Below, piece after piece: positions 1 through 64,000 of a DNA stretch of 64,000 nt. Position 1 is the stretch's first letter. The number at the start of each line of letters is the position of its first letter. Position numbers and translations under genes: made by a program. The notes beneath the pieces were generated by a model. That model searched no databases. It was not told where the DNA came from and saw only the letters and a list, made by a program, of their open reading frames with translations. Source of the DNA: Methanothermococcus sp. Ax23 (GTDB lineage Archaea; AGJL01; Methanococci; Methanococcales; Methanococcaceae); assembly GCF_049075655.1 (NCBI RefSeq), contig NZ_CP157522.1:1344001-1408000 (forward strand), given 5' to 3'.

Positions 1-2
1 AT

Positions 3-1076
3 ATCTATACCCCACAAGAAATAGAACAAAATAATATATTAATATTTAAACAAGATAGATTAGGTGATTTAGCAATAACAATTCCATTATTGGCGGTTTT
101 AAAAGAAAAATTTCCAAATTATAATATCATATTGATAACTAGTCCATCGAATTACGAATTAGCAAAAAAAATACCTTATGTTGATAAAATAATTCCTTTA
201 AGTAATAAAAATATGTGCATTGATTATAAAGAGATGTCAAAAATAACAAAAAGAATTAGTAGTTTCTATAAATTTATGAAATATGATTTAAAAGACCATA
301 TAAACGTTTTAAAATATTATTCCAATAGTAAATATGGAATTGATCTAGTTGGCAGGAGAAGAAATGCGTTAATCATGAAAATTCTAAAAATTAAAAAAAT
401 CTGTGGTTTTGAACTTTCTCCATTTAGTTTTTTGTATGATTTTAAGATACAATATACTGAGGATGAAAATATTATCTTGCAATTTTTAAAATTCTTAGAT
501 GCCTTTAATATGCACAATGATGATGACTTAAATATCAATAGTCTTACATTAAATGGATTTAAATGCCTAAAAACAGGTAAAACCGATAAAAAAATAGCAG
601 GTGTCCATTTAGGATTCGGCGGGGAAAAATGTCGTAATTGGGGACTAGATAATTTTTTGGCATTGGTTAATAGGTTGATAGATAATAATTATTATGTAAA
701 AATATACTATACTATTCATGAAAAAAATGAATTTGAATATCTATATAACAAATTAAAACATGAAAATAATGTAAAATACATATTTTGTCATAATTTAGAT
801 ATATTTTTGCAAGAACTTGGGGATATTGATGTATATGTGGGCATAGATGGAGGACCTTCCCATATTGTTGATATATTGGGAATTCCAAATATCATACTTT
901 TTTCTAGGGAAAATCCACTTAAATGGGGCTCATTTATGAGTAAATCCACAATTATAAAAGGAATTATTGAAAACTGTGAAAATAGGGTGTGTGGTAAGAA
1001 TATATGTATAAAGACCATTACACCAGAACTTGTATTTAACGAGATTAAAAACATTGTTGGTGAGAAAGATGAATAA
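3..1076 (+). CDS. Glycosyltransferase family 9 (heptosyltransferase-like), 5'-truncated by the window edge
   Basis: The frame is open from position 3 (IYTPQEIEQNNILIFKQDRLGDLAITIPLL); DRLGD N-terminal motif and C-terminal GIDGGPSHI and CIKTITPELV motifs are typical of GT9/RfaF. Confidence 0.85.
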   Translation: MYTPQEIEQNNILIFKQDRLGDLAITIPLLAVLKEKFPNYNIILITSPSNYELAKKIPYVDKIIPLSNKNMCIDYKEMSKITKRISSFYKFMKYDLKDHINVLKYYSNSKYGIDLVGRRRNALIMKILKIKKICGFELSPFSFLYDFKIQYTEDENIILQFLKFLDAFNMHNDDDLNINSLTLNGFKCLKTGKTDKKIAGVHLGFGGEKCRNWGLDNFLALVNRLIDNNYYVKIYYTIHEKNEFEYLYNKLKHENNVKYIFCHNLDIFLQELGDIDVYVGIDGGPSHIVDILGIPNIILFSRENPLKWGSFMSKSTIIKGIIENCENRVCGKNICIKTITPELVFNEIKNIVGEKDE

Positions 1077-2031
1077 CAACATTAAATGTCCAATATGTGG
1101 AAATAATGCATATTATAAATTTACAAAAACTAATTTATTAGGTTCTTTTAAATTTTATGAATGTAGAAATTGTAATTTATTATTCGTAAATCCAATACCC
1201 ACAAAAGAAATGTTGGATTTCTACTATTCTGAAATATTTACTCTCCCAAACAATCAAAGATTAAAAAATATTAATAAATTTTCAGAAGTTTTGAAAATGA
1301 TAAATACTAATATCACAAATAAAAAAGTTTTGGATATTGGGTCTGGAAAGGGAGATATCATTAAATGTTTTTATAATTCCGGTGTAAAGGAGATTGTTGG
1401 AGTAGATATTGATAAAGATTTAATAAAATTAAAAGACAATATTCCAGATGAAAAAATAGAAATAATAATCGAGGATTTTTTAAATATTGAAGATAACTTA
1501 AAAAATGAGTATTTTGACATTATTACAATGTTTGATGTTATCGAACATTTTACGAATCCAAAGATATATTTAGAAAAAGCACTTTCGAAATTAAAAAAAG
1601 GAGGTAAAATAATAATAACTACACCAAATATAGGCTCTTTAAACTATAAAATATGTGGAAAATACTGGGATTGGATTTCACCACCTGCACATCTTTATTA
1701 TTTTTCACCAAATTCATTAACAGAATTGTTAAATGAATTTGGAATATACGACATTCAGACATATTCGTTTTATGGAGATTGGGAAGATAATTTGGTAGTG
1801 TCAACACTTAAACTACCATACACCGTATTAAAATACCATATTAAATGTTTAACACTACCACTGGTTAGAACTATGGTATTAAACAACATAAGGAATCAAA
1901 AGAATAATAAAAATTATGATGATAAATCTATAAATCTCTCAAAGAATTTAGATTTTTTAAAATGTTTTGACAAATATATTTATAATTCTTTGAGTTATCC
2001 ACACTTGATAGTGGTGGGTGAAAAACAATGA
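1069..2031 (+). CDS. Class I SAM-dependent methyltransferase with N-terminal Zn ribbon
   Basis: CPIC...CRNC, VLDIGSGKG, FDVIEHF, PPAHLYYF; ATG at 1069 follows a GGTGA RBS. Confidence 0.85.
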   Translation: MNNNIKCPICGNNAYYKFTKTNLLGSFKFYECRNCNLLFVNPIPTKEMLDFYYSEIFTLPNNQRLKNINKFSEVLKMINTNITNKKVLDIGSGKGDIIKCFYNSGVKEIVGVDIDKDLIKLKDNIPDEKIEIIIEDFLNIEDNLKNEYFDIITMFDVIEHFTNPKIYLEKALSKLKKGGKIIITTPNIGSLNYKICGKYWDWISPPAHLYYFSPNSLTELLNEFGIYDIQTYSFYGDWEDNLVVSTLKLPYTVLKYHIKCLTLPLVRTMVLNNIRNQKNNKNYDDKSINLSKNLDFLKCFDKYIYNSLSYPHLIVVGEKQ

Positions 2032-3281
2032 AAAAAGATAAAACAAATATTAATATTGTCCTATTTCATTCTTTTGAACGAAAGTGGTTTCTAAAAAATA
2101 ATATTACAATAGAATTTTATGAAAATTTAGAGACACACATAACGAAAATACTTTGTAGATTGATAAAATTATCTGAATTTACAAAATATTCACCTAAATT
2201 CGTATTTTTTACAGCATATAAAGAGTATGATAATTTACTTTTAAAACATAGATGTGGTTTTAATATAAATTTAATGTATGTTAATTTATTCAAGCTAACA
2301 ATACCTTTGGAAATTTCACTATCTCTATTAAATCAAATATTTAATATCAAAAAATCAGAAGTGTCTATTTGGCATCTAAATACTTATTATTATTTAATGT
2401 TTGATTTTGTAGTCCCAATACTAAAATTAAAAAAACAAAAAATAATAGCACATCACAGAGGAGGTGGATTTAGTTGGAATCCTATCGCAATACCTTATTC
2501 AATTTTTCAATATATATTAATGTTGCCTATACTATTGAGATTAGTGGATAAAATTATTGTTCAAAACAAATATGAACTCAATAGATTGATAAAACAATAT
2601 ATGATAAGTCCTAATAAAATTGTTTGGATACCCAATGGAATTGATATTAAATTATTTAAGCCACTCCCTGAAAATGAACGAAATATTTTAAGAAAAAAAT
2701 TTGGATTTAACGAAGATGAGTTCGTAATCTTGTATGTTGGAAGAATAACGAAAGGAAAGGGTATTTTAAAACTTCCAGAAATAGTTGAAAAATTAATAAA
2801 TGAGTATAATGCAAAAAAAATAAAATTCTTTATAATTGGTGATGGTGATGATAAAGAAAAATTAATAAACATATTAAAAGAAAAAAAGTTATTAGACTAT
2901 GTTAAATTCTCAGAGGGGTTTATAAATGATATAAATGAACTAATAATCCATTATAATGTTGGAGATATTATGGTTCATCTAAATACAAATCCAAAGTTTG
3001 AAGGTTCTCCAAATGTGGTTTTAGAAGCACAGGCATGCGGCTTACCAGTAGTTGGATTTGATATTCCGGGTGTTCAAGATTCAATAATTGATGGAAAAAC
3101 CGGCTTTTTAATAAAAAATAAGGACTATAATGATTATGTTAAAAAACTTAATGTCGTATATACTAACAAAAAATTACATAACACTATGAAGATTGAAGCA
3201 AGAGATAATATTAAAAAGAATTTCAATATAGACGATATTATTGAAAAATACATTGAAGTTTATAAAAATGTGCATTTGTGA
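2028..3281 (+). CDS. Glycosyltransferase family 4
   Basis: IPNGID, YVGRITKGKG, EGSPNVVLEAQACGLPVV. Confidence 0.9.
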   Translation: MKKDKTNINIVLFHSFERKWFLKNNITIEFYENLETHITKILCRLIKLSEFTKYSPKFVFFTAYKEYDNLLLKHRCGFNINLMYVNLFKLTIPLEISLSLLNQIFNIKKSEVSIWHLNTYYYLMFDFVVPILKLKKQKIIAHHRGGGFSWNPIAIPYSIFQYILMLPILLRLVDKIIVQNKYELNRLIKQYMISPNKIVWIPNGIDIKLFKPLPENERNILRKKFGFNEDEFVILYVGRITKGKGILKLPEIVEKLINEYNAKKIKFFIIGDGDDKEKLINILKEKKLLDYVKFSEGFINDINELIIHYNVGDIMVHLNTNPKFEGSPNVVLEAQACGLPVVGFDIPGVQDSIIDGKTGFLIKNKDYNDYVKKLNVVYTNKKLHNTMKIEARDNIKKNFNIDDIIEKYIEVYKNVHL

Positions 3282-3285
3282 TAAA

Positions 3286-4410
3286 ATGGGGAGATTTGAG
3301 AAATATAAAAATAAAAAAAATGATAAGGTTGTATTATTTAGTTTCTACGGAAGGAGTGGAATGTGGCATTATGCTACTCAATATGCTAATGCATTAAGTA
3401 AATTTAAAAATGTTTATTTGGTTTGCCCCAAATTTGCAAAAAAAGATTTTGTAAATTATAATAACAACCTTTCTTTAATAGAAATAGATGCTAGTCCATC
3501 TATTAAAAAATTCATTATTGAAACTTTGAACTTACATCAACATATAAATTTATTTCTCAAAATCTTAAAAATGAATCCTACAACATTGCACTTTTTAGAT
3601 AACCATCCATGGAGCGTTATTTATGCAGTAATATTCAAGCTTTTAGGTTATAAAATAATATTTACACAGCACGACCCAATCCAACATACTGGAGAACCTA
3701 GGGGGGACATACAAGGAATTATAAATAAACTACAAATGAAATTGGGAAATTACATAATAATTCATAGCGAATTTTTAAAAAATATGGTTTTAAAGAAATT
3801 TAATATTTCAAAAAACAAAATTATTATTTACCCACATGGGCATTATGCATTCCTATTAAAATATAAAAAAGATAACATTAGGGAAGAGCCATATACTGTA
3901 TTATTTTTTGGTAGAATTTTAAAGTATAAGGGTTTGGATTTACTACTTAAATCTTTATTAATTTTAAAAGAGGAAGGATGTAAATTTAAACTCATTATTG
4001 CCGGTGAAGGTGATTTAAAACCTTATAAAAAACTAATAAATAAACTTAAAGGATATATTGAAATACATAATAAATATATTGCGGAAGAAGACATTCCTTA
4101 TTATTTCCAAAAGGCATGTTTAGTGGCTTTAACATACCACGATGCTACGCAAAGTGGTATAATTCCTATTGCTTATCCTTTTGGAAGACCCGTAATTGTC
4201 ACAAAAGTTGGGGGTTTGCCTGAGGTTGTTATAAATGGAAAAACCGGATATATAGTTGATAAGAATCCAGAAGAAATTGCAAAATCGATAAAAAATATAC
4301 TGTACAATCCATCCGTTCAAGATGAAATGAAAGAAAATTGTAAAAAAGCAACTTATAAACTTATCGATTGGAAAAAAAATCTTAAAAAAATTCTTTACAT
4401 ATACAATTAA
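3286..4410 (+). CDS. Glycosyltransferase family 4
   Basis: FFGRILKYKG, ATQSGII, PVIVTKVGGLPEVV; probable ATG at 3286. Confidence 0.9.
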   Translation: MGRFEKYKNKKNDKVVLFSFYGRSGMWHYATQYANALSKFKNVYLVCPKFAKKDFVNYNNNLSLIEIDASPSIKKFIIETLNLHQHINLFLKILKMNPTTLHFLDNHPWSVIYAVIFKLLGYKIIFTQHDPIQHTGEPRGDIQGIINKLQMKLGNYIIIHSEFLKNMVLKKFNISKNKIIIYPHGHYAFLLKYKKDNIREEPYTVLFFGRILKYKGLDLLLKSLLILKEEGCKFKLIIAGEGDLKPYKKLINKLKGYIEIHNKYIAEEDIPYYFQKACLVALTYHDATQSGIIPIAYPFGRPVIVTKVGGLPEVVINGKTGYIVDKNPEEIAKSIKNILYNPSVQDEMKENCKKATYKLIDWKKNLKKILYIYN

Positions 4411-4430
4411 CGATTTTGGGTGGTGGTGCT

Positions 4431-5480
4431 ATGAAGCTATACAAAAGTGGCGATTCATATAGTTTATTTAGTAAATTTATTTCATATATAGAGGGGAAAA
4501 TTACTAAAAAAGAACTATTGATTAGCCGAAAATATAGTAATTTAGAATTTCCAGATACAATATTAATAGGGCAAACGAATTATTGCAATCATAATTGTAT
4601 AATGTGTCCAAATAGATATATTAAAAATAAAGGATTCATGAGCATGGATACTTTCTTAAAAATCATTAATGAAGCGAAAGAATATAGAAAACACATCCGA
4701 AGAATAGGTTTTGGTTTATTTGGAGAAACATTATTGCATCCAAATATTAAAGATTTCATTAAAATTATAAGAAATGAATTGGGTGATATAAAAATAGAAA
4801 TTGGGACTAATGCAACACTATTAAACGAAGAGATGGCGGATTTTTTGATAGATTATAATGTAAATCAAATTAATATCTCATTTTACGCTATTGATGAAGA
4901 AAGTTATTCAATAATCCAAGGACATCATCCCAAATTTTTCAAAACTACATTGGACAATATAAACAATTTTATTAAAAAAGCTAAAAATAACAATAAAATC
5001 AAAATAAGAATGGCTTTTATTCCAATAGAACATAACAAAAACAGATGGAAAGAATATTTTTCCCAATTTGAAAAGGCCGATAATTTAGAATTTGATATTG
5101 TAAGATTGCACAAATGGGATGATATTCAGAATTTAAATAAAATCGATAAAGAGAGCATCTTTCCAACATTTAGATATTTCAAACCATGTATTCAAATCGA
5201 TAAAACAATAGCTATCGATTGGGATGGCAGAGTTGTTGCATGTTGTTATGCATGGGATAGACCCGAATTGATTATAGGTAATGTATCCAATCAATCAATT
5301 TACGAAATCTGGAACGGTGAAAAATTCAATAGTCTAAAAAAGTGGCATGAAACAGGAAAATCTGTTAATTTCATTCCTTGTAATAATTGTGCGGCACATA
5401 GGTATGAAATGAATTTTGTAGATAGTTTGAAGTATTATTTATATAAAAGAAAAATAAAGAATTTTATAAACAAGGGATAG
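4431..5480 (+). CDS. Radical SAM protein with SPASM/twitch domain
   Basis: CNHNCIMC (CxxxCxxC); C-terminal PC...IDWDGRVVACC...GN...IW...CNNC. Confidence 0.9.
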   Translation: MKLYKSGDSYSLFSKFISYIEGKITKKELLISRKYSNLEFPDTILIGQTNYCNHNCIMCPNRYIKNKGFMSMDTFLKIINEAKEYRKHIRRIGFGLFGETLLHPNIKDFIKIIRNELGDIKIEIGTNATLLNEEMADFLIDYNVNQINISFYAIDEESYSIIQGHHPKFFKTTLDNINNFIKKAKNNNKIKIRMAFIPIEHNKNRWKEYFSQFEKADNLEFDIVRLHKWDDIQNLNKIDKESIFPTFRYFKPCIQIDKTIAIDWDGRVVACCYAWDRPELIIGNVSNQSIYEIWNGEKFNSLKKWHETGKSVNFIPCNNCAAHRYEMNFVDSLKYYLYKRKIKNFINKG

Positions 5481-5481
5481 T

Positions 5482-6624
5482 ATGGAGATTGTTTTTATAT
5501 TAAATTCCGATTTTGGTGTTAGGAATACGATTGGAGCTAGAGCATTACCAATAGCAAATGAGGTGTCCGAAAATAATAATTTAACTATATTATGTAGGGG
5601 ATATAATAAAGATTTAAAAGATTTTAATATTATTCAGTGTTTTCCTTATGCAGATTTTATTATGAAAGTATTTACGGCAATTCCCATATATATTTCAAAG
5701 GACTTTCCAGCGGGAAAGGTAAAAAATGATATTTTTGAATATTGTATTATAAGAAAATTAAATAAATTGAAAAATATTACTATAATCCATTCATGGGATT
5801 ATTTGCCAAATATATATGCTAACATAAAATCCAAAAATAAAAATGCAATAATAATCCAAGATGTAGCTATGGCGTTTCCAAATATTTTAAATGACGATGA
5901 AATGAAAACTATATGGGGGCAGGTTAAATCAAATATTCCAGAATATGTAAAAAATTCTTTAAAATACATTGATTATTATATCGTTCCATCGGATTTTGTG
6001 AAAAAATCATTAATTAATGAAGGAATTAATGAAACTAAAATTTTTGTTGTGCCATTTGGGGTAGATATAAGTAAATTCAAACCCATTGAAAAAGATTACA
6101 ATGGAACATTTAAAGTTGCATTCTCAGGGAATGTTAATAATAGAAAAGGTATTCCTTATTTGATTCAGGCTTGGAGAGAATTAAACCTAAAAGACGCAGA
6201 ATTAAACATATATGGTAGAGTTTATCCCGAGGTTAAAAAATATTTTAAAGATGCTGAAAAATATAATATAAAGGTTCATGGATTTGTAAGTAATATATAT
6301 AGTGAGCTCCCAAAAAATCACATCTATGTATTTCCATCATTGTTAGAAGGTTCTGCGAAATCTATTTATGAAGCATTGGCATGCGGGCTACCCGTGATTA
6401 CAACGGAAAATTCTGGAAGTGTTGTTGAAGATGAAAAAGAAGGATTTATAATTCCTACGCAAGATATTGAAATACTAAAAGAGAAAATATTATTTTTCTA
6501 CAATAACAGAAACAAAATCAAAGAGTTTGGAATAAATGCAAGAAAAAAGGCAGAACAATATACTTGGGAAAACTATGGAAAAAGAGTTAATGAAATTTAT
6601 AATTTGGTGAATAACCATGAGTAA
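5482..6624 (+). CDS. Glycosyltransferase family 4
   Basis: VPFGVD, RKGIPYL, PSLLEGSAKSIYEALACGLPVI. Confidence 0.9.
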   Translation: MEIVFILNSDFGVRNTIGARALPIANEVSENNNLTILCRGYNKDLKDFNIIQCFPYADFIMKVFTAIPIYISKDFPAGKVKNDIFEYCIIRKLNKLKNITIIHSWDYLPNIYANIKSKNKNAIIIQDVAMAFPNILNDDEMKTIWGQVKSNIPEYVKNSLKYIDYYIVPSDFVKKSLINEGINETKIFVVPFGVDISKFKPIEKDYNGTFKVAFSGNVNNRKGIPYLIQAWRELNLKDAELNIYGRVYPEVKKYFKDAEKYNIKVHGFVSNIYSELPKNHIYVFPSLLEGSAKSIYEALACGLPVITTENSGSVVEDEKEGFIIPTQDIEILKEKILFFYNNRNKIKEFGINARKKAEQYTWENYGKRVNEIYNLVNNHE

Positions 6625-7714
6625 AATTTTATATGTCCATAATGCAGATTTTTCAAAACCCTGTGCAAATAGAATTCAAGTTTTAAACATGTGTAAGGCA
6701 TTTAGAAAAATTGGGCAGGATATTACACTTATGAGTTTTAATAATGATAAAAATACTATTAAAAAAGTTTATAATGAAGATGTTGATTTTAATACAATTT
6801 CTTTGAAACCTTTTATAAATTATTATTTTAGAAGTTTATTGTTATTTTTGAGATTTTTGAGTATAAAAAATAATTATAATTATATTTACACTAGGGATTT
6901 GATATTTGCTTTTTTAGTTTCAAAATTCTTTAAAGATAAAAAGGTAATTTATGAATTGCATGATTTATCAAATGGTAAAATATGGCACTTTCTTTTTAAA
7001 CGAACTTTCAAAAATTTACATGGGTGCGTAGTTATTAGTGAAGGCTTAAAAGAAGAATTAATAAAATGGGGCTTTAATAGTAAAATATATGTATTGCATG
7101 ATGGTGTAGATTTAAATAGATTTGATATAAACATTTCAAAGAAAGATGTAAGAGCAAGATTAAACTTACCAAAAGATAAAATAATAATATCATATACTGG
7201 AAGTTTGCAGAATTGGAAGGGATATGAAACATTTTTAAAATCTTATAAGTATTTAAAAAATAAAAAAAATACTGTTTATTTGATTGTAGGGGGTAGTGAA
7301 GAACAGATAAACAAATTAAAAGAAGTATATAAAAATAAAGACATAATTTTTGTTCCATTTGTTGAAAATTCAAAAGTTCCTTTATTTTTAAAAGCGTCAG
7401 ATATTTTAGTTATTCCAAATTCATCTAAATATGAAATTTCAGTTAAATACACATCACCCTTAAAATTATTTGAATACATGGCATCAAAAAAACCAATCAT
7501 AGCTAGTGATTTACCAAGTATTAGGGAAGTGGTGGGTGAAAGTGAAGTTTTATTTTTTGTGCCAGATGATGAAAGAGATTTGGCATTAAAGATTGAAAAA
7601 CTTATAAATAATGATGAGTTGCAGAATAAATTGGCAAATAATGCCTATGAGAAGGTTAAAAACTATGCTTGGGAAAAGAGAGCCAGTAAAATTATAGAGA
7701 TTTTAAAAAAATAA
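6617..7714 (+). CDS. Glycosyltransferase family 4
   Basis: YTGSLQNWKG, SPLKLFEYMASKKPIIASDLP. Confidence 0.9.
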   Translation: MSKILYVHNADFSKPCANRIQVLNMCKAFRKIGQDITLMSFNNDKNTIKKVYNEDVDFNTISLKPFINYYFRSLLLFLRFLSIKNNYNYIYTRDLIFAFLVSKFFKDKKVIYELHDLSNGKIWHFLFKRTFKNLHGCVVISEGLKEELIKWGFNSKIYVLHDGVDLNRFDINISKKDVRARLNLPKDKIIISYTGSLQNWKGYETFLKSYKYLKNKKNTVYLIVGGSEEQINKLKEVYKNKDIIFVPFVENSKVPLFLKASDILVIPNSSKYEISVKYTSPLKLFEYMASKKPIIASDLPSIREVVGESEVLFFVPDDERDLALKIEKLINNDELQNKLANNAYEKVKNYAWEKRASKIIEILKK

Positions 7715-7726
7715 ATGGTGAAAAAT

Positions 7727-8794
7727 ATGAAAATCGCTAAAATAGGTAGTTATTCACTCAACTTAATAAAAAAATTCCCCACTCCGTTAAGAAATATAGC
7801 AGTAACTTATGGGACACAATTATTAGAAAAATTACCAAAATCGTGGTCGAGTAGATTATACAAAGAAATTTTATTAAATCATACTCCCTCATCATTTCTA
7901 ATTGAAGTAACAAATACATGTAATTTGAGATGTCCATTATGTTCAGTTCATAAACTAAATAGAAAGAAAAAAACTCTTAAATTTGAGGAATTAAAATACA
8001 TTGTAGATAATACTCCTGCTATAAAACACATTGGATTTTATATATTGGGGGAACCATTATTATGCAGAGATTTATTTAAAATGGTTAGATATTGCTCAAA
8101 TAAACAAATAACAACTGGATTTTCAACTAATGGTATGCTCATTGATAAATATATTGATGAAATATTTGAATCAGGGCTTGATTATATTCAAATTACAATA
8201 GATGGTGCTGATGCTGAGGCACATGAAAAATATCGAATAGGGAGTTCTTTTAAAAAAGTTTGTGAAAATATTGAAAAACTTACTAATGAAAAGAAAAGAA
8301 GAAATGCAAAAAAACCCTATATAAAAATCCAAACGCTAGTTTTTAAGTTCAACGAGCATCAACTAAAAGATATTATTGAATTAACAAAAAGGTTAGGTGT
8401 TGATGCCATTAATTTCAAAGCACCGAGTATTGGAAAAGATGACAAATCAAAATTTGAGATTGAAAAATTAATGAAAGAGTATATTCCAGAAAATAAAAGC
8501 AGATATAATCGATATAGTTTGAATATTAAATACTATAAAGATATGCCGATATGCCCTCAATTGTTCAATGGATATATACTATCAAATGGGGATGTAGTTC
8601 CTTGCTGTGCTGATTATGAAGGAGAATATAGTTTTGGAAATATATTTGAAGAGGATTTTGCAAGTATTTGGAAAGGAGAGCTTAGAAAAAAGTTTTTAGA
8701 TGAATTTTTCAGTAGAAATTCGAATTTATGTAAAAAATGTGATCTTGCTTATGGCATAATTGATGAAATTATTGAGTTTAATAATAATGGGTGA
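7727..8794 (+). CDS. Radical SAM protein with SPASM/twitch domain
   Basis: CNLRCPLC, GEPLL, STNG, ICPQ...NGDVVPCC...CKKC; start could be 7715 or 7727 (GGTGA precedes 7727). Confidence 0.9.
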   Translation: MKIAKIGSYSLNLIKKFPTPLRNIAVTYGTQLLEKLPKSWSSRLYKEILLNHTPSSFLIEVTNTCNLRCPLCSVHKLNRKKKTLKFEELKYIVDNTPAIKHIGFYILGEPLLCRDLFKMVRYCSNKQITTGFSTNGMLIDKYIDEIFESGLDYIQITIDGADAEAHEKYRIGSSFKKVCENIEKLTNEKKRRNAKKPYIKIQTLVFKFNEHQLKDIIELTKRLGVDAINFKAPSIGKDDKSKFEIEKLMKEYIPENKSRYNRYSLNIKYYKDMPICPQLFNGYILSNGDVVPCCADYEGEYSFGNIFEEDFASIWKGELRKKFLDEFFSRNSNLCKKCDLAYGIIDEIIEFNNNG

Positions 8795-8798
8795 AATT

Positions 8799-9512
8799 AT
8801 GTTTAAATCAATATTAATTAAAATATATTCTTCAATATTTATTAAGTATTCAAAAAAATTTTCAAGAAAAAATTTAAACAATTACTTAGAAAATACAATT
8901 AACAAATATGTAATTACCAGTGGTAATAATAATTTAAAAATCATAAATATTGGAGCAAGTGGTGCAATTGGAGATTTCATAAAATCGAAAATTGAATCTA
9001 AGGGATATAAACTCATTGAAATTGATATTGACGAGAAAAGATGCCCTGATTTGGTGCTGGATATACAAAATATGTATTCAATAGATGATAATTCTGTCGA
9101 TATTATTTTTTGCTTAGAAGTTCTAGAACATGTTAAAAATCCTTTTAAAGCCGTTGAGGAAATAAAAAGGATACTAAAATCAGGGGGTATTTTCATAGGT
9201 TCAACACCATTTATATTTCCGATACATGATGAGCCTTATGATTATTTTAGATACACAAAATATGGAATTTTAAGTTTATTCAATGAATTTGAATGTTTAG
9301 AATTGAAAGAAAGAAATTCATATATGGAATCATGGTATGTTATATTATTAAGATTGTTAAATATTGGGAATATTAAACAAAGACTTTTTGGAATTATGTT
9401 ATTTCCGTTCATGATATTATTACTTCCTTTTGTATTGCTTTTTGATGCAGTAATTACTAATAAACAATCTACAACAGGATATTTTTATGTTTTTAGGAAA
9501 AATAAAAAGTAA
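8799..9512 (+). CDS. Class I SAM-dependent methyltransferase (Methyltransf_11-like)
   Basis: NIGASG, LEVLEHVKNP, PFIFPIHDEPYDYFRYT. Confidence 0.85.
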   Translation: MFKSILIKIYSSIFIKYSKKFSRKNLNNYLENTINKYVITSGNNNLKIINIGASGAIGDFIKSKIESKGYKLIEIDIDEKRCPDLVLDIQNMYSIDDNSVDIIFCLEVLEHVKNPFKAVEEIKRILKSGGIFIGSTPFIFPIHDEPYDYFRYTKYGILSLFNEFECLELKERNSYMESWYVILLRLLNIGNIKQRLFGIMLFPFMILLLPFVLLFDAVITNKQSTTGYFYVFRKNKK

Positions 9513-9571
9513 TAAATTAAATAAAATTAAAGATACATCTTAAATATTACAATACACAATTCGGTGAACCT

Positions 9572-10033
9572 ATGTTTTTAAAGTTGAAATCTAGAATACT
9601 GATTTTAAGGAAAATAAAATATAAAATAAGGTATAAAAATTTAAAACTCGGAAAAAATGTAAAAATATACGGGACTTTAAAAATTATCGGCAAGGGTTTG
9701 ATAGAGATAGGGGACTCTTCAACATTAAATGAAGGCGTTATTTTAAATGCTAAGGATGATATAAAGATTGGAAAATATTGCCGTATTTCATCGTATGTCC
9801 AATTGATTACTGCGGGTTTGGATTTAACTAAACCTTACGCAAATAGACCGCACATAAGTAAACCAATAATATTAGAAGATGGAGTATGGGTGTGTTCTGG
9901 AGCCATTATACTTCCAGGAGTAAGGATAGGTGAAGGTAGCGTCATAGCCGCAGGCGCCGTTGTTAATAAAAATGTTCCACCTTATGAACTATGGGGAGGC
10001 GTTCCTGCAAGAAAAATAAAAAATTTAAAATAG
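9572..10033 (+). CDS. Hexapeptide-repeat O-acetyltransferase
   Basis: LbH repeats; GVWVCSGAIILPGVRIGEGSVIAAGAVV...GGVPAR. Confidence 0.9.
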   Translation: MFLKLKSRILILRKIKYKIRYKNLKLGKNVKIYGTLKIIGKGLIEIGDSSTLNEGVILNAKDDIKIGKYCRISSYVQLITAGLDLTKPYANRPHISKPIILEDGVWVCSGAIILPGVRIGEGSVIAAGAVVNKNVPPYELWGGVPARKIKNLK

Positions 10034-10066
10034 ATAATATTGCAGGTTTTGTGAAAAGATTAATAT

Positions 10067-11329
10067 CTATTTACAGTATTTGAAAAAAAATAAAAATGTA
10101 ATAGTCATTACAAATAACCTATGAATAATTCTTGCTATAATTGCCCCTAAAAGCCCATAAAAATAAATTCCAATTAAACTTAGTAATATTAATAATATAG
10201 CAGAGTAATTATAAAATTTATTTACTAAATCTCCTTTTTTTTCTTTTATTAAATAATTAAATGGCAAAGTATATATCATACTTATAAAACTTAAATGATA
10301 TACCATACTCAACCAAACATATTCATAGTATCTAGGATAAAACCATTTAAAAATGAAAGGAGCAACTACCCAGTAAATTAAAATTAAAAAAACAATCACT
10401 AACAAAAACTTTTTAAAATGTTTCATTAAATCTTTTTTACCCATGTCTTTGGAAGCAATTTTAGGTAATAGCATGGGAGTAAATGCATTAGCAAAAATTT
10501 TAATTTGATTGGGCAATAATGTAACAATTTTAAAAACTGCCAAATCAGAAAAGCCTATAATATAAGGCATAATTAAACTATCAAAATTCCATGAAACAAT
10601 AGCAAATGCCTGAGAATAACTAATACTTTTTCCAAATTCAATACCATGTTCATCAATTTTGTTATTTTTTACAAATTTTTTAACATAAAATAAACTAAAA
10701 TATCCATTAATAATAATTTGGACCAAAACAGTAATTACAACAATCCAAAAAACACTTTTTGTAAAAAATACTACAACAACTATCAAAATTGTTGAAATAA
10801 CATTAAAAAATGATGATAATTTAGCCAGTCCATCAAATCTTTTTTTGCCATTTAATAAGTTAGGATAAAATCCGGAAATGGAATAAAATGGAAAGATAGA
10901 AGACAATATTAAAAAAATTAACATCATATCAAATCTTCCAAAGAAATATTCATAAATGGAAAATCCTAATAATAATAAACTTCCCAGCCAACTCCATTTA
11001 AAAACTTCTTTCAATGCCTTAAAATATGTTCCTTCATAACCTTTTGCAACTGCCTGAACAACCGCAACACCCATTCCAGGAAGTGCAAAAACCCCTGCAA
11101 TCCCTAAAACTGTCATTACAAAACTATATTCTCCAAAAACTTCTTTTGATAATAAGTTGGCGAAAACGATACTTAATATAAACCCTTTCAAAGTTCCGAA
11201 GAATTGCCCAACACTTAACCAGAATCCGCCCCTTATAAAATATGGAAGGTCTAAACCTACCTTTGAGGAATAGTCCTTTGTAAGATCATATATTCTATCT
11301 TTTAAATTGTTATAGTGTTTCTTTACCAT
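10067..11329 (-). CDS. Oligosaccharide flippase (Wzx/MOP family)
   Basis: About 12 hydrophobic segments; ANLLSKEVFGEYS and YGLLGAIIA motifs; glycan-cluster context. Confidence 0.85.
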   Translation of the reverse strand: MVKKHYNNLKDRIYDLTKDYSSKVGLDLPYFIRGGFWLSVGQFFGTLKGFILSIVFANLLSKEVFGEYSFVMTVLGIAGVFALPGMGVAVVQAVAKGYEGTYFKALKEVFKWSWLGSLLLLGFSIYEYFFGRFDMMLIFLILSSIFPFYSISGFYPNLLNGKKRFDGLAKLSSFFNVISTILIVVVVFFTKSVFWIVVITVLVQIIINGYFSLFYVKKFVKNNKIDEHGIEFGKSISYSQAFAIVSWNFDSLIMPYIIGFSDLAVFKIVTLLPNQIKIFANAFTPMLLPKIASKDMGKKDLMKHFKKFLLVIVFLILIYWVVAPFIFKWFYPRYYEYVWLSMVYHLSFISMIYTLPFNYLIKEKKGDLVNKFYNYSAILLILLSLIGIYFYGLLGAIIARIIHRLFVMTITFLFFFKYCK

Positions 11330-11346
11330 GCAAATCCCGTTTAATT

Positions 11347-12546
11347 TTACTTTTTTAATAATTCATTGAAAATTTTCTTATATTTTTCAACCGAGCTCCG
11401 CCAATCAAAATTATCCTTTATAAATTTTTTTGCATTTTTTCCGTAAATTTCTATTAAATCATTATTTTTAATTAATTTAATAATTCCCTTTTTGATTTGT
11501 TCGGGACTATTATCTTTTAACAAAATCCCTGTGTTTCCATCAATAATGACTTCATCTCCACCTTCATAAGGACTTGCAACAATCGCCTTTCCACAACACA
11601 TTGCTTGAAGTAGTGAGCTCGACAAACCGCCACCTCTATAAGATGAATGAATGTATATGTCGCATGCCTTAACAATCCCTATCGCATCTTTAAAATCCTT
11701 TTTTCCGGTAAAATAAATACCATTATCTAAATAATCTCCCGATAGCTTTTTAAGTCTCTCTATATCTTCACCATAACCTACAATAATTAAGACAGTTTTT
11801 TCTTTTATATCCTTTGGAAGCATTTTATATGCCTTAATAATATTCTCAACACCTTTCCATTTATACAAACGACCAACAAAACATAATCTTAATTTGTTTT
11901 TAAACCTTTCTTTTATGTCATTATTTTCTTTTATACCCTCAATATACTTGATTTCCAATCCTCTATATATGATGGGAATATGTTTATCTTTGTCTTTATT
12001 TTTATTTTTAACAAAATTCTCTACAATAAAGTCCTTAACTGCCTTTGAAATTGCTATTACACAGTCGGATTTTTTGAATATTATTTTTCCAATTATTTTA
12101 TCATAAAAATAGGCCAGTTTATTTGTAAATTCATTTTCTACTTTAATAAATGCACTTCCATGCTCAACATGGATTAATTTATTTCTTCTATTCATTCTAA
12201 ATTTTGCAAAGAAAAATCCCAAAAATGTATTTGAAAAAAATCTTGTTCTTGTCATCACAATATCAAAATCTATTTTATACAAATTAAAAAACATCTTCCA
12301 AAATTTGACATTAAAAATATTTGGGACAGGATAATTCGATATAATTTCAAATGCAGGATATCTATAAATCTTAACATTATTGTGCCTTATTTCAAAATCC
12401 TTATACTTTGGAATATTTGGTGCAAATATATAAATATCATAATCTTTGTCACTAGATAAATATTTTGCGAATTCATCCACATGAGTTTCCAATCCCCCTA
12501 TGTGTGGGACATAATAGCCCGGAAAGATAATTAACCTAATCCTCAT
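11347..12546 (-). CDS. Glycosyltransferase family 4
   Basis: PHIGGLETH, FVGRLYKWKG, LLQAMCCGKAIVAS. Confidence 0.9.
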   Translation of the reverse strand: MRIRLIIFPGYYVPHIGGLETHVDEFAKYLSSDKDYDIYIFAPNIPKYKDFEIRHNNVKIYRYPAFEIISNYPVPNIFNVKFWKMFFNLYKIDFDIVMTRTRFFSNTFLGFFFAKFRMNRRNKLIHVEHGSAFIKVENEFTNKLAYFYDKIIGKIIFKKSDCVIAISKAVKDFIVENFVKNKNKDKDKHIPIIYRGLEIKYIEGIKENNDIKERFKNKLRLCFVGRLYKWKGVENIIKAYKMLPKDIKEKTVLIIVGYGEDIERLKKLSGDYLDNGIYFTGKKDFKDAIGIVKACDIYIHSSYRGGGLSSSLLQAMCCGKAIVASPYEGGDEVIIDGNTGILLKDNSPEQIKKGIIKLIKNNDLIEIYGKNAKKFIKDNFDWRSSVEKYKKIFNELLKK

Positions 12547-12553
12547 AATTTAC

Positions 12554-13063
12554 CTATTTATTATTTTTTATAATCTCAACACACTCAAACAAGCTTTTGG
12601 TAACAAAATCTGCCTCAGTATCTTCATTATTATGCAATATTCTTATGGTCTTACACCCTGAGCTCCTTCCACAAATAATGTCACTCTCACTATCTCCAAT
12701 CATCCAGCTTTTATTAAAATCAATGTTCCATTTTTCCTTAGCTTTTAAAAGCATGCCGTTTTTTGGTTTTCTACAATCGCATGTTCCATCCAAATGGGGA
12801 CAATAATAAATATCGTCTATTTCTGGCAATTGTTTCAGCATATACTCATGAACAACTTTTAAATCATCCTCAGTCATTACTCCTTTGGCGATTCCCTGCT
12901 GATTGGTAATTACTATCAATAAATAACCCATCTTTTTAAATTCAATTAATGCATCCTTTACTTTTGGTAGTATTTCAAATTCCTCAATATTTTTAACATA
13001 ATCTCCAATTAGCCGTTTATTAATTACTCCATCCCTATCAAGGAATATTGCTTTATTGTTCAT
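12554..13063 (-). CDS. gmhB: D-glycero-D-manno-heptose 1,7-bisphosphate phosphatase
   Basis: HAD motif FLDRDGVIN, TNQQG, CPH...CDCRKP, MIGD; operon context. Confidence 0.9.
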   Translation of the reverse strand: MNNKAIFLDRDGVINKRLIGDYVKNIEEFEILPKVKDALIEFKKMGYLLIVITNQQGIAKGVMTEDDLKVVHEYMLKQLPEIDDIYYCPHLDGTCDCRKPKNGMLLKAKEKWNIDFNKSWMIGDSESDIICGRSSGCKTIRILHNNEDTEADFVTKSLFECVEIIKNNK

Positions 13064-13171
13064 AATTCCCCATTTTATTTCATTTAATATTAATCCGATG
13101 TTTTTAATGAACACTGTTTTAAATCCTTATTTAATATACAGGAGCTCATGCATCATATACACTATTTTCAT

Positions 13172-14083
13172 CTAATCTTTATCAAACAACTCATCCAAAC
13201 TAACTGTTGCAGTTCCCACTTTTCCAACGACGATTGAGCTCGCCTTATTTGCCAGTTTAACTGCATCGACTAAATCATATTTTTTACTTAAAGCATAACC
13301 AAGTGTAGCAATATATGTATCCCCTGCACCAGAAACATCGTGGATTTCCCTTACTTCTGTTGGAATGTGGTGTATCTCGTTGTCAAGTGTAATTAGTGTT
13401 GAACCTTTTTCACTCCTCGTAATTACTACATTTGCATTATATTTATCTACAATCTCCAATCCCGCTTTTTCAACGTCGTTGTCGTTGTTTTTTATGCCCC
13501 TTCCAACAATTCCTGATGCTTCTTTTAAATTTGGTTTTATTAAAAATACATTTTCATATAAGTGTATATTATCTGGTTTTGGGTCTATTAATATTCTGCC
13601 TTTAAATTGTTTTTTTATATCTTCCATTAAATCTTCTGTAATTACTCCTTTTGCATAATCTGAAATTATCAATATATTTGGGTCGAGCTCTACTATTTTA
13701 TCAACAAACATCTTTGAATAATTGCAATCTAATGGATGTTTTTCCTCATAATCCACTCTTAAAAGTTGTTGATTATATCCTAATGCGACAAATCTATGCT
13801 TTACAATTGTGGGTCGTCCATCAGTTATGAAATGGTATTTTATATTCTTTTTTTTGCATAATTCAACCATCTGCATTCCAAAATTGCCGTTTTCATTACA
13901 TACTCCCAATAAAACAACCTCCTCATCCAAAGATGCGATATTATTTGCAACATTTCCTGCTCCTCCAAGTGCGTATTTCTCTTCAACTACATTCAATACA
14001 GGAACTGGAGCTTCTGGATTTATCCTTTCAACCTTTCCGTAGGTGTATTTATCAAGCATTACATCCCCTAAAACACATATCAT
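13172..14083 (-). CDS. rfaE1: Heptose 7-phosphate kinase (HldA/RfaE domain I, PfkB family)
   Basis: GDVMLDKY...RINPEAPVPV, GGAGNVA, SDYAKG, DVSGAGDT. Confidence 0.92.
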   Translation of the reverse strand: MICVLGDVMLDKYTYGKVERINPEAPVPVLNVVEEKYALGGAGNVANNIASLDEEVVLLGVCNENGNFGMQMVELCKKKNIKYHFITDGRPTIVKHRFVALGYNQQLLRVDYEEKHPLDCNYSKMFVDKIVELDPNILIISDYAKGVITEDLMEDIKKQFKGRILIDPKPDNIHLYENVFLIKPNLKEASGIVGRGIKNNDNDVEKAGLEIVDKYNANVVITRSEKGSTLITLDNEIHHIPTEVREIHDVSGAGDTYIATLGYALSKKYDLVDAVKLANKASSIVVGKVGTATVSLDELFDKD

Positions 14084-14096
14084 TTTTTCCCTCTAT

Positions 14097-14573
14097 TTAT
14101 TTTTTATATTTTTCCAAAACCCACTCAATCACATTTGTTGTAGAAAATCCCTCAACCAATGGAATTATTTTTACTTTTCCACCACATTCTTTAATTATTT
14201 TTGATTCTGGCAAATCTTCTTCGTTGTAGTCCCCCCCTTTCACATGAACATCAGGTTTTATGATTTTTATTAGATTTATTGGAGTTTCTTCATCAAATGG
14301 AACTACAAAATCGATTGATTTTAAATTATCCAGAATATATATTCTTGATTCCAATGGGATAATCGGTCTTTTATCCCCTTTTATTTTTTTTATGGATTCA
14401 TCGGAGTTAATACCAACTATTAAAATATCTCCAAATTTTTTTGCATGATTCAAATATTCAACATGCCCTTTATGGATTATATCAAAACATCCATTTGTAA
14501 AAACAATTTTTAGATTTTGGGCTTTTAATTCATTCACTATATTTTTTAATAGATTTCTATCAGTAATTATCAT
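14097..14573 (-). CDS. rfaE2: Heptose 1-phosphate nucleotidylyltransferase (HldC/RfaE domain II)
   Basis: FTNGCFDIIHKGH, GINSDES...KGDKRP, KGGDY, GFSTT. Confidence 0.92.
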   Translation of the reverse strand: MIITDRNLLKNIVNELKAQNLKIVFTNGCFDIIHKGHVEYLNHAKKFGDILIVGINSDESIKKIKGDKRPIIPLESRIYILDNLKSIDFVVPFDEETPINLIKIIKPDVHVKGGDYNEEDLPESKIIKECGGKVKIIPLVEGFSTTNVIEWVLEKYKK

Positions 14574-14577
14574 GGTT

Positions 14578-15135
14578 TCACATAAATTCCTTTTCAACTT
14601 CTTCACATATTACATGATATATTGTCAAATGACACTCCTGTATTCTTGCAGTATTGCTTGAATCAACAGTTAAGGATAAATCAACAATGTTCTTTAACTT
14701 CCCCCCATCCTTTCCAAGTAACCCAACAGTATAAATTCCCATTTCCTTTGCCTTATTAACTGCATTTATTACATTCTCAGAGTTCCCGCTTGTAGATATT
14801 CCAACCAAAACATCCCCTTCTTTACCTAATGCTTCAACCTGCCTTTCAAATATTTTGTTAAATCCATAATCGTTCCCTATTGCTGTTAAAATCGATGTAT
14901 CTGTTGTAAGGGCTATTGCTGGAAATCCCTTTCTTTCCAATTTAAACCTTCCAACAATTTCTGCGGCAAAGTGCTGAGCATCTGCGGCACTTCCACCGTT
15001 TCCACATATTAATAGTTTATTTCCATTTTTTAAGGAATTTTTTATTATTTCAATACATTTTTTTAAATTTTCTTCATTTTTGATTATAAAATCCATTTTT
15101 ACATCTGCTGACTCTTTGAAGTAATTTTTTACCAT
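14578..15135 (-). CDS. gmhA: Sedoheptulose 7-phosphate isomerase
   Basis: [36 protein letters not shown]. Confidence 0.95.
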
Positions 15136-15197
15136 AATGCACCCCATATTTTTTATAGTATTTTTCAATATAAAATTAGTAGCAAAGTTATATATAA

Positions 15198-16142
15198 TTA
15201 TTTACCATTAACAAACTTTTCAAACATCCTATCATCCCAAGTTCCAAAATAAGTGTGTTTTCCAGTTAGGTTTAAATGGTTTAATGTTAAGTTGTCCTTA
15301 AAATATAAAAGTTTCGGAGCTCTTGCAAAAACATTTATATCCTTTCCTTCCACCAATATAAAAAATGGTTGCATGTAGTTTATTTTTGGATGAGAATACG
15401 CCGTATTTACAATAGCAGGATAATGCTGTCCATCAATGGAACCAAATATCCAGCCCTTTATTTTATCAAGAAGTGATTGTTTTATATATAGATATTGGCA
15501 GGAATGGGTTTTATTATCGTGGGTAATGGTTGCATATCTAATTTCCCTATTATCCAATTCTTTGTTAAACAATCTTATGGATTTTGCCAATTTCATTTTA
15601 TATTCTTTAACAAGCTTTTCATCAGGGAGTTTTTGATATATTACACATTTTTCAACTTCATTATATTTTTTCAATTTGCAAAGTGCATTTAATTTTGAAA
15701 TATATTCCTTTAACTCTATGTTGTATTTTTTTAAATAGTAGCATTTTCCAAATATCAATTTTGGGGCATATTTTATATATTTAGCAGATATCTTTTTGGA
15801 AATTTCATTCAATAACAACATTCCCAGTTTCTTCTTTTTATCGGTGTTTAATGTAATCAATTTATCATTTGGATTAAATCCGTTATTTTTTAAGAATAAA
15901 ATAGATTGAGATTCACTTTTAAACAGTGGAACTTCATTAAAATATAATAATGACCTAAATAATGGATAATTTTTCCCATATAGCAATAAATCATCTTTTT
16001 CAACAATGCCCAAATCTTCAAAATAATTCCTATATTTTGATATATCGTTGTTTTTGTAGAGCTCCCCTAATATTTTAGAAAAATAAATTGCATCATCATT
16101 ATTATTTGAAGATATAATATTATATAATACATCAGATAACAT
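15198..16142 (-). CDS. Hypothetical protein, possibly a degenerate RecJ/Cdc45 (GAN)-like DHH paralog
   Basis: [17 protein letters not shown] and [14 protein letters not shown] recall the central region of archaeal RecJ-like proteins; no intact DHH motif seen. Confidence 0.45.
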
Positions 16143-16206
16143 ACTATAAACTAACGATTATCATTATTTATAATTTTTCATGATTTAATGTAATTTTGGT
16201 GATTGA

Positions 16207-16227
16207 ACAAATTCCTTCGGAATTTGT
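16207..16227. repeat. Short perfect hairpin (REP-like) upstream of glmM
   Basis: ACAAATTCC-TTC-GGAATTTGT; c-GAA-g triloop on the minus strand. Confidence 0.6.
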
Positions 16228-16257
16228 AGCTCACCTTCATTTTATTCAGGTGATATT

Positions 16258-17604
16258 ATGAAACTATTTGGAACATCAGGTATAAGGATGAAAAACTTAA
16301 ATCCAGAGATTGCTTATAAAATAGGATTTGCAGTATCTCAGATAGCAGAAAATGTTGTAATAGGACGGGACACAAGAACAACAGGGGGATTAATTAAAAA
16401 TGCACTGATTACTGGGCTTTTAAATGGTGGAGCCGATATAACAAACATAGGCATTGTTCCAACACCAACCCTTGGTTTTTCGGCGAGAAATTATGATATT
16501 GGTATTATGATAACGGCATCCCACAATCCACCAGAATACAACGGCATAAAGCTTTTTAATAAGGATGGAACTGCATTCAGACCAGAGCAGGAAAAGCAGA
16601 TTGAAGAAATTGTATTTAACAAAGATTTCAAAAGAGCTGATTGGAACTGCGTTGGAAGTGTTTGGAAGGATGAAACTGCAATAAAAAAGTATATGGACTT
16701 TATTCTTGAAAATGTGGATATAAACAAAAATTTCAATGTTGTAGTTGATTGTGCAAACTCTGCTGGTTGTGTGGCTTCACCTTATTTATTTACCGATGTA
16801 GGAGCTCATGTAATATCGGTAAATTCTCATATCGATGGAAGATTTATTGGAAGGATGCCTGAACCTAATGAGAAGAATTTATATGAAACCATGAAAATGA
16901 TTAAAGGACTAAATGAAAATGAAGAAAAAAGCGGTAGATACATAGGAATTGCCCATGATGGGGATGCCGATAGGATGATAGCAATAGATGAGAAGGGAAG
17001 ATTAACTGATTTTGATAAATTGCTTGCCGTATTTTCAAGATATATTGTGGAAAAAACCAATAAAAAAACAATAATTACCACCGTGGATGCCTCAATGTCC
17101 ATTGATGAATATTTAAAAGATTTGGATGTGAAGGTAATTAGAACAAAAGTAGGGGATGTTGCAGTTTCAGACGCATTGAATAAATATGATGCTATTTTTG
17201 GTGGAGAGCCGTCAGGAACATGGATTCATAAAGATATACATTTAACTCCCGATGGAATTTTATCTGGGCTGAGAATTTTGGAGATGATGGAATTTTATGA
17301 TAAAGAATTATATGAGCTCATAGATGATGTTCCATCATATATAAATTTAAGAGAAAAAATTCCATGTCTTGATGATAAAAAAATGGATGTAATGAATTAT
17401 GTAATTGAAAATGGGGAAAAAATATATGGTGTAATTCCTGAGACAATTGACGGAGCTCGGTTTAGTTTAGATGATGGATGGGTGCTTATACGACCTTCTG
17501 GAACTGAGCCATACATTAGGGTGAGGGTTGAAGCAAAAGATTATACTGTGGCAAAGGAACTCCTGGAAAAAGGAATCAAATTGATTAAAATGGTGGATGA
17601 ATAA
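16258..17604 (+). CDS. glmM: Phosphoglucosamine mutase / phosphohexomutase
   Basis: LFGTSGIR, ITASHNPPEYNG, DGDADR, GEPSG, RPSGTEP. Confidence 0.9.
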   Translation: MKLFGTSGIRMKNLNPEIAYKIGFAVSQIAENVVIGRDTRTTGGLIKNALITGLLNGGADITNIGIVPTPTLGFSARNYDIGIMITASHNPPEYNGIKLFNKDGTAFRPEQEKQIEEIVFNKDFKRADWNCVGSVWKDETAIKKYMDFILENVDINKNFNVVVDCANSAGCVASPYLFTDVGAHVISVNSHIDGRFIGRMPEPNEKNLYETMKMIKGLNENEEKSGRYIGIAHDGDADRMIAIDEKGRLTDFDKLLAVFSRYIVEKTNKKTIITTVDASMSIDEYLKDLDVKVIRTKVGDVAVSDALNKYDAIFGGEPSGTWIHKDIHLTPDGILSGLRILEMMEFYDKELYELIDDVPSYINLREKIPCLDDKKMDVMNYVIENGEKIYGVIPETIDGARFSLDDGWVLIRPSGTEPYIRVRVEAKDYTVAKELLEKGIKLIKMVDE

Positions 17605-17647
17605 AATAGCAAAAAATCAAAATACGCATTTGATTTAAATCTTCATT

Positions 17648-18190
17648 TTACAGTTTTTTATCGCTCCATTCAATTATCCGTTCTACAAGCAACGACATTA
17701 TGACCACAAAAATTATTGTTAAAATAAGTCTTGTTGCCATAAACTTCAACCCAAGAAATTGGAGCTCTACCATCTCCTGAGGAATTTTTATACATGCCCA
17801 TGCAGAAAGAAATGCAATGATGCAGGATATTCGGGCACCTTTTTTAAGTAGAGCAGAAGCTATGGGGAAAGCCACATAAAGAGGACCAGTGGGCAATGTT
17901 CCCATAGCCATACCGAGAAAAACAGCTTTTATTCCAGCCGTATTACTTAGGTGCTTTACAACCACTTCTTCCGGCACAAACACTCTAAAAAGCCCCATCA
18001 ATACCATCACAGCAGGAAGTATTAAAATCATTTCAATAAAAAACTCCCATATTGCAGCAGTTACTGGTCCCTGTTTTTCAGGAAAAATCAATAGTAAAAC
18101 CATGGTAGCAATTGAAATAAAAGCAAGAAAAATAACCTCTCGCTTTTTATTATTCTTTTGTTTTTTTGCCCCATCATCCTGTTTATTCAC
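17648..18190 (-). CDS. Predicted permease (DUF318/ArsP-like half)
   Basis: Hydrophobic; GTLPTGPLYVAFPIASALLKKGA. Confidence 0.7.
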   Translation of the reverse strand: MNKQDDGAKKQKNNKKREVIFLAFISIATMVLLLIFPEKQGPVTAAIWEFFIEMILILPAVMVLMGLFRVFVPEEVVVKHLSNTAGIKAVFLGMAMGTLPTGPLYVAFPIASALLKKGARISCIIAFLSAWACIKIPQEMVELQFLGLKFMATRLILTIIFVVIMSLLVERIIEWSDKKL

Positions 18191-18669
18191 AGTATCAGCC
18201 CCATAATAATACCAATAATAATCGCAATAATAAAACTTATACCGTTTCTCAATAAAGCCATTTTCTTTCCCAATTCTTTTATTTCCAAAGGTAATGTAAC
18301 TATGCCAATCATAGTTAAGGTAGTAATGAATACTGCAACTGAGGTGATTGATGCTCCGTTTTCAAGAAGTGCTGCTGCCAAGGGGAACGAAATTAAGGAA
18401 GGAATATGTAAAACCGACCCCAAAAACGCCACAACAAACACCCCCAAAAAGCCCGTCTGTTCGCCAATTATTTCAGAAATTTGGCTCTGTGGCACAAATC
18501 CTAAAAGCAAACCTATAAAAATTACAATAATAAGAACGGTCGGTAGAATGCCAAAAAATGACTTTAAAGCCATAGCCAATGCCTGTTTTGTTTTTGTTAT
18601 ATCCTTAATCAGGGCAAATATCAAGCAGGCAATGGCAAATATATTTATAAATATAATTGTCATGTTCAT
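18187..18669 (-). CDS. Predicted permease (DUF318/ArsP-like half)
   Basis: Hydrophobic; IPSLISFPLAAALLENGAS; ATGA overlap with the next gene. Confidence 0.7.
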   Translation of the reverse strand: MNMTIIFINIFAIACLIFALIKDITKTKQALAMALKSFFGILPTVLIIVIFIGLLLGFVPQSQISEIIGEQTGFLGVFVVAFLGSVLHIPSLISFPLAAALLENGASITSVAVFITTLTMIGIVTLPLEIKELGKKMALLRNGISFIIAIIIGIIMGLIL

Positions 18670-18690
18670 AATAATCCACTCATATTCAAT

Positions 18691-19698
18691 TTATTTTTTA
18701 GAAATTTCCCTTAATTTGCTGGTTAATTCATCCTTAGGTCTATGTATAACTTCCATGTGTGGATAGGCTATTTCAACATCTTCTTCTTTTTCAAATTTTG
18801 TAAGTATATTTTCTATAATTTTAGTCTTTACATCTGCCCATTCAAATGCATCAACTAAATATCTTACCTTTATCTCAATACCCCTATCTAAAAACTTCAT
18901 CCTAATAAGGGGCTTATCACAAAGTTTTGCCCTTGCAAATAGTCTGGGTTTATCCTTCCAAACTTCCGCGAGCTCCCTCATCATACAACCAACAACCTCA
19001 TCACAAGCTTCAAAAACAAGTTTCTCAGCTTTTCTCCAATTACTTTCATAAGTTATTGCTACTGTCACATTATCCCAAATATATGAAGAACCTTTTGTAT
19101 AATTTGTTATGGCATTTGTTAAAACATAGGCATTTGGGATAATTAAATTTCGTCCTGTTGGTTCTCCAACAACTTCTCTTAAATGGATATGCATGGTGTC
19201 TATTTTATATACATCCCCCATTCCTATATCTTTTATATATATTCTATCGTTAATTTTAAATGGTCTTGTCAAAACGAGATTTACCCATCCTGCGAAGTTC
19301 ATAATGGGTCGCTGTAATGCAAATGTCAATGCCGCACCCATAAGACCAAGGGACATTACAAGAGAGCCGACACCTTCATATAATAATGAAATGGCAATTA
19401 AACCTGCAATAAACCAAGTTGTATATTTAAATACCGATGCAAATACGGGGTAATCTCTTAACTCCCCTTTTTTTTCAAAAAATCTCCTGATTAATTCCAA
19501 AGATATGTCTAAAAATATCAATGTCCCAAGGATTAACACAATTAATATACTAATTTTACTACTATATGACTCTAAGGTGGATATATATTGATATATGTTT
19601 AATTTTGTTCCCAAATAATACAATATACCAAGTAAAATTATTATTTTAGCCAAAAACTTGGTATTGAGTATTAAATTTTTGTTAATCATTTTTCCCAC
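18691..19698 (-). CDS. Small-conductance mechanosensitive channel (MscS family)
   Basis: GAALTFALQRPIMNFAG, RPFKINDRI, IPNA, IAYPH. Confidence 0.9.
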   Translation of the reverse strand: MGKMINKNLILNTKFLAKIIILLGILYYLGTKLNIYQYISTLESYSSKISILIVLILGTLIFLDISLELIRRFFEKKGELRDYPVFASVFKYTTWFIAGLIAISLLYEGVGSLVMSLGLMGAALTFALQRPIMNFAGWVNLVLTRPFKINDRIYIKDIGMGDVYKIDTMHIHLREVVGEPTGRNLIIPNAYVLTNAITNYTKGSSYIWDNVTVAITYESNWRKAEKLVFEACDEVVGCMMRELAEVWKDKPRLFARAKLCDKPLIRMKFLDRGIEIKVRYLVDAFEWADVKTKIIENILTKFEKEEDVEIAYPHMEVIHRPKDELTSKLREISKK

Positions 19699-19813
19699 GG
19701 CATCTATTAGTTATAATCATTAAAATTAGAATTATGAATATATAGTATGAGCTCCGATATTTAGCATATGCTTCGATATTACTAAATTGTATGAGCTCCC
19801 ACATTATATAATA

Positions 19814-20581
19814 TTATATATTTTCACATAAATATTTTAAAGCATCCTCTTCCATGAAGTGCAATTTTCCGGGAACAATAATACAATGCAAAGGTTTCCC
19901 AAAATCATAATTAATCAAATCTTTTACTTTTCCATATACAATTTTTGGTTTTAGACTTCCAGCCCTTGCCACTACAACAATCTTTGTATCTTCATTTAAT
20001 ATATTCTCTTTTCTCTTTTCTTCAATTTTTAATAGTGTTTCAAGACCTTCATTTGCCGTCATGAACCTGTTTTTATCTGCATGAATATCCAAAAGGCATA
20101 ATGTATGATATCCCATTTTTAAATTCTCCTTTATTACATCATATGGAGTTTCGGGGAAGTAGTTTGGCTCTGGAAATACTATTGAAGTGGTTTTCCCAAA
20201 TTTATACAATTGCAAACCTGTAATGCCAATTGCCGAATATATTGACGGTGCATTTATGATAATTACTTCAATCCCCTTTTTTCTTGCTTCAACGGCAATA
20301 TCTACGTGGGTTGTTGCTACCATGGGGTCTCCTGCGGTAAGGAACATTATATCTTTATCATTACTTTCATTTATTAGCTTTTCCGTCTCGTATTCTACCT
20401 TCTCCCTATCCAAAACTACTATCTCTTTTCCAAAGGTCTCTTCTATTTTTTCTATTGTAGTTCCTGTTAAAACCGCTGTATAAAACTCAGCATAGATTTT
20501 ATCCACTTTTTTAGCATATTCTAGTGTTTTTAGCGTCATATCTTTTTCATCGTATAATCCTAATCCTGCAAGTATCAGCAT
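19814..20581 (-). CDS. dph5: Diphthine synthase
   Basis: MLILAGLGL, GDPMVATTH, GLQLYKFGKT, HTLCLLDI, PLHCIIVPG. Confidence 0.95.
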   Translation of the reverse strand: MLILAGLGLYDEKDMTLKTLEYAKKVDKIYAEFYTAVLTGTTIEKIEETFGKEIVVLDREKVEYETEKLINESNDKDIMFLTAGDPMVATTHVDIAVEARKKGIEVIIINAPSIYSAIGITGLQLYKFGKTTSIVFPEPNYFPETPYDVIKENLKMGYHTLCLLDIHADKNRFMTANEGLETLLKIEEKRKENILNEDTKIVVVARAGSLKPKIVYGKVKDLINYDFGKPLHCIIVPGKLHFMEEDALKYLCENI

Positions 20582-20734
20582 GAGCTCACCATTGATTTTA
20601 CTAAGAATAGTCCGAAATAATCATAAAAAATTTTGTTTATCGATATCTTGTTATATTAGTGTTAATATATATTTTATTTTTTTTATTCGATATATCTACA
20701 TATTTAAATTAAATTTTATAAGCAAAATAAACTA

Positions 20735-21113
20735 ATATTTACGATAAACCGCCGAGAAAGCCAACGATTTTAATCGTTATACAAAACATAGTTTTGTAAA
20801 ATCTCTTACGAGATTGGATGAGAGGCGGACATTATAATTAGTCAGTAGTAAAACATAAATATTTGAAGTTTCATAGTGAATAATGCTACCAGTCCAAGTA
20901 TCTATGGGTAGGGTTAGTAAAAACTCTACCGCTGGTAGTGGTTGGAAGTGCATAGCGTAGCCCTGAATCTCCTAAACGGAGATAGGGGTAGTGGGCTTGG
21001 CCACCCTTGTAGGGTTAAACCCTGCTAAAATTAGACGAAATCTTCATGATTTCGTTGCTCGCTTACTACCGTAAGCGAGAACCCAACGAGTTCACTCGTT
21101 GGAGTAGGTCAGA
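20735..21113 (+). mobile_element. Non-autonomous IS200/IS605-family element (MITE/PATE-like), copy 1, retaining a tnpB 3' end / omega-RNA-like region
   Basis: Near-identical inverted copy at 31405-31785; left-end stem CCGCC...GGCGG with nested hairpins; right-end hairpin CCAACGAG-TTCA-CTCGTTGG then AGTAGGTCA; remnant reading DRGSGLGHP like TnpB C-termini; no ORF and no target duplication. Confidence 0.8.
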
Positions 21114-21141
21114 CTAACTAAAAAAGAAAAGAATTTATATG

Positions 21142-22038
21142 TTATTCCTTCAACCCTAATTTTTCGAGAACAGGGTCGCAGGATATGAAGTGTAAATCAA
21201 GAGCAACTTCTTCTGGTTTCATTCCCATAGCAAGACCTAACAACTGTGAGTAGTGTATAACAGGTAACGAATATTCTCTTCCGAATTTCTCTTTTATCTC
21301 TATCTGACCTCTATCAAACTGCAAGTGGCAGAATGGACATACTTCTGTGATACAGTCAGCATTTGCGTTTAGCATGTTTTTAATTTTTGTCTCTGTAATT
21401 GTTAATGCGGTTTCCAAATCTCTTGCTCTTACTCCACCACCTGCACCGCAGCACATCTGTTTATCTCTGTAATTTACTGAGGTTGCACCAATTGCTTCAA
21501 CAAGGGCATCAAATGATTTTGGTCTTTCCGCACTTTCAAGATGCTTAACATCTGTTGGTTTTAAATAGTGGCATCCATAATGAACTGCAATATTTAAATC
21601 TAATGGTCTTACAACTTGCTCAGCAATTTTATCTGCACCATAATCGAAGTATAAAACTTCTGGGAGGTGTCTTACCTTTATTGTTCCTTTAAATTCATAT
21701 CCATATTTTGAAAGAGCTTGATTTACCTTTTCCTTAGCTTTTTCATTTTCATGTAATATATGGTTTGCTTCATACAATGAACCGTAGCATCCGTTGCAAA
21801 TTGTCAATACATCCATTTCATTCTCTTCTGCAATGCATAAATTTCTTGCTGCTAAGGTGAGCCATGTAGGCAAGTCAAAGGAACCGAAAACCCCGGGTGC
21901 TGGACAGCAGGAAGCTTTTTCGAAAGGGTGTAATTTTATACCTAATTTATCTAATGCCTTGTAGGTTGCACTTTCTATACCTGGGTATCTGTTTGGCGCG
22001 ATACATCCTAAAAAGAATATGTATTCCAAATCACTCAT
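21142..22038 (-). CDS. hdrB: CoB-CoM heterodisulfide reductase subunit B
   Basis: [12 protein letters not shown], two CCG domains (SCCPAPG; CCGAGGG), CPFCHLQFD. Confidence 0.95.
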
Positions 22039-22098
22039 TTTTTCACCAAATCATTTTTAATTTAATTAACACGTGTATAATCCAATTAATATTATTAA

Positions 22099-22686
22099 TT
22101 ATTGCATATCTGACCATTCAAGGGTTTTAAGTTCTTCTAATTTCTTTGTTTCAGTGTTCAATCCAACTTTTTCGCAGAATCCATTATCCTGCATAATTCC
22201 TCTCATCTGTTCCAATACTTCGGGATATTTGTGTGTTGTTGGAGGAACTTCTGATAACCCCAATTTCTTCCTAACTTCTTTTATTTCATCATTTACTGGA
22301 ACAGCATGACCGGTTAAATAAACATATAAACTTGTTTTTCTGTGAGCAAGTGCCACATATCCCATCTGGAAAGCAACGTTTCTCATTGCTTTAATTACTT
22401 CTGTAATTTTAACATCTCTTGGACATCTTTCATAGCATGTATAACATGTTGTGCATTTCCAAAGGTCTTCACTTTTTACATAATCCCCTAGTCCTAACAT
22501 TGCGGACCTTATTAATTTTCTTGTTCTGTATGCAGTTATTCTTCCGCTTGGGCATCCTCCAGTGCATGTTCCACACTGGTAGCATCTTCTAAATGATTTT
22601 ATTATATCTTCTTCTCCAATAGCCTGTCCTGCTTCTATTAATTTTTCTGGGAACTTTGGATTAAAATCTTTTGAACTTAAAACCAT
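22099..22686 (-). CDS. hdrC: CoB-CoM heterodisulfide reductase subunit C
   Basis: [12 protein letters not shown] and [12 protein letters not shown]; start MVLSSKDF follows a GGTGA RBS. Confidence 0.95.
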
Positions 22687-22918
22687 ACTTTCACCTCTTA
22701 TGTTATTGTGGTATAGATTATATATATAAATGACCATGTGATGTTCTTTATAATACAGTTGTATAATACAGGCGGAATTAATAGTTAATTTTATAAATAA
22801 AAAATAATATACTCTAAAAACACAATTTATCATAATTAATAATGAAAAATTGAATTTATTAATTTTATTTTGTAAATCTTATTTTCGTAAATATAATAAA
22901 AACTCAAAAAGGGATACC

Positions 22919-24046
22919 GTGTATGAAGGAGAAATAGCAATAGGTCCTATCCATTCTGCGATACTTGAACCACATAGATTGAGACTGTTCATTGAAGATG
23001 AAATTGTAAAAGATGCCGAGCTCACCATAGGGGTTAATCATAGAGGTATAGAGAGACTCATGGAGGGGCTTCCACCTGAGAAGGCGTGCATACTTACTGA
23101 AAAAATTTGCGGAATATGTTCCCATATACATTTGTGGAATTCTGTTAGAGTTGTTGAAAAGGGAAGTAATATCGAAGTTCCAGAACGGGCAAATTACATA
23201 AGAATAATTATTGAAGAATTGGAAAGACTACATTCTCATACTTTATTGTTCGGTCATGCATTTGAAATTCTTGGACATGAAACAATGTCTATGAGAGCAT
23301 TCATGCTAAGGGAACCAATAATGCAGACATTATTTGATGTAAGTGGAAGCAGAGTCCAGTATTCTTGTCCTGTGATAGGTGGAATAAGACCAAGATGTAA
23401 TATAAAAGATAGCCAAATTCCAACACTTATTGAACGAATAGAGAAATTTGAAGAGAATTTAAAAAAACTTATAGATAGAACTGTAAATGATCCATTGTTA
23501 GTTTCCCGTATGAAAGATATTGGTGTATTGGACAGAAAAATAGCTGCAAAATATCATGCTTTGGGACCAACTGCAAGAGGAAGTGGAATAAAAAGCGACA
23601 TGAGAAAGATGGGATATGTGCCTGAATATGACCCATTTGAATTTGATGAGGTATTATTTGATGATGGAGATGTTTTATCAAGAGTTGCCGTAAGAATGTA
23701 TGAATGTTTTGAAAGCATCAAGATTATAAAGCAGGCATTGAAGGAGCTCCCGAACCTTCCTAAAAAATTCTATAATCCAAACTATGAAATAACTGAATTT
23801 GAACCTGTGGATATATACAATGAGGCACAGAGAGGTCAGGTTTATCACTCTTATGGAGTAAATAGTGAAGGCAGGATAAGACATTCAATAGTCAGAACTC
23901 CAACAGCAACAAACTTGGCATGCATGGAGGAGATATTAAAAGGATACCATGTATCCGATGCTGAATTAATTATAGCAAGTTGCGACCCTTGTTTCACATG
24001 CACAGATAGGTTAATAATATTAAAACAGGACAAAAATATAAAATAA
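22919..24046 (+). CDS. ehbN: Energy-converting [NiFe] hydrogenase large subunit (Ehb type)
   Basis: GPIHS, EKICGIC, DPCFTC plus short C-terminal extension; GTG start at 22919; divergent from hdrCB as I recall for Methanococcus. Confidence 0.8.
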
Positions 24047-24129
24047 TTTAATAACTATAACGTAAATATAAAATAAAATAAACATGAAAATTAAAATATT
24101 AGATAATTACAACTTAAAATGATGAAATT

Positions 24130-25848
24130 ATGGATGATGACATATTAAAATTATATGTAAATTCAACATGTCCATTATGCAATATTTTAAAGGAGATTTT
24201 AGAATATAACAATATTAAATTTGAATTAATAAATATAGACGATATATCAGAATCTGAATTAAATGATAAATTTAAATATATTAATAATATAGGAGATATT
24301 AAAAATATTGCATTTCCAGCTATTGTGCTAAACAATGACATAATCGTTGGTTATGATATAGAAAAACTTGAAAAACTATTAGGTAGGAAATTATTAAAAC
24401 CCCCTGTCGCCGAAAAATCATCCGTCGATACTCTAAATAACGCCGATGAGTTGATGGAATATTATAATACCGTTAAGTTATTTAGCGAATATAGAGGTTA
24501 TTATTTAAATCCTGATGAGAAGTATGTTTTAACAGTGCTCAATGCTCAGTTGAAGCGTCAAGAAAATGGAATAAAATATTGCCCATGTAAGCTTGGGAAT
24601 GTGCCCTGTCCCTGTCCCACAGTAGAACATGAGATTAAAACATATGGGCATTGTTTTTGCGGACTCTATGTATCAAAGGAGTATGTAGAAAATTGGAATG
24701 AGGGAGATACTCCATTAATGCTTTCCAATAGAAACATTAAAGAATATAATAACGTCCCAAGTAATATTGATAGCCATTTTTTAAAGGTCCATATATTTTT
24801 TAACAAAAAGTTAGACTATGAGAGCTCCCATAATTCTTCCAACATAAACTTGGAGGAATTTCTTGATAAATCTTATAAGCTGAAAAATAGTGGATATGGA
24901 TTTAAAAACGATATATTGGTTAAGTTTAAAGAAGATGAAGCACATAAAAACCTGCAATTATGGCATAGCAACTTTAATGATTATTACAACAACAAGATAG
25001 AAGATATAACCAGTGATTATGAGTTTGATATTGCAATAAATACTCCAATAGGAATTCCAAATGGAAAAAAGATAGAATTTAAAGGGCTAAGTATTACTAC
25101 AAACTACGGAAATTCACAATATCGTAAAAGATATTTAATTGAGGGGAATGATTCAAATATCCTTGATGTTGTGGATTGCATAATTGTTTTAGAAGTCATT
25201 GGATACATGAATAAAATGATGAACAAGTCATACCTAAAATATGCAAAAGAAATAGAATCTTTACAAAAAGATATAAATCAACTTGTAATTGATATAAATA
25301 TCAATAAAGAGCATTCATTTGAAGACTATTTGTCAATACTGTCCATAAGTGTTAAAAATATATCCGATATTCAAGAGAAAATTACAAAAAAATACAACTT
25401 ATTTGAGTATTATATGGCAAAAAGATTGGGCAACCAAAAGTTTAAATCATTTTTACATTCCTTTGGATATAATGTGAGATATGAGGAGATTCTTAAAGAT
25501 TTTACGCATCTGTTAAATGAGCTCAGTATTATGAAAAACACAGTAAGTGAATTAATAGACATACTTGAAACTAATGTGAATATATCTCAAAACAATAGGG
25601 CAATTAAATTGCAGAATGAAATACATAAAACTGCAAAAACCCAGTTAAATATGCACAGGGCAGTTGAAGGATTATATACAGTCTTTGCAGCATTTTATTT
25701 TACAGAGCTCGCATTGATAATATTTGAAGGGCTAAATCATGCAAAGGTTGTAAAGTATGATGCCTATGTTTTGGCGTCTTTCTTTGTTCCAATTGCTATG
25801 TTGCTTGGAGTTGTTGTAAGTAAAAAATTAAAAAAGAGATATGGTTGA
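24130..25848 (+). CDS. Fusion protein: glutaredoxin/NrdH + ferredoxin:thioredoxin-reductase-like catalytic domain + coiled-coil and two C-terminal TM helices (DUF3422/CorA-like)
   Basis: CPLC and FPAIV..IIVGYD; YCPC..CPC..GHCFCGLY; TQLNMHRAVEGL followed by two hydrophobic helices. Confidence 0.7.
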   Translation: MDDDILKLYVNSTCPLCNILKEILEYNNIKFELINIDDISESELNDKFKYINNIGDIKNIAFPAIVLNNDIIVGYDIEKLEKLLGRKLLKPPVAEKSSVDTLNNADELMEYYNTVKLFSEYRGYYLNPDEKYVLTVLNAQLKRQENGIKYCPCKLGNVPCPCPTVEHEIKTYGHCFCGLYVSKEYVENWNEGDTPLMLSNRNIKEYNNVPSNIDSHFLKVHIFFNKKLDYESSHNSSNINLEEFLDKSYKLKNSGYGFKNDILVKFKEDEAHKNLQLWHSNFNDYYNNKIEDITSDYEFDIAINTPIGIPNGKKIEFKGLSITTNYGNSQYRKRYLIEGNDSNILDVVDCIIVLEVIGYMNKMMNKSYLKYAKEIESLQKDINQLVIDININKEHSFEDYLSILSISVKNISDIQEKITKKYNLFEYYMAKRLGNQKFKSFLHSFGYNVRYEEILKDFTHLLNELSIMKNTVSELIDILETNVNISQNNRAIKLQNEIHKTAKTQLNMHRAVEGLYTVFAAFYFTELALIIFEGLNHAKVVKYDAYVLASFFVPIAMLLGVVVSKKLKKRYG

Positions 25849-25905
25849 ATATCCTTATAAAAAAATAAAAATAAAAATATTAAAAATAAATACAGTGGGG
25901 ATATT

Positions 25906-26283
25906 ATGAATTCAAAAATAAAAGATGTAATGAACAAAGAGTTTATAAAACTCAGTCCTGAGGTAGTGGGCGGTGAAGCAGTTCAAATCCTGTATAAAAA
26001 TAAAAAGGCATACGCCCCAGTAGTTGAAGATGGAAAACTTGAAGGATGGGTTAATGCACTGGATTTATTAGTTGGATGTAAGCACTCAAAAATTGAAGAT
26101 TTGATGCTTTTTGTGGATGAGGTAAAGGTATTAAATGAAGACGATGAATTAACTGATGATTTAATAAATGAAATGATTAAAAATGAGAATATATCATATC
26201 CTGTTGTAAATAATGACAATGAAGCTGTTGGAACGCTATCTGTTTTTGACATATTGGAATATATTTATAACACTAACCGGTGA
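25906..26283 (+). CDS. CBS-domain pair protein
   Basis: IKDVMNK, APVVEDGKLEG, YPVVNNDNEAVG. Confidence 0.85.
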   Translation: MNSKIKDVMNKEFIKLSPEVVGGEAVQILYKNKKAYAPVVEDGKLEGWVNALDLLVGCKHSKIEDLMLFVDEVKVLNEDDELTDDLINEMIKNENISYPVVNNDNEAVGTLSVFDILEYIYNTNR

Positions 26284-26287
26284 TGCT

Positions 26288-26500
26288 ATGAAAGAATTAA
26301 AACTTAAAATAAGGGGGATGAGTTGCAATATGTGTGTAAAAACCATAAAAAACTTATTATCTGAATTAGACGGCATAATTGATGTAGATATAGATTTAGA
26401 AGGGGGAACTGGTATTATAAAATACGATGAAAATAAAATAACTGAAAATGACATACTAAACAATGAGGCTTTCGAACTGTATCCTGCTGAAAAAATATAA
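26288..26500 (+). CDS. copZ: Copper chaperone (HMA domain)
   Basis: GMSCNMC; directly upstream of copA; ATG follows GGTGA. Confidence 0.85.
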
Positions 26501-26622
26501 TACTTCCTTTTATCTTTGTTATTCTCTCGTTAATACTGTTAAACATATATTATAGTATTAATCATATATTGTTGTATATTTTTTATTTTTTTATTTTTTT
26601 CATGACTATATTGGAGGATATT

Positions 26623-28878
26623 ATGAATGTTAAAATTAAAATATCCGGCATGACCTGTGCAGTATGCGCTAAAACTATTGAAAAAGTGCTGAGCAAAACT
26701 GATGGAGTAAATAGCATCACTGTAAATCTTGTAGATGAAAGTGCAGAGGTGGATTTTAATCCTGATGTTATTTCAATTGAAGAAATCGGCAAAAAAATTG
26801 AAAAACTTGGTTTTGATGTTGTTGGAATAGGGGAGGATGAAAATTTAGAGGAAGTGGAGGAGCATAAAGAATTAGAACTAAAAGATAAATTGCATAGGGT
26901 AATTGTAGGGGCTATATTTTCGGTAGTTTTATTCTCCATGATGTATGTTGCTATTCCATACAAACCATATTTAGCTTTTTTACTGTCCTTACCGCCGTTG
27001 ATATATGTTGCAATGCCAATATTTAAGGCAGGTTTTAACTCTCTAAAAACTAAATCATTAAATATGGATGTAATGTATTCAATGGGAATGGGTGTGGCAT
27101 ATTTATCCGCCATTATGGCAACTGCCGGGATTCTACCAAAGGAATTCATGTTCTATGATACTACAATAATGCTTGCTACCCTTTTAACACTTGGAAGGTA
27201 TTTAGAGGAACAGGCAAAGGGAAGAACTTCTGAGGCAATTAAAAAGCTTATGGGCTTAAAACCAAAAACTGCGAAAATAATTAAAGACGGTAGAGAAGTT
27301 GAAGTATTAATAGAAAATGTAAAAATAGGGGATATAATAGTTGTTAGACCGGGAGAAAAGATACCTGTTGATGCTGTTGTGGTTGAAGGGGAGAGTTATG
27401 TTGATGAGTCGATGATTACGGGAGAGCCTGTTCCAAATTTAAAAAAATCGGGGGATAAGGTTATCGGAGGAACCATAAATACCAACGGAGCTCTGAGGAT
27501 AAAAGCTGAAAAAGTGGGGAAGGATACTTTATTATCTCAAATTATAGAGCTCGTCAAAAATGCTCAGTCATCAAAACCAGAAATACAGGGTTTGGCTGAT
27601 AAGGTTGTTAGCTATTTTATTCCAACAGTTTTAATAATAGCTTTAATATCTGCGATATATTGGTATTTTGTAAATGGATTTTTGTTTGCCATAACCATAT
27701 TAATATCTGTTCTTGTAGTTGCCTGCCCATGTGCATTGGGGCTTGCTACACCTACTGCAATAACTGTTGGAATTGGTAGGGGAGCTGAGCTCGGTATATT
27801 GATTAAAGATAGTAGAGTATTTGATGTATCAGACAAATTAAATGCCATGATATTTGATAAAACCGGAACTATTACCATTGGGGAACCTGAGGTCATAGAT
27901 ATAATTACAGATATGGATACTGATGAATTTTTAAGGATGATGGCGATATTGGAAAGTAATTCAGAGCATCCCATTGCCAATGCCATAGTAAAAAAGGCTT
28001 TGGAGCGGAATTTGGATATTGGTAATAAAAAGGCTGAAAAATTTAGGGCAATTAGTGGAAAAGGAGTAGTAGGGCTTGTTGATGGTAAGGAGATAGTCAT
28101 TGGAAATAAATTATTTATTGAAGAATATATGGCTAATAACAAAAATAATAAGAATATTAAGAATAATAAGAACAATAAGGATGATAAAAACGATAAAAAT
28201 GATTATAATTATGAGAATATTGCCAAAAAACTTGAAAATGATGGGAAAACCACTTTAATTGTAGCAGTAGATGGAGAAATAAAGGGAGTTATTGGAGTGT
28301 CGGATAAAATAAAAGAGGACGCTAAGGAAACTATCGAAGCACTGAAAAATATAGGGATAAATACATACATGATTACGGGAGATAACGAAAAAACTGCAAA
28401 AATAATAGGTAAAAAGGTGGGTATTGCAGAAAATAACATATTTGCCAATGTGCTACCAGATGAAAAAGCAAAAATTGTTGAAAAAATTAGAAACAATGTT
28501 GATGGCTATGTGGGATTTGTAGGTGATGGTATAAATGATGCCCCCGCACTTTCAACAGCAGATGTGGGCGTAGCTATTGGAGGAGGGACTGACATAGCAA
28601 TTGAAAGCGGAAATGTTGTTTTAATAAAAAATAGATTAAAGGATGTAGTTGGGTTTGTAAGACTCAGTAAAAGAATATTAAAACAGATAAAACTGAATAT
28701 CTTCTGGGCATTCGCCTATAATTTAGCGTTAATTCCTGTGGCAGCTGGTGTTCTTTATCCCTACGGTGTAGTATTTAGACCTGAGCTCGCTGCATTTGCC
28801 ATGACATTAAGTTCAATTACAGTTGTCAGCTTGTCGTTGCTGTTGAAGAGATACAATCCAATGAAAGATAATAATTAA
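26623..28878 (+). CDS. copA: Cu(+)-exporting P1B-type ATPase
   Basis: [32 protein letters not shown] and MxxSS; ATG follows GGAGG. Confidence 0.95.
28135..28209 (+). repeat. Degenerate 9-bp tandem repeat inside copA (NNK/NDK)n
   Basis: aataacaaa aataataag aatattaag aataataag aacaataag gatgataaa aacgataaa. Confidence 0.7.
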
Positions 28879-28901
28879 TAAAAATAAAAAATGGTGAAAT
28901 T

Positions 28902-30482
28902 ATGGATAACTTAGAGCTCTTTAAAATACTTTTAAAAAATTATAAAATAAAAAATAAAAATAAAGAATACATTTCACCAAAAGAGATGAATATTACAGAT
29001 AATAATTGCGAGTATTTAGGAATTCCAAAAATAATTCTTATGGAAAATGCTGGTAAATCCATTGCTGATGAAGTTGTGAATTATTTAGATGAAAATAAAA
29101 AAAATAAAATATATATATTCTGCGGACTTGGGAACAACGGAGGAGATGGATTTGTTGCTGTTCGTCATTTAATGGGATACTGCGATTATATGGATGAAAT
29201 CTCAAAATCCTTCGGATTTTTACGATTTCCTTCGCTTCGCTCGGAAATAAATGTAATACTACTTGGAAAGGAGAATGAAATAAAAACCTATGAATCAAAG
29301 GAAAATTTTAAGATTTTAAAAAATATAAGTGAGCTGGATTTTAGGTTAAAAATAAAAGAAGCCATATGCCCAAATGAAATTTTAAAGGTAATTGAAAATA
29401 TTAAATCAGAAAAGGAAAATGTAATAATCATAGATGCCATGCTGGGAACAGGCATTAAAGGGGAGCTCCGAGAACCATTTAAAACTGTGGTAAATGGACT
29501 GAATAAATTAAAAAACGATAATGATAAAAGCAATAATTTGAAAATAATCTCCGTAGATACTGAAACTAAGGGATTAAATGCAGATTTGATAATTACATTC
29601 CACAAATTTAAGTTAGGTAATGATTTAAATAAAACCAATATTAAAAAAATAGGTATTCCACCAATAGCTGAGCATATAGTTGGATGGGGAGATTTAAAGG
29701 CATTAGCTAAAATAAATCCAAATTCTCATAAGGGGGACAATGGAAAGGTTTTGGTTGTTGGCGGTTCTAAGGAATTTTTCGGAGCTCCGATTTTATCTGC
29801 ATTGGCATCTTCAAAAATAGTGGATTTGGTAACTGTTGCATCTGTTAAAAATACAATTGATGCTTTAAGAAACTATCCTGAATTAATGGGTTATGAAATT
29901 GAAGGGGATTATTTTGGAGGGGAGCATGTGGATGAAGTTGTAGAGCTCTCTAAAAAATATGATGTTGTTGTTCTTGGAAATGGATTAAGTGTAAATAATA
30001 ATACAAAAAAGTTTGTAAATGGATTTTTAGAGGAAATGGAAAAATTAAATAAAAAGGTAGTAATAGATGCAGATGCTATAAAGGTTATAGGTTATAATAA
30101 TTTTAATTTTAGTGAGAATTTTATATTCACTCCCCATAAAAAAGAATTTGAATATATGGGACTTAATGTTAATGATAATATGGATATATCCAATATAAAC
30201 TCCACAATAGTTTTAAAGGGAAAATACGATTTAATATTCAATAAAAATAATATAAAAATAAACAAAACAGGAAATGCAGGTATGACTGTTGGAGGAACAG
30301 GAGATGTTTTATGCGGAATAATCGGTGGATTATTTAGTAAAAATGACGCCTTTATTTCAGGATGCTGTGGAGCATTTATAAATGGGTATGCGGGAGATTT
30401 ATTGCTTAAAGAGAAAGGATATTACTATAATGTTGTTGATATATTAAATAAAATACCAAATGTTTTAAATATATTTCAGTAA
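28902..30482 (+). CDS. nnr: Bifunctional NAD(P)H-hydrate epimerase/dehydratase (YjeF)
   Basis: LMENAG, GNNGGDG, DAMLGTG, SHKGDNG, VIDADA, TPHKKEF, GGTGDVL. Confidence 0.92.
   Translation: MDNLELFKILLKNYKIKNKNKEYISPKEMNITDNNCEYLGIPKIILMENAGKSIADEVVNYLDENKKNKIYIFCGLGNNGGDGFVAVRHLMGYCDYMDEISKSFGFLRFPSLRSEINVILLGKENEIKTYESKENFKILKNISELDFRLKIKEAICPNEILKVIENIKSEKENVIIIDAMLGTGIKGELREPFKTVVNGLNKLKNDNDKSNNLKIISVDTETKGLNADLIITFHKFKLGNDLNKTNIKKIGIPPIAEHIVGWGDLKALAKINPNSHKGDNGKVLVVGGSKEFFGAPILSALASSKIVDLVTVASVKNTIDALRNYPELMGYEIEGDYFGGEHVDEVVELSKKYDVVVLGNGLSVNNNTKKFVNGFLEEMEKLNKKVVIDADAIKVIGYNNFNFSENFIFTPHKKEFEYMGLNVNDNMDISNINSTIVLKGKYDLIFNKNNIKINKTGNAGMTVGGTGDVLCGIIGGLFSKNDAFISGCCGAFINGYAGDLLLKEKGYYYNVVDILNKIPNVLNIFQ
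29196..29248. repeat. Palindromic REP-like element lying in frame inside nnr
   Basis: GAAATC-tc-AAAATCC-TTC-GGATTTT-tac-GATTTC overlapping ATTTCC-TTCGCTTCGCTC-GGAAAT; encodes EISKSFGFLRFPSLRSEI. Confidence 0.65.
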
Positions 30483-30532
30483 TATATATTATATACGAGC
30501 ATATCCGACTAATAAATTATAAAAGGGGTATT

Positions 30533-31426
30533 ATGGAAGATGAATATTCAAAAGCAGATTTACACATTCATTCAAAATATTCAGGGATAATGAAATACAT
30601 GGGGCTAAAATTTCCAGATTCTGTGGAGGAACCAAGAAATATTATGAAGCATGCCAAAAAGAAAGGTTTAGATGTAATTGCCATTACGGACCATAACACT
30701 ATAAGGGGAGGGTTAGAAACTAAAAAACTTGAAAAAGAATACGGTGTTGAAGTTATTGTTGGAAGCGAGATAATGACGAAAGATGGGGAAATTTTAGGAT
30801 TATATCTAAATGAAGAAATTCCAAAAGGGCTATCTGCTGAGGAAACCATCGAAAAAATTCATGAACAGGGTGGTTTAGCAGTAGCTCCTCATCCATACAG
30901 CCCAATATGTAAAGCAATAGGAGACAAGATTTTTAAATTAAATTTAGATGGGGTGGAGGTATTCAACGCATACCATAGGGATGGAATAGTAAATAATATA
31001 GCATTAAAGAAGGTAATGAAAAATTATCACAAAAAGCCTGTGGCATTTATAGGAAACAGTGATGGACATTTGGCAAAAATGGTTGGTAATGGATATACAA
31101 AATTTGAAGGAACTTCAAAGGACGATTTATATGATGCAATAGTTAGAAGAAAAACATCTTTTGACGGAGCTCCTACACCCCTATCTGATATTATATTATG
31201 GAGCTATAATGTGGTTTATGTCTCTGAAAAAACACTTATAAAATCCATGGTATCTAAAAACGATTTGAATATAAAATTTTATAAAAAACTTCTTGCAATG
31301 TTCGGCGGTTTAATATATATTGCCACACCCCTTCCAATAATTTCCGGGGTTATTGGCAATTACTATCTTAAAAGAAAAGCTAAAAGCAAATTAAAAGAGG
31401 TAAATCTGACCTACTCCAACGACTAA
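30533..31426 (+). CDS. PHP-domain metal-dependent phosphoesterase; last codons supplied by the MITE
   Basis: DLHIHS, ITDHN, GSEI, PHPY, EVFNA, NSDGH. Confidence 0.9.
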   Translation: MEDEYSKADLHIHSKYSGIMKYMGLKFPDSVEEPRNIMKHAKKKGLDVIAITDHNTIRGGLETKKLEKEYGVEVIVGSEIMTKDGEILGLYLNEEIPKGLSAEETIEKIHEQGGLAVAPHPYSPICKAIGDKIFKLNLDGVEVFNAYHRDGIVNNIALKKVMKNYHKKPVAFIGNSDGHLAKMVGNGYTKFEGTSKDDLYDAIVRRKTSFDGAPTPLSDIILWSYNVVYVSEKTLIKSMVSKNDLNIKFYKKLLAMFGGLIYIATPLPIISGVIGNYYLKRKAKSKLKEVNLTYSND

Positions 31427-31785
31427 AGTCGTGGGGTTCTCGCTTACGGTAGTAAGCGAGCAACGAAATCACGAAGTGATTTCGTCTAATTTTAGCAGGG
31501 TTTAACCCTACAAGGGTGGCCAAGCCCACTACCCCTATCTCCGTTTAGGAGATTCAGGGCTACGCTATGCACTTCCAACCACTACCAGCGGTAGAGTTTT
31601 TACTAACCCTACCCATAGATACTTGGACTGGTAGCATTATTCACTATGAAACTTCAAATATTTATGTTTTACTACTGACTAATTATAATGTCCGCCTCTC
31701 ATCCAATCTCGTAAGAGATTTTACAAAACTATGTTTTGTATAACGATTAAAATCGTTGGCTTTCTCGGCGGTTTATCGTAAATAT
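31405..31785 (-). mobile_element. Non-autonomous IS200/IS605-family element, copy 2
   Basis: Reverse complement of 20735-21113; the differences I see are confined to two hairpins. Confidence 0.8.
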
Positions 31786-31792
31786 ATAATAA

Positions 31793-32407
31793 TTAAATTA
31801 ACTCAATGAAATTCTCAATCATTTTTAACCCTGCTTTACCACTTTTTTCAGGATGGAATTGGGTGGCATATATATTTTCTTTATTCAACACACAGGGGAA
31901 TTTATAGCCATATTCACACACTCCGGCAATAACTTCCTTATTTGATGGATTTACATGATATGAATGGACGAAGTAAAAGTATTCATTATTTTTTATGCCG
32001 TCAAATAGTGGAATATTCATTACCTGCTCTACATTATTCCATCCCATATGTGGTATTTTTTCAACAGTATCTTTAAATTTTATAACATCTCCTTTTATAA
32101 TTCCCAATCCCTTTGCACCATTTCCTTCTTCACTTTTTTCCATCAATAACTGCATCCCTAAACATATACCTAAGAATGGAACCTCTTTTACTATTCCACA
32201 TATGGCTTCTTTTAAGGAGCTCCCATTAACCTCTTTTGAAAGGTTCTCCATGGCACTTTCAAAATTTCCGACACCAGGTAGTATAATCTTATCTGCACTG
32301 AGTATGGTTTCAGGATTATCAGTTACCACTACATCTTTTGAATATAATTCAACTGCCTTCACTATGCTTCTTAAATTTCCCGCATTGTAATCTATTATGG
32401 CAATCAC
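31793..32407 (-). CDS. hisH: Imidazole glycerol phosphate synthase glutamine amidotransferase
   Basis: IIDYNAGN, LPGVG, GICLGMQ, PHMGWN, QFHPEKS. Confidence 0.95.
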   Translation of the reverse strand: MIAIIDYNAGNLRSIVKAVELYSKDVVVTDNPETILSADKIILPGVGNFESAMENLSKEVNGSSLKEAICGIVKEVPFLGICLGMQLLMEKSEEGNGAKGLGIIKGDVIKFKDTVEKIPHMGWNNVEQVMNIPLFDGIKNNEYFYFVHSYHVNPSNKEVIAGVCEYGYKFPCVLNKENIYATQFHPEKSGKAGLKMIENFIELI

Positions 32408-32416
32408 ATTATCACT

Positions 32417-32962
32417 TTAATAGTATTCCTCTTCTAATTCTTTTAAGGTATCCAATATCTTTTCCAGTGCAATATAGGCATCTTCTTTATTTTTTAAACC
32501 TGTGATAACCACTTTTCCACTTCCAAATATTAACACAACGACTTTTGGATTATCCAGCCTATAAACTAAACCTGGAAATTGTTCAGGTTCATATTCGGTT
32601 CCTTCGAGGGTTGATATATCATCTAAATTAGGTTCAACTCCGAGCTCTGCGGTAGCTACCATATTTTGAACTTTGACTTCTGGATTCTCATCTATTTCAA
32701 AACCTGCTTCTTTTAAATAACCTATAACTTTTTTTATTGCTATTTCCGCTTCTTCCTTGCTTTTAGCCCCCGTGCAGTTTAATTTACCACTTCTGAATAT
32801 TAACAAAGCTACTTTTGGCTCACTCAACCTACAAACTAAACCTGGAAATTGTTCAGGTTCATATTCTGCATTATCCAATATATCCGCAGCATATTCTAAA
32901 TCTATATCATTTCCAATTTTAGTAGATACTACAACATTTACAATCTTTATATCGGGCTTCAC
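32417..32962 (-). CDS. tbp: TATA-box binding protein
   Basis: Two YEPEQFPGL repeats; acidic tail. Confidence 0.97.
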   Translation of the reverse strand: MKPDIKIVNVVVSTKIGNDIDLEYAADILDNAEYEPEQFPGLVCRLSEPKVALLIFRSGKLNCTGAKSKEEAEIAIKKVIGYLKEAGFEIDENPEVKVQNMVATAELGVEPNLDDISTLEGTEYEPEQFPGLVYRLDNPKVVVLIFGSGKVVITGLKNKEDAYIALEKILDTLKELEEEYY

Positions 32963-33084
32963 AATTTCACCTAATTCTTTATATAGTATTTATATATTTT
33001 ATATACTATATAAATATTATTTATTATTAATTTGAATATATGGATTAATGTTTTAAAAAAAGAAAAAAATGGAAATGAAAGAAT

Positions 33085-33390
33085 TTACATGAATAAAGCA
33101 CCGAGACCTGCTGCAGCAGTTGCGGTTGTGTCTTCTTCTTTCTTTTCTTCTTTCTTTTCTTCTTTTGCTTCTTCAGCAGGAGCAGCAGGAGCAGCAGCAG
33201 CTGCAACTGGAGCAACAGCAGCTTTTTCGATAGCTTCTTCAATGTTTACTCCTTCTAATGCAGCAACTAATGCTTTAACTCTTGCGTCATCTGCTTCTAC
33301 ACCAGCAGCGGTTAATATTGCCTTAACAGCGTCTTCTGTGATTTCTTTACCTGCGGAATGTAATAATAATGCAGCGTATATGTATTCCAT
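33085..33390 (-). CDS. rpl12: Ribosomal stalk protein L12/P1
   Basis: [10 protein letters not shown], Ala-rich hinge, GLGALF. Confidence 0.97.
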
Positions 33391-33491
33391 ACTTACACCT
33401 CCAAAGTAAAAATTTTATTTTTTGTCTTATTGTTTTAATATATAATGTTTTCGATTAAGTCAATATGTGAGATAGGTAGTTATTTGATAAT

Positions 33492-34508
33492 TTAGAAGAG
33501 CAACCCTAATCCAGCAGCAGGTGCTTCTTCTTCTTTCTTTTCTTCTTCTTTTTCTTCTGGTGCTTCTTCTTTAACTTCCTCAGCAGACACTGCTGCTGTT
33601 GAAGATAATTTTTCTTTTAACTCATCATCAAGTGCTTCATCACCAACTTCTGATGCAATAGCAAGCATTTGTGAGTATGCTTTGCCAAGTATATCGTCTG
33701 TGGTTTTGTCTGTAAGGAACGCACTTTCGATAGATACTGCTTTTGCATCTCTGAATGCTTTCTGCAATATTGTTTCGATTGTTTCAGTAGTTGGTATTGC
33801 CGCATTAACTGACAAGTTAAATGCACTGTTGAATGCTTTCTGTATTTTCTGGACGAATTCATCTTCGTCTATCTTCAATACATCTGGGGTGTAGACTACT
33901 CCATCTTCATAAGCTGCTAAGAGGTCTAAACCTACTTTTGTAGGCTTTATGCCCAATGCAGAAAGCACTACTGCAACTTTGTGAGGAACAACCTCTCCCT
34001 CTTTAACAAGTACGGTGTCTTCCCTTATTGCTATCTTACCTTTTTCGATAACTGCTGGAAGACCTGCACTTTTTAATTCCCCTAAGAATGGTCCTGGTGG
34101 CATTCCGGTTGAACCTTTTTCCACCACAATGTCGCATGGAGCAACAGCTCCTCCTTTTATAGGAGCAGGTGTTTTACTCTCTTCTAAGGTCTTGTAAAGC
34201 TTAAATGGATTCATATCCGTGACTATAATAGCTGCCCCTTTTGCTATGTGCTCAGCTAACTTAGCAAATTCAGGATTACCAGTTTCTTCGGCAACTTCCT
34301 CAATAGCTCTTTTAATCAGAGTGTTCCTTGACATCCTTAAAATCATTTTTCCTCTGATTTTATCTCTGATTTCTTGAAGTTGCCTTGCAGGGACTTCCAT
34401 CATGTCTGCCAATGCTACAACATTACCTTCTTTGAGCAACTTCTTTAACTTATTTACTTCTTCAATCTTCCAAGGGGCAATTTTGTGTTCAAATTCTGCT
34501 TCTATCAT
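33492..34508 (-). CDS. rpl10: Ribosomal protein L10/P0
   Basis: [26 protein letters not shown]. Confidence 0.97.
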
Positions 34509-34520
34509 AGTTCCATCCCC

Positions 34521-35162
34521 TTACTTTTCTATGGGGACTGCTGGTCCCATTGTTAGTTTTGTATAGGCATTTTTAACATGGTAAAGCCCCTTTTCATATT
34601 TCCTAGCTACCGTGTTTAAAACTGCTTCAATGTTTTCAGCTAATTCTTCATCGCTCATCTGCTCAGTTCCCACTAATGTTTGGAACGATGGCTTGTCTCT
34701 TGTATTTATAATAACTGTCTTCTTAAATCTCTCAACCAATGGTTTTAAGTTTGCGTTCGCAGGAACTGGTTGAGGCATTTTTCCTCTCGGACCTAATACA
34801 GGACCTAAGGCTTTACCAACAAGTGGCATCATATCTGCCTGAGCAATGAAAAAGTCATGCTCATTTGCTATCTTCTTAGCTTGTTTTTTATTTTTTCCTA
34901 ATTCTTCCAATTCTTCCTGTCTTATTACAGTGAGGCCCATTTCTTCAGCCTGTGCCGCCAAATCACCTTTTGCAATTACTGCAATTTTTGGTTCCTTCCC
35001 TCGTCCGTGAGGTAATACGACCTGCTGTTTCAATCTATTTTCAGGTCTTGTGAGGTCGAGCTCCTTTAAATTTACGACCAAATCCACGGACTGTGTGAAG
35101 TTTCGCGGCTTAGCAAGAGAACGAGCCTCCTTCACTGCTTTTATTATGTTTTCTCTGTCCAT
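34521..35162 (-). CDS. rpl1: Ribosomal protein L1
   Basis: [23 protein letters not shown]. Confidence 0.97.
35095..35135 (-). promoter_or_regulatory. L1 autoregulatory binding site in the early rpl1 coding mRNA
   Basis: GUGAAG-GAG-GCU...AGC-CGCGAAA-CUUCAC, a 23S rRNA-mimicking asymmetric loop about 28 nt after the ATG, as known for Methanococcus L1 operons. Confidence 0.75.
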
Positions 35163-35185
35163 GTTATAGCCTCCTGTAATTATAA

Positions 35186-35269
35186 ACCGCAGTCAAAAAT
35201 TTGAGCAACATAAAAGTTGCCTGTGTCCAACATAATCTGTTGGAATATAAATTAAATCCCAACTGCGGT
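35186..35269 (-). promoter_or_regulatory. Structured 5' leader of the rpl1-rpl10-rpl12 operon
   Basis: ACCGCAGT/ACTGCGGT closing stem encloses TCCAACA/TGTTGGA and GCAAC/GTTGC hairpins; TTTATATA box at 35305-35312 on the minus strand. Confidence 0.55.
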
Positions 35270-35330
35270 CAAACATGGAGCAAATCTACTTATTTAATAA
35301 CTATTATATAAAGATTACGCTACACTAAAT

Positions 35331-35633
35331 TTATTGGCTTAAACTTTCCAATGTTTTATTACACAAATCAATTACTTCTCTCAATGCCTCTTTAAGCACT
35401 TCTTCGGCATCATTTCCTTCGGTGGTTTTTACAATCAATTTTGGATTGGAGATATATCTACCAGTTTCAGGATTTAAAACAGGATGCTCTATAACATAGG
35501 ACGCCATAATTACCTTATCCGTTTTTTCCAACAATATATCTTTTAAAAGGTTGCATAATGAATGGTCATCATCTATTAATTCTACTTCTATACTATTTTC
35601 TGTCTTTTCCAATATTCTCATGGATTTGCTCAT
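35331..35633 (-). CDS. rpoL: RNA polymerase subunit L (Rpo11)
   Basis: [17 protein letters not shown]. Confidence 0.92.
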
Positions 35634-35635
35634 GG

Positions 35636-36253
35636 TTATCCCTCCAAATTATAGTATTCTTTAATCAAATTTATATCTTTATTCAATACAATTTTGTCGT
35701 TTTCTATTCTGAAAAATTCTTTTTCAATGCATTCATCTATAATGTCGTTAATATCTTTTTTGGTGAAGTATGCCACCAACACAATAATGTTTCTCACTGG
35801 TTTTGAACCAACATTTACAAAATTGAGCTCAGTATTTATATCATATAATTCTTTTAATATGTTATTGAATTTGTCAAAAGGTAGTGAGCATTTAATTAGG
35901 TTTTCATCTTCTTTATATATAAAATTAATTTTTAAGGATTTAAGTGCATCTAATATCAAGTTTTTGTTAATGGGGTATTTTATATCGGATAAATAATACT
36001 CGAATAATCCCTTTGAATTTGGGTTATATTTTTTGTGGATTCTATTTATTAAATTCATAACACTTTTATAATCTTCCACTGTCTTGTTCTTATCATAACC
36101 ATATATTTTTATCCTAAGGGTGCTTACATCATTTAATTCTTCGGTATAGGCTGCTTTTGATTCTATTGAACAATCAACATCCATTTTTGAAATTTCTTTG
36201 CAAATATCCATTATCTCTCTATTGGTTGCCTTCACGCTTATCATTTTTTTCAT
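35636..36253 (-). CDS. Conserved archaeal protein upstream of rpoL (DUF2067-like)
   Basis: Clean ORF with GGTGA RBS; position in the rpoL operon. Confidence 0.55.
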
Positions 36254-36555
36254 AATCTCACCAAATAAACATATATATAGTATATGCAATTATTTAAAGT
36301 TAGTATATACCTAACTTAACATAAAAATTTAACATATAAATCTAAATATGTGGTTAATATCAATTTTCATAAAAGAATATCAATAAAAAAATTTTTATAA
36401 AAATCGTATATTTTATATTTTATAATATTTTATTAATTTAAAAAAATATGCAATTTTATATTTTTCTACTACTACATGGTAATTAATACATACATAATAC
36501 ATATATTTTTTATAATTGCTCATGAAAAAATGAAATAAAGATAAAAGATGATAAT

Positions 36556-37497
36556 ATGGAAAACGGGAGTATAGAAAATATAATAAAGAACACATCGGAA
36601 GTGGTATCCGTAGAAGAGTTAAAAGAAGTCATGAATAAAGATGAGAAAAGAGCATACATTGGATTTGAACCAAGTGGGAAAATTCATTTAGGACATTATC
36701 TCCAAATCAGAAAGATGATAGACTTGCAAAATGCAGGATTCGATATAATTATCCTACTGGCAGATTTACATGCATACTTAAATCAGAAAGGAACAATGGA
36801 AGAGATACAGGAGCTCGCAGAATACAACAAAACTATATTCAACGCTATGGGATTAAAGGCAGAGTATGTTTATGGTAGTGAGTTCCAGCTTGAAAAGGAT
36901 TATACAATCGATGTTTATAAAATAGCCCTAAAAACTACACTAAAAAGGGCTAGAAGAAGTATGGAAGTAATAGCAAGGGAAGATGAAAATCCAAAGGTTG
37001 CAGAAGTGGTATATCCATTAATGCAGGTAAATGACATAAAACATTTAAATGTGGATGTTGCAGTGGGTGGAATGGAACAGAGAAAAATACACATGCTTGC
37101 GCGGGAGCTCCTACCAAGTATGGGGTATAAGGCACCAGTTTGCATACACAATCCAGTGCTCACAGGTCTCGATGGAGAAGGCAAAATGTCATCATCAAAA
37201 GGGAACTTCATTGCAGTTGATGATGAGCCAAACACTATTAAATCAAAGATAAAAAAGGCATACTGTCCAATTGGAACTGTTGAAGGGAATCCGGTATTGG
37301 AGTTGGCAAAATACTATCTAAACTATCCACATACCATAGAAAGACCAGAAAAATTCGGAGGAAATTTAACCATCAGTAGCTATGAGGAATTGGAAAAAAT
37401 GTATGCTGAACAAAAACTACATCCTATGGACTTAAAAAATACCGTTGCAAAAGAGATTATAGATATTTTAGCTCCAATTAGGGAAAAATTAATATAA
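36556..37497 (+). CDS. tyrS: Tyrosine--tRNA ligase
   Basis: [36 protein letters not shown]. Confidence 0.97.
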
Positions 37498-37556
37498 TTA
37501 AATATTTATATTTATTTTTACTATTGTTCATCAGTTTTCGGTGGAAGAGGGAGATT

Positions 37557-38621
37557 ATGGATTTATTAAATGCCACATATTTTGGAAACACCCTATATAA
37601 TTATATAATTTTTATTTTGTTTATAATATTTGGAATCGTATTTGGAAAATTATTCAACTCCATCATCAAAAGATATATAAAAAATTTGGTTGGAAAAACA
37701 AAAACAAAATTTGATGATATTATATTGGAAGCTCTCGAGCTCCCCATTATATTATTAGTATTTGTTGGATTTCTATATTTGGGATTGAAATTTCTCGTTC
37801 TTCCAAGCAGTATTGATATATTGTTAAATGAGGCCATTAAAATCGTGGTTATATTATGCGGGACATGGTTTGCAGTCAATTTTGTTGATGATTTTATAGG
37901 TCATTATATCATGCCTATTGTAGAAAAATCAGAAACTAAATTTGATGACCAAGTGGTATCTCCATTGAGGAAGCTTTTAAAAATAATAATCGTAATTGCC
38001 GGGTTATTGATGGCACTTAAAACTGCTGGCTATGATATAACAACACTCCTTGCTGGTTTAGGTATCAGCGGTTTGGCCGTGGCTCTTGCAGCACAGGATA
38101 CCGTTAAAAATTTCATTGCAGGGGTGTTAATATTTGTGGATAAACCTTTTAAAATAAATCATTGGATTAAATTCGATGGTGGAGAGGGGATTGTAGAGGA
38201 TATAGGGATTAGAAGCACAAAAATAAGGACTTTTGGAGATAGCCTTATAATTGTTCCCAATGCAAATCTTTTAAGTGCGAATATCGAAAATTTCTCTGAG
38301 ATGAGAAAAAGGAGGGTGCTTGTAACTATTGGTTTAACCTACGACACTTCTGTGGAAAAACTGAGTAAAGCAAAAGAAATTATCAAAAACATAATCGACA
38401 ATCACAACGCCACACTACCCCCCATAAGAATCACATTTGAAGAGTTTGGCGATTTTTCATTAAATATAAGGGTTGAATACTTTATTAGAAACTTTGGTTT
38501 TGACTACTACTTAGATACCATGGATGAAATAAATATGAAAATTAAAGAGGAATTTGAAAAAGAAGGGATAGAGATGGCATTTCCAACTCAAACAGTTTAT
38601 TTGAAAAAAGACGGTGACTAA
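37557..38621 (+). CDS. MscS family mechanosensitive channel
   Basis: GLGISGLAVALAAQDT, DKPFKI, IGIRST, AFPTQT. Confidence 0.92.
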   Translation: MDLLNATYFGNTLYNYIIFILFIIFGIVFGKLFNSIIKRYIKNLVGKTKTKFDDIILEALELPIILLVFVGFLYLGLKFLVLPSSIDILLNEAIKIVVILCGTWFAVNFVDDFIGHYIMPIVEKSETKFDDQVVSPLRKLLKIIIVIAGLLMALKTAGYDITTLLAGLGISGLAVALAAQDTVKNFIAGVLIFVDKPFKINHWIKFDGGEGIVEDIGIRSTKIRTFGDSLIIVPNANLLSANIENFSEMRKRRVLVTIGLTYDTSVEKLSKAKEIIKNIIDNHNATLPPIRITFEEFGDFSLNIRVEYFIRNFGFDYYLDTMDEINMKIKEEFEKEGIEMAFPTQTVYLKKDGD

Positions 38622-39710
38622 ATGACTGTATCACAAATAATAAATGATATAATACTTAATAATAGTATAGAAAATTATTTATTATGTCTTTTATCCATAT
38701 TTTTTTCAATAATCATTGGGCGGTATATGGATGCTTTAATTGAACGACTTGCAGATAAATTAAATAAAAAGAAGGAACTTGAATTTGATGAAGTGATAGT
38801 AAGGGCATTATCATTACCTATTGCAATTGCTATCGTATTATCAGGGTTTTATTTGGGATTTAATTTTTTATACACTCCACAAGATTTAAAAACAATGATA
38901 AATGAAGGAATATCAACTGCATTTATTATTTGCATAATTGTATTTTTTGATAGATTTGTCTCTGAATTAGTTGAGAAATATTTAGCAGATGCAATATCAA
39001 AAAGAACAAGAATGGAAATTGATGACCAAATAATTATTCTAACCAAAAAAATCATAAGATTGATTATTTGGATTGTTGGATTGGTCCTCATTTTAAGCAA
39101 TTTAGGATATGATGTAAAAACACTACTCACAGGTTTGGGGATTGGAGGTTTGGCAGTTGCATTGGCATCTCAGAATTTGGTTTCTAATCTTATAGGGGGT
39201 TTTATAATCATCACTGATAAACCATTCAAAATAGGAAATTGGGTTAATTTTAGTGGAGGGACAGGAATTGTAGAAGACATTGGAGTTAGAAGCACCAAAA
39301 TAAGAAGTATGGATAATTCCATTATCGTTGTTCCAAATTCTAAATTGGTGGATGAAACCATACAGAATGTTCCTTCAAAGAATAAATGGAAGGTCTCTTC
39401 AACAATAGGATTGACCTATAACACGAGTGCAGATGACTTAAAAAAGGCAATGAATATTATCAAAAACATTTTATTGAATAATCCAAATATTGAAAGAGAA
39501 CCAATAACTATATATTTTAAAGAATATGGTGATTGGAGTTTGAATATTCAAGTAGTTTATTACATCAAAAATAACAGGTATAATGGTTATCAAAAATATA
39601 CAAGCACAGTTAATGAAATTAATCTAAAAATAAAAGAAGAATTTGATAGAGAAGGACTTGAATTTGCATTCCCAACTCAGACAGTTTATTTAAGGAGGGA
39701 TGGTAATTAA
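38622..39710 (+). CDS. MscS family mechanosensitive channel (tandem paralog)
   Basis: GLGIGGLAVALASQ, DKPFKIG, IGVRST, AFPTQT. Confidence 0.92.
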   Translation: MTVSQIINDIILNNSIENYLLCLLSIFFSIIIGRYMDALIERLADKLNKKKELEFDEVIVRALSLPIAIAIVLSGFYLGFNFLYTPQDLKTMINEGISTAFIICIIVFFDRFVSELVEKYLADAISKRTRMEIDDQIIILTKKIIRLIIWIVGLVLILSNLGYDVKTLLTGLGIGGLAVALASQNLVSNLIGGFIIITDKPFKIGNWVNFSGGTGIVEDIGVRSTKIRSMDNSIIVVPNSKLVDETIQNVPSKNKWKVSSTIGLTYNTSADDLKKAMNIIKNILLNNPNIEREPITIYFKEYGDWSLNIQVVYYIKNNRYNGYQKYTSTVNEINLKIKEEFDREGLEFAFPTQTVYLRRDGN

Positions 39711-39735
39711 TTACAAAAAGATATTAAATTATTAA

Positions 39736-40500
39736 TTAAATATCTAATCCAAAAATATTTTTGGCGTTATCGTGGGAAACCATTTTAATAATTTCATTAT
39801 CTATATTATTCATTTTCATCTTTAAAACTGTTTTTGGAACTCCCATTATATCCGATGGTGCAGAGGAGCTATCGCTGTTTAATAAAAATCTTTCTCCACC
39901 GTATTCCTTTACAATCTCAACAGCGTCCATAGGAGTTAATTTACTTGGCTGAACTGTCAAACCCATATTCATAACAGTATCATAAATCATCGGAACGGTT
40001 TCTTTTGTGCAGTGTTCAATTATAATATTCTTCTCTGCGTCCTTATATAATCCCAATGAGTCAATAACTTCCAAAATGGTTTTTGTAGTTTCCTTTTTGT
40101 TTCTTCTTGGAGTATGAACAACAGCTGGAAGGTTTAACTCTTGTGCCATAAGCAACTGCTCTTCAAAAACTTCAATTTCTTCTTTTGTGCATTTTTCCAG
40201 CCCTATTTCTCCAACACCTACAACATTTTTGGCTTTTAAATATTCCCTTAATATATTGTAATTTACATCAGAGGGTATCATTCTTGGGTGTATTCCCAAA
40301 CAAACAAATAATTTCAATCCAGTTTTGTTTGCTCTTTCAATCTCGTTGTATATTATTTTATCAAAGTGAGCTCTCAAAATATCCATAGAATAGGGCTCCA
40401 ATGGGTCGTGTGCCAATGTGATGGCACAATCAAAACACAATGCCATCTTCTCAAAATCTTCATAAGGTCTTGTGTCGGAATGAATATGGGAGTCAATCAT
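39736..40500 (-). CDS. TatD-family metal-dependent hydrolase
   Basis: IDSHIH, GIHP, GEIGL, VHTP, IEH, NSD. Confidence 0.88.
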   Translation of the reverse strand: MIDSHIHSDTRPYEDFEKMALCFDCAITLAHDPLEPYSMDILRAHFDKIIYNEIERANKTGLKLFVCLGIHPRMIPSDVNYNILREYLKAKNVVGVGEIGLEKCTKEEIEVFEEQLLMAQELNLPAVVHTPRRNKKETTKTILEVIDSLGLYKDAEKNIIIEHCTKETVPMIYDTVMNMGLTVQPSKLTPMDAVEIVKEYGGERFLLNSDSSSAPSDIMGVPKTVLKMKMNNIDNEIIKMVSHDNAKNIFGLDI

Positions 40501-40569
40501 GGTTTCACCATATTATTTTTAATATATAATAGATAATACCTAATAGTTTAAAATTATTTTGGTGATAAA

Positions 40570-41127
40570 ATGGATGATTTAAAAGAATTCATAAACATTT
40601 GTCATAAACTATACGATAGAAAATACATCGTTGGAAGCGGAGGAAATGTAAGTATAAGAAAAGAAAATTTAATATATGCAACTCCAACAGGCTCAATATT
40701 GGGATTTTTAAAAGAAGATGATATATCAGTTGTTGATATAGATGGAAATGTTATAAAAGGAGCTCCCACATCTGAAATAAAAATGCACTTAAACCTATAC
40801 AAAAAAAGAAAAGACATAAATGCAGTAGTTCATACTCATTCAATATACTCCACAGCATTTTCAATAATAGATAAAAAAATAGAGCTCCTAACACCTGAGG
40901 CACAACTATTTATAAAAGAGATAGGTTATGTTCCTTACTTCAAGGCAGGTAGTGTAGAGCTCGCAAATGAAGTTTCTAAAAGAAATGAAGATGTAATACT
41001 TTTAAAAAATCATGGAATAGTATGCGTTGGAAAAAACTTAATTGAAGCATATTTAAAAACAGAAGTTATGGAAGAGATTGCAAAATTAAACTACATTATT
41101 CATTCTTTACAGTCTCCAACTCACTAA
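40570..41127 (+). CDS. fucA: Class II aldolase (L-fuculose-phosphate aldolase-like)
   Basis: [27 protein letters not shown]. Confidence 0.85.
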
Positions 41128-41374
41128 CGATGCTCCATATTTGGGTTCTTGTGTGTAGTGGCATATTTGGGTCATCGCTTATATCGTCTAAATACTGAAT
41201 TGCGGTGGCACTTCTTACAATAAATTCTTCATTTTCATTTAAAACAGAATCTTTTGCATTTTGTGCAGCAGCTCTTATGTTTCTTGGAACTGTTGTGTCG
41301 TTAATGATTTCATCAAGCATAAAAGCTATGTTTTTTAATTTATCCTCAGGACTAATTTTTTTAGGTTTAAACAT
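41096..41374 (-). CDS. UPF0147 family protein
   Basis: [20 protein letters not shown]. Confidence 0.9.
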
Positions 41375-41509
41375 AGTATCACCCCGTAAAATTATGTAAA
41401 TTGAATTTATTATTAAATATGTAATATTGTTTTTAATATAAATAATGTATCGTATTTAAATGAAAAATAAAAAAATACAGCATAAACTAAAATTAAAAAA
41501 GATTTAGAT

Positions 41510-41881
41510 TTATTCCTGTCCGAGTATTTCAGCGATTGGTTTTTCTCCAGCTTCTACAACTTTTGTATTTACCTGAACGATATCTGATGAAATTGTGTTT
41601 CCTCTTACACTTTTTCTTCTTCTGATACCTTTATCAGTTGGTTTGTATCCTGGCTTTTTGCTTAATAAAACTCTCATCTTCATACTTCCGTGTATATCGT
41701 GTCTCATTGGGAATCCACACTTATCTGAACCGCCTGTGATTTTTAATTTGTATCCATCCAATCCTACAATTGAACCGTTTATTTCATCACCGATTCTTTT
41801 ACCGATTAATGCTGTTGTTTCTACTTCTAACTGGTATGATTTTCCATCTTTGTCAGATACTACAACTTTAAATTTTGCCAT
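41510..41881 (-). CDS. rps6e: Ribosomal protein S6e
   Basis: KITGGSDKCGFPM, RRRKSVRG. Confidence 0.97.
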   Translation of the reverse strand: MAKFKVVVSDKDGKSYQLEVETTALIGKRIGDEINGSIVGLDGYKLKITGGSDKCGFPMRHDIHGSMKMRVLLSKKPGYKPTDKGIRRRKSVRGNTISSDIVQVNTKVVEAGEKPIAEILGQE

Positions 41882-42126
41882 GTTATCACCTTTTTATTTT
41901 TTATATTTATTTTTTATCTTTTTATTTTTAGCATTATCCTTTATCTTTTAGAAGATATTAAAAATCCTTAGATTTCTATATTTTAATTACTATTTCTTGC
42001 ATCATTAACTACTTCTGCCTAAAAACTGAATGACTTCTAATTTATATGTTTTAACTTTTTATTTGTGTTTTTCCAATTTCGCCCATCTTTGACTATATTA
42101 TGACATTCTCATTTTTATACTTTTTC

Positions 42127-43239
42127 CTAAAATTCATCTTGTGGATATTTTCCCAATATATTTCCTTTCATATCAATTATAATACAGCTGAAATTTATAC
42201 CATCCCATCTATTGCGAGCTCTCTCAATCACCCTATTTGCTATGGCATTAAAAACCTCCGTTAAAACACCTTCTTTTTTTAGAATTTCTATAATTTCCTC
42301 TGTTGTATTGGCATATAACATATTTTTTAAAACTTCTTTATCTTCAATATGTAACGAACTGTATGCAGTCAATACCTCATTTCTTCCATCTGCAACCTTT
42401 GAATGGGTGTTGTATATGCCAGCGGCAAGTTTTATAATTTTCCCAGAATGTCCAAATATTAAAATGTCCTTAACTCCCTTTTCCAATGCTTTATCAAGCA
42501 TAAAATCCCAAAAATTAGAGACTTCAATAATTTGGTCATCGGGTGCATTAAACATCTTCTTTGCATATTTTGTTCCTATATTTCCCGGTGTAAATATCAA
42601 CCTCTTATAATTATTTGCAAGTGCAACATCAATCTGCGGAACAAGGGATTCTTTATAAGCATCGTTTGACATTGGTCTGACTACCCCTGTTGTTCCAAGT
42701 ATTGAAATTCCTCCAACTATTCCAAGCTTTGGATTTAGTGTTTTTTTTGCCAGTTCCCTTCCTTTTGGAACAGATATTTTAACTATGACTCTATCATTTT
42801 CATCAAGTAAATTTATAATATTGTTTATGATGAGCTCTCTTGGTTTTGGATTTATGGCATAATCTCCTTTTTTTATTTGTAGCCCGTCCTTTGTAATTAT
42901 GCCCACACCATCTCCGCCGATGATTTCTACCTTTGGTTTGTTGGATTCGTCCTTTCCATTTATCTTCAAGAGCTCAACTTCTACAATAATATCTATTCCG
43001 TTTGTAATGTCTATATCTTCGCCTGCAAACTTTTTAACAGTTGCAATTGTTTTGTTTTTTTCCTTAATTTCTAAATTTTCAATTGGAATTATTAATTTAT
43101 CTCCCTTATCATTTCCCAATTGCACATAATCCAATTTTATTCCTTTTTTTAAATAATAAACTCCGCAGTAAGCACCAGCTGCGGCACATGAGCCTGTGGT
43201 ATATCCAAACTTTTTTTCTTTCCTAAAATCGTAAATCAT
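42127..43239 (-). CDS. cbiD: Cobalt-precorrin-5B C1-methyltransferase
   Basis: GYTTGSCAAA, AINPKP, TLNPKLGIVGGISILGTTG, THSKVAD. Confidence 0.95.
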   Translation of the reverse strand: MIYDFRKEKKFGYTTGSCAAAGAYCGVYYLKKGIKLDYVQLGNDKGDKLIIPIENLEIKEKNKTIATVKKFAGEDIDITNGIDIIVEVELLKINGKDESNKPKVEIIGGDGVGIITKDGLQIKKGDYAINPKPRELIINNIINLLDENDRVIVKISVPKGRELAKKTLNPKLGIVGGISILGTTGVVRPMSNDAYKESLVPQIDVALANNYKRLIFTPGNIGTKYAKKMFNAPDDQIIEVSNFWDFMLDKALEKGVKDILIFGHSGKIIKLAAGIYNTHSKVADGRNEVLTAYSSLHIEDKEVLKNMLYANTTEEIIEILKKEGVLTEVFNAIANRVIERARNRWDGINFSCIIIDMKGNILGKYPQDEF

Positions 43240-43354
43240 AAATCCCACGGTTTTTTATATTCTATATTATACTATATTGAAAATATTATATTTTTATCTT
43301 AGTTATTCTTTATTTTAATTCTATTTATTTATTATTTTTATAAACAGTGATATT

Positions 43355-44194
43355 ATGCACCAAAAAATAAGAGACATTAGGATAGAAGCGTCATTAAAAA
43401 ATTTAGATTCCCTCTATAATAATCACGTATTAGATGATAATCTATACAATAATTTGAAAAATCTTTTAGAATTAAGAAAAACTGATTTTAACGAGTTTTT
43501 AAATATTATAACAAAAGACGATTATGCAAATCAAAGATTTGCAAAATCCCTCGCTATCGCTCAGGATGAACCAAATAAACTAAAAAACAAACCAAAGGCA
43601 GTAGTGGCTTTTAGTGGTGGCGTAGATAGCACCGCGTCTTCCATAATATCAAAAAAAATCTTCGATGTAATAGGTATCACAGCATATTCCCCCATTGTAA
43701 TGCATCCCAATAATAAAAAAAATATATCACAACTGGCAAAAAAGTTAAACATAAATCATGAATTTATAGATGTTGATTTAAATGAAATTCAAAATGACAC
43801 ATTAAATGGAAAATACCACCCATGCGGAAGATGCCATAAAACCATAGAAAACGCAGTTTTAAACTATGCAAAAGAAAATAATATAAAATACATAATATAC
43901 GGTGATATGCTTTCTGTTGGGCATTTATCAATTGTTCCAGAAGATGATAATGTTTTAAGAATAAATATGCCCTCCTATTTAGTCCTAACAAAAAATGAGA
44001 GCAGAGAAATTTTAAAAAGGAACAACATAACCATATCTCAAAGATACGGATGCCCACTTCTTAAAAGTGCCCATAAATATAATCGAAATAAAAAATTCAC
44101 AATCCAGAGAATTTTAAGAGAAGTCAGAGCTCAGGTTATAGATAAAGATGAAGGTTTAAAGAATATTTTGGATGTTTTGGAATATGATTTGTGA
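43355..44194 (+). CDS. PP-loop ATPase (QueC/adenine nucleotide alpha-hydrolase-like)
   Basis: AFSGGVDST, HPCGRC, YGCPLL. Confidence 0.75.
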   Translation: MHQKIRDIRIEASLKNLDSLYNNHVLDDNLYNNLKNLLELRKTDFNEFLNIITKDDYANQRFAKSLAIAQDEPNKLKNKPKAVVAFSGGVDSTASSIISKKIFDVIGITAYSPIVMHPNNKKNISQLAKKLNINHEFIDVDLNEIQNDTLNGKYHPCGRCHKTIENAVLNYAKENNIKYIIYGDMLSVGHLSIVPEDDNVLRINMPSYLVLTKNESREILKRNNITISQRYGCPLLKSAHKYNRNKKFTIQRILREVRAQVIDKDEGLKNILDVLEYDL

Positions 44195-44198
44195 TAAA

Positions 44199-45182
44199 TC
44201 ATCCAACAGATATTGCAACAGAAACCCCATTCTTTTTAAATTTCTTTAAAATCAAATTTATATCGTTTATATCGTTTATATGATTATTACTTAGTTTTTT
44301 TACCCCCAATATAGAAACAGGTTCAGAAACCCCATAAACTCCAATGGTTTTAAAAACAAAATCGGATTTTATTAAATCGTCCCTAATCTTATAAATCTCG
44401 TTTATATCATCTCTATCAAATATAAACAAATTCTTTTTAAACCTTTTTACAGTTTCTAAAATTCCCCTTTCATCCTTCTTCACATCAACAGTTGCAAAGG
44501 CATCTACTCTCCACATCGGAATATCTCTTAAATACAGTGCCTTTTTAACTGCCCAATATACCTTATGGGATTTGATATTTCTCCGAGCTCCGATACCAAC
44601 AACAATCTTTTTTGGTTTTAAAATTACAGCATCATCTACAACTACATAATTATTATTGTGATATTCTACATTGTATGTATTTAATACATTTTTTAGCGGT
44701 TTCCAGCCGTTAGGAAGGATTAAATCAACTTTTTCATTTAAAACCTTTTTATTTATCTTTAAAATATCCTTTTTCTCTGGCACATCTAAAAAATAAATAT
44801 TGGAAAGCTCATCAATACCTACTTTATTATTCACATCTGTTGCAGTGGTTAAAACAATATTTCCCTTTAATTCCCTTCCAATTAAATTAGAAAAATAGTT
44901 TCCACCACCTAAATGATTTGACAGGATTGGCATTATATTTTTGCCGAGCTCATCTAGGACTATTACAAAGGCATCTTTTGTTTTATCCTTCTTGATTTTA
45001 TCGATATATTTTCTTAAAACGATGCCTGTTGCCATTATAAAAATAAATCCTTTTTCATTTCCATCAATAATTAAATCCCTTGAATGATATATCCCATTAT
45101 CATAAAAATAATAATCTAAAATACATTTAATTTTATTTGCTAAAATTTCACCGTTTTTTGTGATATAAACTATTTTTATCAT
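44199..45182 (-). CDS. cbiG: Cobalt-precorrin-5A hydrolase
   Basis: FIMATGIVLR, LSNHLGG, TTATD, GIGARR, GVSEP. Confidence 0.92.
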   Translation of the reverse strand: MIKIVYITKNGEILANKIKCILDYYFYDNGIYHSRDLIIDGNEKGFIFIMATGIVLRKYIDKIKKDKTKDAFVIVLDELGKNIMPILSNHLGGGNYFSNLIGRELKGNIVLTTATDVNNKVGIDELSNIYFLDVPEKKDILKINKKVLNEKVDLILPNGWKPLKNVLNTYNVEYHNNNYVVVDDAVILKPKKIVVGIGARRNIKSHKVYWAVKKALYLRDIPMWRVDAFATVDVKKDERGILETVKRFKKNLFIFDRDDINEIYKIRDDLIKSDFVFKTIGVYGVSEPVSILGVKKLSNNHINDINDINLILKKFKKNGVSVAISVG

Positions 45183-45723
45183 GAGCTCATCCTTAATGTT
45201 TTGTAATGCGGATTATTCAATTGTATGTCGAAAAAATATAAATAATTATATGCTAAATATTCTTTACTTTTCTATGAATCAACCATGTATTTTTCATATA
45301 TATAGATTTATAAAAATATAATTAATATATGAATGAGGAGGGGAAATTTTGAAAGAATCAGTTTGTTTTTTAATAGGAAATGGATTTAATTATATGATTA
45401 GAGATATTTTGAGAAATGAATTTAATGATAAATATGAAAAATATTCTAACTCACAATTGGCATTCCTTAGGAATTCCATACCTCTCAGAAATAATTTATA
45501 CTCTAGGGATGAAATTAATGAATTTTTAGATAATATCGACAAATTAATAAAACTTTGGGATGAGCCTAAAAACCGTTATGAAAAATTACTTAATAATCTG
45601 AATAACATTAATATAAAGATAAATGAAGAAGAATCTATTGAAGTATTGAACTGTGTAATTAATTATTTGCATGAAATTGGAGCAATAGATGATTGGAATA
45701 AGGATTATCTTTATAATATAAAC

Positions 45724-46768
45724 GAGGTTGTCGAATAATTGAATTAGTAAATTTATTTGGTATCATATGTTAATACTAATATCCTCATTAGTGTTAATAT
45801 GTTATGCACTATCGCTACTGCGATAGTGCTTTTACATCTGCTATCCGCCAACCTGTCATCTAATTTTAACCTGTTTTTAGTCTCCAGCCCTCCAAATATG
45901 GATTCTACTATCCCCCGAAGGCGATACCAATCCTTGTTAAACATGCTCTTAATGGTTTTTCTAACTTTGCTAATATGATACTTCCACTTGAATTCTTTTG
46001 TTTTAACTATTGGAGTGATATTGTGTTGTAGTAAATATTCAAACAATTCACAGCAATCATATCCTCCATCAGCCAGTAGATATTCATTATCTAAAAAATC
46101 AATCTGTTTAACCATTTCCAATAGGTTGGCACTATCGGAACTATAACCTCCGCCCCAACGGGCGGAGATTATTGGAATATATCCTTGTTCTGGATAGTAT
46201 GATGCTAGAACATGCAATTTATCATGCACCAATCGTTTAGTACGTTTCCCTCCGTGAATGCACTCATAGTATAACCTATTTATGGAAACTCCTGTTGAGT
46301 CTGCCATATATAGTTTGTTGGAGGGCTGAGTTAGTAGATTATCTATAATTACATATGTAAAAGTAAGTAAGGTAGATAACCACCAGGTATCTATTCGCTT
46401 GAATGCTTTACCGTATGTGGAATGGTCAATATGTTTGTTATGTAATGTATTTGAGAGTGTCTCTAAATCCCTTAAACTTAGTTTGTAGATATGTTTTAAT
46501 ATTAGAACTACCACATATTCATTATAGGGTAGGGCAGATACCCTACCAACCTTTCGTCCTTCGGTAGAAGGACGATTCAGCATGTTTGTAATGGATAAAA
46601 TCAACGTATAAGTAGTTCTTAGGTCGTATTTCTTATATCTAAGGTCGTATATTCTCCAGTATCCTTTTGTCTTAGGATTGGTCTTTTTCTTTTCTATTTT
46701 CTTTTTTATATTCCCCTTCATAACATGTATTATATGTTATTGATAATTTAATATTTTTCGACAACCTC
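45724..46768 (-). mobile_element. IS5-family (DDE) insertion sequence, 1045 bp
   Basis: Terminal inverted repeats GAGGTTGTCGAA(T/A)AAT; 9-bp target duplication AATATAAAC at 45715-45723 and 46769-46777. Confidence 0.92.
45753..46721 (-). CDS. DDE transposase (IS5/DDE_Tnp_1-like)
   Basis: SLRDLE, MADSTG, LADGGYD, YRLRGIVESIF. Confidence 0.9.
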   Translation of the reverse strand: MKGNIKKKIEKKKTNPKTKGYWRIYDLRYKKYDLRTTYTLILSITNMLNRPSTEGRKVGRVSALPYNEYVVVLILKHIYKLSLRDLETLSNTLHNKHIDHSTYGKAFKRIDTWWLSTLLTFTYVIIDNLLTQPSNKLYMADSTGVSINRLYYECIHGGKRTKRLVHDKLHVLASYYPEQGYIPIISARWGGGYSSDSANLLEMVKQIDFLDNEYLLADGGYDCCELFEYLLQHNITPIVKTKEFKWKYHISKVRKTIKSMFNKDWYRLRGIVESIFGGLETKNRLKLDDRLADSRCKSTIAVAIVHNILTLMRILVLTYDTK

Positions 46769-47653
46769 AATATAAACAAAAAGATGATATCCCAAATAAT
46801 TGGAACCACTGCAAATAAATTGATAGATTTTGAATTGAATAATCGTTATAAGATTTTGGGAAAAGCGTTAGATATTGATGACGAATGGTTTGGAGACGCA
46901 CTATACCAATTGTTTGAAAAAAGTAAGGTTATCACTCATTTTTATACAACAAATTATGATGGAATTTTGGATATTATGTTAATGAGAAACAATGGACGAT
47001 ATTTAAGTGATGGTTTCGAGGCGTATAATAAGGTTGAAATAAAATTTGATAGCGAAGATGCCTGGAATGCATGCAAGTTTAATCTATCAAACTTCCTCAA
47101 GAGCCATAAAAACGACAATATAATTGCCCATTTGCACGGTTCATATAAATTTATCAACACTAAGAGTGGAAAAACTCGCAAACTTATAAAAACCAAGGAT
47201 GGTAATCATCCAATTGGATATTATCCAGTAATTGTATATAACAGTCCAATATTAAAATATGATTTAATTGAACAAATTGATGTCTTAAAGTGGTATTTTC
47301 TACATTTTAGGTTAAGTTTAGGGGAATGCTCAAAACTTGTAATTTGGGGAAATTCACTAAGAACCGACCCGCACATTGTAGATGCAATTTGTCAAAATTT
47401 TGATAAAGAAAAGCCATTATATATTATTGATATTAATCCAAAATCAGTAATAGAACGGCTACAAAATACATGTAAAAATAAAGGATTTGATAAATTCAAA
47501 AATATAAAAACTATCAATAATTTAGGATTTGATGAACCGCCGAAAACAAAAAAAGATTTATTTGAGTTGTTTAAGAAGTTAATCACTGATTGATGTTATC
47601 ATTGTTATGCATTGTTAAAGTTATACATTTTATAGTAAAAAATAAAATATCAC

Positions 47654-48745
47654 TTATTTTATAATCTCTCTAGCAATTTCCTTTGCACATTCTCTTTTTT
47701 CACTTAAATCATTTAGAAACTCTGTAATTTTTTCATAGCACGATTTTTTACACTGTCCGCAGGTGAGCTCACCATTCTTACATTTATCATATATCTCTTT
47801 AAGCTCATTATCATCATCAATTAAATGATAAACATAGAGCTCATACACCACACACTCCTCAGGAATTCCTCCAAGCTTTTTCTGCTCTTCAAGAGTCTCT
47901 CTACCTCCTGTTTTACACGACATTATCTTTTTCCTAAGAGATTTGGATGGCTTATCACTTAAAAATATTGCAGTCTCTGGTTTGGATGAGCTCATCTTAC
48001 CTCCTAAAAGTCCAGTCATGAACCTATGGTATGTTGATGATGGAGGTATAAATTTAAATTCCTTTGCCCTATTTGCTATATCCCTAGTTAATCTTAAATG
48101 AGGGTCTTGGTCAATACCAACTGGAACAACAACCGGATTCTTTTCCTTTAATTGAGGATGAAGTATGTCGGCAACTTGAACAATTGGAGCAAGGATATGC
48201 CCTATATTTGTTTCACCACCAAATCCATATATTGCCCTCATCTCACTAAAATTAACTCGTTTAGCCAATTTCATCGCCAAATCCTTAACCGTCTCATTTT
48301 TTGATTGAAGGTAAACATTTATTTTATTTGGATTTAATCCCAGTGCTATATAGTTTGTAATATACTCCTCAACCGCAAGCTTTTTTGTGGTTTCGAAGTC
48401 CATTCCTCTTGCCCAGTATGCCTCTAAATCAGCTATCGGAATATATATTTCTGTGTTGTAGTTTTGGTAGTAAAGGAGCTGGTCAACTATCATCTTATGT
48501 CCAAAGTGCATTTTACCAGAAGGCATCATACCGCTTAGAACTGTAAATTTTTTACCTTCTTTCATTGATTTTATTATTCTCTCAAAATCTCTATGTCCGA
48601 ATATTATGCCTCTTCTCATAAGATGGTGGGGATTTTCAATATCCTTTAATAAATCTTTAATTGGTTTTATTCCAAAGTTTTCCATTGTTTTTTTATAATC
48701 AACATTATCTGAAACATCCCAAGGTGTTATCAATGTCTCACCCAA
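47654..48745 (-). CDS. trpS: Tryptophan--tRNA ligase
   Basis: ITPW, MPSGKMHFGH, GIDQDPH, KMSSS. Confidence 0.95.
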   Translation of the reverse strand: MGETLITPWDVSDNVDYKKTMENFGIKPIKDLLKDIENPHHLMRRGIIFGHRDFERIIKSMKEGKKFTVLSGMMPSGKMHFGHKMIVDQLLYYQNYNTEIYIPIADLEAYWARGMDFETTKKLAVEEYITNYIALGLNPNKINVYLQSKNETVKDLAMKLAKRVNFSEMRAIYGFGGETNIGHILAPIVQVADILHPQLKEKNPVVVPVGIDQDPHLRLTRDIANRAKEFKFIPPSSTYHRFMTGLLGGKMSSSKPETAIFLSDKPSKSLRKKIMSCKTGGRETLEEQKKLGGIPEECVVYELYVYHLIDDDNELKEIYDKCKNGELTCGQCKKSCYEKITEFLNDLSEKRECAKEIAREIIK

Positions 48746-48852
48746 CTACTTTAATATTTAGTATTATTTATCCATCTATTTAAATTTATTATATATTATA
48801 TTTTATTTTGATTTATTACTTATTTTTTATTTATTGACTCTAATTTACTCAA

Positions 48853-49776
48853 TTATTCAAAGTCATCAGGGAGTTTTGCCGCAATATCGTGATGTTCTGC
48901 AAGTCCAAGTGCCGCAACTGCTCCAATTATTCCTCCATCCTTTTCAAATATTTTAATAATGTCGATATTATTTCTCATTGCCACAGCTTTTGCCTCTTCA
49001 ACAGAAACCATGCCTCTTTTTGCTTTGCAAGTATATAATTTCATGCTTTTTGATGGGGTGATTCCATAATATACTGCCATTGCAGTTTTATCTGACAAAC
49101 TTTTTTCTTTTAAATGATTTTTAATTAATTCCTTGATTTTATATTTATATTTTGGATATACTGCGAAGGTCAGTGCAATAGATACGCAGTTTTGTGTTTT
49201 ATCAGGATTTCCAGGATAAAGCTGAATTATAGTATGGTCTATATAGTATCCAATGCCCTCTTTTTCAACTAATTTTCCAATCTCATTTGCAAGAACCCAG
49301 GTTGCTCCTTCTTCCTTTGTATCAGTATCATCAATACCTATTATTACCTTTTCCATCCTTGGGGTGATTACTACTCCTTTTCCAAGCTTTGAACCGCCAC
49401 CTTCTTCATGCAATATGGCATCAACTACATTTTCGGCATTTTTTCTCAATTCAACACCAACTCCTGCACCAGCCAAACCTGCATAAATAATATGAACATT
49501 ATCATCTTTAACAAAAACCTGCTCAATACCTGCGGCAGATAATGAAGGGACAAGTTTTAACCTGCATTTATCTATTTTTAATATAAAATGGTGATTATTT
49601 CCTTCCCTCCATGCTGAAATAATAAGGGGAGAAGTTCTCTGATATTGATATATTACCCACTGAGCTCCGTTTGGACAAGGGTGTTCTTCTATGAGCTCGA
49701 CAATTCCCAATTCTTCATCAACCATGGCTATTATTTTTTTATATGAAATATCCTCTGCATTGCCGTATTTGTCCAT
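48853..49776 (-). CDS. mmp11: Methanogenesis marker protein 11 (TiaS-like N-terminal fold)
   Basis: YAGLAGAGVG, IGIDDTDTKEEGATW, PDKTQNC, GIIGAVAA. Confidence 0.8.
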   Translation of the reverse strand: MDKYGNAEDISYKKIIAMVDEELGIVELIEEHPCPNGAQWVIYQYQRTSPLIISAWREGNNHHFILKIDKCRLKLVPSLSAAGIEQVFVKDDNVHIIYAGLAGAGVGVELRKNAENVVDAILHEEGGGSKLGKGVVITPRMEKVIIGIDDTDTKEEGATWVLANEIGKLVEKEGIGYYIDHTIIQLYPGNPDKTQNCVSIALTFAVYPKYKYKIKELIKNHLKEKSLSDKTAMAVYYGITPSKSMKLYTCKAKRGMVSVEEAKAVAMRNNIDIIKIFEKDGGIIGAVAALGLAEHHDIAAKLPDDFE

Positions 49777-49793
49777 TTATATCCCTCTTTTAT

Positions 49794-50333
49794 TTATTTT
49801 TCATCTAAATTGGTTAAATGTTGAATAATCTTTTGGTAAATATAATCGTATAACTCTTCATTATTATCATTATCATCTATTTCAAATTTTTGTAATCCAT
49901 AATTTAGTATTATTAATTCGAGCTCCCACTCGACAGTTTCAAGTTCTTTTTTAAGTTCATCTATTTTATTATATATGTCCCATTTTAACGAATCATCAAC
50001 ATTTACCACTATATTTCTCATTTTTTTGATACATTCATTTAACTCATCATAATTTACCACATTTACATTGCTGTTCAGTTCATTTAATTGACATCTAAGT
50101 TTGTTCAATGTGTTTAGGTATTTTCGTAGTTCATTACTTAAAAATTTTGCATCATTGATATTTAAAGTGTTTGAATTATTGTCCAAATCTTTTAATGTAT
50201 CCTCTAAAATGCCTATTTCATTATTTAGGTCTATATATTTTTTTAAATATTCTTTTAATTTTTCAATTTCGCTATATTCTTTATCTTTTAAAAGTATCAA
50301 CTCTGCAATCTTTTTTATTTTATTAATCACCAT
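49794..50333 (-). CDS. Hypothetical coiled-coil protein
   Basis: Clean ORF with GGAGG RBS; heptad-rich. Confidence 0.6.
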   Translation of the reverse strand: MVINKIKKIAELILLKDKEYSEIEKLKEYLKKYIDLNNEIGILEDTLKDLDNNSNTLNINDAKFLSNELRKYLNTLNKLRCQLNELNSNVNVVNYDELNECIKKMRNIVVNVDDSLKWDIYNKIDELKKELETVEWELELIILNYGLQKFEIDDNDNNEELYDYIYQKIIQHLTNLDEK

Positions 50334-50542
50334 CCCCTCCATCCACATATATAAATGACGAACATCTAAATCTTAAATGGGTGAAGTGGGAATCCTCAAA
50401 ATCACTTTTTTATTTTATTACGATAATACAGTATTATACCGATGAATATATTTTAAATCCCCTTCACCACAATAATAAAAGTTTAATAATATGTGTTATA
50501 TATTATTACACCTATTGCTACTATATTTTAGTCATACCATAC

Positions 50543-52279
50543 TCAGTCATATTTTACATGCCTTATATTTGCCAGTGAGCCATGTTTTGCCTTTTTCATT
50601 TCCAGTCCACTCATCAGAGCTCTGCCTACGCCTATTACTTTACCATCATATATTATTACAATTTCATCATTCACAGAAATATTTTCATCGCAATCCTTAA
50701 ATCCCGGAGCAAATAGCGAACCTTTTTTGACTTTAAAATCTACCTCTACCCAATTTGTTTTCCCAAGTAGATTTCCGCCGTCATAGGTTAAAACTAAAAG
50801 CCCATTTTCCTCATTTAAAGAACATATTTGAACTAATTTGTTGTTCTGTTTAACAAAGAATTTTCTATGCCTTCCTTTAATAATTACATCGTCTGGGATA
50901 AAATCTTTATTAAATTGGAACTTTGCAAGCTGTTTGTAGTTGTGTATGAATTGCTGTTTTCTGGTTTTATTGCTTTCATTATCATTGTCGGGATTTTCAT
51001 TTAATACTAATTCCTTTAACTCTTTTAATGTATTTTTTAGATTTTCAAGAGACTTTGTAGATGTTGGATTGTCGTCCTCAGAAGTAATTATATAATTACC
51101 GTATTTTTTATATTCATTTTCATCTAAAATTTCCAAATAATGCTCTGGCAAATGTGCAATTATATTTAACTTCCCAAATTTATCTTTTGCATTATCAAGG
51201 TATTCTTTTAAATGCTTGTTTATAAATTCAATTTCTTCGGAGCTCCACTTTCCAGTAACTGGAATATCATAATCTATTGCACCTTCCAGAGCTCGTGGAA
51301 CTATACCATAGGGGGATGTAAGGATTACCTCCTCAACTGGGAAATTTACCGAGTTTATGGCATTTATGAAAAATTGATGAGATTTTGAATAGGAATATGG
51401 CTTTTTTGATGAACAAGGTAATAAAACGATTGTATTTGTAAATGCCTCATAGTTTTTCACTCGTTCAATGTATTTTTTTACCTCTGGAATGGTGGTTTCA
51501 TCAATGGACACTATAATCTTTTTGCCCTTAGATAGTGGAATGTTTCTTAAATCTGGATTGTATCGCCTATAATTTGCACGGAGATATGGGTCTGATAAAC
51601 TCGTTTCTTCTACAAGGTTTCTTAAACATCCCTCTTTTATACAGTATTTTATCTCTTCAACCACTTCATCTAAAATTGACATGTTATGTTGTAGGAGCTC
51701 ATCAAAAGATTTATTGCTTATCGTCATCATCCTATTTTTTGTAAATTTATATCCAAGGGATGCGTAGTATGATGCAGATGAATAATCAAAATAATCTACA
51801 CCCAAATATGCCAATAAAGGCATTTCCCATGGAAGCGCAGTGGGGAAATATATGGCAGTATTTGGAGAGATTTTTTCCCTTAATTTTGGAATTAACTCAA
51901 CAAGTTCTTTTCTTTTAATTAATCTCCTTCCATCTGCAATTATTATTAAATCAGGTTCTAATTCATTTAAATTAATGTTATCAATATTATCAACATATTT
52001 TCCAAAATTTATAATGCAGTATTTAATCTTTTCTTCATTTTTAAGTTCAACTGTTCCATAGGTTTCTTCTTTATTTACATCTATTAAATAATTTGCAATA
52101 TCTTCTGGACAATCAAATGGTATTTTTAGTAGGGGGAGTTCAATATCATTCAATATATTCTCATCAATCATTTTCGGAGTTATACTTTGGTTATTATTTT
52201 TTTTATTTTTATCATATTGTGCCTTACAATATACTTCCTTGCAAATTCTTCCTATATCATAATAAATTGGTTCAAGCAT
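50543..52279 (-). CDS. arcS: Archaeosine synthase (ArcS/TgtA2) with PUA domain
   Basis: YLGVDYFD, LLPCSSKKPYSYSKSH, TSPYGIVPR, YDIPVTGKW, C-terminal PUA. Confidence 0.9.
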   Translation of the reverse strand: MLEPIYYDIGRICKEVYCKAQYDKNKKNNNQSITPKMIDENILNDIELPLLKIPFDCPEDIANYLIDVNKEETYGTVELKNEEKIKYCIINFGKYVDNIDNINLNELEPDLIIIADGRRLIKRKELVELIPKLREKISPNTAIYFPTALPWEMPLLAYLGVDYFDYSSASYYASLGYKFTKNRMMTISNKSFDELLQHNMSILDEVVEEIKYCIKEGCLRNLVEETSLSDPYLRANYRRYNPDLRNIPLSKGKKIIVSIDETTIPEVKKYIERVKNYEAFTNTIVLLPCSSKKPYSYSKSHQFFINAINSVNFPVEEVILTSPYGIVPRALEGAIDYDIPVTGKWSSEEIEFINKHLKEYLDNAKDKFGKLNIIAHLPEHYLEILDENEYKKYGNYIITSEDDNPTSTKSLENLKNTLKELKELVLNENPDNDNESNKTRKQQFIHNYKQLAKFQFNKDFIPDDVIIKGRHRKFFVKQNNKLVQICSLNEENGLLVLTYDGGNLLGKTNWVEVDFKVKKGSLFAPGFKDCDENISVNDEIVIIYDGKVIGVGRALMSGLEMKKAKHGSLANIRHVKYD

Positions 52280-52394
52280 CTTATCACTTTTTCATTATTA
52301 AAATAGATTAAAAAATATTAAATTATATTTAAAAGTTAAATAAAAATTAAATAATAAATATTATTCTTCTCATATTTATGTGGTTTATTGAAAA

Positions 52395-52988
52395 TTATCC
52401 TATTATAAGTTTTTTTATCTCGAAGGTAACGGAGCTCTCAATTATTCCTGCAATTACAAATAACAGTATGGAAATAAATAATAATCTTAAAGAATCTTTA
52501 CAATCCATAATGTAATTATTATTCTTTTTTAATTTTTTTATCATCCCTTTAAATAGCACTATTCCAGAACTACTGGAAAGTATAAGTGCAGGGATTTCCA
52601 CAATACCATGAGGTAATACCAATAATATAAATGTTAAGGGGTTGTTTATATATAATACATAAGCCAAAATAAAGGCATTTGATATTACAATCAATATTGA
52701 AAATATCGTTAATACATACTCTAAAATTTCAACACTTAAATTATGAGTCAATATATAGTAGAATATATCAAATGAGGATTTATTTTCAAGATTTAATGAA
52801 TTTATATATTCTGAAAATTGCTTAAAAGTCATTTCTCCAATTTCTTTAATCCCTCCAATATCTAAATAAAATAAAATATATGAAATAACAAATGACATTA
52901 AAAATAATATAGCAACAGTATATATGATAGTTTTCTGCCTTTCAAAAGCATATATAATTTCTAATATTTCATATGTTGTTTTACTCAT
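52395..52988 (-). CDS. SpoIIM/DUF95 family membrane protein
   Basis: HN, LPHGIVEIPA, AGIIE. Confidence 0.85.
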   Translation of the reverse strand: MSKTTYEILEIIYAFERQKTIIYTVAILFLMSFVISYILFYLDIGGIKEIGEMTFKQFSEYINSLNLENKSSFDIFYYILTHNLSVEILEYVLTIFSILIVISNAFILAYVLYINNPLTFILLVLPHGIVEIPALILSSSSGIVLFKGMIKKLKKNNNYIMDCKDSLRLLFISILLFVIAGIIESSVTFEIKKLIIG

Positions 52989-53086
52989 ACTTATCACGAA
53001 GTTATTTTTATAAAATTTAGACAATTATTAGATAAAAATATTTTCAATTATAACATAGTTAATGAATTATAAAAATGGGTGAGCTC

Positions 53087-53536
53087 ATGGATGATAATAT
53101 TTCCAATATTTTAAAAACCTTAGAGAAATATGATGTTAATATAGAAAATATGATAGATTGTGGAATGGAACTTTGTATTTCTGATGATGTTGAAAAAGAA
53201 AATATTAGAAAAAAACTTGAAGAAACAATTTTAAACAGCTTAAACAACCCTAATGTATCCACTCTAATAATAGGTGCTGTAAAACTTGAAGAGGAGGGTA
53301 TGAGGGGAAATTTACCGTTCAATTATGATGAAGACCCCAATTATATATATGTAGATGAAGTCATTGGTATGGCAATAGCCAACGAAATAGCCGGGACAAA
53401 GGCGATATTTAATTTTAGATGGTATGATGCAAAAAAACCCGGGATTGTGGGAATTCTCGACGAAAAAGGATATATATTTTTAGATGATGCCATCGCCGGT
53501 TTTATTGCTGGATGCATGTCAAAAGTCTTTGAATAA
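53087..53536 (+). CDS. cobZ: Alpha-ribazole phosphatase CobZ (PgpA-like)
   Basis: DPNYIYVDEVIG, IAGTKAIFNF.WYD.KKPG, FLDDAIAG. Confidence 0.8.
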   Translation: MDDNISNILKTLEKYDVNIENMIDCGMELCISDDVEKENIRKKLEETILNSLNNPNVSTLIIGAVKLEEEGMRGNLPFNYDEDPNYIYVDEVIGMAIANEIAGTKAIFNFRWYDAKKPGIVGILDEKGYIFLDDAIAGFIAGCMSKVFE

Positions 53537-53598
53537 GTTAAAATTCCATAAATACACTTAACAAAAAATTAAAAAAGGAAATGGAAAAATATAGACAT

Positions 53599-56500
53599 TT
53601 AAGGTTTTTCAACCTTTACTGCTTTTCCATCCTTCCATTCTACGAATATTGGTTCTGATGGAATGTCATCCAATGTTTTGAAGTATTCTACTGCTGCTTT
53701 TGTTCCCCATCTGTCAGAACCTGCTAATAATATTACCGTATGGCCGTTTATTATCTGTTTTTGAATTACTCCTTTATTTGCACCTGGGTAATCGTTGGTG
53801 ATTTTTACTTTGAATGTCCATGCGTATTTTTTAGCCAATGGGTTTGCCACAGGACCTCCAACTAAGATACAATCTTCGGTTATTTCCAATGATTTATTTA
53901 CTAATTCGGTGGTATTTTTAAGACATTTTGCTGATAGGTTGTTATCTATTTCTGAACCGATTATTAATTTTGCATTATGGACAATTTCTTTAATTTTCTC
54001 TGATTTGATGTCCTGTGCGACATCCAGATAGTTTATAGTCCCATGTCTAGAGCTTGATGATGTTGATATTGTGGTGGTTCCAGTAGTAGTTGGCAGTGTT
54101 GCAGCAAGTATAATATTTACTTCTGGGTCTTTGATTAAGGTTAGTTCCAACACTCCCTCAACAGGTATTCTATACCACCCGATCTTGCTGGTAATATCGT
54201 TTTCTTTCAAGGTTATATTTTCTGTTCCATTATTTACGATTATATTTTCAACATCCAAAGTTCCTATTGGGATTCTTATTATTGAAAATCCTTTTTTTGA
54301 GGTGTTTATTGCTTTGAATTTTATTGTAGATATTAATTTACTATTTTCTTTTTTAGCTTCTTCTTTTGTTATGTTTGTTATGTTAAATCCTTCATTTAGG
54401 ATTGGTTTAATCTCTGACAATATATTATCAAGTGTTTTATTCATCTCGTTTTCATCGTTAATTTTAGTGTTTTTAAGTTCGATGGCTTTCTGCATCACTT
54501 CTTTTAAAGTTTCAATATGTTCTCCAGTAAAGTTTATTGATATATTTTCAAGATGAGGTATCTCAATGCTGTCATTTTTTACAGGAATTACTGTAATATT
54601 AAGGTCATTTCCAGATATTACTTTTATATTATCCAAATCAACGTTCTTCAATGCCTCGGAGTCCATATTAATATTTTTCAATGCTTCTTTTAATTCTTCC
54701 CCCATAATTGTGTTGTTTATAAATATTTTCTTAAATATATAGCCTTCACAATCTGACAATACTGCATGTTTTAGTATTGCTGAATAGGTATCATTTTCAT
54801 TAATAACTTTGAATGTTACATTTCCAAGGTTAAATGTTCCAGATTTTGTGAAGTTATAACCACTTATAAATAGGCTGCCATTATTTACGCTCCAATTAAC
54901 TATGCCAATTCCACTTACATTTAAAATTTCGATATTTTTGAAGGTTATGTTAAAATCATAACCACTACAAGGTCTTTTAGAACTTATAGATTCTGCATCA
55001 ATGGATGCTACAATGGTTCCATTAGTTTCAGATATATTATATAATTTCAAATAAACAGGCACTTCAACAACTTTTATGTTTTTAACCAGTTTATTATCGC
55101 TTTCATTTTCTTCTTTGATAGAATTGGATTCATCAACCATTGTAACGATTGTATATGTTTTTGTGTCATCTGGTGTCCAGTTAAATGTTATTACTTTTGT
55201 TTCTCCAATATTTAATCCGCCTATTGTTTTTGTTCCCAAGTCATTTGAATCTATGTATAAATGGACATCAAACGACTTATTTGTTATATTCTGATGACCA
55301 TTGTTTGTTAATGTTATGTTTATTGTTGCCGGCATCCTATATATTGATGGATTTGAAATTTTCATGTCGATGATTTTAATGTTTGGTCCCTGAACTACAA
55401 CAGTTTTTGGATTGATAATTAGATTATTAAACTTGTATCCGTTTATGTCGGACACAACGACTCCATCTATCGCAATCTCTGAGTTTCCTACGTCCAATGC
55501 CTTAAAGGTTGCTCTTGCTATGGTTGTTGATGTGTTTATACTTCCATCCATTATACTGAATATGACCTTTCCATCTTCAAATGTTGTGTTTTTAAGTCCT
55601 TCTGACGAGTTTATTAAGAATGTGAAATTTGTGCATTCCAATATTTTTGAATCATAGGTTAAAACTCCGTCAATGCCTTTTGCAGGCCTATCTGCGGTAA
55701 TATTATTTAATGATATATCTACTGTAAATGTTTCGCCTGTTTTTGTTAAATTTATTGATGGGATTAAATTTAATGCGATAGGTTCTTCAACTGATTCAGC
55801 TGTTTTTGTGTATTGGTTATTATTTTCATTAGTTTCTTTTATTTCCCCATTTGAATCAACTACTGCAACAATTGTATAGTTTTTATTTTCTGTCGGCATG
55901 AATGTGAAGTTTATGGTTTTTGTTTCACCCACATTTAATCCTGAGATAGTTTTTGTTCCAAGGTCTTGGGCATCAATATACAATGCCACTGAAAAATTAT
56001 TTGAAACGTTTCTTTCGCCGATATTTTTAATTACAATTGGTATTGTATTCTCTTGATATGATTTTAAGTTTAATACTAAAATATCATTAATTGTTAAATC
56101 TGACCCAGGAATAATTATTTTGGTAATATCTGAACTTTTAATGACACTGTAATTTTCATTATCTTTGATAGTAACATCCTTCAACTGAGTTGTAGCATTT
56201 CCAACATTTATTATATTATAAGTAATATTTACTGTGAAATTTGTTGATTTATTAAGGTTCTCTATTTTAAAGAGGTCATTTGAAGTATTAAACGAAACAA
56301 CTCCTGCATTTGATGATATACCAACTGGTGTCATTATTGATTTATCGTAGCTCAGCGTTCCACTAATTTCACTTAGGGTTTCATTTTCTTTTGGAGATAT
56401 GATTATTGGAACAGTTATATTCTCTCCGAGCTCTCCACTTACAGTCGTAGGAGTTATTATATCTGCTATTGGTTTTAATAGTATTGTTATGTTTGAATTT

Positions 56501-56937
56501 TTTAAAGTTATGTAATATTTTACCCCATTGGCATCAGATACAGAAGTTTGAGTTAAATCTACTGAATCATTTCCATCCTTTAACGCCTTAAATGATAATG
56601 TTGCTACTGTGAAGTTACCATAGGGTTCATTAGACATCCACAATAAACTTATTTTTCCAGACGAAACATCGATATCCTTCAAACCAGCATTATTTGCAAT
56701 ATCACTTAACGTAATGTTCGTTAAATTCAAAATACTTGAATCATAAGATATAGTAGTTTCAAATCCACCACATTTTGTATCAGCAGGGACATTTTTTACA
56801 ACTAAATCTAAGTTGAATGTATCTCCAACATAGGCATTTATATTGTCGGGGGCTAATCCTACGGATACATTTTCTGCATAACACACTCCCAACAAAGAAA
56901 TCATCAAAACCGAGAGTGTAAATAACTTCCATTTCAT
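53599..56937 (-). CDS. Scaffoldin-like surface protein: signal peptide, 3-4 cohesins, 2 CARDB domains, Thr/Ser linker, C-terminal S-layer domain
   Basis: Cohesin pattern VGDTF..GFETTISYDSSIL..VATLSFKAL..SDANG repeated; CARDB VD...IKE.NE.NN twice; ILVGGPVAN...LAGSDRWGTKAA as in Methanococcales S-layer C-termini. Confidence 0.85.
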   Translation of the reverse strand: MKWKLFTLSVLMISLLGVCYAENVSVGLAPDNINAYVGDTFNLDLVVKNVPADTKCGGFETTISYDSSILNLTNITLSDIANNAGLKDIDVSSGKISLLWMSNEPYGNFTVATLSFKALKDGNDSVDLTQTSVSDANGVKYYITLKNSNITILLKPIADIITPTTVSGELGENITVPIIISPKENETLSEISGTLSYDKSIMTPVGISSNAGVVSFNTSNDLFKIENLNKSTNFTVNITYNIINVGNATTQLKDVTIKDNENYSVIKSSDITKIIIPGSDLTINDILVLNLKSYQENTIPIVIKNIGERNVSNNFSVALYIDAQDLGTKTISGLNVGETKTINFTFMPTENKNYTIVAVVDSNGEIKETNENNNQYTKTAESVEEPIALNLIPSINLTKTGETFTVDISLNNITADRPAKGIDGVLTYDSKILECTNFTFLINSSEGLKNTTFEDGKVIFSIMDGSINTSTTIARATFKALDVGNSEIAIDGVVVSDINGYKFNNLIINPKTVVVQGPNIKIIDMKISNPSIYRMPATINITLTNNGHQNITNKSFDVHLYIDSNDLGTKTIGGLNIGETKVITFNWTPDDTKTYTIVTMVDESNSIKEENESDNKLVKNIKVVEVPVYLKLYNISETNGTIVASIDAESISSKRPCSGYDFNITFKNIEILNVSGIGIVNWSVNNGSLFISGYNFTKSGTFNLGNVTFKVINENDTYSAILKHAVLSDCEGYIFKKIFINNTIMGEELKEALKNINMDSEALKNVDLDNIKVISGNDLNITVIPVKNDSIEIPHLENISINFTGEHIETLKEVMQKAIELKNTKINDENEMNKTLDNILSEIKPILNEGFNITNITKEEAKKENSKLISTIKFKAINTSKKGFSIIRIPIGTLDVENIIVNNGTENITLKENDITSKIGWYRIPVEGVLELTLIKDPEVNIILAATLPTTTGTTTISTSSSSRHGTINYLDVAQDIKSEKIKEIVHNAKLIIGSEIDNNLSAKCLKNTTELVNKSLEITEDCILVGGPVANPLAKKYAWTFKVKITNDYPGANKGVIQKQIINGHTVILLAGSDRWGTKAAVEYFKTLDDIPSEPIFVEWKDGKAVKVEKP
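56482..56874 (-). repeat. 393-bp cohesin-coding repeat, copy A (inverted relative to 59992-60384)
   Basis: Blocks of about 109 and 164 bp are nucleotide-identical to copy B, with a short divergent patch between them. Confidence 0.92.
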
Positions 56938-56975
56938 GATGTATCACCCAAAAAATCAAAAAATAATTAATTAAT

Positions 56976-58337
56976 TCAATTTGCAGTATATGCTGTTGCT
57001 GTTCCCGTATCTGGGTCATATTTAAGGAAGTAATGTGTAGTTCTTCCGCTGAATGCATCTGGGTGTATGATTGTTCCCAAATCCATCAACACCTGGTCAG
57101 TATTCATAAGTCCGAGTTGCCAGTAATCTTCACTTATACAGAATAATTTACCATTTTGAACTGATTTAAATGTGTCATATCCGGGATGGTCATCTTTGAA
57201 GTTTGATAGCCAGTTTGTATTTGATGGCACGACCCAAATATCAGCATTTTTTGCTCTCTCTGCAAATGTTTCATAGTCAATCTTTGCACTGCCTGTTCCA
57301 GGATAATCGCTAAATATATAATCCCCATGGCAGTCATCCATTATTCCCTTAGCTACATAGGATTGAGCCTTAGGCACATAGGTTCCACCATAGGATGGGT
57401 AATTTTTACCCCATGCAACTAGAACAGGTTCTTTACCTCTTGTTAATCTTCTAACATTTAATGCCTTCTTTTCAACCTTTGTGAAGTATTTGCTTGCCAC
57501 ATCCTCTTTGTTGTAAAATGCGGCAAACATCTTAACCCATTCACATCTTGAGATATATGAGTCTTCTAAATATTCTGCATCCGCAATATAGGTAATATTC
57601 AAATCTTTACATTTTGCAATAATGGCATCTCCACTGTATCCAGGATAAACGAATACAGCCTGTGGAGATATGTTTATTATTTTGTCATAGTTTGGACTGT
57701 ATGATGAACCAACATCAACTATGGAGCCGTTATCAAGCCCCTGTTTAATATCGTCGAAATACCACGTGTAGCTTCCGCCCCACATGATTCCTTTAACTGA
57801 ATCAATTACTGAACCGTCATTGTTCAATGGCTCCATTAATGCTATCTGTGTAGAGCTCATCACAACGACATTTGTTAATGGAACATCTAGGATTTTATCA
57901 TACTTTCCATCCGCCCAGGTTGGTATGGATTGAGATGCATTTTTTAATAAGAATTTCTGCCCTGTGGCATCTTCAACTATTTTATAGGAGTATGCATCGC
58001 CGTTGTATGGATTTACTTCATTTCCATTTTCGTCATAGTAAGTAATTTTTATGTCTTTGGCGTAGTGAATAGGTTCTCTCATTTTATCATAGTTTTTGAA
58101 GAGATAAACTACATCTGCAATATCTATTGAATTATCAGCGTTTAAATCTCCATCTTCAAGGTCGAGATTTCTATTTTTGAAGAGATAAACTACATCTGCA
58201 ATATCTATTGAACCATCTGCATTTACATCGCCTAATCTATGGTTGTAATCCCCATCTGCGAATGTTGGGGAAATACATATTAATAAAGATAATACACTAA
58301 GTATTATCATGGGATGAGTATTTATATTTTTCGACAT
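56976..58337 (-). CDS. Dockerin-fused ABC-type substrate-binding protein (BtuF/Fe-siderophore class)
   Basis: Signal peptide; GDVNADGSIDIADVVYLFK x2; VPLTNVVVMSST, EYLEDSYISRCEWVK..AAF, FKSVQNG, DLGTIIHP; no lipobox or TM anchor. Confidence 0.85.
   Translation of the reverse strand: MSKNINTHPMIILSVLSLLICISPTFADGDYNHRLGDVNADGSIDIADVVYLFKNRNLDLEDGDLNADNSIDIADVVYLFKNYDKMREPIHYAKDIKITYYDENGNEVNPYNGDAYSYKIVEDATGQKFLLKNASQSIPTWADGKYDKILDVPLTNVVVMSSTQIALMEPLNNDGSVIDSVKGIMWGGSYTWYFDDIKQGLDNGSIVDVGSSYSPNYDKIINISPQAVFVYPGYSGDAIIAKCKDLNITYIADAEYLEDSYISRCEWVKMFAAFYNKEDVASKYFTKVEKKALNVRRLTRGKEPVLVAWGKNYPSYGGTYVPKAQSYVAKGIMDDCHGDYIFSDYPGTGSAKIDYETFAERAKNADIWVVPSNTNWLSNFKDDHPGYDTFKSVQNGKLFCISEDYWQLGLMNTDQVLMDLGTIIHPDAFSGRTTHYFLKYDPDTGTATAYTAN
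58089..58232 (-). repeat. Dockerin duplicated F-hand repeat
   Basis: Two D-x-N-x-D-x-x-I-D-x-x-D Ca-loop plus helix units 81 nt apart. Confidence 0.9.
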
Positions 58338-58510
58338 ATTACATCACCCAAAAAGTTTTTAAAGTAATATTCTAATCATATATTGTATTTTATTTAATAT
58401 TATACAAGAAAAGTTTAAAAAAATTCATAATATTTATATATTACGGTTTAATTTATAATATATAAACATATGTTTAATATACTAAAAAATATTATATGAG
58501 TGGCGATATT

Positions 58511-59068
58511 ATGAAAAAAACTGTATTTTTTATTACCATATTCCTTCTATCAATCCCAATAGTATTGGCAGATGATGTAAATCTAAATGTAGATATGCCC
58601 AACAAGGTTAGTAAAGGAGATAATTTTACCATTAATATAGATGTTAATTTAAAAAATAAGGACATATTAGGTTTTGAATGCACAGTGAAAATTCCTATCG
58701 AAAAAGTTGATGATATAAAAATAACAGGCATTGCAGGAAATGAAGAACTAAAAAAAGAAGCAGGGAAATTTTACGAAATTAAAAAGAAAGATTCATCAGT
58801 ATCTATAAGATTTACCACTTTTGGAAAGCCATTAAATTCAGATTTTCATTTAATGACTATAAATGCAACAGCTTTAAAAGAAGGTAATGTGACATTTACA
58901 TTTAAATCGATAGCATCTGATGAAAATGGACATAGGATTCCAGTTGATAAAAAAACTACCGATTTGATAATAGTTGATAACAACAAAACAGTTGAATCCG
59001 ATGAAAATTTTTTATTATCAATAATTGATGCCATAACGAATTTTTTAAAATCCATACTTGGTGGTTAA
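58511..59068 (+). CDS. Single-cohesin secreted protein with amphipathic C-terminal helix
   Basis: Signal peptide; VSKGDNFTINI..ILGFECTV..LMTINATALKEG..ASDENG; FLLSIIDAITNFLKSILGG. Confidence 0.7.
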   Translation: MKKTVFFITIFLLSIPIVLADDVNLNVDMPNKVSKGDNFTINIDVNLKNKDILGFECTVKIPIEKVDDIKITGIAGNEELKKEAGKFYEIKKKDSSVSIRFTTFGKPLNSDFHLMTINATALKEGNVTFTFKSIASDENGHRIPVDKKTTDLIIVDNNKTVESDENFLLSIIDAITNFLKSILGG

Positions 59069-59938
59069 ATGAAAATAAATAAATTATTAATTATACCTAT
59101 TTTTTTGATATTATTTACTGAAAATTTTGCATTGGATGATATCATTGTGAAATTAACCCCTGATAACATAGAAACTAATGGAGATTTGGTAAATTTTAAT
59201 ATTACAGTTGAAAATATACCTCCAAAGGAAAGTTTAGGCATGCCATCATCATATAGTGACTCAGAAATAAAAGACGGTGGATGTCAAGGCGTGGATATTT
59301 GTATAAATTATTCGAAGGATTATCTAAGCCCCATTGGATTTAATTGGAGCGATAAGTGTAAGGATGTTAAAATAAAGGAATATAAATTCGAAGATGGAAT
59401 TTTTTATTTATCCATAATGTTTGATGAGATAATATATGATAATACCATAAACCTCGGGACAATAACCTTTAACCCCATAAAAAAAGGAGAAACTAACTTG
59501 AATGTTAGTGGTAAGGTGAGCTCCGAATGGGGCGTTAAATATGATAGTGATAATATGTATTGGCGTAACTATGGTGAAACATCACAATATAAAGAGCCTT
59601 ATCCTAACACTAAATTTTATGGCGCCACAGTAAATATTAAGGAAATAGGAAATTACACAGGTTCTGCTAATTTAAATGGAGAATTGAATGACAATATAGT
59701 TTCATCATCTTCGTCTTCATCGACAATAATTAACAATGTAAATGTAATCACAAACCAAAGTGTGCCTGAAATTATTGTAAAGGAAATAAATATTTCAGAG
59801 GAGAAGCCGAATATAACGGTTATAATAAACACTGATGGAAAAAATGGTTTAGATTATAATTTATTAGCGTCTATTTTTGTTGGAGGTATTTTTTCAGGAA
59901 TTACATTTGGATTATTATTTAGAAGGATGATACCATGA
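59069..59938 (+). CDS. Cohesin-domain protein with Ser-rich linker and C-terminal TM anchor
   Basis: GDLVNFNITVENIP..GCQGVDICINYSKDYL..LGTITFNPIKKG; C-terminal hydrophobic helix followed by RR. Confidence 0.72.
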   Translation: MKINKLLIIPIFLILFTENFALDDIIVKLTPDNIETNGDLVNFNITVENIPPKESLGMPSSYSDSEIKDGGCQGVDICINYSKDYLSPIGFNWSDKCKDVKIKEYKFEDGIFYLSIMFDEIIYDNTINLGTITFNPIKKGETNLNVSGKVSSEWGVKYDSDNMYWRNYGETSQYKEPYPNTKFYGATVNIKEIGNYTGSANLNGELNDNIVSSSSSSSTIINNVNVITNQSVPEIIVKEINISEEKPNITVIINTDGKNGLDYNLLASIFVGGIFSGITFGLLFRRMIP

Positions 59939-62016
59939 AATACATAATTTTATTTTTATCCTTTTTTGTTTTTCTATCAGGAGTATGTGGTGAAAATGTA
60001 TCCGTAGAATTGACCCCAGAGAGTATAAATGCCTATGTTGGAGATACCTTTAATTTAGATTTAGTTGTAAAAAATGTCCCTGCTGATACAAAATGTGGTG
60101 GATTTGAAACTACTATATCTTATGATTCAAGTATTTTGAATTTAACGAACATTACGTTAAGTGGTACATCCAATACTGCAAATTTAAAAACAGTAGATGT
60201 TTCATCTGGAAAAATAAGTCTATTGTGGATGTCTAATGAACCCTATGGTAACTTCACAGTAGCAACATTATCATTTAAGGCGTTAAAGGATGGAAATGAT
60301 TCAGTAGATTTAACTCAAACTTCTGTATCTGATGCCAATGGGGTAAAATATTACATAACTTTAAAAAATTCAAACATAACAATAAATCCATTAAACCAGA
60401 CCTTAGGAACCATTACATTAAAAGATTTTGACCTGAATAAAAATATTGATGCAGTTTTATCCATAACTGGGGCAAAAACTCCTATAAAGAATATTTCAGG
60501 TAGCATTTCATTTAAAAATATAACAATAGAAAACAGCCCTACCCTAATGGACATATTTTGTAATAATTTCAGCTATACCATATATAATAACAATATTTCA
60601 TTTTTTATCATTCCAAATGAAAAGGATGAGAATAAAACCATATTCAATCTTTTAAAAATACCAGTAAATGTCAATAATGCTAACTATAACATTTCAATGA
60701 ATTTAACGATAAATGGAGAGCAGATTAAGAACATAACAATAAAAACAGAAGAAGAACAGGAAAATATCTCAGAGTATAAGGGATTAATGTTCTACGTAGA
60801 TTCTGGATACAATGAAGAAACAAATATCTCAATAGGCTACTCAAAAGAAATTAAGTTAAAAGTATGCAATATTGACAAAAATTTGACAAATTTTTCAGGA
60901 TATCTCTTCATAAATAATTCATTATTTGATGTTTCAGATTATGGAATTTCAGAATATTCTGACATATATGATAGAATAAACACTTCAAATATTACCTTTA
61001 ATAACAGCTACCTGTATTTCAACATTTCACTAATAAACGGAACAAATGGGACATTTAGTATTTTAAAGTTTAAATTGTCTCCAAAGATTAATGAAAATAT
61101 TTCTTCAATAATATATCTTGAAAATCTATCTATATACGCAAATGATACAAAAATAAACTTATCAGTTAAAAATTTAACAGTAAATATTGTAAAGAGGGAA
61201 TCCAATAATCCACCAAAATTAAAAATAGCCTACAAAATAGTTAATAACAAAGAAGTGCATTTTTATGCCTTAGGTTATGATGAGGATAACGACGATTTAA
61301 AATATGTATGGGATTTTGGAGATGGGAAAAACTCAACAGAGGAAAATCCAATTCATATATATTCAAATTATTCAATATATAAAATAAGATGTATTGTTAA
61401 TGACCCATTAAATGGAACAGACGAAGTGGAAGGAATTATCTCCATTAAAAATATTAATCCAGTAAATTATACAATTTCCAATGATTCCTTCATGCTGGAC
61501 AAGGAAAATGAAAATAAAACCATTTATTTAAATATAACCTTAAAAAATCCATTAAATTATAAAGTTGATGGGTATATCAATTTTATGGATTACGGAAATA
61601 ATTATCATCCGCCAAAAACCCAGTATCACATTATATTAAATCCAAATGGAACAAAAAATCTTATTATTCCAATAAATGTGTCAAAATCATGCAAAATTAA
61701 ATGGAATGTTGTTTATTATCCAAATATACGAAATAACGCAAACAGCAAAATAGATATCATATTCTATCAGTGGGATTTTGAAAAAAAGATAGAATTTAAA
61801 TCCAAACCACCGATGGTAATAAACAATTATACAAAAGTCATAAACTTCAACAATACAAAGGTAATATTGAAGGTAAATAAAGTTGAGACCGTTAGGAACT
61901 ATGTTATAAACAAAACCATAACAACTACAAGTCAAAACTCTATACCATACTATTCATTTGCGTTATTATTTGGATTTATAGTGGGAGTAATATTAATTAG
62001 ATTTAAAATTAAATAA
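59935..62016 (+). CDS. Membrane-anchored scaffoldin-like protein: cohesin(s), PKD domain, C-terminal TM
   Basis: First cohesin nearly identical to that of 53599-56937; PKD YVWDFGDGKNSTEENPIHIY; C-terminal TM plus basic tail; many N-x-S/T sequons. Confidence 0.85.
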   Translation: MKYIILFLSFFVFLSGVCGENVSVELTPESINAYVGDTFNLDLVVKNVPADTKCGGFETTISYDSSILNLTNITLSGTSNTANLKTVDVSSGKISLLWMSNEPYGNFTVATLSFKALKDGNDSVDLTQTSVSDANGVKYYITLKNSNITINPLNQTLGTITLKDFDLNKNIDAVLSITGAKTPIKNISGSISFKNITIENSPTLMDIFCNNFSYTIYNNNISFFIIPNEKDENKTIFNLLKIPVNVNNANYNISMNLTINGEQIKNITIKTEEEQENISEYKGLMFYVDSGYNEETNISIGYSKEIKLKVCNIDKNLTNFSGYLFINNSLFDVSDYGISEYSDIYDRINTSNITFNNSYLYFNISLINGTNGTFSILKFKLSPKINENISSIIYLENLSIYANDTKINLSVKNLTVNIVKRESNNPPKLKIAYKIVNNKEVHFYALGYDEDNDDLKYVWDFGDGKNSTEENPIHIYSNYSIYKIRCIVNDPLNGTDEVEGIISIKNINPVNYTISNDSFMLDKENENKTIYLNITLKNPLNYKVDGYINFMDYGNNYHPPKTQYHIILNPNGTKNLIIPINVSKSCKIKWNVVYYPNIRNNANSKIDIIFYQWDFEKKIEFKSKPPMVINNYTKVINFNNTKVILKVNKVETVRNYVINKTITTTSQNSIPYYSFALLFGFIVGVILIRFKIK
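59992..60384 (+). repeat. 393-bp cohesin-coding repeat, copy B
   Basis: Reverse complement of 56482-56874 with mosaic identity. Confidence 0.92.
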
Positions 62017-62207
62017 TTATTTTTTAATATTTTTTATACATACTCAAATATTAATTAAATAAAAATAATTTTTTTAATATATTTAATACCAGTTTAATAA
62101 TTATTTAAAATTGAATGGTAAATTTTAAATACTATTTTAATTACTATAATATTACTATAATATAAATATTTAATTAATTATTACCAATTAGATAAAAAGG
62201 TGTTATT

Positions 62208-63473
62208 ATGAAGAGAATATTAATACTCTCTATTTTGACATTAATATCGCTGATTCCCGCAACAATGGGAGCAGAAATAGGAGATGTAAATAACGATGGT
62301 TCAATAGATATTGCAGATGTGGTTTATCTGTTCAAGAACAGAAACCTTGACCTTGAAGATGGAGATTTGAACTGCGATAATTCCATAGATATTGCAGATG
62401 TGGTTTATCTCTTCAAAAACTACGATACATTTAGAAGTCCAGTTGTATTTGCTAAAACATTTAAATTAGAGCCGCACTGGGATGAAGGATATTGTTATAT
62501 GGAAGATTCAAAAGGATACAAATTTGTTTTATTAAAAGAAGGTGCAACACCACCAAATATTCCTGATGCAAAGGTAATCACAACACCAGTGAAAAGCATA
62601 GATACTATATTTTACTGCCCAATTGTTTCAACAGCTGATGTATTAAACGATTCCTCATGCTATGATACAATAAAAGGAGTTCCGAGCTCCGTCTTGAAAT
62701 ATTCATCGGAGCTCACAAAAAGATACGACGAAGGTAAGGTTGCAAATATTGGTACATCATCCAGTATGAATTATGAAGTAGTAGTTAATACAACTCCTGA
62801 TATTGTATTCTTAGGAGATTGGTCGTCCCATGACACAATGGAAGCTAAATTGAAAGAATTGGGAATTACTGTATCAAGGTTCTACACATATGATGAACCA
62901 ACATTCTTAGGAAGGATAGAGTGGGTGAAATATGCCGCTGCCTTCTGGGGAGAAGACAAATACAACAAAACAAACGATTACTTCCAAAGTGCATGGAAGA
63001 AGAAGAACGAGTTGTTAAGGACAACAAGAAACGCAAAAGACTACCCAAAAGTTGTTAATTTCTGGAAATATAGCGATACAAGCACGCCAAGTATTCCACA
63101 GGCTCAAAATTTTTACAGTAAGTTAATAAATGATTTCAGAGGAGATTATGCATTTAATGACATACCTGGAACAGGTTCTGAAAAATTAGATACTGAAACA
63201 TTTATGGAAAGGGCAACGAATGCTGATGTTGTCATATTAAGACAGTGTAGTGATATAAAAACAAAAGAAGACTTATTGGCTAAATATCCAACATCAGGCT
63301 TTGAAAACTTCAATGCGTATAAAAATGGAAGATTCTATGTTTCAAAACCTGATTATTATATATGGGAAGCAAAAGACCCGATTGGATATATGGAGGACTA
63401 TGCCAAGATGGTTCATCCAGAATTATTCCCTAATGGAGATAGTGATTTAAAATACTACATTAAGCTTCAATAA
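62208..63473 (+). CDS. Dockerin-fused ABC-type substrate-binding protein (BtuF/Fe-siderophore class)
   Basis: Signal peptide; GDVNNDGSIDIADVVYLFK x2; PVKSI, EPTFLGRIEWVK.AAAF, FNAYKNG, DYAKMVHPELF; no lipobox or TM anchor. Confidence 0.85.
   Translation: MKRILILSILTLISLIPATMGAEIGDVNNDGSIDIADVVYLFKNRNLDLEDGDLNCDNSIDIADVVYLFKNYDTFRSPVVFAKTFKLEPHWDEGYCYMEDSKGYKFVLLKEGATPPNIPDAKVITTPVKSIDTIFYCPIVSTADVLNDSSCYDTIKGVPSSVLKYSSELTKRYDEGKVANIGTSSSMNYEVVVNTTPDIVFLGDWSSHDTMEAKLKELGITVSRFYTYDEPTFLGRIEWVKYAAAFWGEDKYNKTNDYFQSAWKKKNELLRTTRNAKDYPKVVNFWKYSDTSTPSIPQAQNFYSKLINDFRGDYAFNDIPGTGSEKLDTETFMERATNADVVILRQCSDIKTKEDLLAKYPTSGFENFNAYKNGRFYVSKPDYYIWEAKDPIGYMEDYAKMVHPELFPNGDSDLKYYIKLQ
62280..62423 (+). repeat. 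Dockerin duplicated F-hand repeat
   Basis: 46 of 48 aa identical to the dockerin at 58089-58232. Confidence 0.9.
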
Positions 63474-63617
63474 ATCTTTATTTTATTAAATAAAATGAAA
63501 TTATTTTTTATTTCTATTTCTATTTTTTACTATTTCATTTTGTTTTTATATGTTTAAACATAATTTTTTTATATATAGTTTAAAATAAATAATTTTATAG
63601 ACTTATAACGTGGAATA

Positions 63618-64000
63618 ATGAAAACGATGCAAAAATATTCGGTATTTGTAAATTGGTTTAAAGATTATGTAAGCAAATATAATTTAGACCCAAAAGACCA
63701 AGAAAACATAAATTTAAAAATTTACCATACTTACCGCGTATGCGATGAAATAACTGATATTGGAAATAGTTTAAACCTAAATGAGCTCGACATGTTTTTA
63801 GCAAAAACTATTGCATTATTCCATGACATCGGAAGATTTGAACAGTATGCAAAATATAAAACATTTTCAGATGCTAAATCCGAAGACCATGCATTATTGG
63901 GTATAAAAATACTATTGGAGAATAATATACTAGGGGAGCTCGACAACTCTCATGTTGAAATAATTATAAATGCAATTAAATATCACAACAAAGCAAAAAT
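63618..64000 (+). CDS. HD-domain phosphohydrolase, 3'-truncated by the window edge
   Basis: Manual translation: MKTMQKYS...LKIYHTYRV...IALFHDIGRFEQY...DHALLG. Confidence 0.85.
   Translation, partial: MKTMQKYSVFVNWFKDYVSKYNLDPKDQENINLKIYHTYRVCDEITDIGNSLNLNELDMFLAKTIALFHDIGRFEQYAKYKTFSDAKSEDHALLGIKILLENNILGELDNSHVEIIINAIKYHNKAK

Follow-up and report, generated by a model that had tools for sequence, protein, structure and literature searches.

What cohesins and dockerins do outside cellulose degradation has been an open question since their first archaeal sightings (1999–2009 literature, as cited in PMC9012536). For ANME archaea, dockerin-bearing substrate-binding proteins (SBPs) of ABC transporters and cohesin proteins are in print at annotation level; in the part of the paper used here, these examples come from uncultured organisms (Chadwick 2022, PLoS Biol, PMC9012536). 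Binding of a cohesin-dockerin pair from Archaeoglobus fulgidus was verified according to the same part of that paper (citing Bayer 1999; Haimovitz 2008). Like the genes described below, this pair combines an archaeal cohesin and dockerin outside a cellulose context. To our knowledge, no link between the A. fulgidus pair and an ABC importer has been described. Lipoprotein SBPs of the FecCD/BtuCD class (class III) belong to the same Peripla_BP_2 family as the binding proteins analyzed here and have the same partners, namely two FecCD permeases and an ABC ATPase; they differ in that a dockerin, rather than a lipid, probably provides the anchor here, and in that two paralogous SBPs are present here for one importer.

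With bacterial cellulosomes, the locus shares dockerins of two Ca-loop repeats, a scaffold of several cohesins and an S-layer-related or membrane anchor, features in part summarized in PMC9012536. In contrast to cellulosomes, a Pfam scan finds no glycoside hydrolase domain and no carbohydrate-binding module family in any of the six proteins, and the cargo consists of transport receptors. The dockerin is moreover N-terminal without a linker, and the anchor is an archaeal S-layer C-terminal module, not an SLH domain. The system would work like a cellulosome scaffold; it is not a cellulosome. As in ANME, secreted dockerin-bearing ABC SBPs and cohesin proteins are encoded in the same genome, which is archaeal and non-cellulosomal in both cases (PMC9012536). 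However, the ANME SBPs described in that part of the paper are of NikA/OppA and TroA type, whereas Peripla_BP_2 proteins of the FecCD/BtuCD class are found here, and the S-layer-type module resides on dockerin proteins in ANME-2c, but on the cohesin scaffold in our case. Strict six-gene synteny across an order, lipobox orthologs and placement in an importer operon further set the present system apart from the ANME examples as presented there. The original prediction that no characterized system of this type exists holds for the literature searched, although the idea itself is already in print for ANME at annotation level.

Six intact genes for secreted proteins

The window, a 64,000-nt stretch of DNA, was predicted to contain six clustered secreted-protein genes, and the ORF list and translations reveal all six of them intact at positions 53599-63473. 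P1 (53599..56937, minus strand) is a scaffoldin-like, multi-cohesin protein of 1112 aa, followed by SBP-A (56976..58337, minus strand; 453 aa), a Peripla_BP_2 protein with an N-terminal dockerin-like module. On the plus strand, C190 (58496..59068; 190 aa) contains a single cohesin-like module, C289 (59069..59938; 289 aa) a divergent cohesin-like module and a transmembrane (TM) tail, and P5 (59935..62016; 693 aa), whose first 4 nt are shared with the end of C289, a cohesin, a PKD domain and a TM tail. SBP-B (62208..63473, plus strand; 421 aa) is again a Peripla_BP_2 protein with an N-terminal dockerin-like module. Hydropathy analysis identified an N-terminal hydrophobic segment in all six proteins, a C-terminal one among them only in C289 and P5, and none of the six matches a strict lipobox pattern, in agreement with the predicted lack of a lipobox or TM anchor in the SBPs. 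The anchors proposed for the remaining proteins, an S-layer module on P1, TM tails on C289 and P5 and an amphipathic tail on C190, were likewise recovered by Pfam, BLASTP and hydropathy.

Domain assignment by Pfam, with curated cut-offs of 24.1 bits for Cohesin (PF00963), 22.9 bits for Dockerin_1 (PF00404) and 27.5 bits for Peripla_BP_2 (PF01497), bore out the expected Cohesin (P1, P5), CARDB, PKD, S_layer_C and Peripla_BP_2 domains, whereas Dockerin_1 stayed below its cut-off and Cohesin was not matched in C190 and C289. Overall, the original interpretation is partly supported. Ratios of dN/dS relative to the closest relative fetched range from 0.09 to 0.24 (SBP-B 0.09, SBP-A 0.10, P5 0.14, P1 0.24); all six genes are under purifying selection. 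The sole evidence of expression consists of contigs from an RNA library of a ~90%-identical relative, a type of record that cannot prove transcription.

Two binding proteins carry dockerin-like modules

SBP-A and SBP-B are ~40% identical, score 70.5 and 56.7 bits with Peripla_BP_2, both above the cut-off, and each contain a signal peptide and an N-terminal dockerin-like module; no other anchor was found in SBP-A. A dockerin repeat comprises ~22 residues, with a 12-residue Ca loop of the form D-x-N/D-x-D-G-x-I-D-x-x-D followed by a helix. The SBP-A module (58077..58238, minus strand) spans 54 aa with two near-identical Ca-loop-plus-helix repeats, visible at the DNA level as a direct repeat of 81-nt spacing and 90% identity, and its counterpart lies at the N-terminus of SBP-B (62274..62435, plus strand). 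Two 12-residue Ca-loop motifs are legible in both proteins, in the tandem arrangement of dockerins. Type I dockerins possess a dual binding mode, which the internally symmetric repeats recall.

Isolated modules score 18.5 (SBP-A) and 18.3 bits (SBP-B) with PF00404, compared with 14.8 and 11.9 bits when the genome is scanned, in each case below cut-off; EF-hand models give the isolated segments about the same scores. When the dockerin profile A5 is compared with PDB, the 11 best matches are all dockerins (best E 1.6e-4), and both repeats align with the solved dockerins 2y3n_B and 2ccl_B, with an inter-repeat spacer ~6-7 residues shorter than in the aligned bacterial dockerins. Across 21 dockerin sequences, 21 columns are invariant, the Asp/Asn positions of the loops among them. 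Of the 40 genomes of the order, 18 contain PF00404 matches above cut-off, mostly in SBP-sized frames and in a few other proteins. Dockerin identity is therefore supported, despite sub-threshold PF00404 scores, by the profile matches to PDB, the order-wide PF00404 matches and the readable Ca-loop motifs.

Within the own genome, the dockerin HMM detects SBP-A, SBP-B and two truncated paralogs only, and PF00404 yields no further match close to its cut-off, supporting the two ABC binding proteins as the only dockerin-bearing cargo found there. The dockerins of SBP-A and SBP-B form a 158-nt inverted repeat with 87% of positions matched. The two dockerins are kept alike within each genome, as are the first cohesins of P1 and P5, a pattern that would fit a shared binding specificity.

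Cohesin modules reside on differently anchored proteins

Cohesins are characterized by a nine-stranded beta-sandwich (jelly-roll) fold. P1 consists of a signal peptide, cohesin 1, a weak cohesin-like module, CARDB, cohesin 2, CARDB, cohesin 3, a spacer, a Thr/Ser-rich linker and an S-layer-protein C-terminal module. Pfam identifies Cohesin (52.5 bits, two stretches), CARDB (120.6 bits, two stretches) and S_layer_C (34.6 bits), and TIGR01564 (S_layer_MJ) scores 39.1 bits. Using the A3 HMM, built on Pfam-positive cohesins, three cohesin modules are supported besides the weak one: module 1 (56452..56874, minus strand; aa 22-162; 240.6 bits over aa 1-162), module 2 (55366..55794, minus strand; aa 382-524; 76.1 bits, E 7.8e-25), the position of which is also matched by Pfam Cohesin in the own-genome scan, and the divergent module 3 (54706..54999, minus strand; aa 647-744; 20.3 bits, E 1.2e-7), which escapes Pfam. 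The S-layer-type C-terminal module (53692..54090, minus strand; aa ~950-1082), delineated by BLASTP and PF05124 (49.2 bits in the own-genome scan), is 33% identical over 139 aa to the cell's own 552-aa S-layer protein (C1:512 kb; E 5e-7), the match falling on the last ~120 residues of the latter. The P1 sequence hence combines several cohesins with a putative cell-surface anchor, the hallmarks of a scaffoldin.

In P5, the cohesin (aa 20-160) is followed by an unassigned beta-rich region, a PKD domain (aa 435-495; PKD_4, 44 bits) and a TM helix (aa 670-688); the Pfam Cohesin score of 42.3 bits was obtained only when the N-terminus was scanned alone. A 393-nt inverted repeat, 93% matched, joins the P5 cohesin and P1 cohesin module 1. 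Since P1 cohesin 1 is 81% identical to the P5 cohesin at the protein level, compared with 66% to its own ortholog in L038, the data point to a putative recent gene conversion between the two.

C190 and C289 yield no Pfam Cohesin match up to an E-value of 10. Their ortholog profiles nevertheless align with the cohesin profile A3 in hhalign (C190, profile A1: 99.1%, E 1.1e-18; C289, profile A2: 98.9%, E 1.1e-17), and the A3 HMM scores 38.8 bits for C190 and 52.1 bits for C289. Cohesin-set members account for 26 of 30 ESM Atlas neighbors of C190, whose Atlas record begins at residue 6 of the 190-aa ORF, and for 28 of 30 neighbors of C289. A PDB profile search with C190 returned five matches, the best four being cohesins, albeit weak ones (E 0.04-0.13); PDB sequence matches of C289 include no cohesin. 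We treat both proteins as carrying putative, divergent cohesin-like modules. In C289, this module (aa ~22-190) is connected via a Ser-rich linker to a TM helix (aa 265-283). According to the ortholog alignment and hydropathy, the C190 tail is short and amphipathic, and orthologs of the other family possess a full TM helix. Scanning the own genome with PF00963 yields three matches above cut-off, all within P1 and P5. Altogether, two near-identical dockerins at this locus face six or more cohesin modules, which fall into four divergent types.

Dockerins and cohesins co-occur across Methanococcales

Profiles A3 and A5 were applied to 40 genomes of the order Methanococcales, 27 of which are positive for cohesin and 27 for dockerin; 26 contain both, 12 neither, and one each only cohesin or only dockerin, a 2x2 table that overstates the association, as the genomes are related and not independent. 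The cohesin-only genome (G031) is 64% complete with an SBP cut by a contig end. In the dockerin-only genome (G018, 99% complete), a dockerin-bearing SBP-B ortholog is kept, and none of four profiles (A3, A1, A2, PF00963) detects a cohesin; a dockerin can thus persist without recognizable cohesins. Synteny across the order, named as a check by the original prediction, is evident: the module is conserved with strict six-gene order.

SBP-A orthologs exist in 37 of the 40 genomes. In four of these (G002, G005, G007, G017), the SBP-A and SBP-B orthologs lack the dockerin and instead carry a lipobox-type signal peptide (...[A/S/P]GC) and a polar linker, and cohesin genes are absent from the loci. 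In an alignment with these lipobox orthologs, the binding fold begins with the same first strand, which the dockerin directly adjoins. In G005, G007 and G017, FecCD-FecCD-ATPase genes are flanked by the lipobox orthologs; in G002, no importer gene lies beside the SBP ortholog within the stretch fetched. This exchange of anchors among relatives (dockerin plus four cohesin genes versus lipobox plus none) is a natural control. Among relatives, dockerins occur on other cargo as well: in G037, one sits at the C-terminus of an alkaline phosphatase, and in G027, a Pfam-positive one is part of an alpha-macroglobulin-TED/CARDB protein. This indicates that cohesins are not intrinsically SBP-specific.

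The importer genes are displaced in this genome

No permease or ATPase gene is present within 53599-64000, consistent with the original prediction for the locus; this absence, however, is a rearrangement specific to the own genome. Of 13 loci with cohesins that were fetched, 10 have transporter genes next to the cohesin module. The closest relative is among them, with FecCD-FecCD-ATPase directly following the second binding protein, and the genetic association of the SBPs with FecCD permeases and an ABC ATPase comes from this adjacency in relatives rather than from the window. Similarity to the closest relative ends exactly at both borders of the six-gene module. The own FecCD, FecCD and ATPase genes are intact at C1:744-748 kb, in a block collinear with that of the closest relative and abutting a decayed SBP-B-type dockerin gene; SBP-B-type copies beside it are frameshifted or truncated. 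As 650 kb separate importer and module, co-regulation is not evident in this genome. The binding protein of the other FecCD system in the genome retains its lipobox; lipid anchoring has therefore not been lost across the board, and the dockerin is a specific alternative to it.

The nearest solved relatives of the SBPs are 4ovk_A (periplasmic binding protein) and the siderophore binders BauB, YclQ, YfmC and FeuA. Because similarity is low (best E 1.4e-11 with a profile, no match with a single sequence), a ligand cannot be transferred from them. No NCBIfam equivalog attains its cut-off with the SBPs, and the best model for the importer ATPase, "corrinoid ABC transporter ATPase", scores 221.8 bits, far below its cut-off of 537. 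The corrinoid or metal-chelate ligand of the original prediction stays a candidate.

Probable tethering in place of a lipid anchor

Given the domain homologies, the order of the genes, their joint occurrence across genomes, the exchange of anchors and the purifying selection, we consider it probable that cohesin-dockerin tethering replaces lipid anchoring of the two binding proteins of the importer. The locus would then supply the half of an ABC importer of the FecCD/BtuCD type (type II) that lies outside the cell, and a Ca-binding dockerin, fused straight to the N-terminus of the binding fold, would take the place of the lipid anchor of SBP-A and SBP-B. Following secretion, the dockerins would plug into cohesins of the four co-encoded proteins. 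C190, C289 and P5, in or on the membrane via a C-terminal helix, would keep the SBPs within reach of the permease. P1, with at least three cohesins, could hold several SBP copies in the S-layer or quasi-periplasm, as suggested by its sharing a C-terminal module with the S-layer protein of the cell. Once loaded, the SBPs may pass their ligand, of iron- or metal-chelate type, on to the FecCD heterodimer with its ATPase. We only infer the pairing of particular cohesins with particular dockerins, and purely infer an inward relay of ligand from S-layer to membrane.

The dockerins on alkaline phosphatase and the alpha-macroglobulin-TED/CARDB protein, the excess of cohesin types over dockerins, and the presence of CARDB and PKD, modules typical of surface and adhesion proteins as far as the part of Timmers 2017 (PMC5244752) used here describes, might also fit a multipurpose cohesin scaffold for general surface display. 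SBPs would then be one cargo among others, and nutrient capture or hoarding, or cell-cell or cell-mineral contact, would be its business instead of primarily receptor positioning. We regard this as unlikely, given that no other dockerin cargo was found in the own genome and that the module lies in or beside an importer operon in most of the cohesin-bearing loci fetched. Moreover, the same SBPs carry a lipid-anchor signal where cohesins are absent, arguing that the dockerin serves as an anchor. The same anchor swap, with lipobox gain and loss of all cohesin genes coinciding with module loss in the four loci inspected, speaks against the dockerin-like module being an EF-hand-type Ca-binding cap that stabilizes the SBPs of this thermophile or binds another target, e.g., the S-layer, while the cohesins have other partners. 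Sub-threshold PF00404 scores, similar EF-hand scores and the G018 genome would suit such a cap; tight co-occurrence with just two exceptions, strict synteny and the alignment of both repeats with solved dockerins render it quite improbable. Finally, the distance to the importer, the broken SBP-B-type copies next to it and the abrupt end of similarity at both module borders could indicate a decaying remnant, non-working in this strain since the rearrangement parted module and importer. With six intact ORFs under constraint and intact importer genes, and since importers can work with binding proteins encoded in trans, this seems very improbable.

Tethering of the importer's binding proteins can be extended to a speculative and, taken as a whole, rather unlikely reading, according to which the Methanococcales module is an ancestral two-tier receptor antenna. 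Here, P1 in or on the S-layer would hold several copies of the two chelate receptors outermost, and C190, C289 and P5 would keep additional ones next to the permease, at varying heights. The symmetric dockerin might permit either orientation or a change of tier, with scarce metal chelates, once caught in the S-layer, being passed inward. The sockets of relatives, accepting alkaline phosphatase as well, would make up a general plug-in surface for nutrient scavenging, and a M. jannaschii-type lineage would later have swapped the whole apparatus for plain lipid anchors.

Relatives in sequence databases

The conserved cluster gives archaeal cohesin-dockerin pairs a testable role. It allows one to ask if a transport receptor can be held by a non-covalent protein plug in place of a lipid anchor, what is gained from a scaffold with several cohesins, and how archaeal S-layer space is organized. 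Protein display, too, would benefit from cohesin-dockerin pairs that are thermostable and orthogonal. Standard annotation misses the system: a precomputed PF00404 match accompanies two of 46 database relatives, and homologs bear no more specific name than ABC transporter or iron-complex substrate-binding protein, or are called hypothetical. In contrast to the ANME examples, the same design occurs here in an order whose database relatives bear names of described species, of Methanothermococcus, Methanococcus and Methanocaldococcus. Among similar proteins, four clusters are named Methanococcus maripaludis by their sources.

Gene layout and secretion signals

All six clustered secreted-protein genes of the original prediction are present as open reading frames, arranged in two divergent units. 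On the minus strand, the 453-aa substrate-binding protein SBP-A (56976-58337) is followed after a 38 nt gap by the downstream gene of P1 (53599-56937), a 1112-aa multi-cohesin protein. On the plus strand, the 190-aa cohesin-like protein C190 (58496-59068) abuts its 289-aa counterpart C289 (59069-59938), which overlaps the start of the cohesin/PKD protein P5 (59935-62016, 693 aa); the second binding protein, SBP-B (62208-63473, 421 aa), begins 191 nt after P5. Further on, a gene open at the window end and starting from 63618 carries a motif resembling an HD-domain protein (putative).

Hydropathy analysis revealed an N-terminal signal-like hydrophobic segment in all six proteins and, among these six, a second, C-terminal hydrophobic helix only in C289 and P5. 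A strict lipobox pattern matched none of them, in line with the claim that the two binding proteins lack a lipobox. A “GVC” near the end of the P1 and P5 signal peptides was rejected as a lipobox because it does not fit the strict pattern, and it is further disfavoured because several P1 and P5 orthologs do not conserve the Cys. In orthologs of one family of the order (L039-L042, L045, L047), C190 ends in a full TM helix with basic residues, and in the lineage of the window its tail is a shorter conserved amphipathic helix with GG at its end; judging from these tails, the anchoring mode of C190 seems to have changed between lineages.

Cohesin modules and P1 architecture

Among the domains expected from the original prediction, Pfam models recovered Peripla_BP_2 in both binding proteins, at 70.5 and 56.7 bits, along with Cohesin, CARDB, S_layer_C and PKD, while Dockerin_1 stayed below its cut-off and C190 and C289 matched no Pfam cohesin model. 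P1 contains Cohesin (52.5 bits) and CARDB in two stretches each, as well as S_layer_C; its C-terminal ~130 residues can be aligned to the final ~120 of a 552-aa S-layer protein of the same genome (33% identity, E 5e-7), and a Thr/Ser-rich linker precedes this S-layer-type C-terminal module. In P5, Cohesin (42.3 bits) was seen only when the N-terminus was scanned by itself, in addition to PKD.

Profiles were built from C190 orthologs (A1, 13 rows), C289 orthologs (A2, 12 rows) and the first cohesins of P1 and P5, which are Pfam-positive (A3, 25 rows). Comparison by hhalign matched A1 to A3 at 99.1% (E 1.1e-18) and A2 to A3 at 98.9% (E 1.1e-17). The A3 HMM, whose scores are raised slightly by signal peptides contained in its rows, located three modules on P1 (aa 1-162, 382-524, 647-744) plus a weak fourth (161-283), one on P5 (aa 1-160) plus a weak second (294-420), and one each on C190 (aa 6-167) and C289 (aa 1-159). 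Independently of the profile comparison, ESM-Atlas neighbours fell within the Cohesin set in 26 of 30 cases for C190 and 28 of 30 for C289. A search of the C289 profile against PDB sequences matched no cohesin. Homology to the Pfam-positive modules argues for C190 and C289 being cohesin-like. A bona fide cellulosome or amylosome was rejected, since the six proteins include no glycoside hydrolase or CBM.

Divergent dockerins on both binding proteins

SBP-A and SBP-B carry two near-identical 27-residue repeats straight after the signal peptide, each composed of a 12-residue Asp/Asn-rich loop and the helix “DVVYLFKN”; according to the alignment, the module adjoins the first strand of the binding fold without a linker. 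PF00404 scores 18.5 and 18.3 bits on the window copies, against a cut-off of 22.9, and EF-hand models score about equally. A profile built from 21 of these modules (A5) has only dockerins among its 11 best PDB matches, headed by 2y3n_B (E 1.6e-4) with both repeats aligned. PF00404 exceeds its cut-off in 18 of the 40 Methanococcales genomes compared, mostly on frames of binding-protein size and on a few other proteins. We accept the module as a divergent dockerin, though the window copies fail the Pfam threshold. A complex was predicted from a P5/P1-type cohesin (aa 20-160; 25 aligned rows) together with the SBP-A dockerin (aa 28-92; 21 aligned rows) and 2 Ca. The scores were 0.14 and 0.16, where the mark stands at 0.32; controls were not folded, and these values count neither for nor against binding.

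Dockerin and lipobox forms of importer receptors

Four genomes (G002, G005, G007 and G017) have dockerin-free orthologs of both binding proteins, whose N-terminus is instead a signal peptide with A/S/P-G-C at its end and then a polar linker; these loci hold no cohesin genes. The lipobox orthologs of G005, G007 and G017 lie on either side of two FecCD permease genes and the gene of a 377-aa ABC ATPase, and no importer gene was detected in the fetched stretch adjacent to the G002 ortholog. Of the 13 cohesin-bearing loci fetched, ten have transporter genes of this importer next to the module (the ATPase only in L045, the two permeases only in L048), and L043, L046 and L050 have none beside it.

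The observation that no permease or ATPase lies in the visible locus was borne out. In L038, the closest relative fetched (87-88% nt identity), the genes immediately after SBP-B are those of FecCD1, FecCD2 and the ATPase. Similarity to L038 ends exactly at both borders of the six-gene module, the right one at 63474, and the importer block of this genome lies elsewhere (C1:744145-748014), still next to an SBP-B-type dockerin gene with a frameshift. The absence of importer genes beside the module therefore reflects a rearrangement specific to this genome. A second FecCD system (C1:820-823 kb) has a binding protein that keeps the lipobox type.

In a quick maximum-likelihood tree built from 35 binding-protein domains, SBP-A and SBP-B separate, and the lipobox forms make up one clade per paralog (SH-aLRT 99 and 100). 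For SBP-B, the lipobox clade falls within dockerin forms, which suggests, from this side of the tree, that lipobox forms arose secondarily.

The ATPase gene of the importer block has as its neighbour a gene for a NifH-like “nitrogenase reductase-like protein” (C1:743182-744021; L058 1182-2021), whose product matches PRK13230 with 504 bits and lies under the CfbC cut-off. Two lipobox-type genomes have such a gene adjacent to their lipobox SBP-A ortholog (L051 5451-6290, L052 14541-15380); the NifH-like gene near importer and binding protein is a conserved neighbourhood.

Distribution and co-occurrence

SBP-A homologs occur in 37 of the 40 genomes of the order, which spans two families and five genera. 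Synteny across Methanococcales, proposed earlier as a check, placed the complete six-gene module at 9 of 20 fetched loci (L038-L044, L046, L047). Four further loci hold a reduced module, without SBP-B in L048, without SBP-A in L056, with C190 and two binding proteins only in L045, and with SBP-A and P1 only in L050. Cohesin and dockerin profiles were each positive in 27 of the 40 genomes, both in 26 and neither in 12, counts that are not independent trials because the genomes are kin. Cohesin without dockerin was found in G031, a genome 64% complete in which the binding-protein gene is cut by a contig end. The reverse holds for G018, which is 99% complete and cohesin-negative with four profiles (A1, A2, A3 and PF00963); it is a real exception and counts against the tethering reading. 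In G018, a dockerin-bearing SBP-B ortholog (L055 7053-8324) adjoins an importer ATPase, with no FecCD gene within the 15-kb locus, and proteins similar to it fall into four database clusters that are named Methanococcus maripaludis by their sources.

Taken together, homology, synteny, co-occurrence and the anchor swap between dockerin and lipobox make it fairly probable that cohesin-dockerin tethering of the two FecCD-importer receptors replaces lipid anchoring. The earlier observation is confirmed, and its interpretation of tethered binding proteins is partly supported. The type of system is already noted in print, at the level of annotation in ANME archaea (Chadwick et al. 2022, PMC9012536), and has never been characterised. 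In the passages of Timmers et al. 2017 (PMC5244752) consulted, cohesin and dockerin domains are only counted, and a full-text literature search, with Peer et al. 2009 beyond its reach, returned no paper tying dockerins or cohesins to Methanococcales transporters. The value of the locus lies in the comparison of lipobox and dockerin forms between related genomes, in a module embedded in an importer operon, and in database relatives within the order that carry names of described species.

Ligand class

No NCBIfam equivalog reaches its cut-off on the binding proteins, and a single-sequence PDB search with SBP-A returned nothing at E <= 0.01. The best solved relatives of the family profile are 4ovk_A (E 1.4e-11), then siderophore or Fe-citrate binders. 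BtuC and FhuB are the best models for the permeases and “corrinoid ABC transporter ATPase” for the ATPase, all far below cut-offs. As far as these data go, the predicted ligand class can be given at most as iron- or metal-chelate or corrinoid.

Gene conversion, paralogs and other cargo

The first cohesin of P1 is 81% identical to that of P5 and 66% to its own L038 ortholog, and the P1 and P5 copies form a 393-nt inverted repeat (93%; 56482-56874 / 59992-60384), which indicates gene conversion and interchangeable modules. The two dockerins are near-identical to each other within each genome, and the window pair makes up a 158-nt inverted repeat (87% matched; 58077-58234 / 62278-62435). These patterns point to recent gene conversion between the two first cohesins and between the two dockerins. 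dN/dS relative to L038 is 0.09-0.24 across all six genes. Four small RNA-library runs of one sample yielded contigs 90-95% identical to the locus, from a relative and not this strain; one spans 58216-62291 (C190-C289-P5), with its breaks at both dockerin repeats, and contigs of this kind cannot establish transcription, strand or level. P1 and most of both binding proteins are uncovered, a gap that carries no meaning.

Other dockerin-bearing proteins in the order include a secreted alkaline phosphatase with a C-terminal dockerin (G037, L064 534-2054; PF00245, 262 bits) and a >1100-aa protein that combines an alpha-macroglobulin TED domain and three CARDB repeats with a dockerin above the Pfam cut-off (G027, L066 4145-7450; 33.5 bits); neither type was found in the genome under study with the queries used. 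There, the dockerin HMM hits four places only, SBP-A, SBP-B and two N-terminally truncated SBP-B-type paralogs outside the window (C1:748100-749240, L058 6100-7240; C1:754321-755970, L058 12321-13970). Both paralogs have no signal peptide and a cut first Ca loop. One carries a frameshift and is the immediate upstream neighbour of the FecCD pair; the other, an ORF of 528 aa, joins part of a binding fold to an extension of ~270 aa that belongs to no known family. Downstream of this ORF, C1:751122-751805 and C1:752601-753077 copy parts of the C-terminal extension with differing ends, and small ORFs, two of them alike, lie between them. No ORF of this stretch (C1:749349-754345; L058 7349-12345) has a Pfam match, and the arrangement is reminiscent of orphan-cassette arrays in polymorphic toxin loci.
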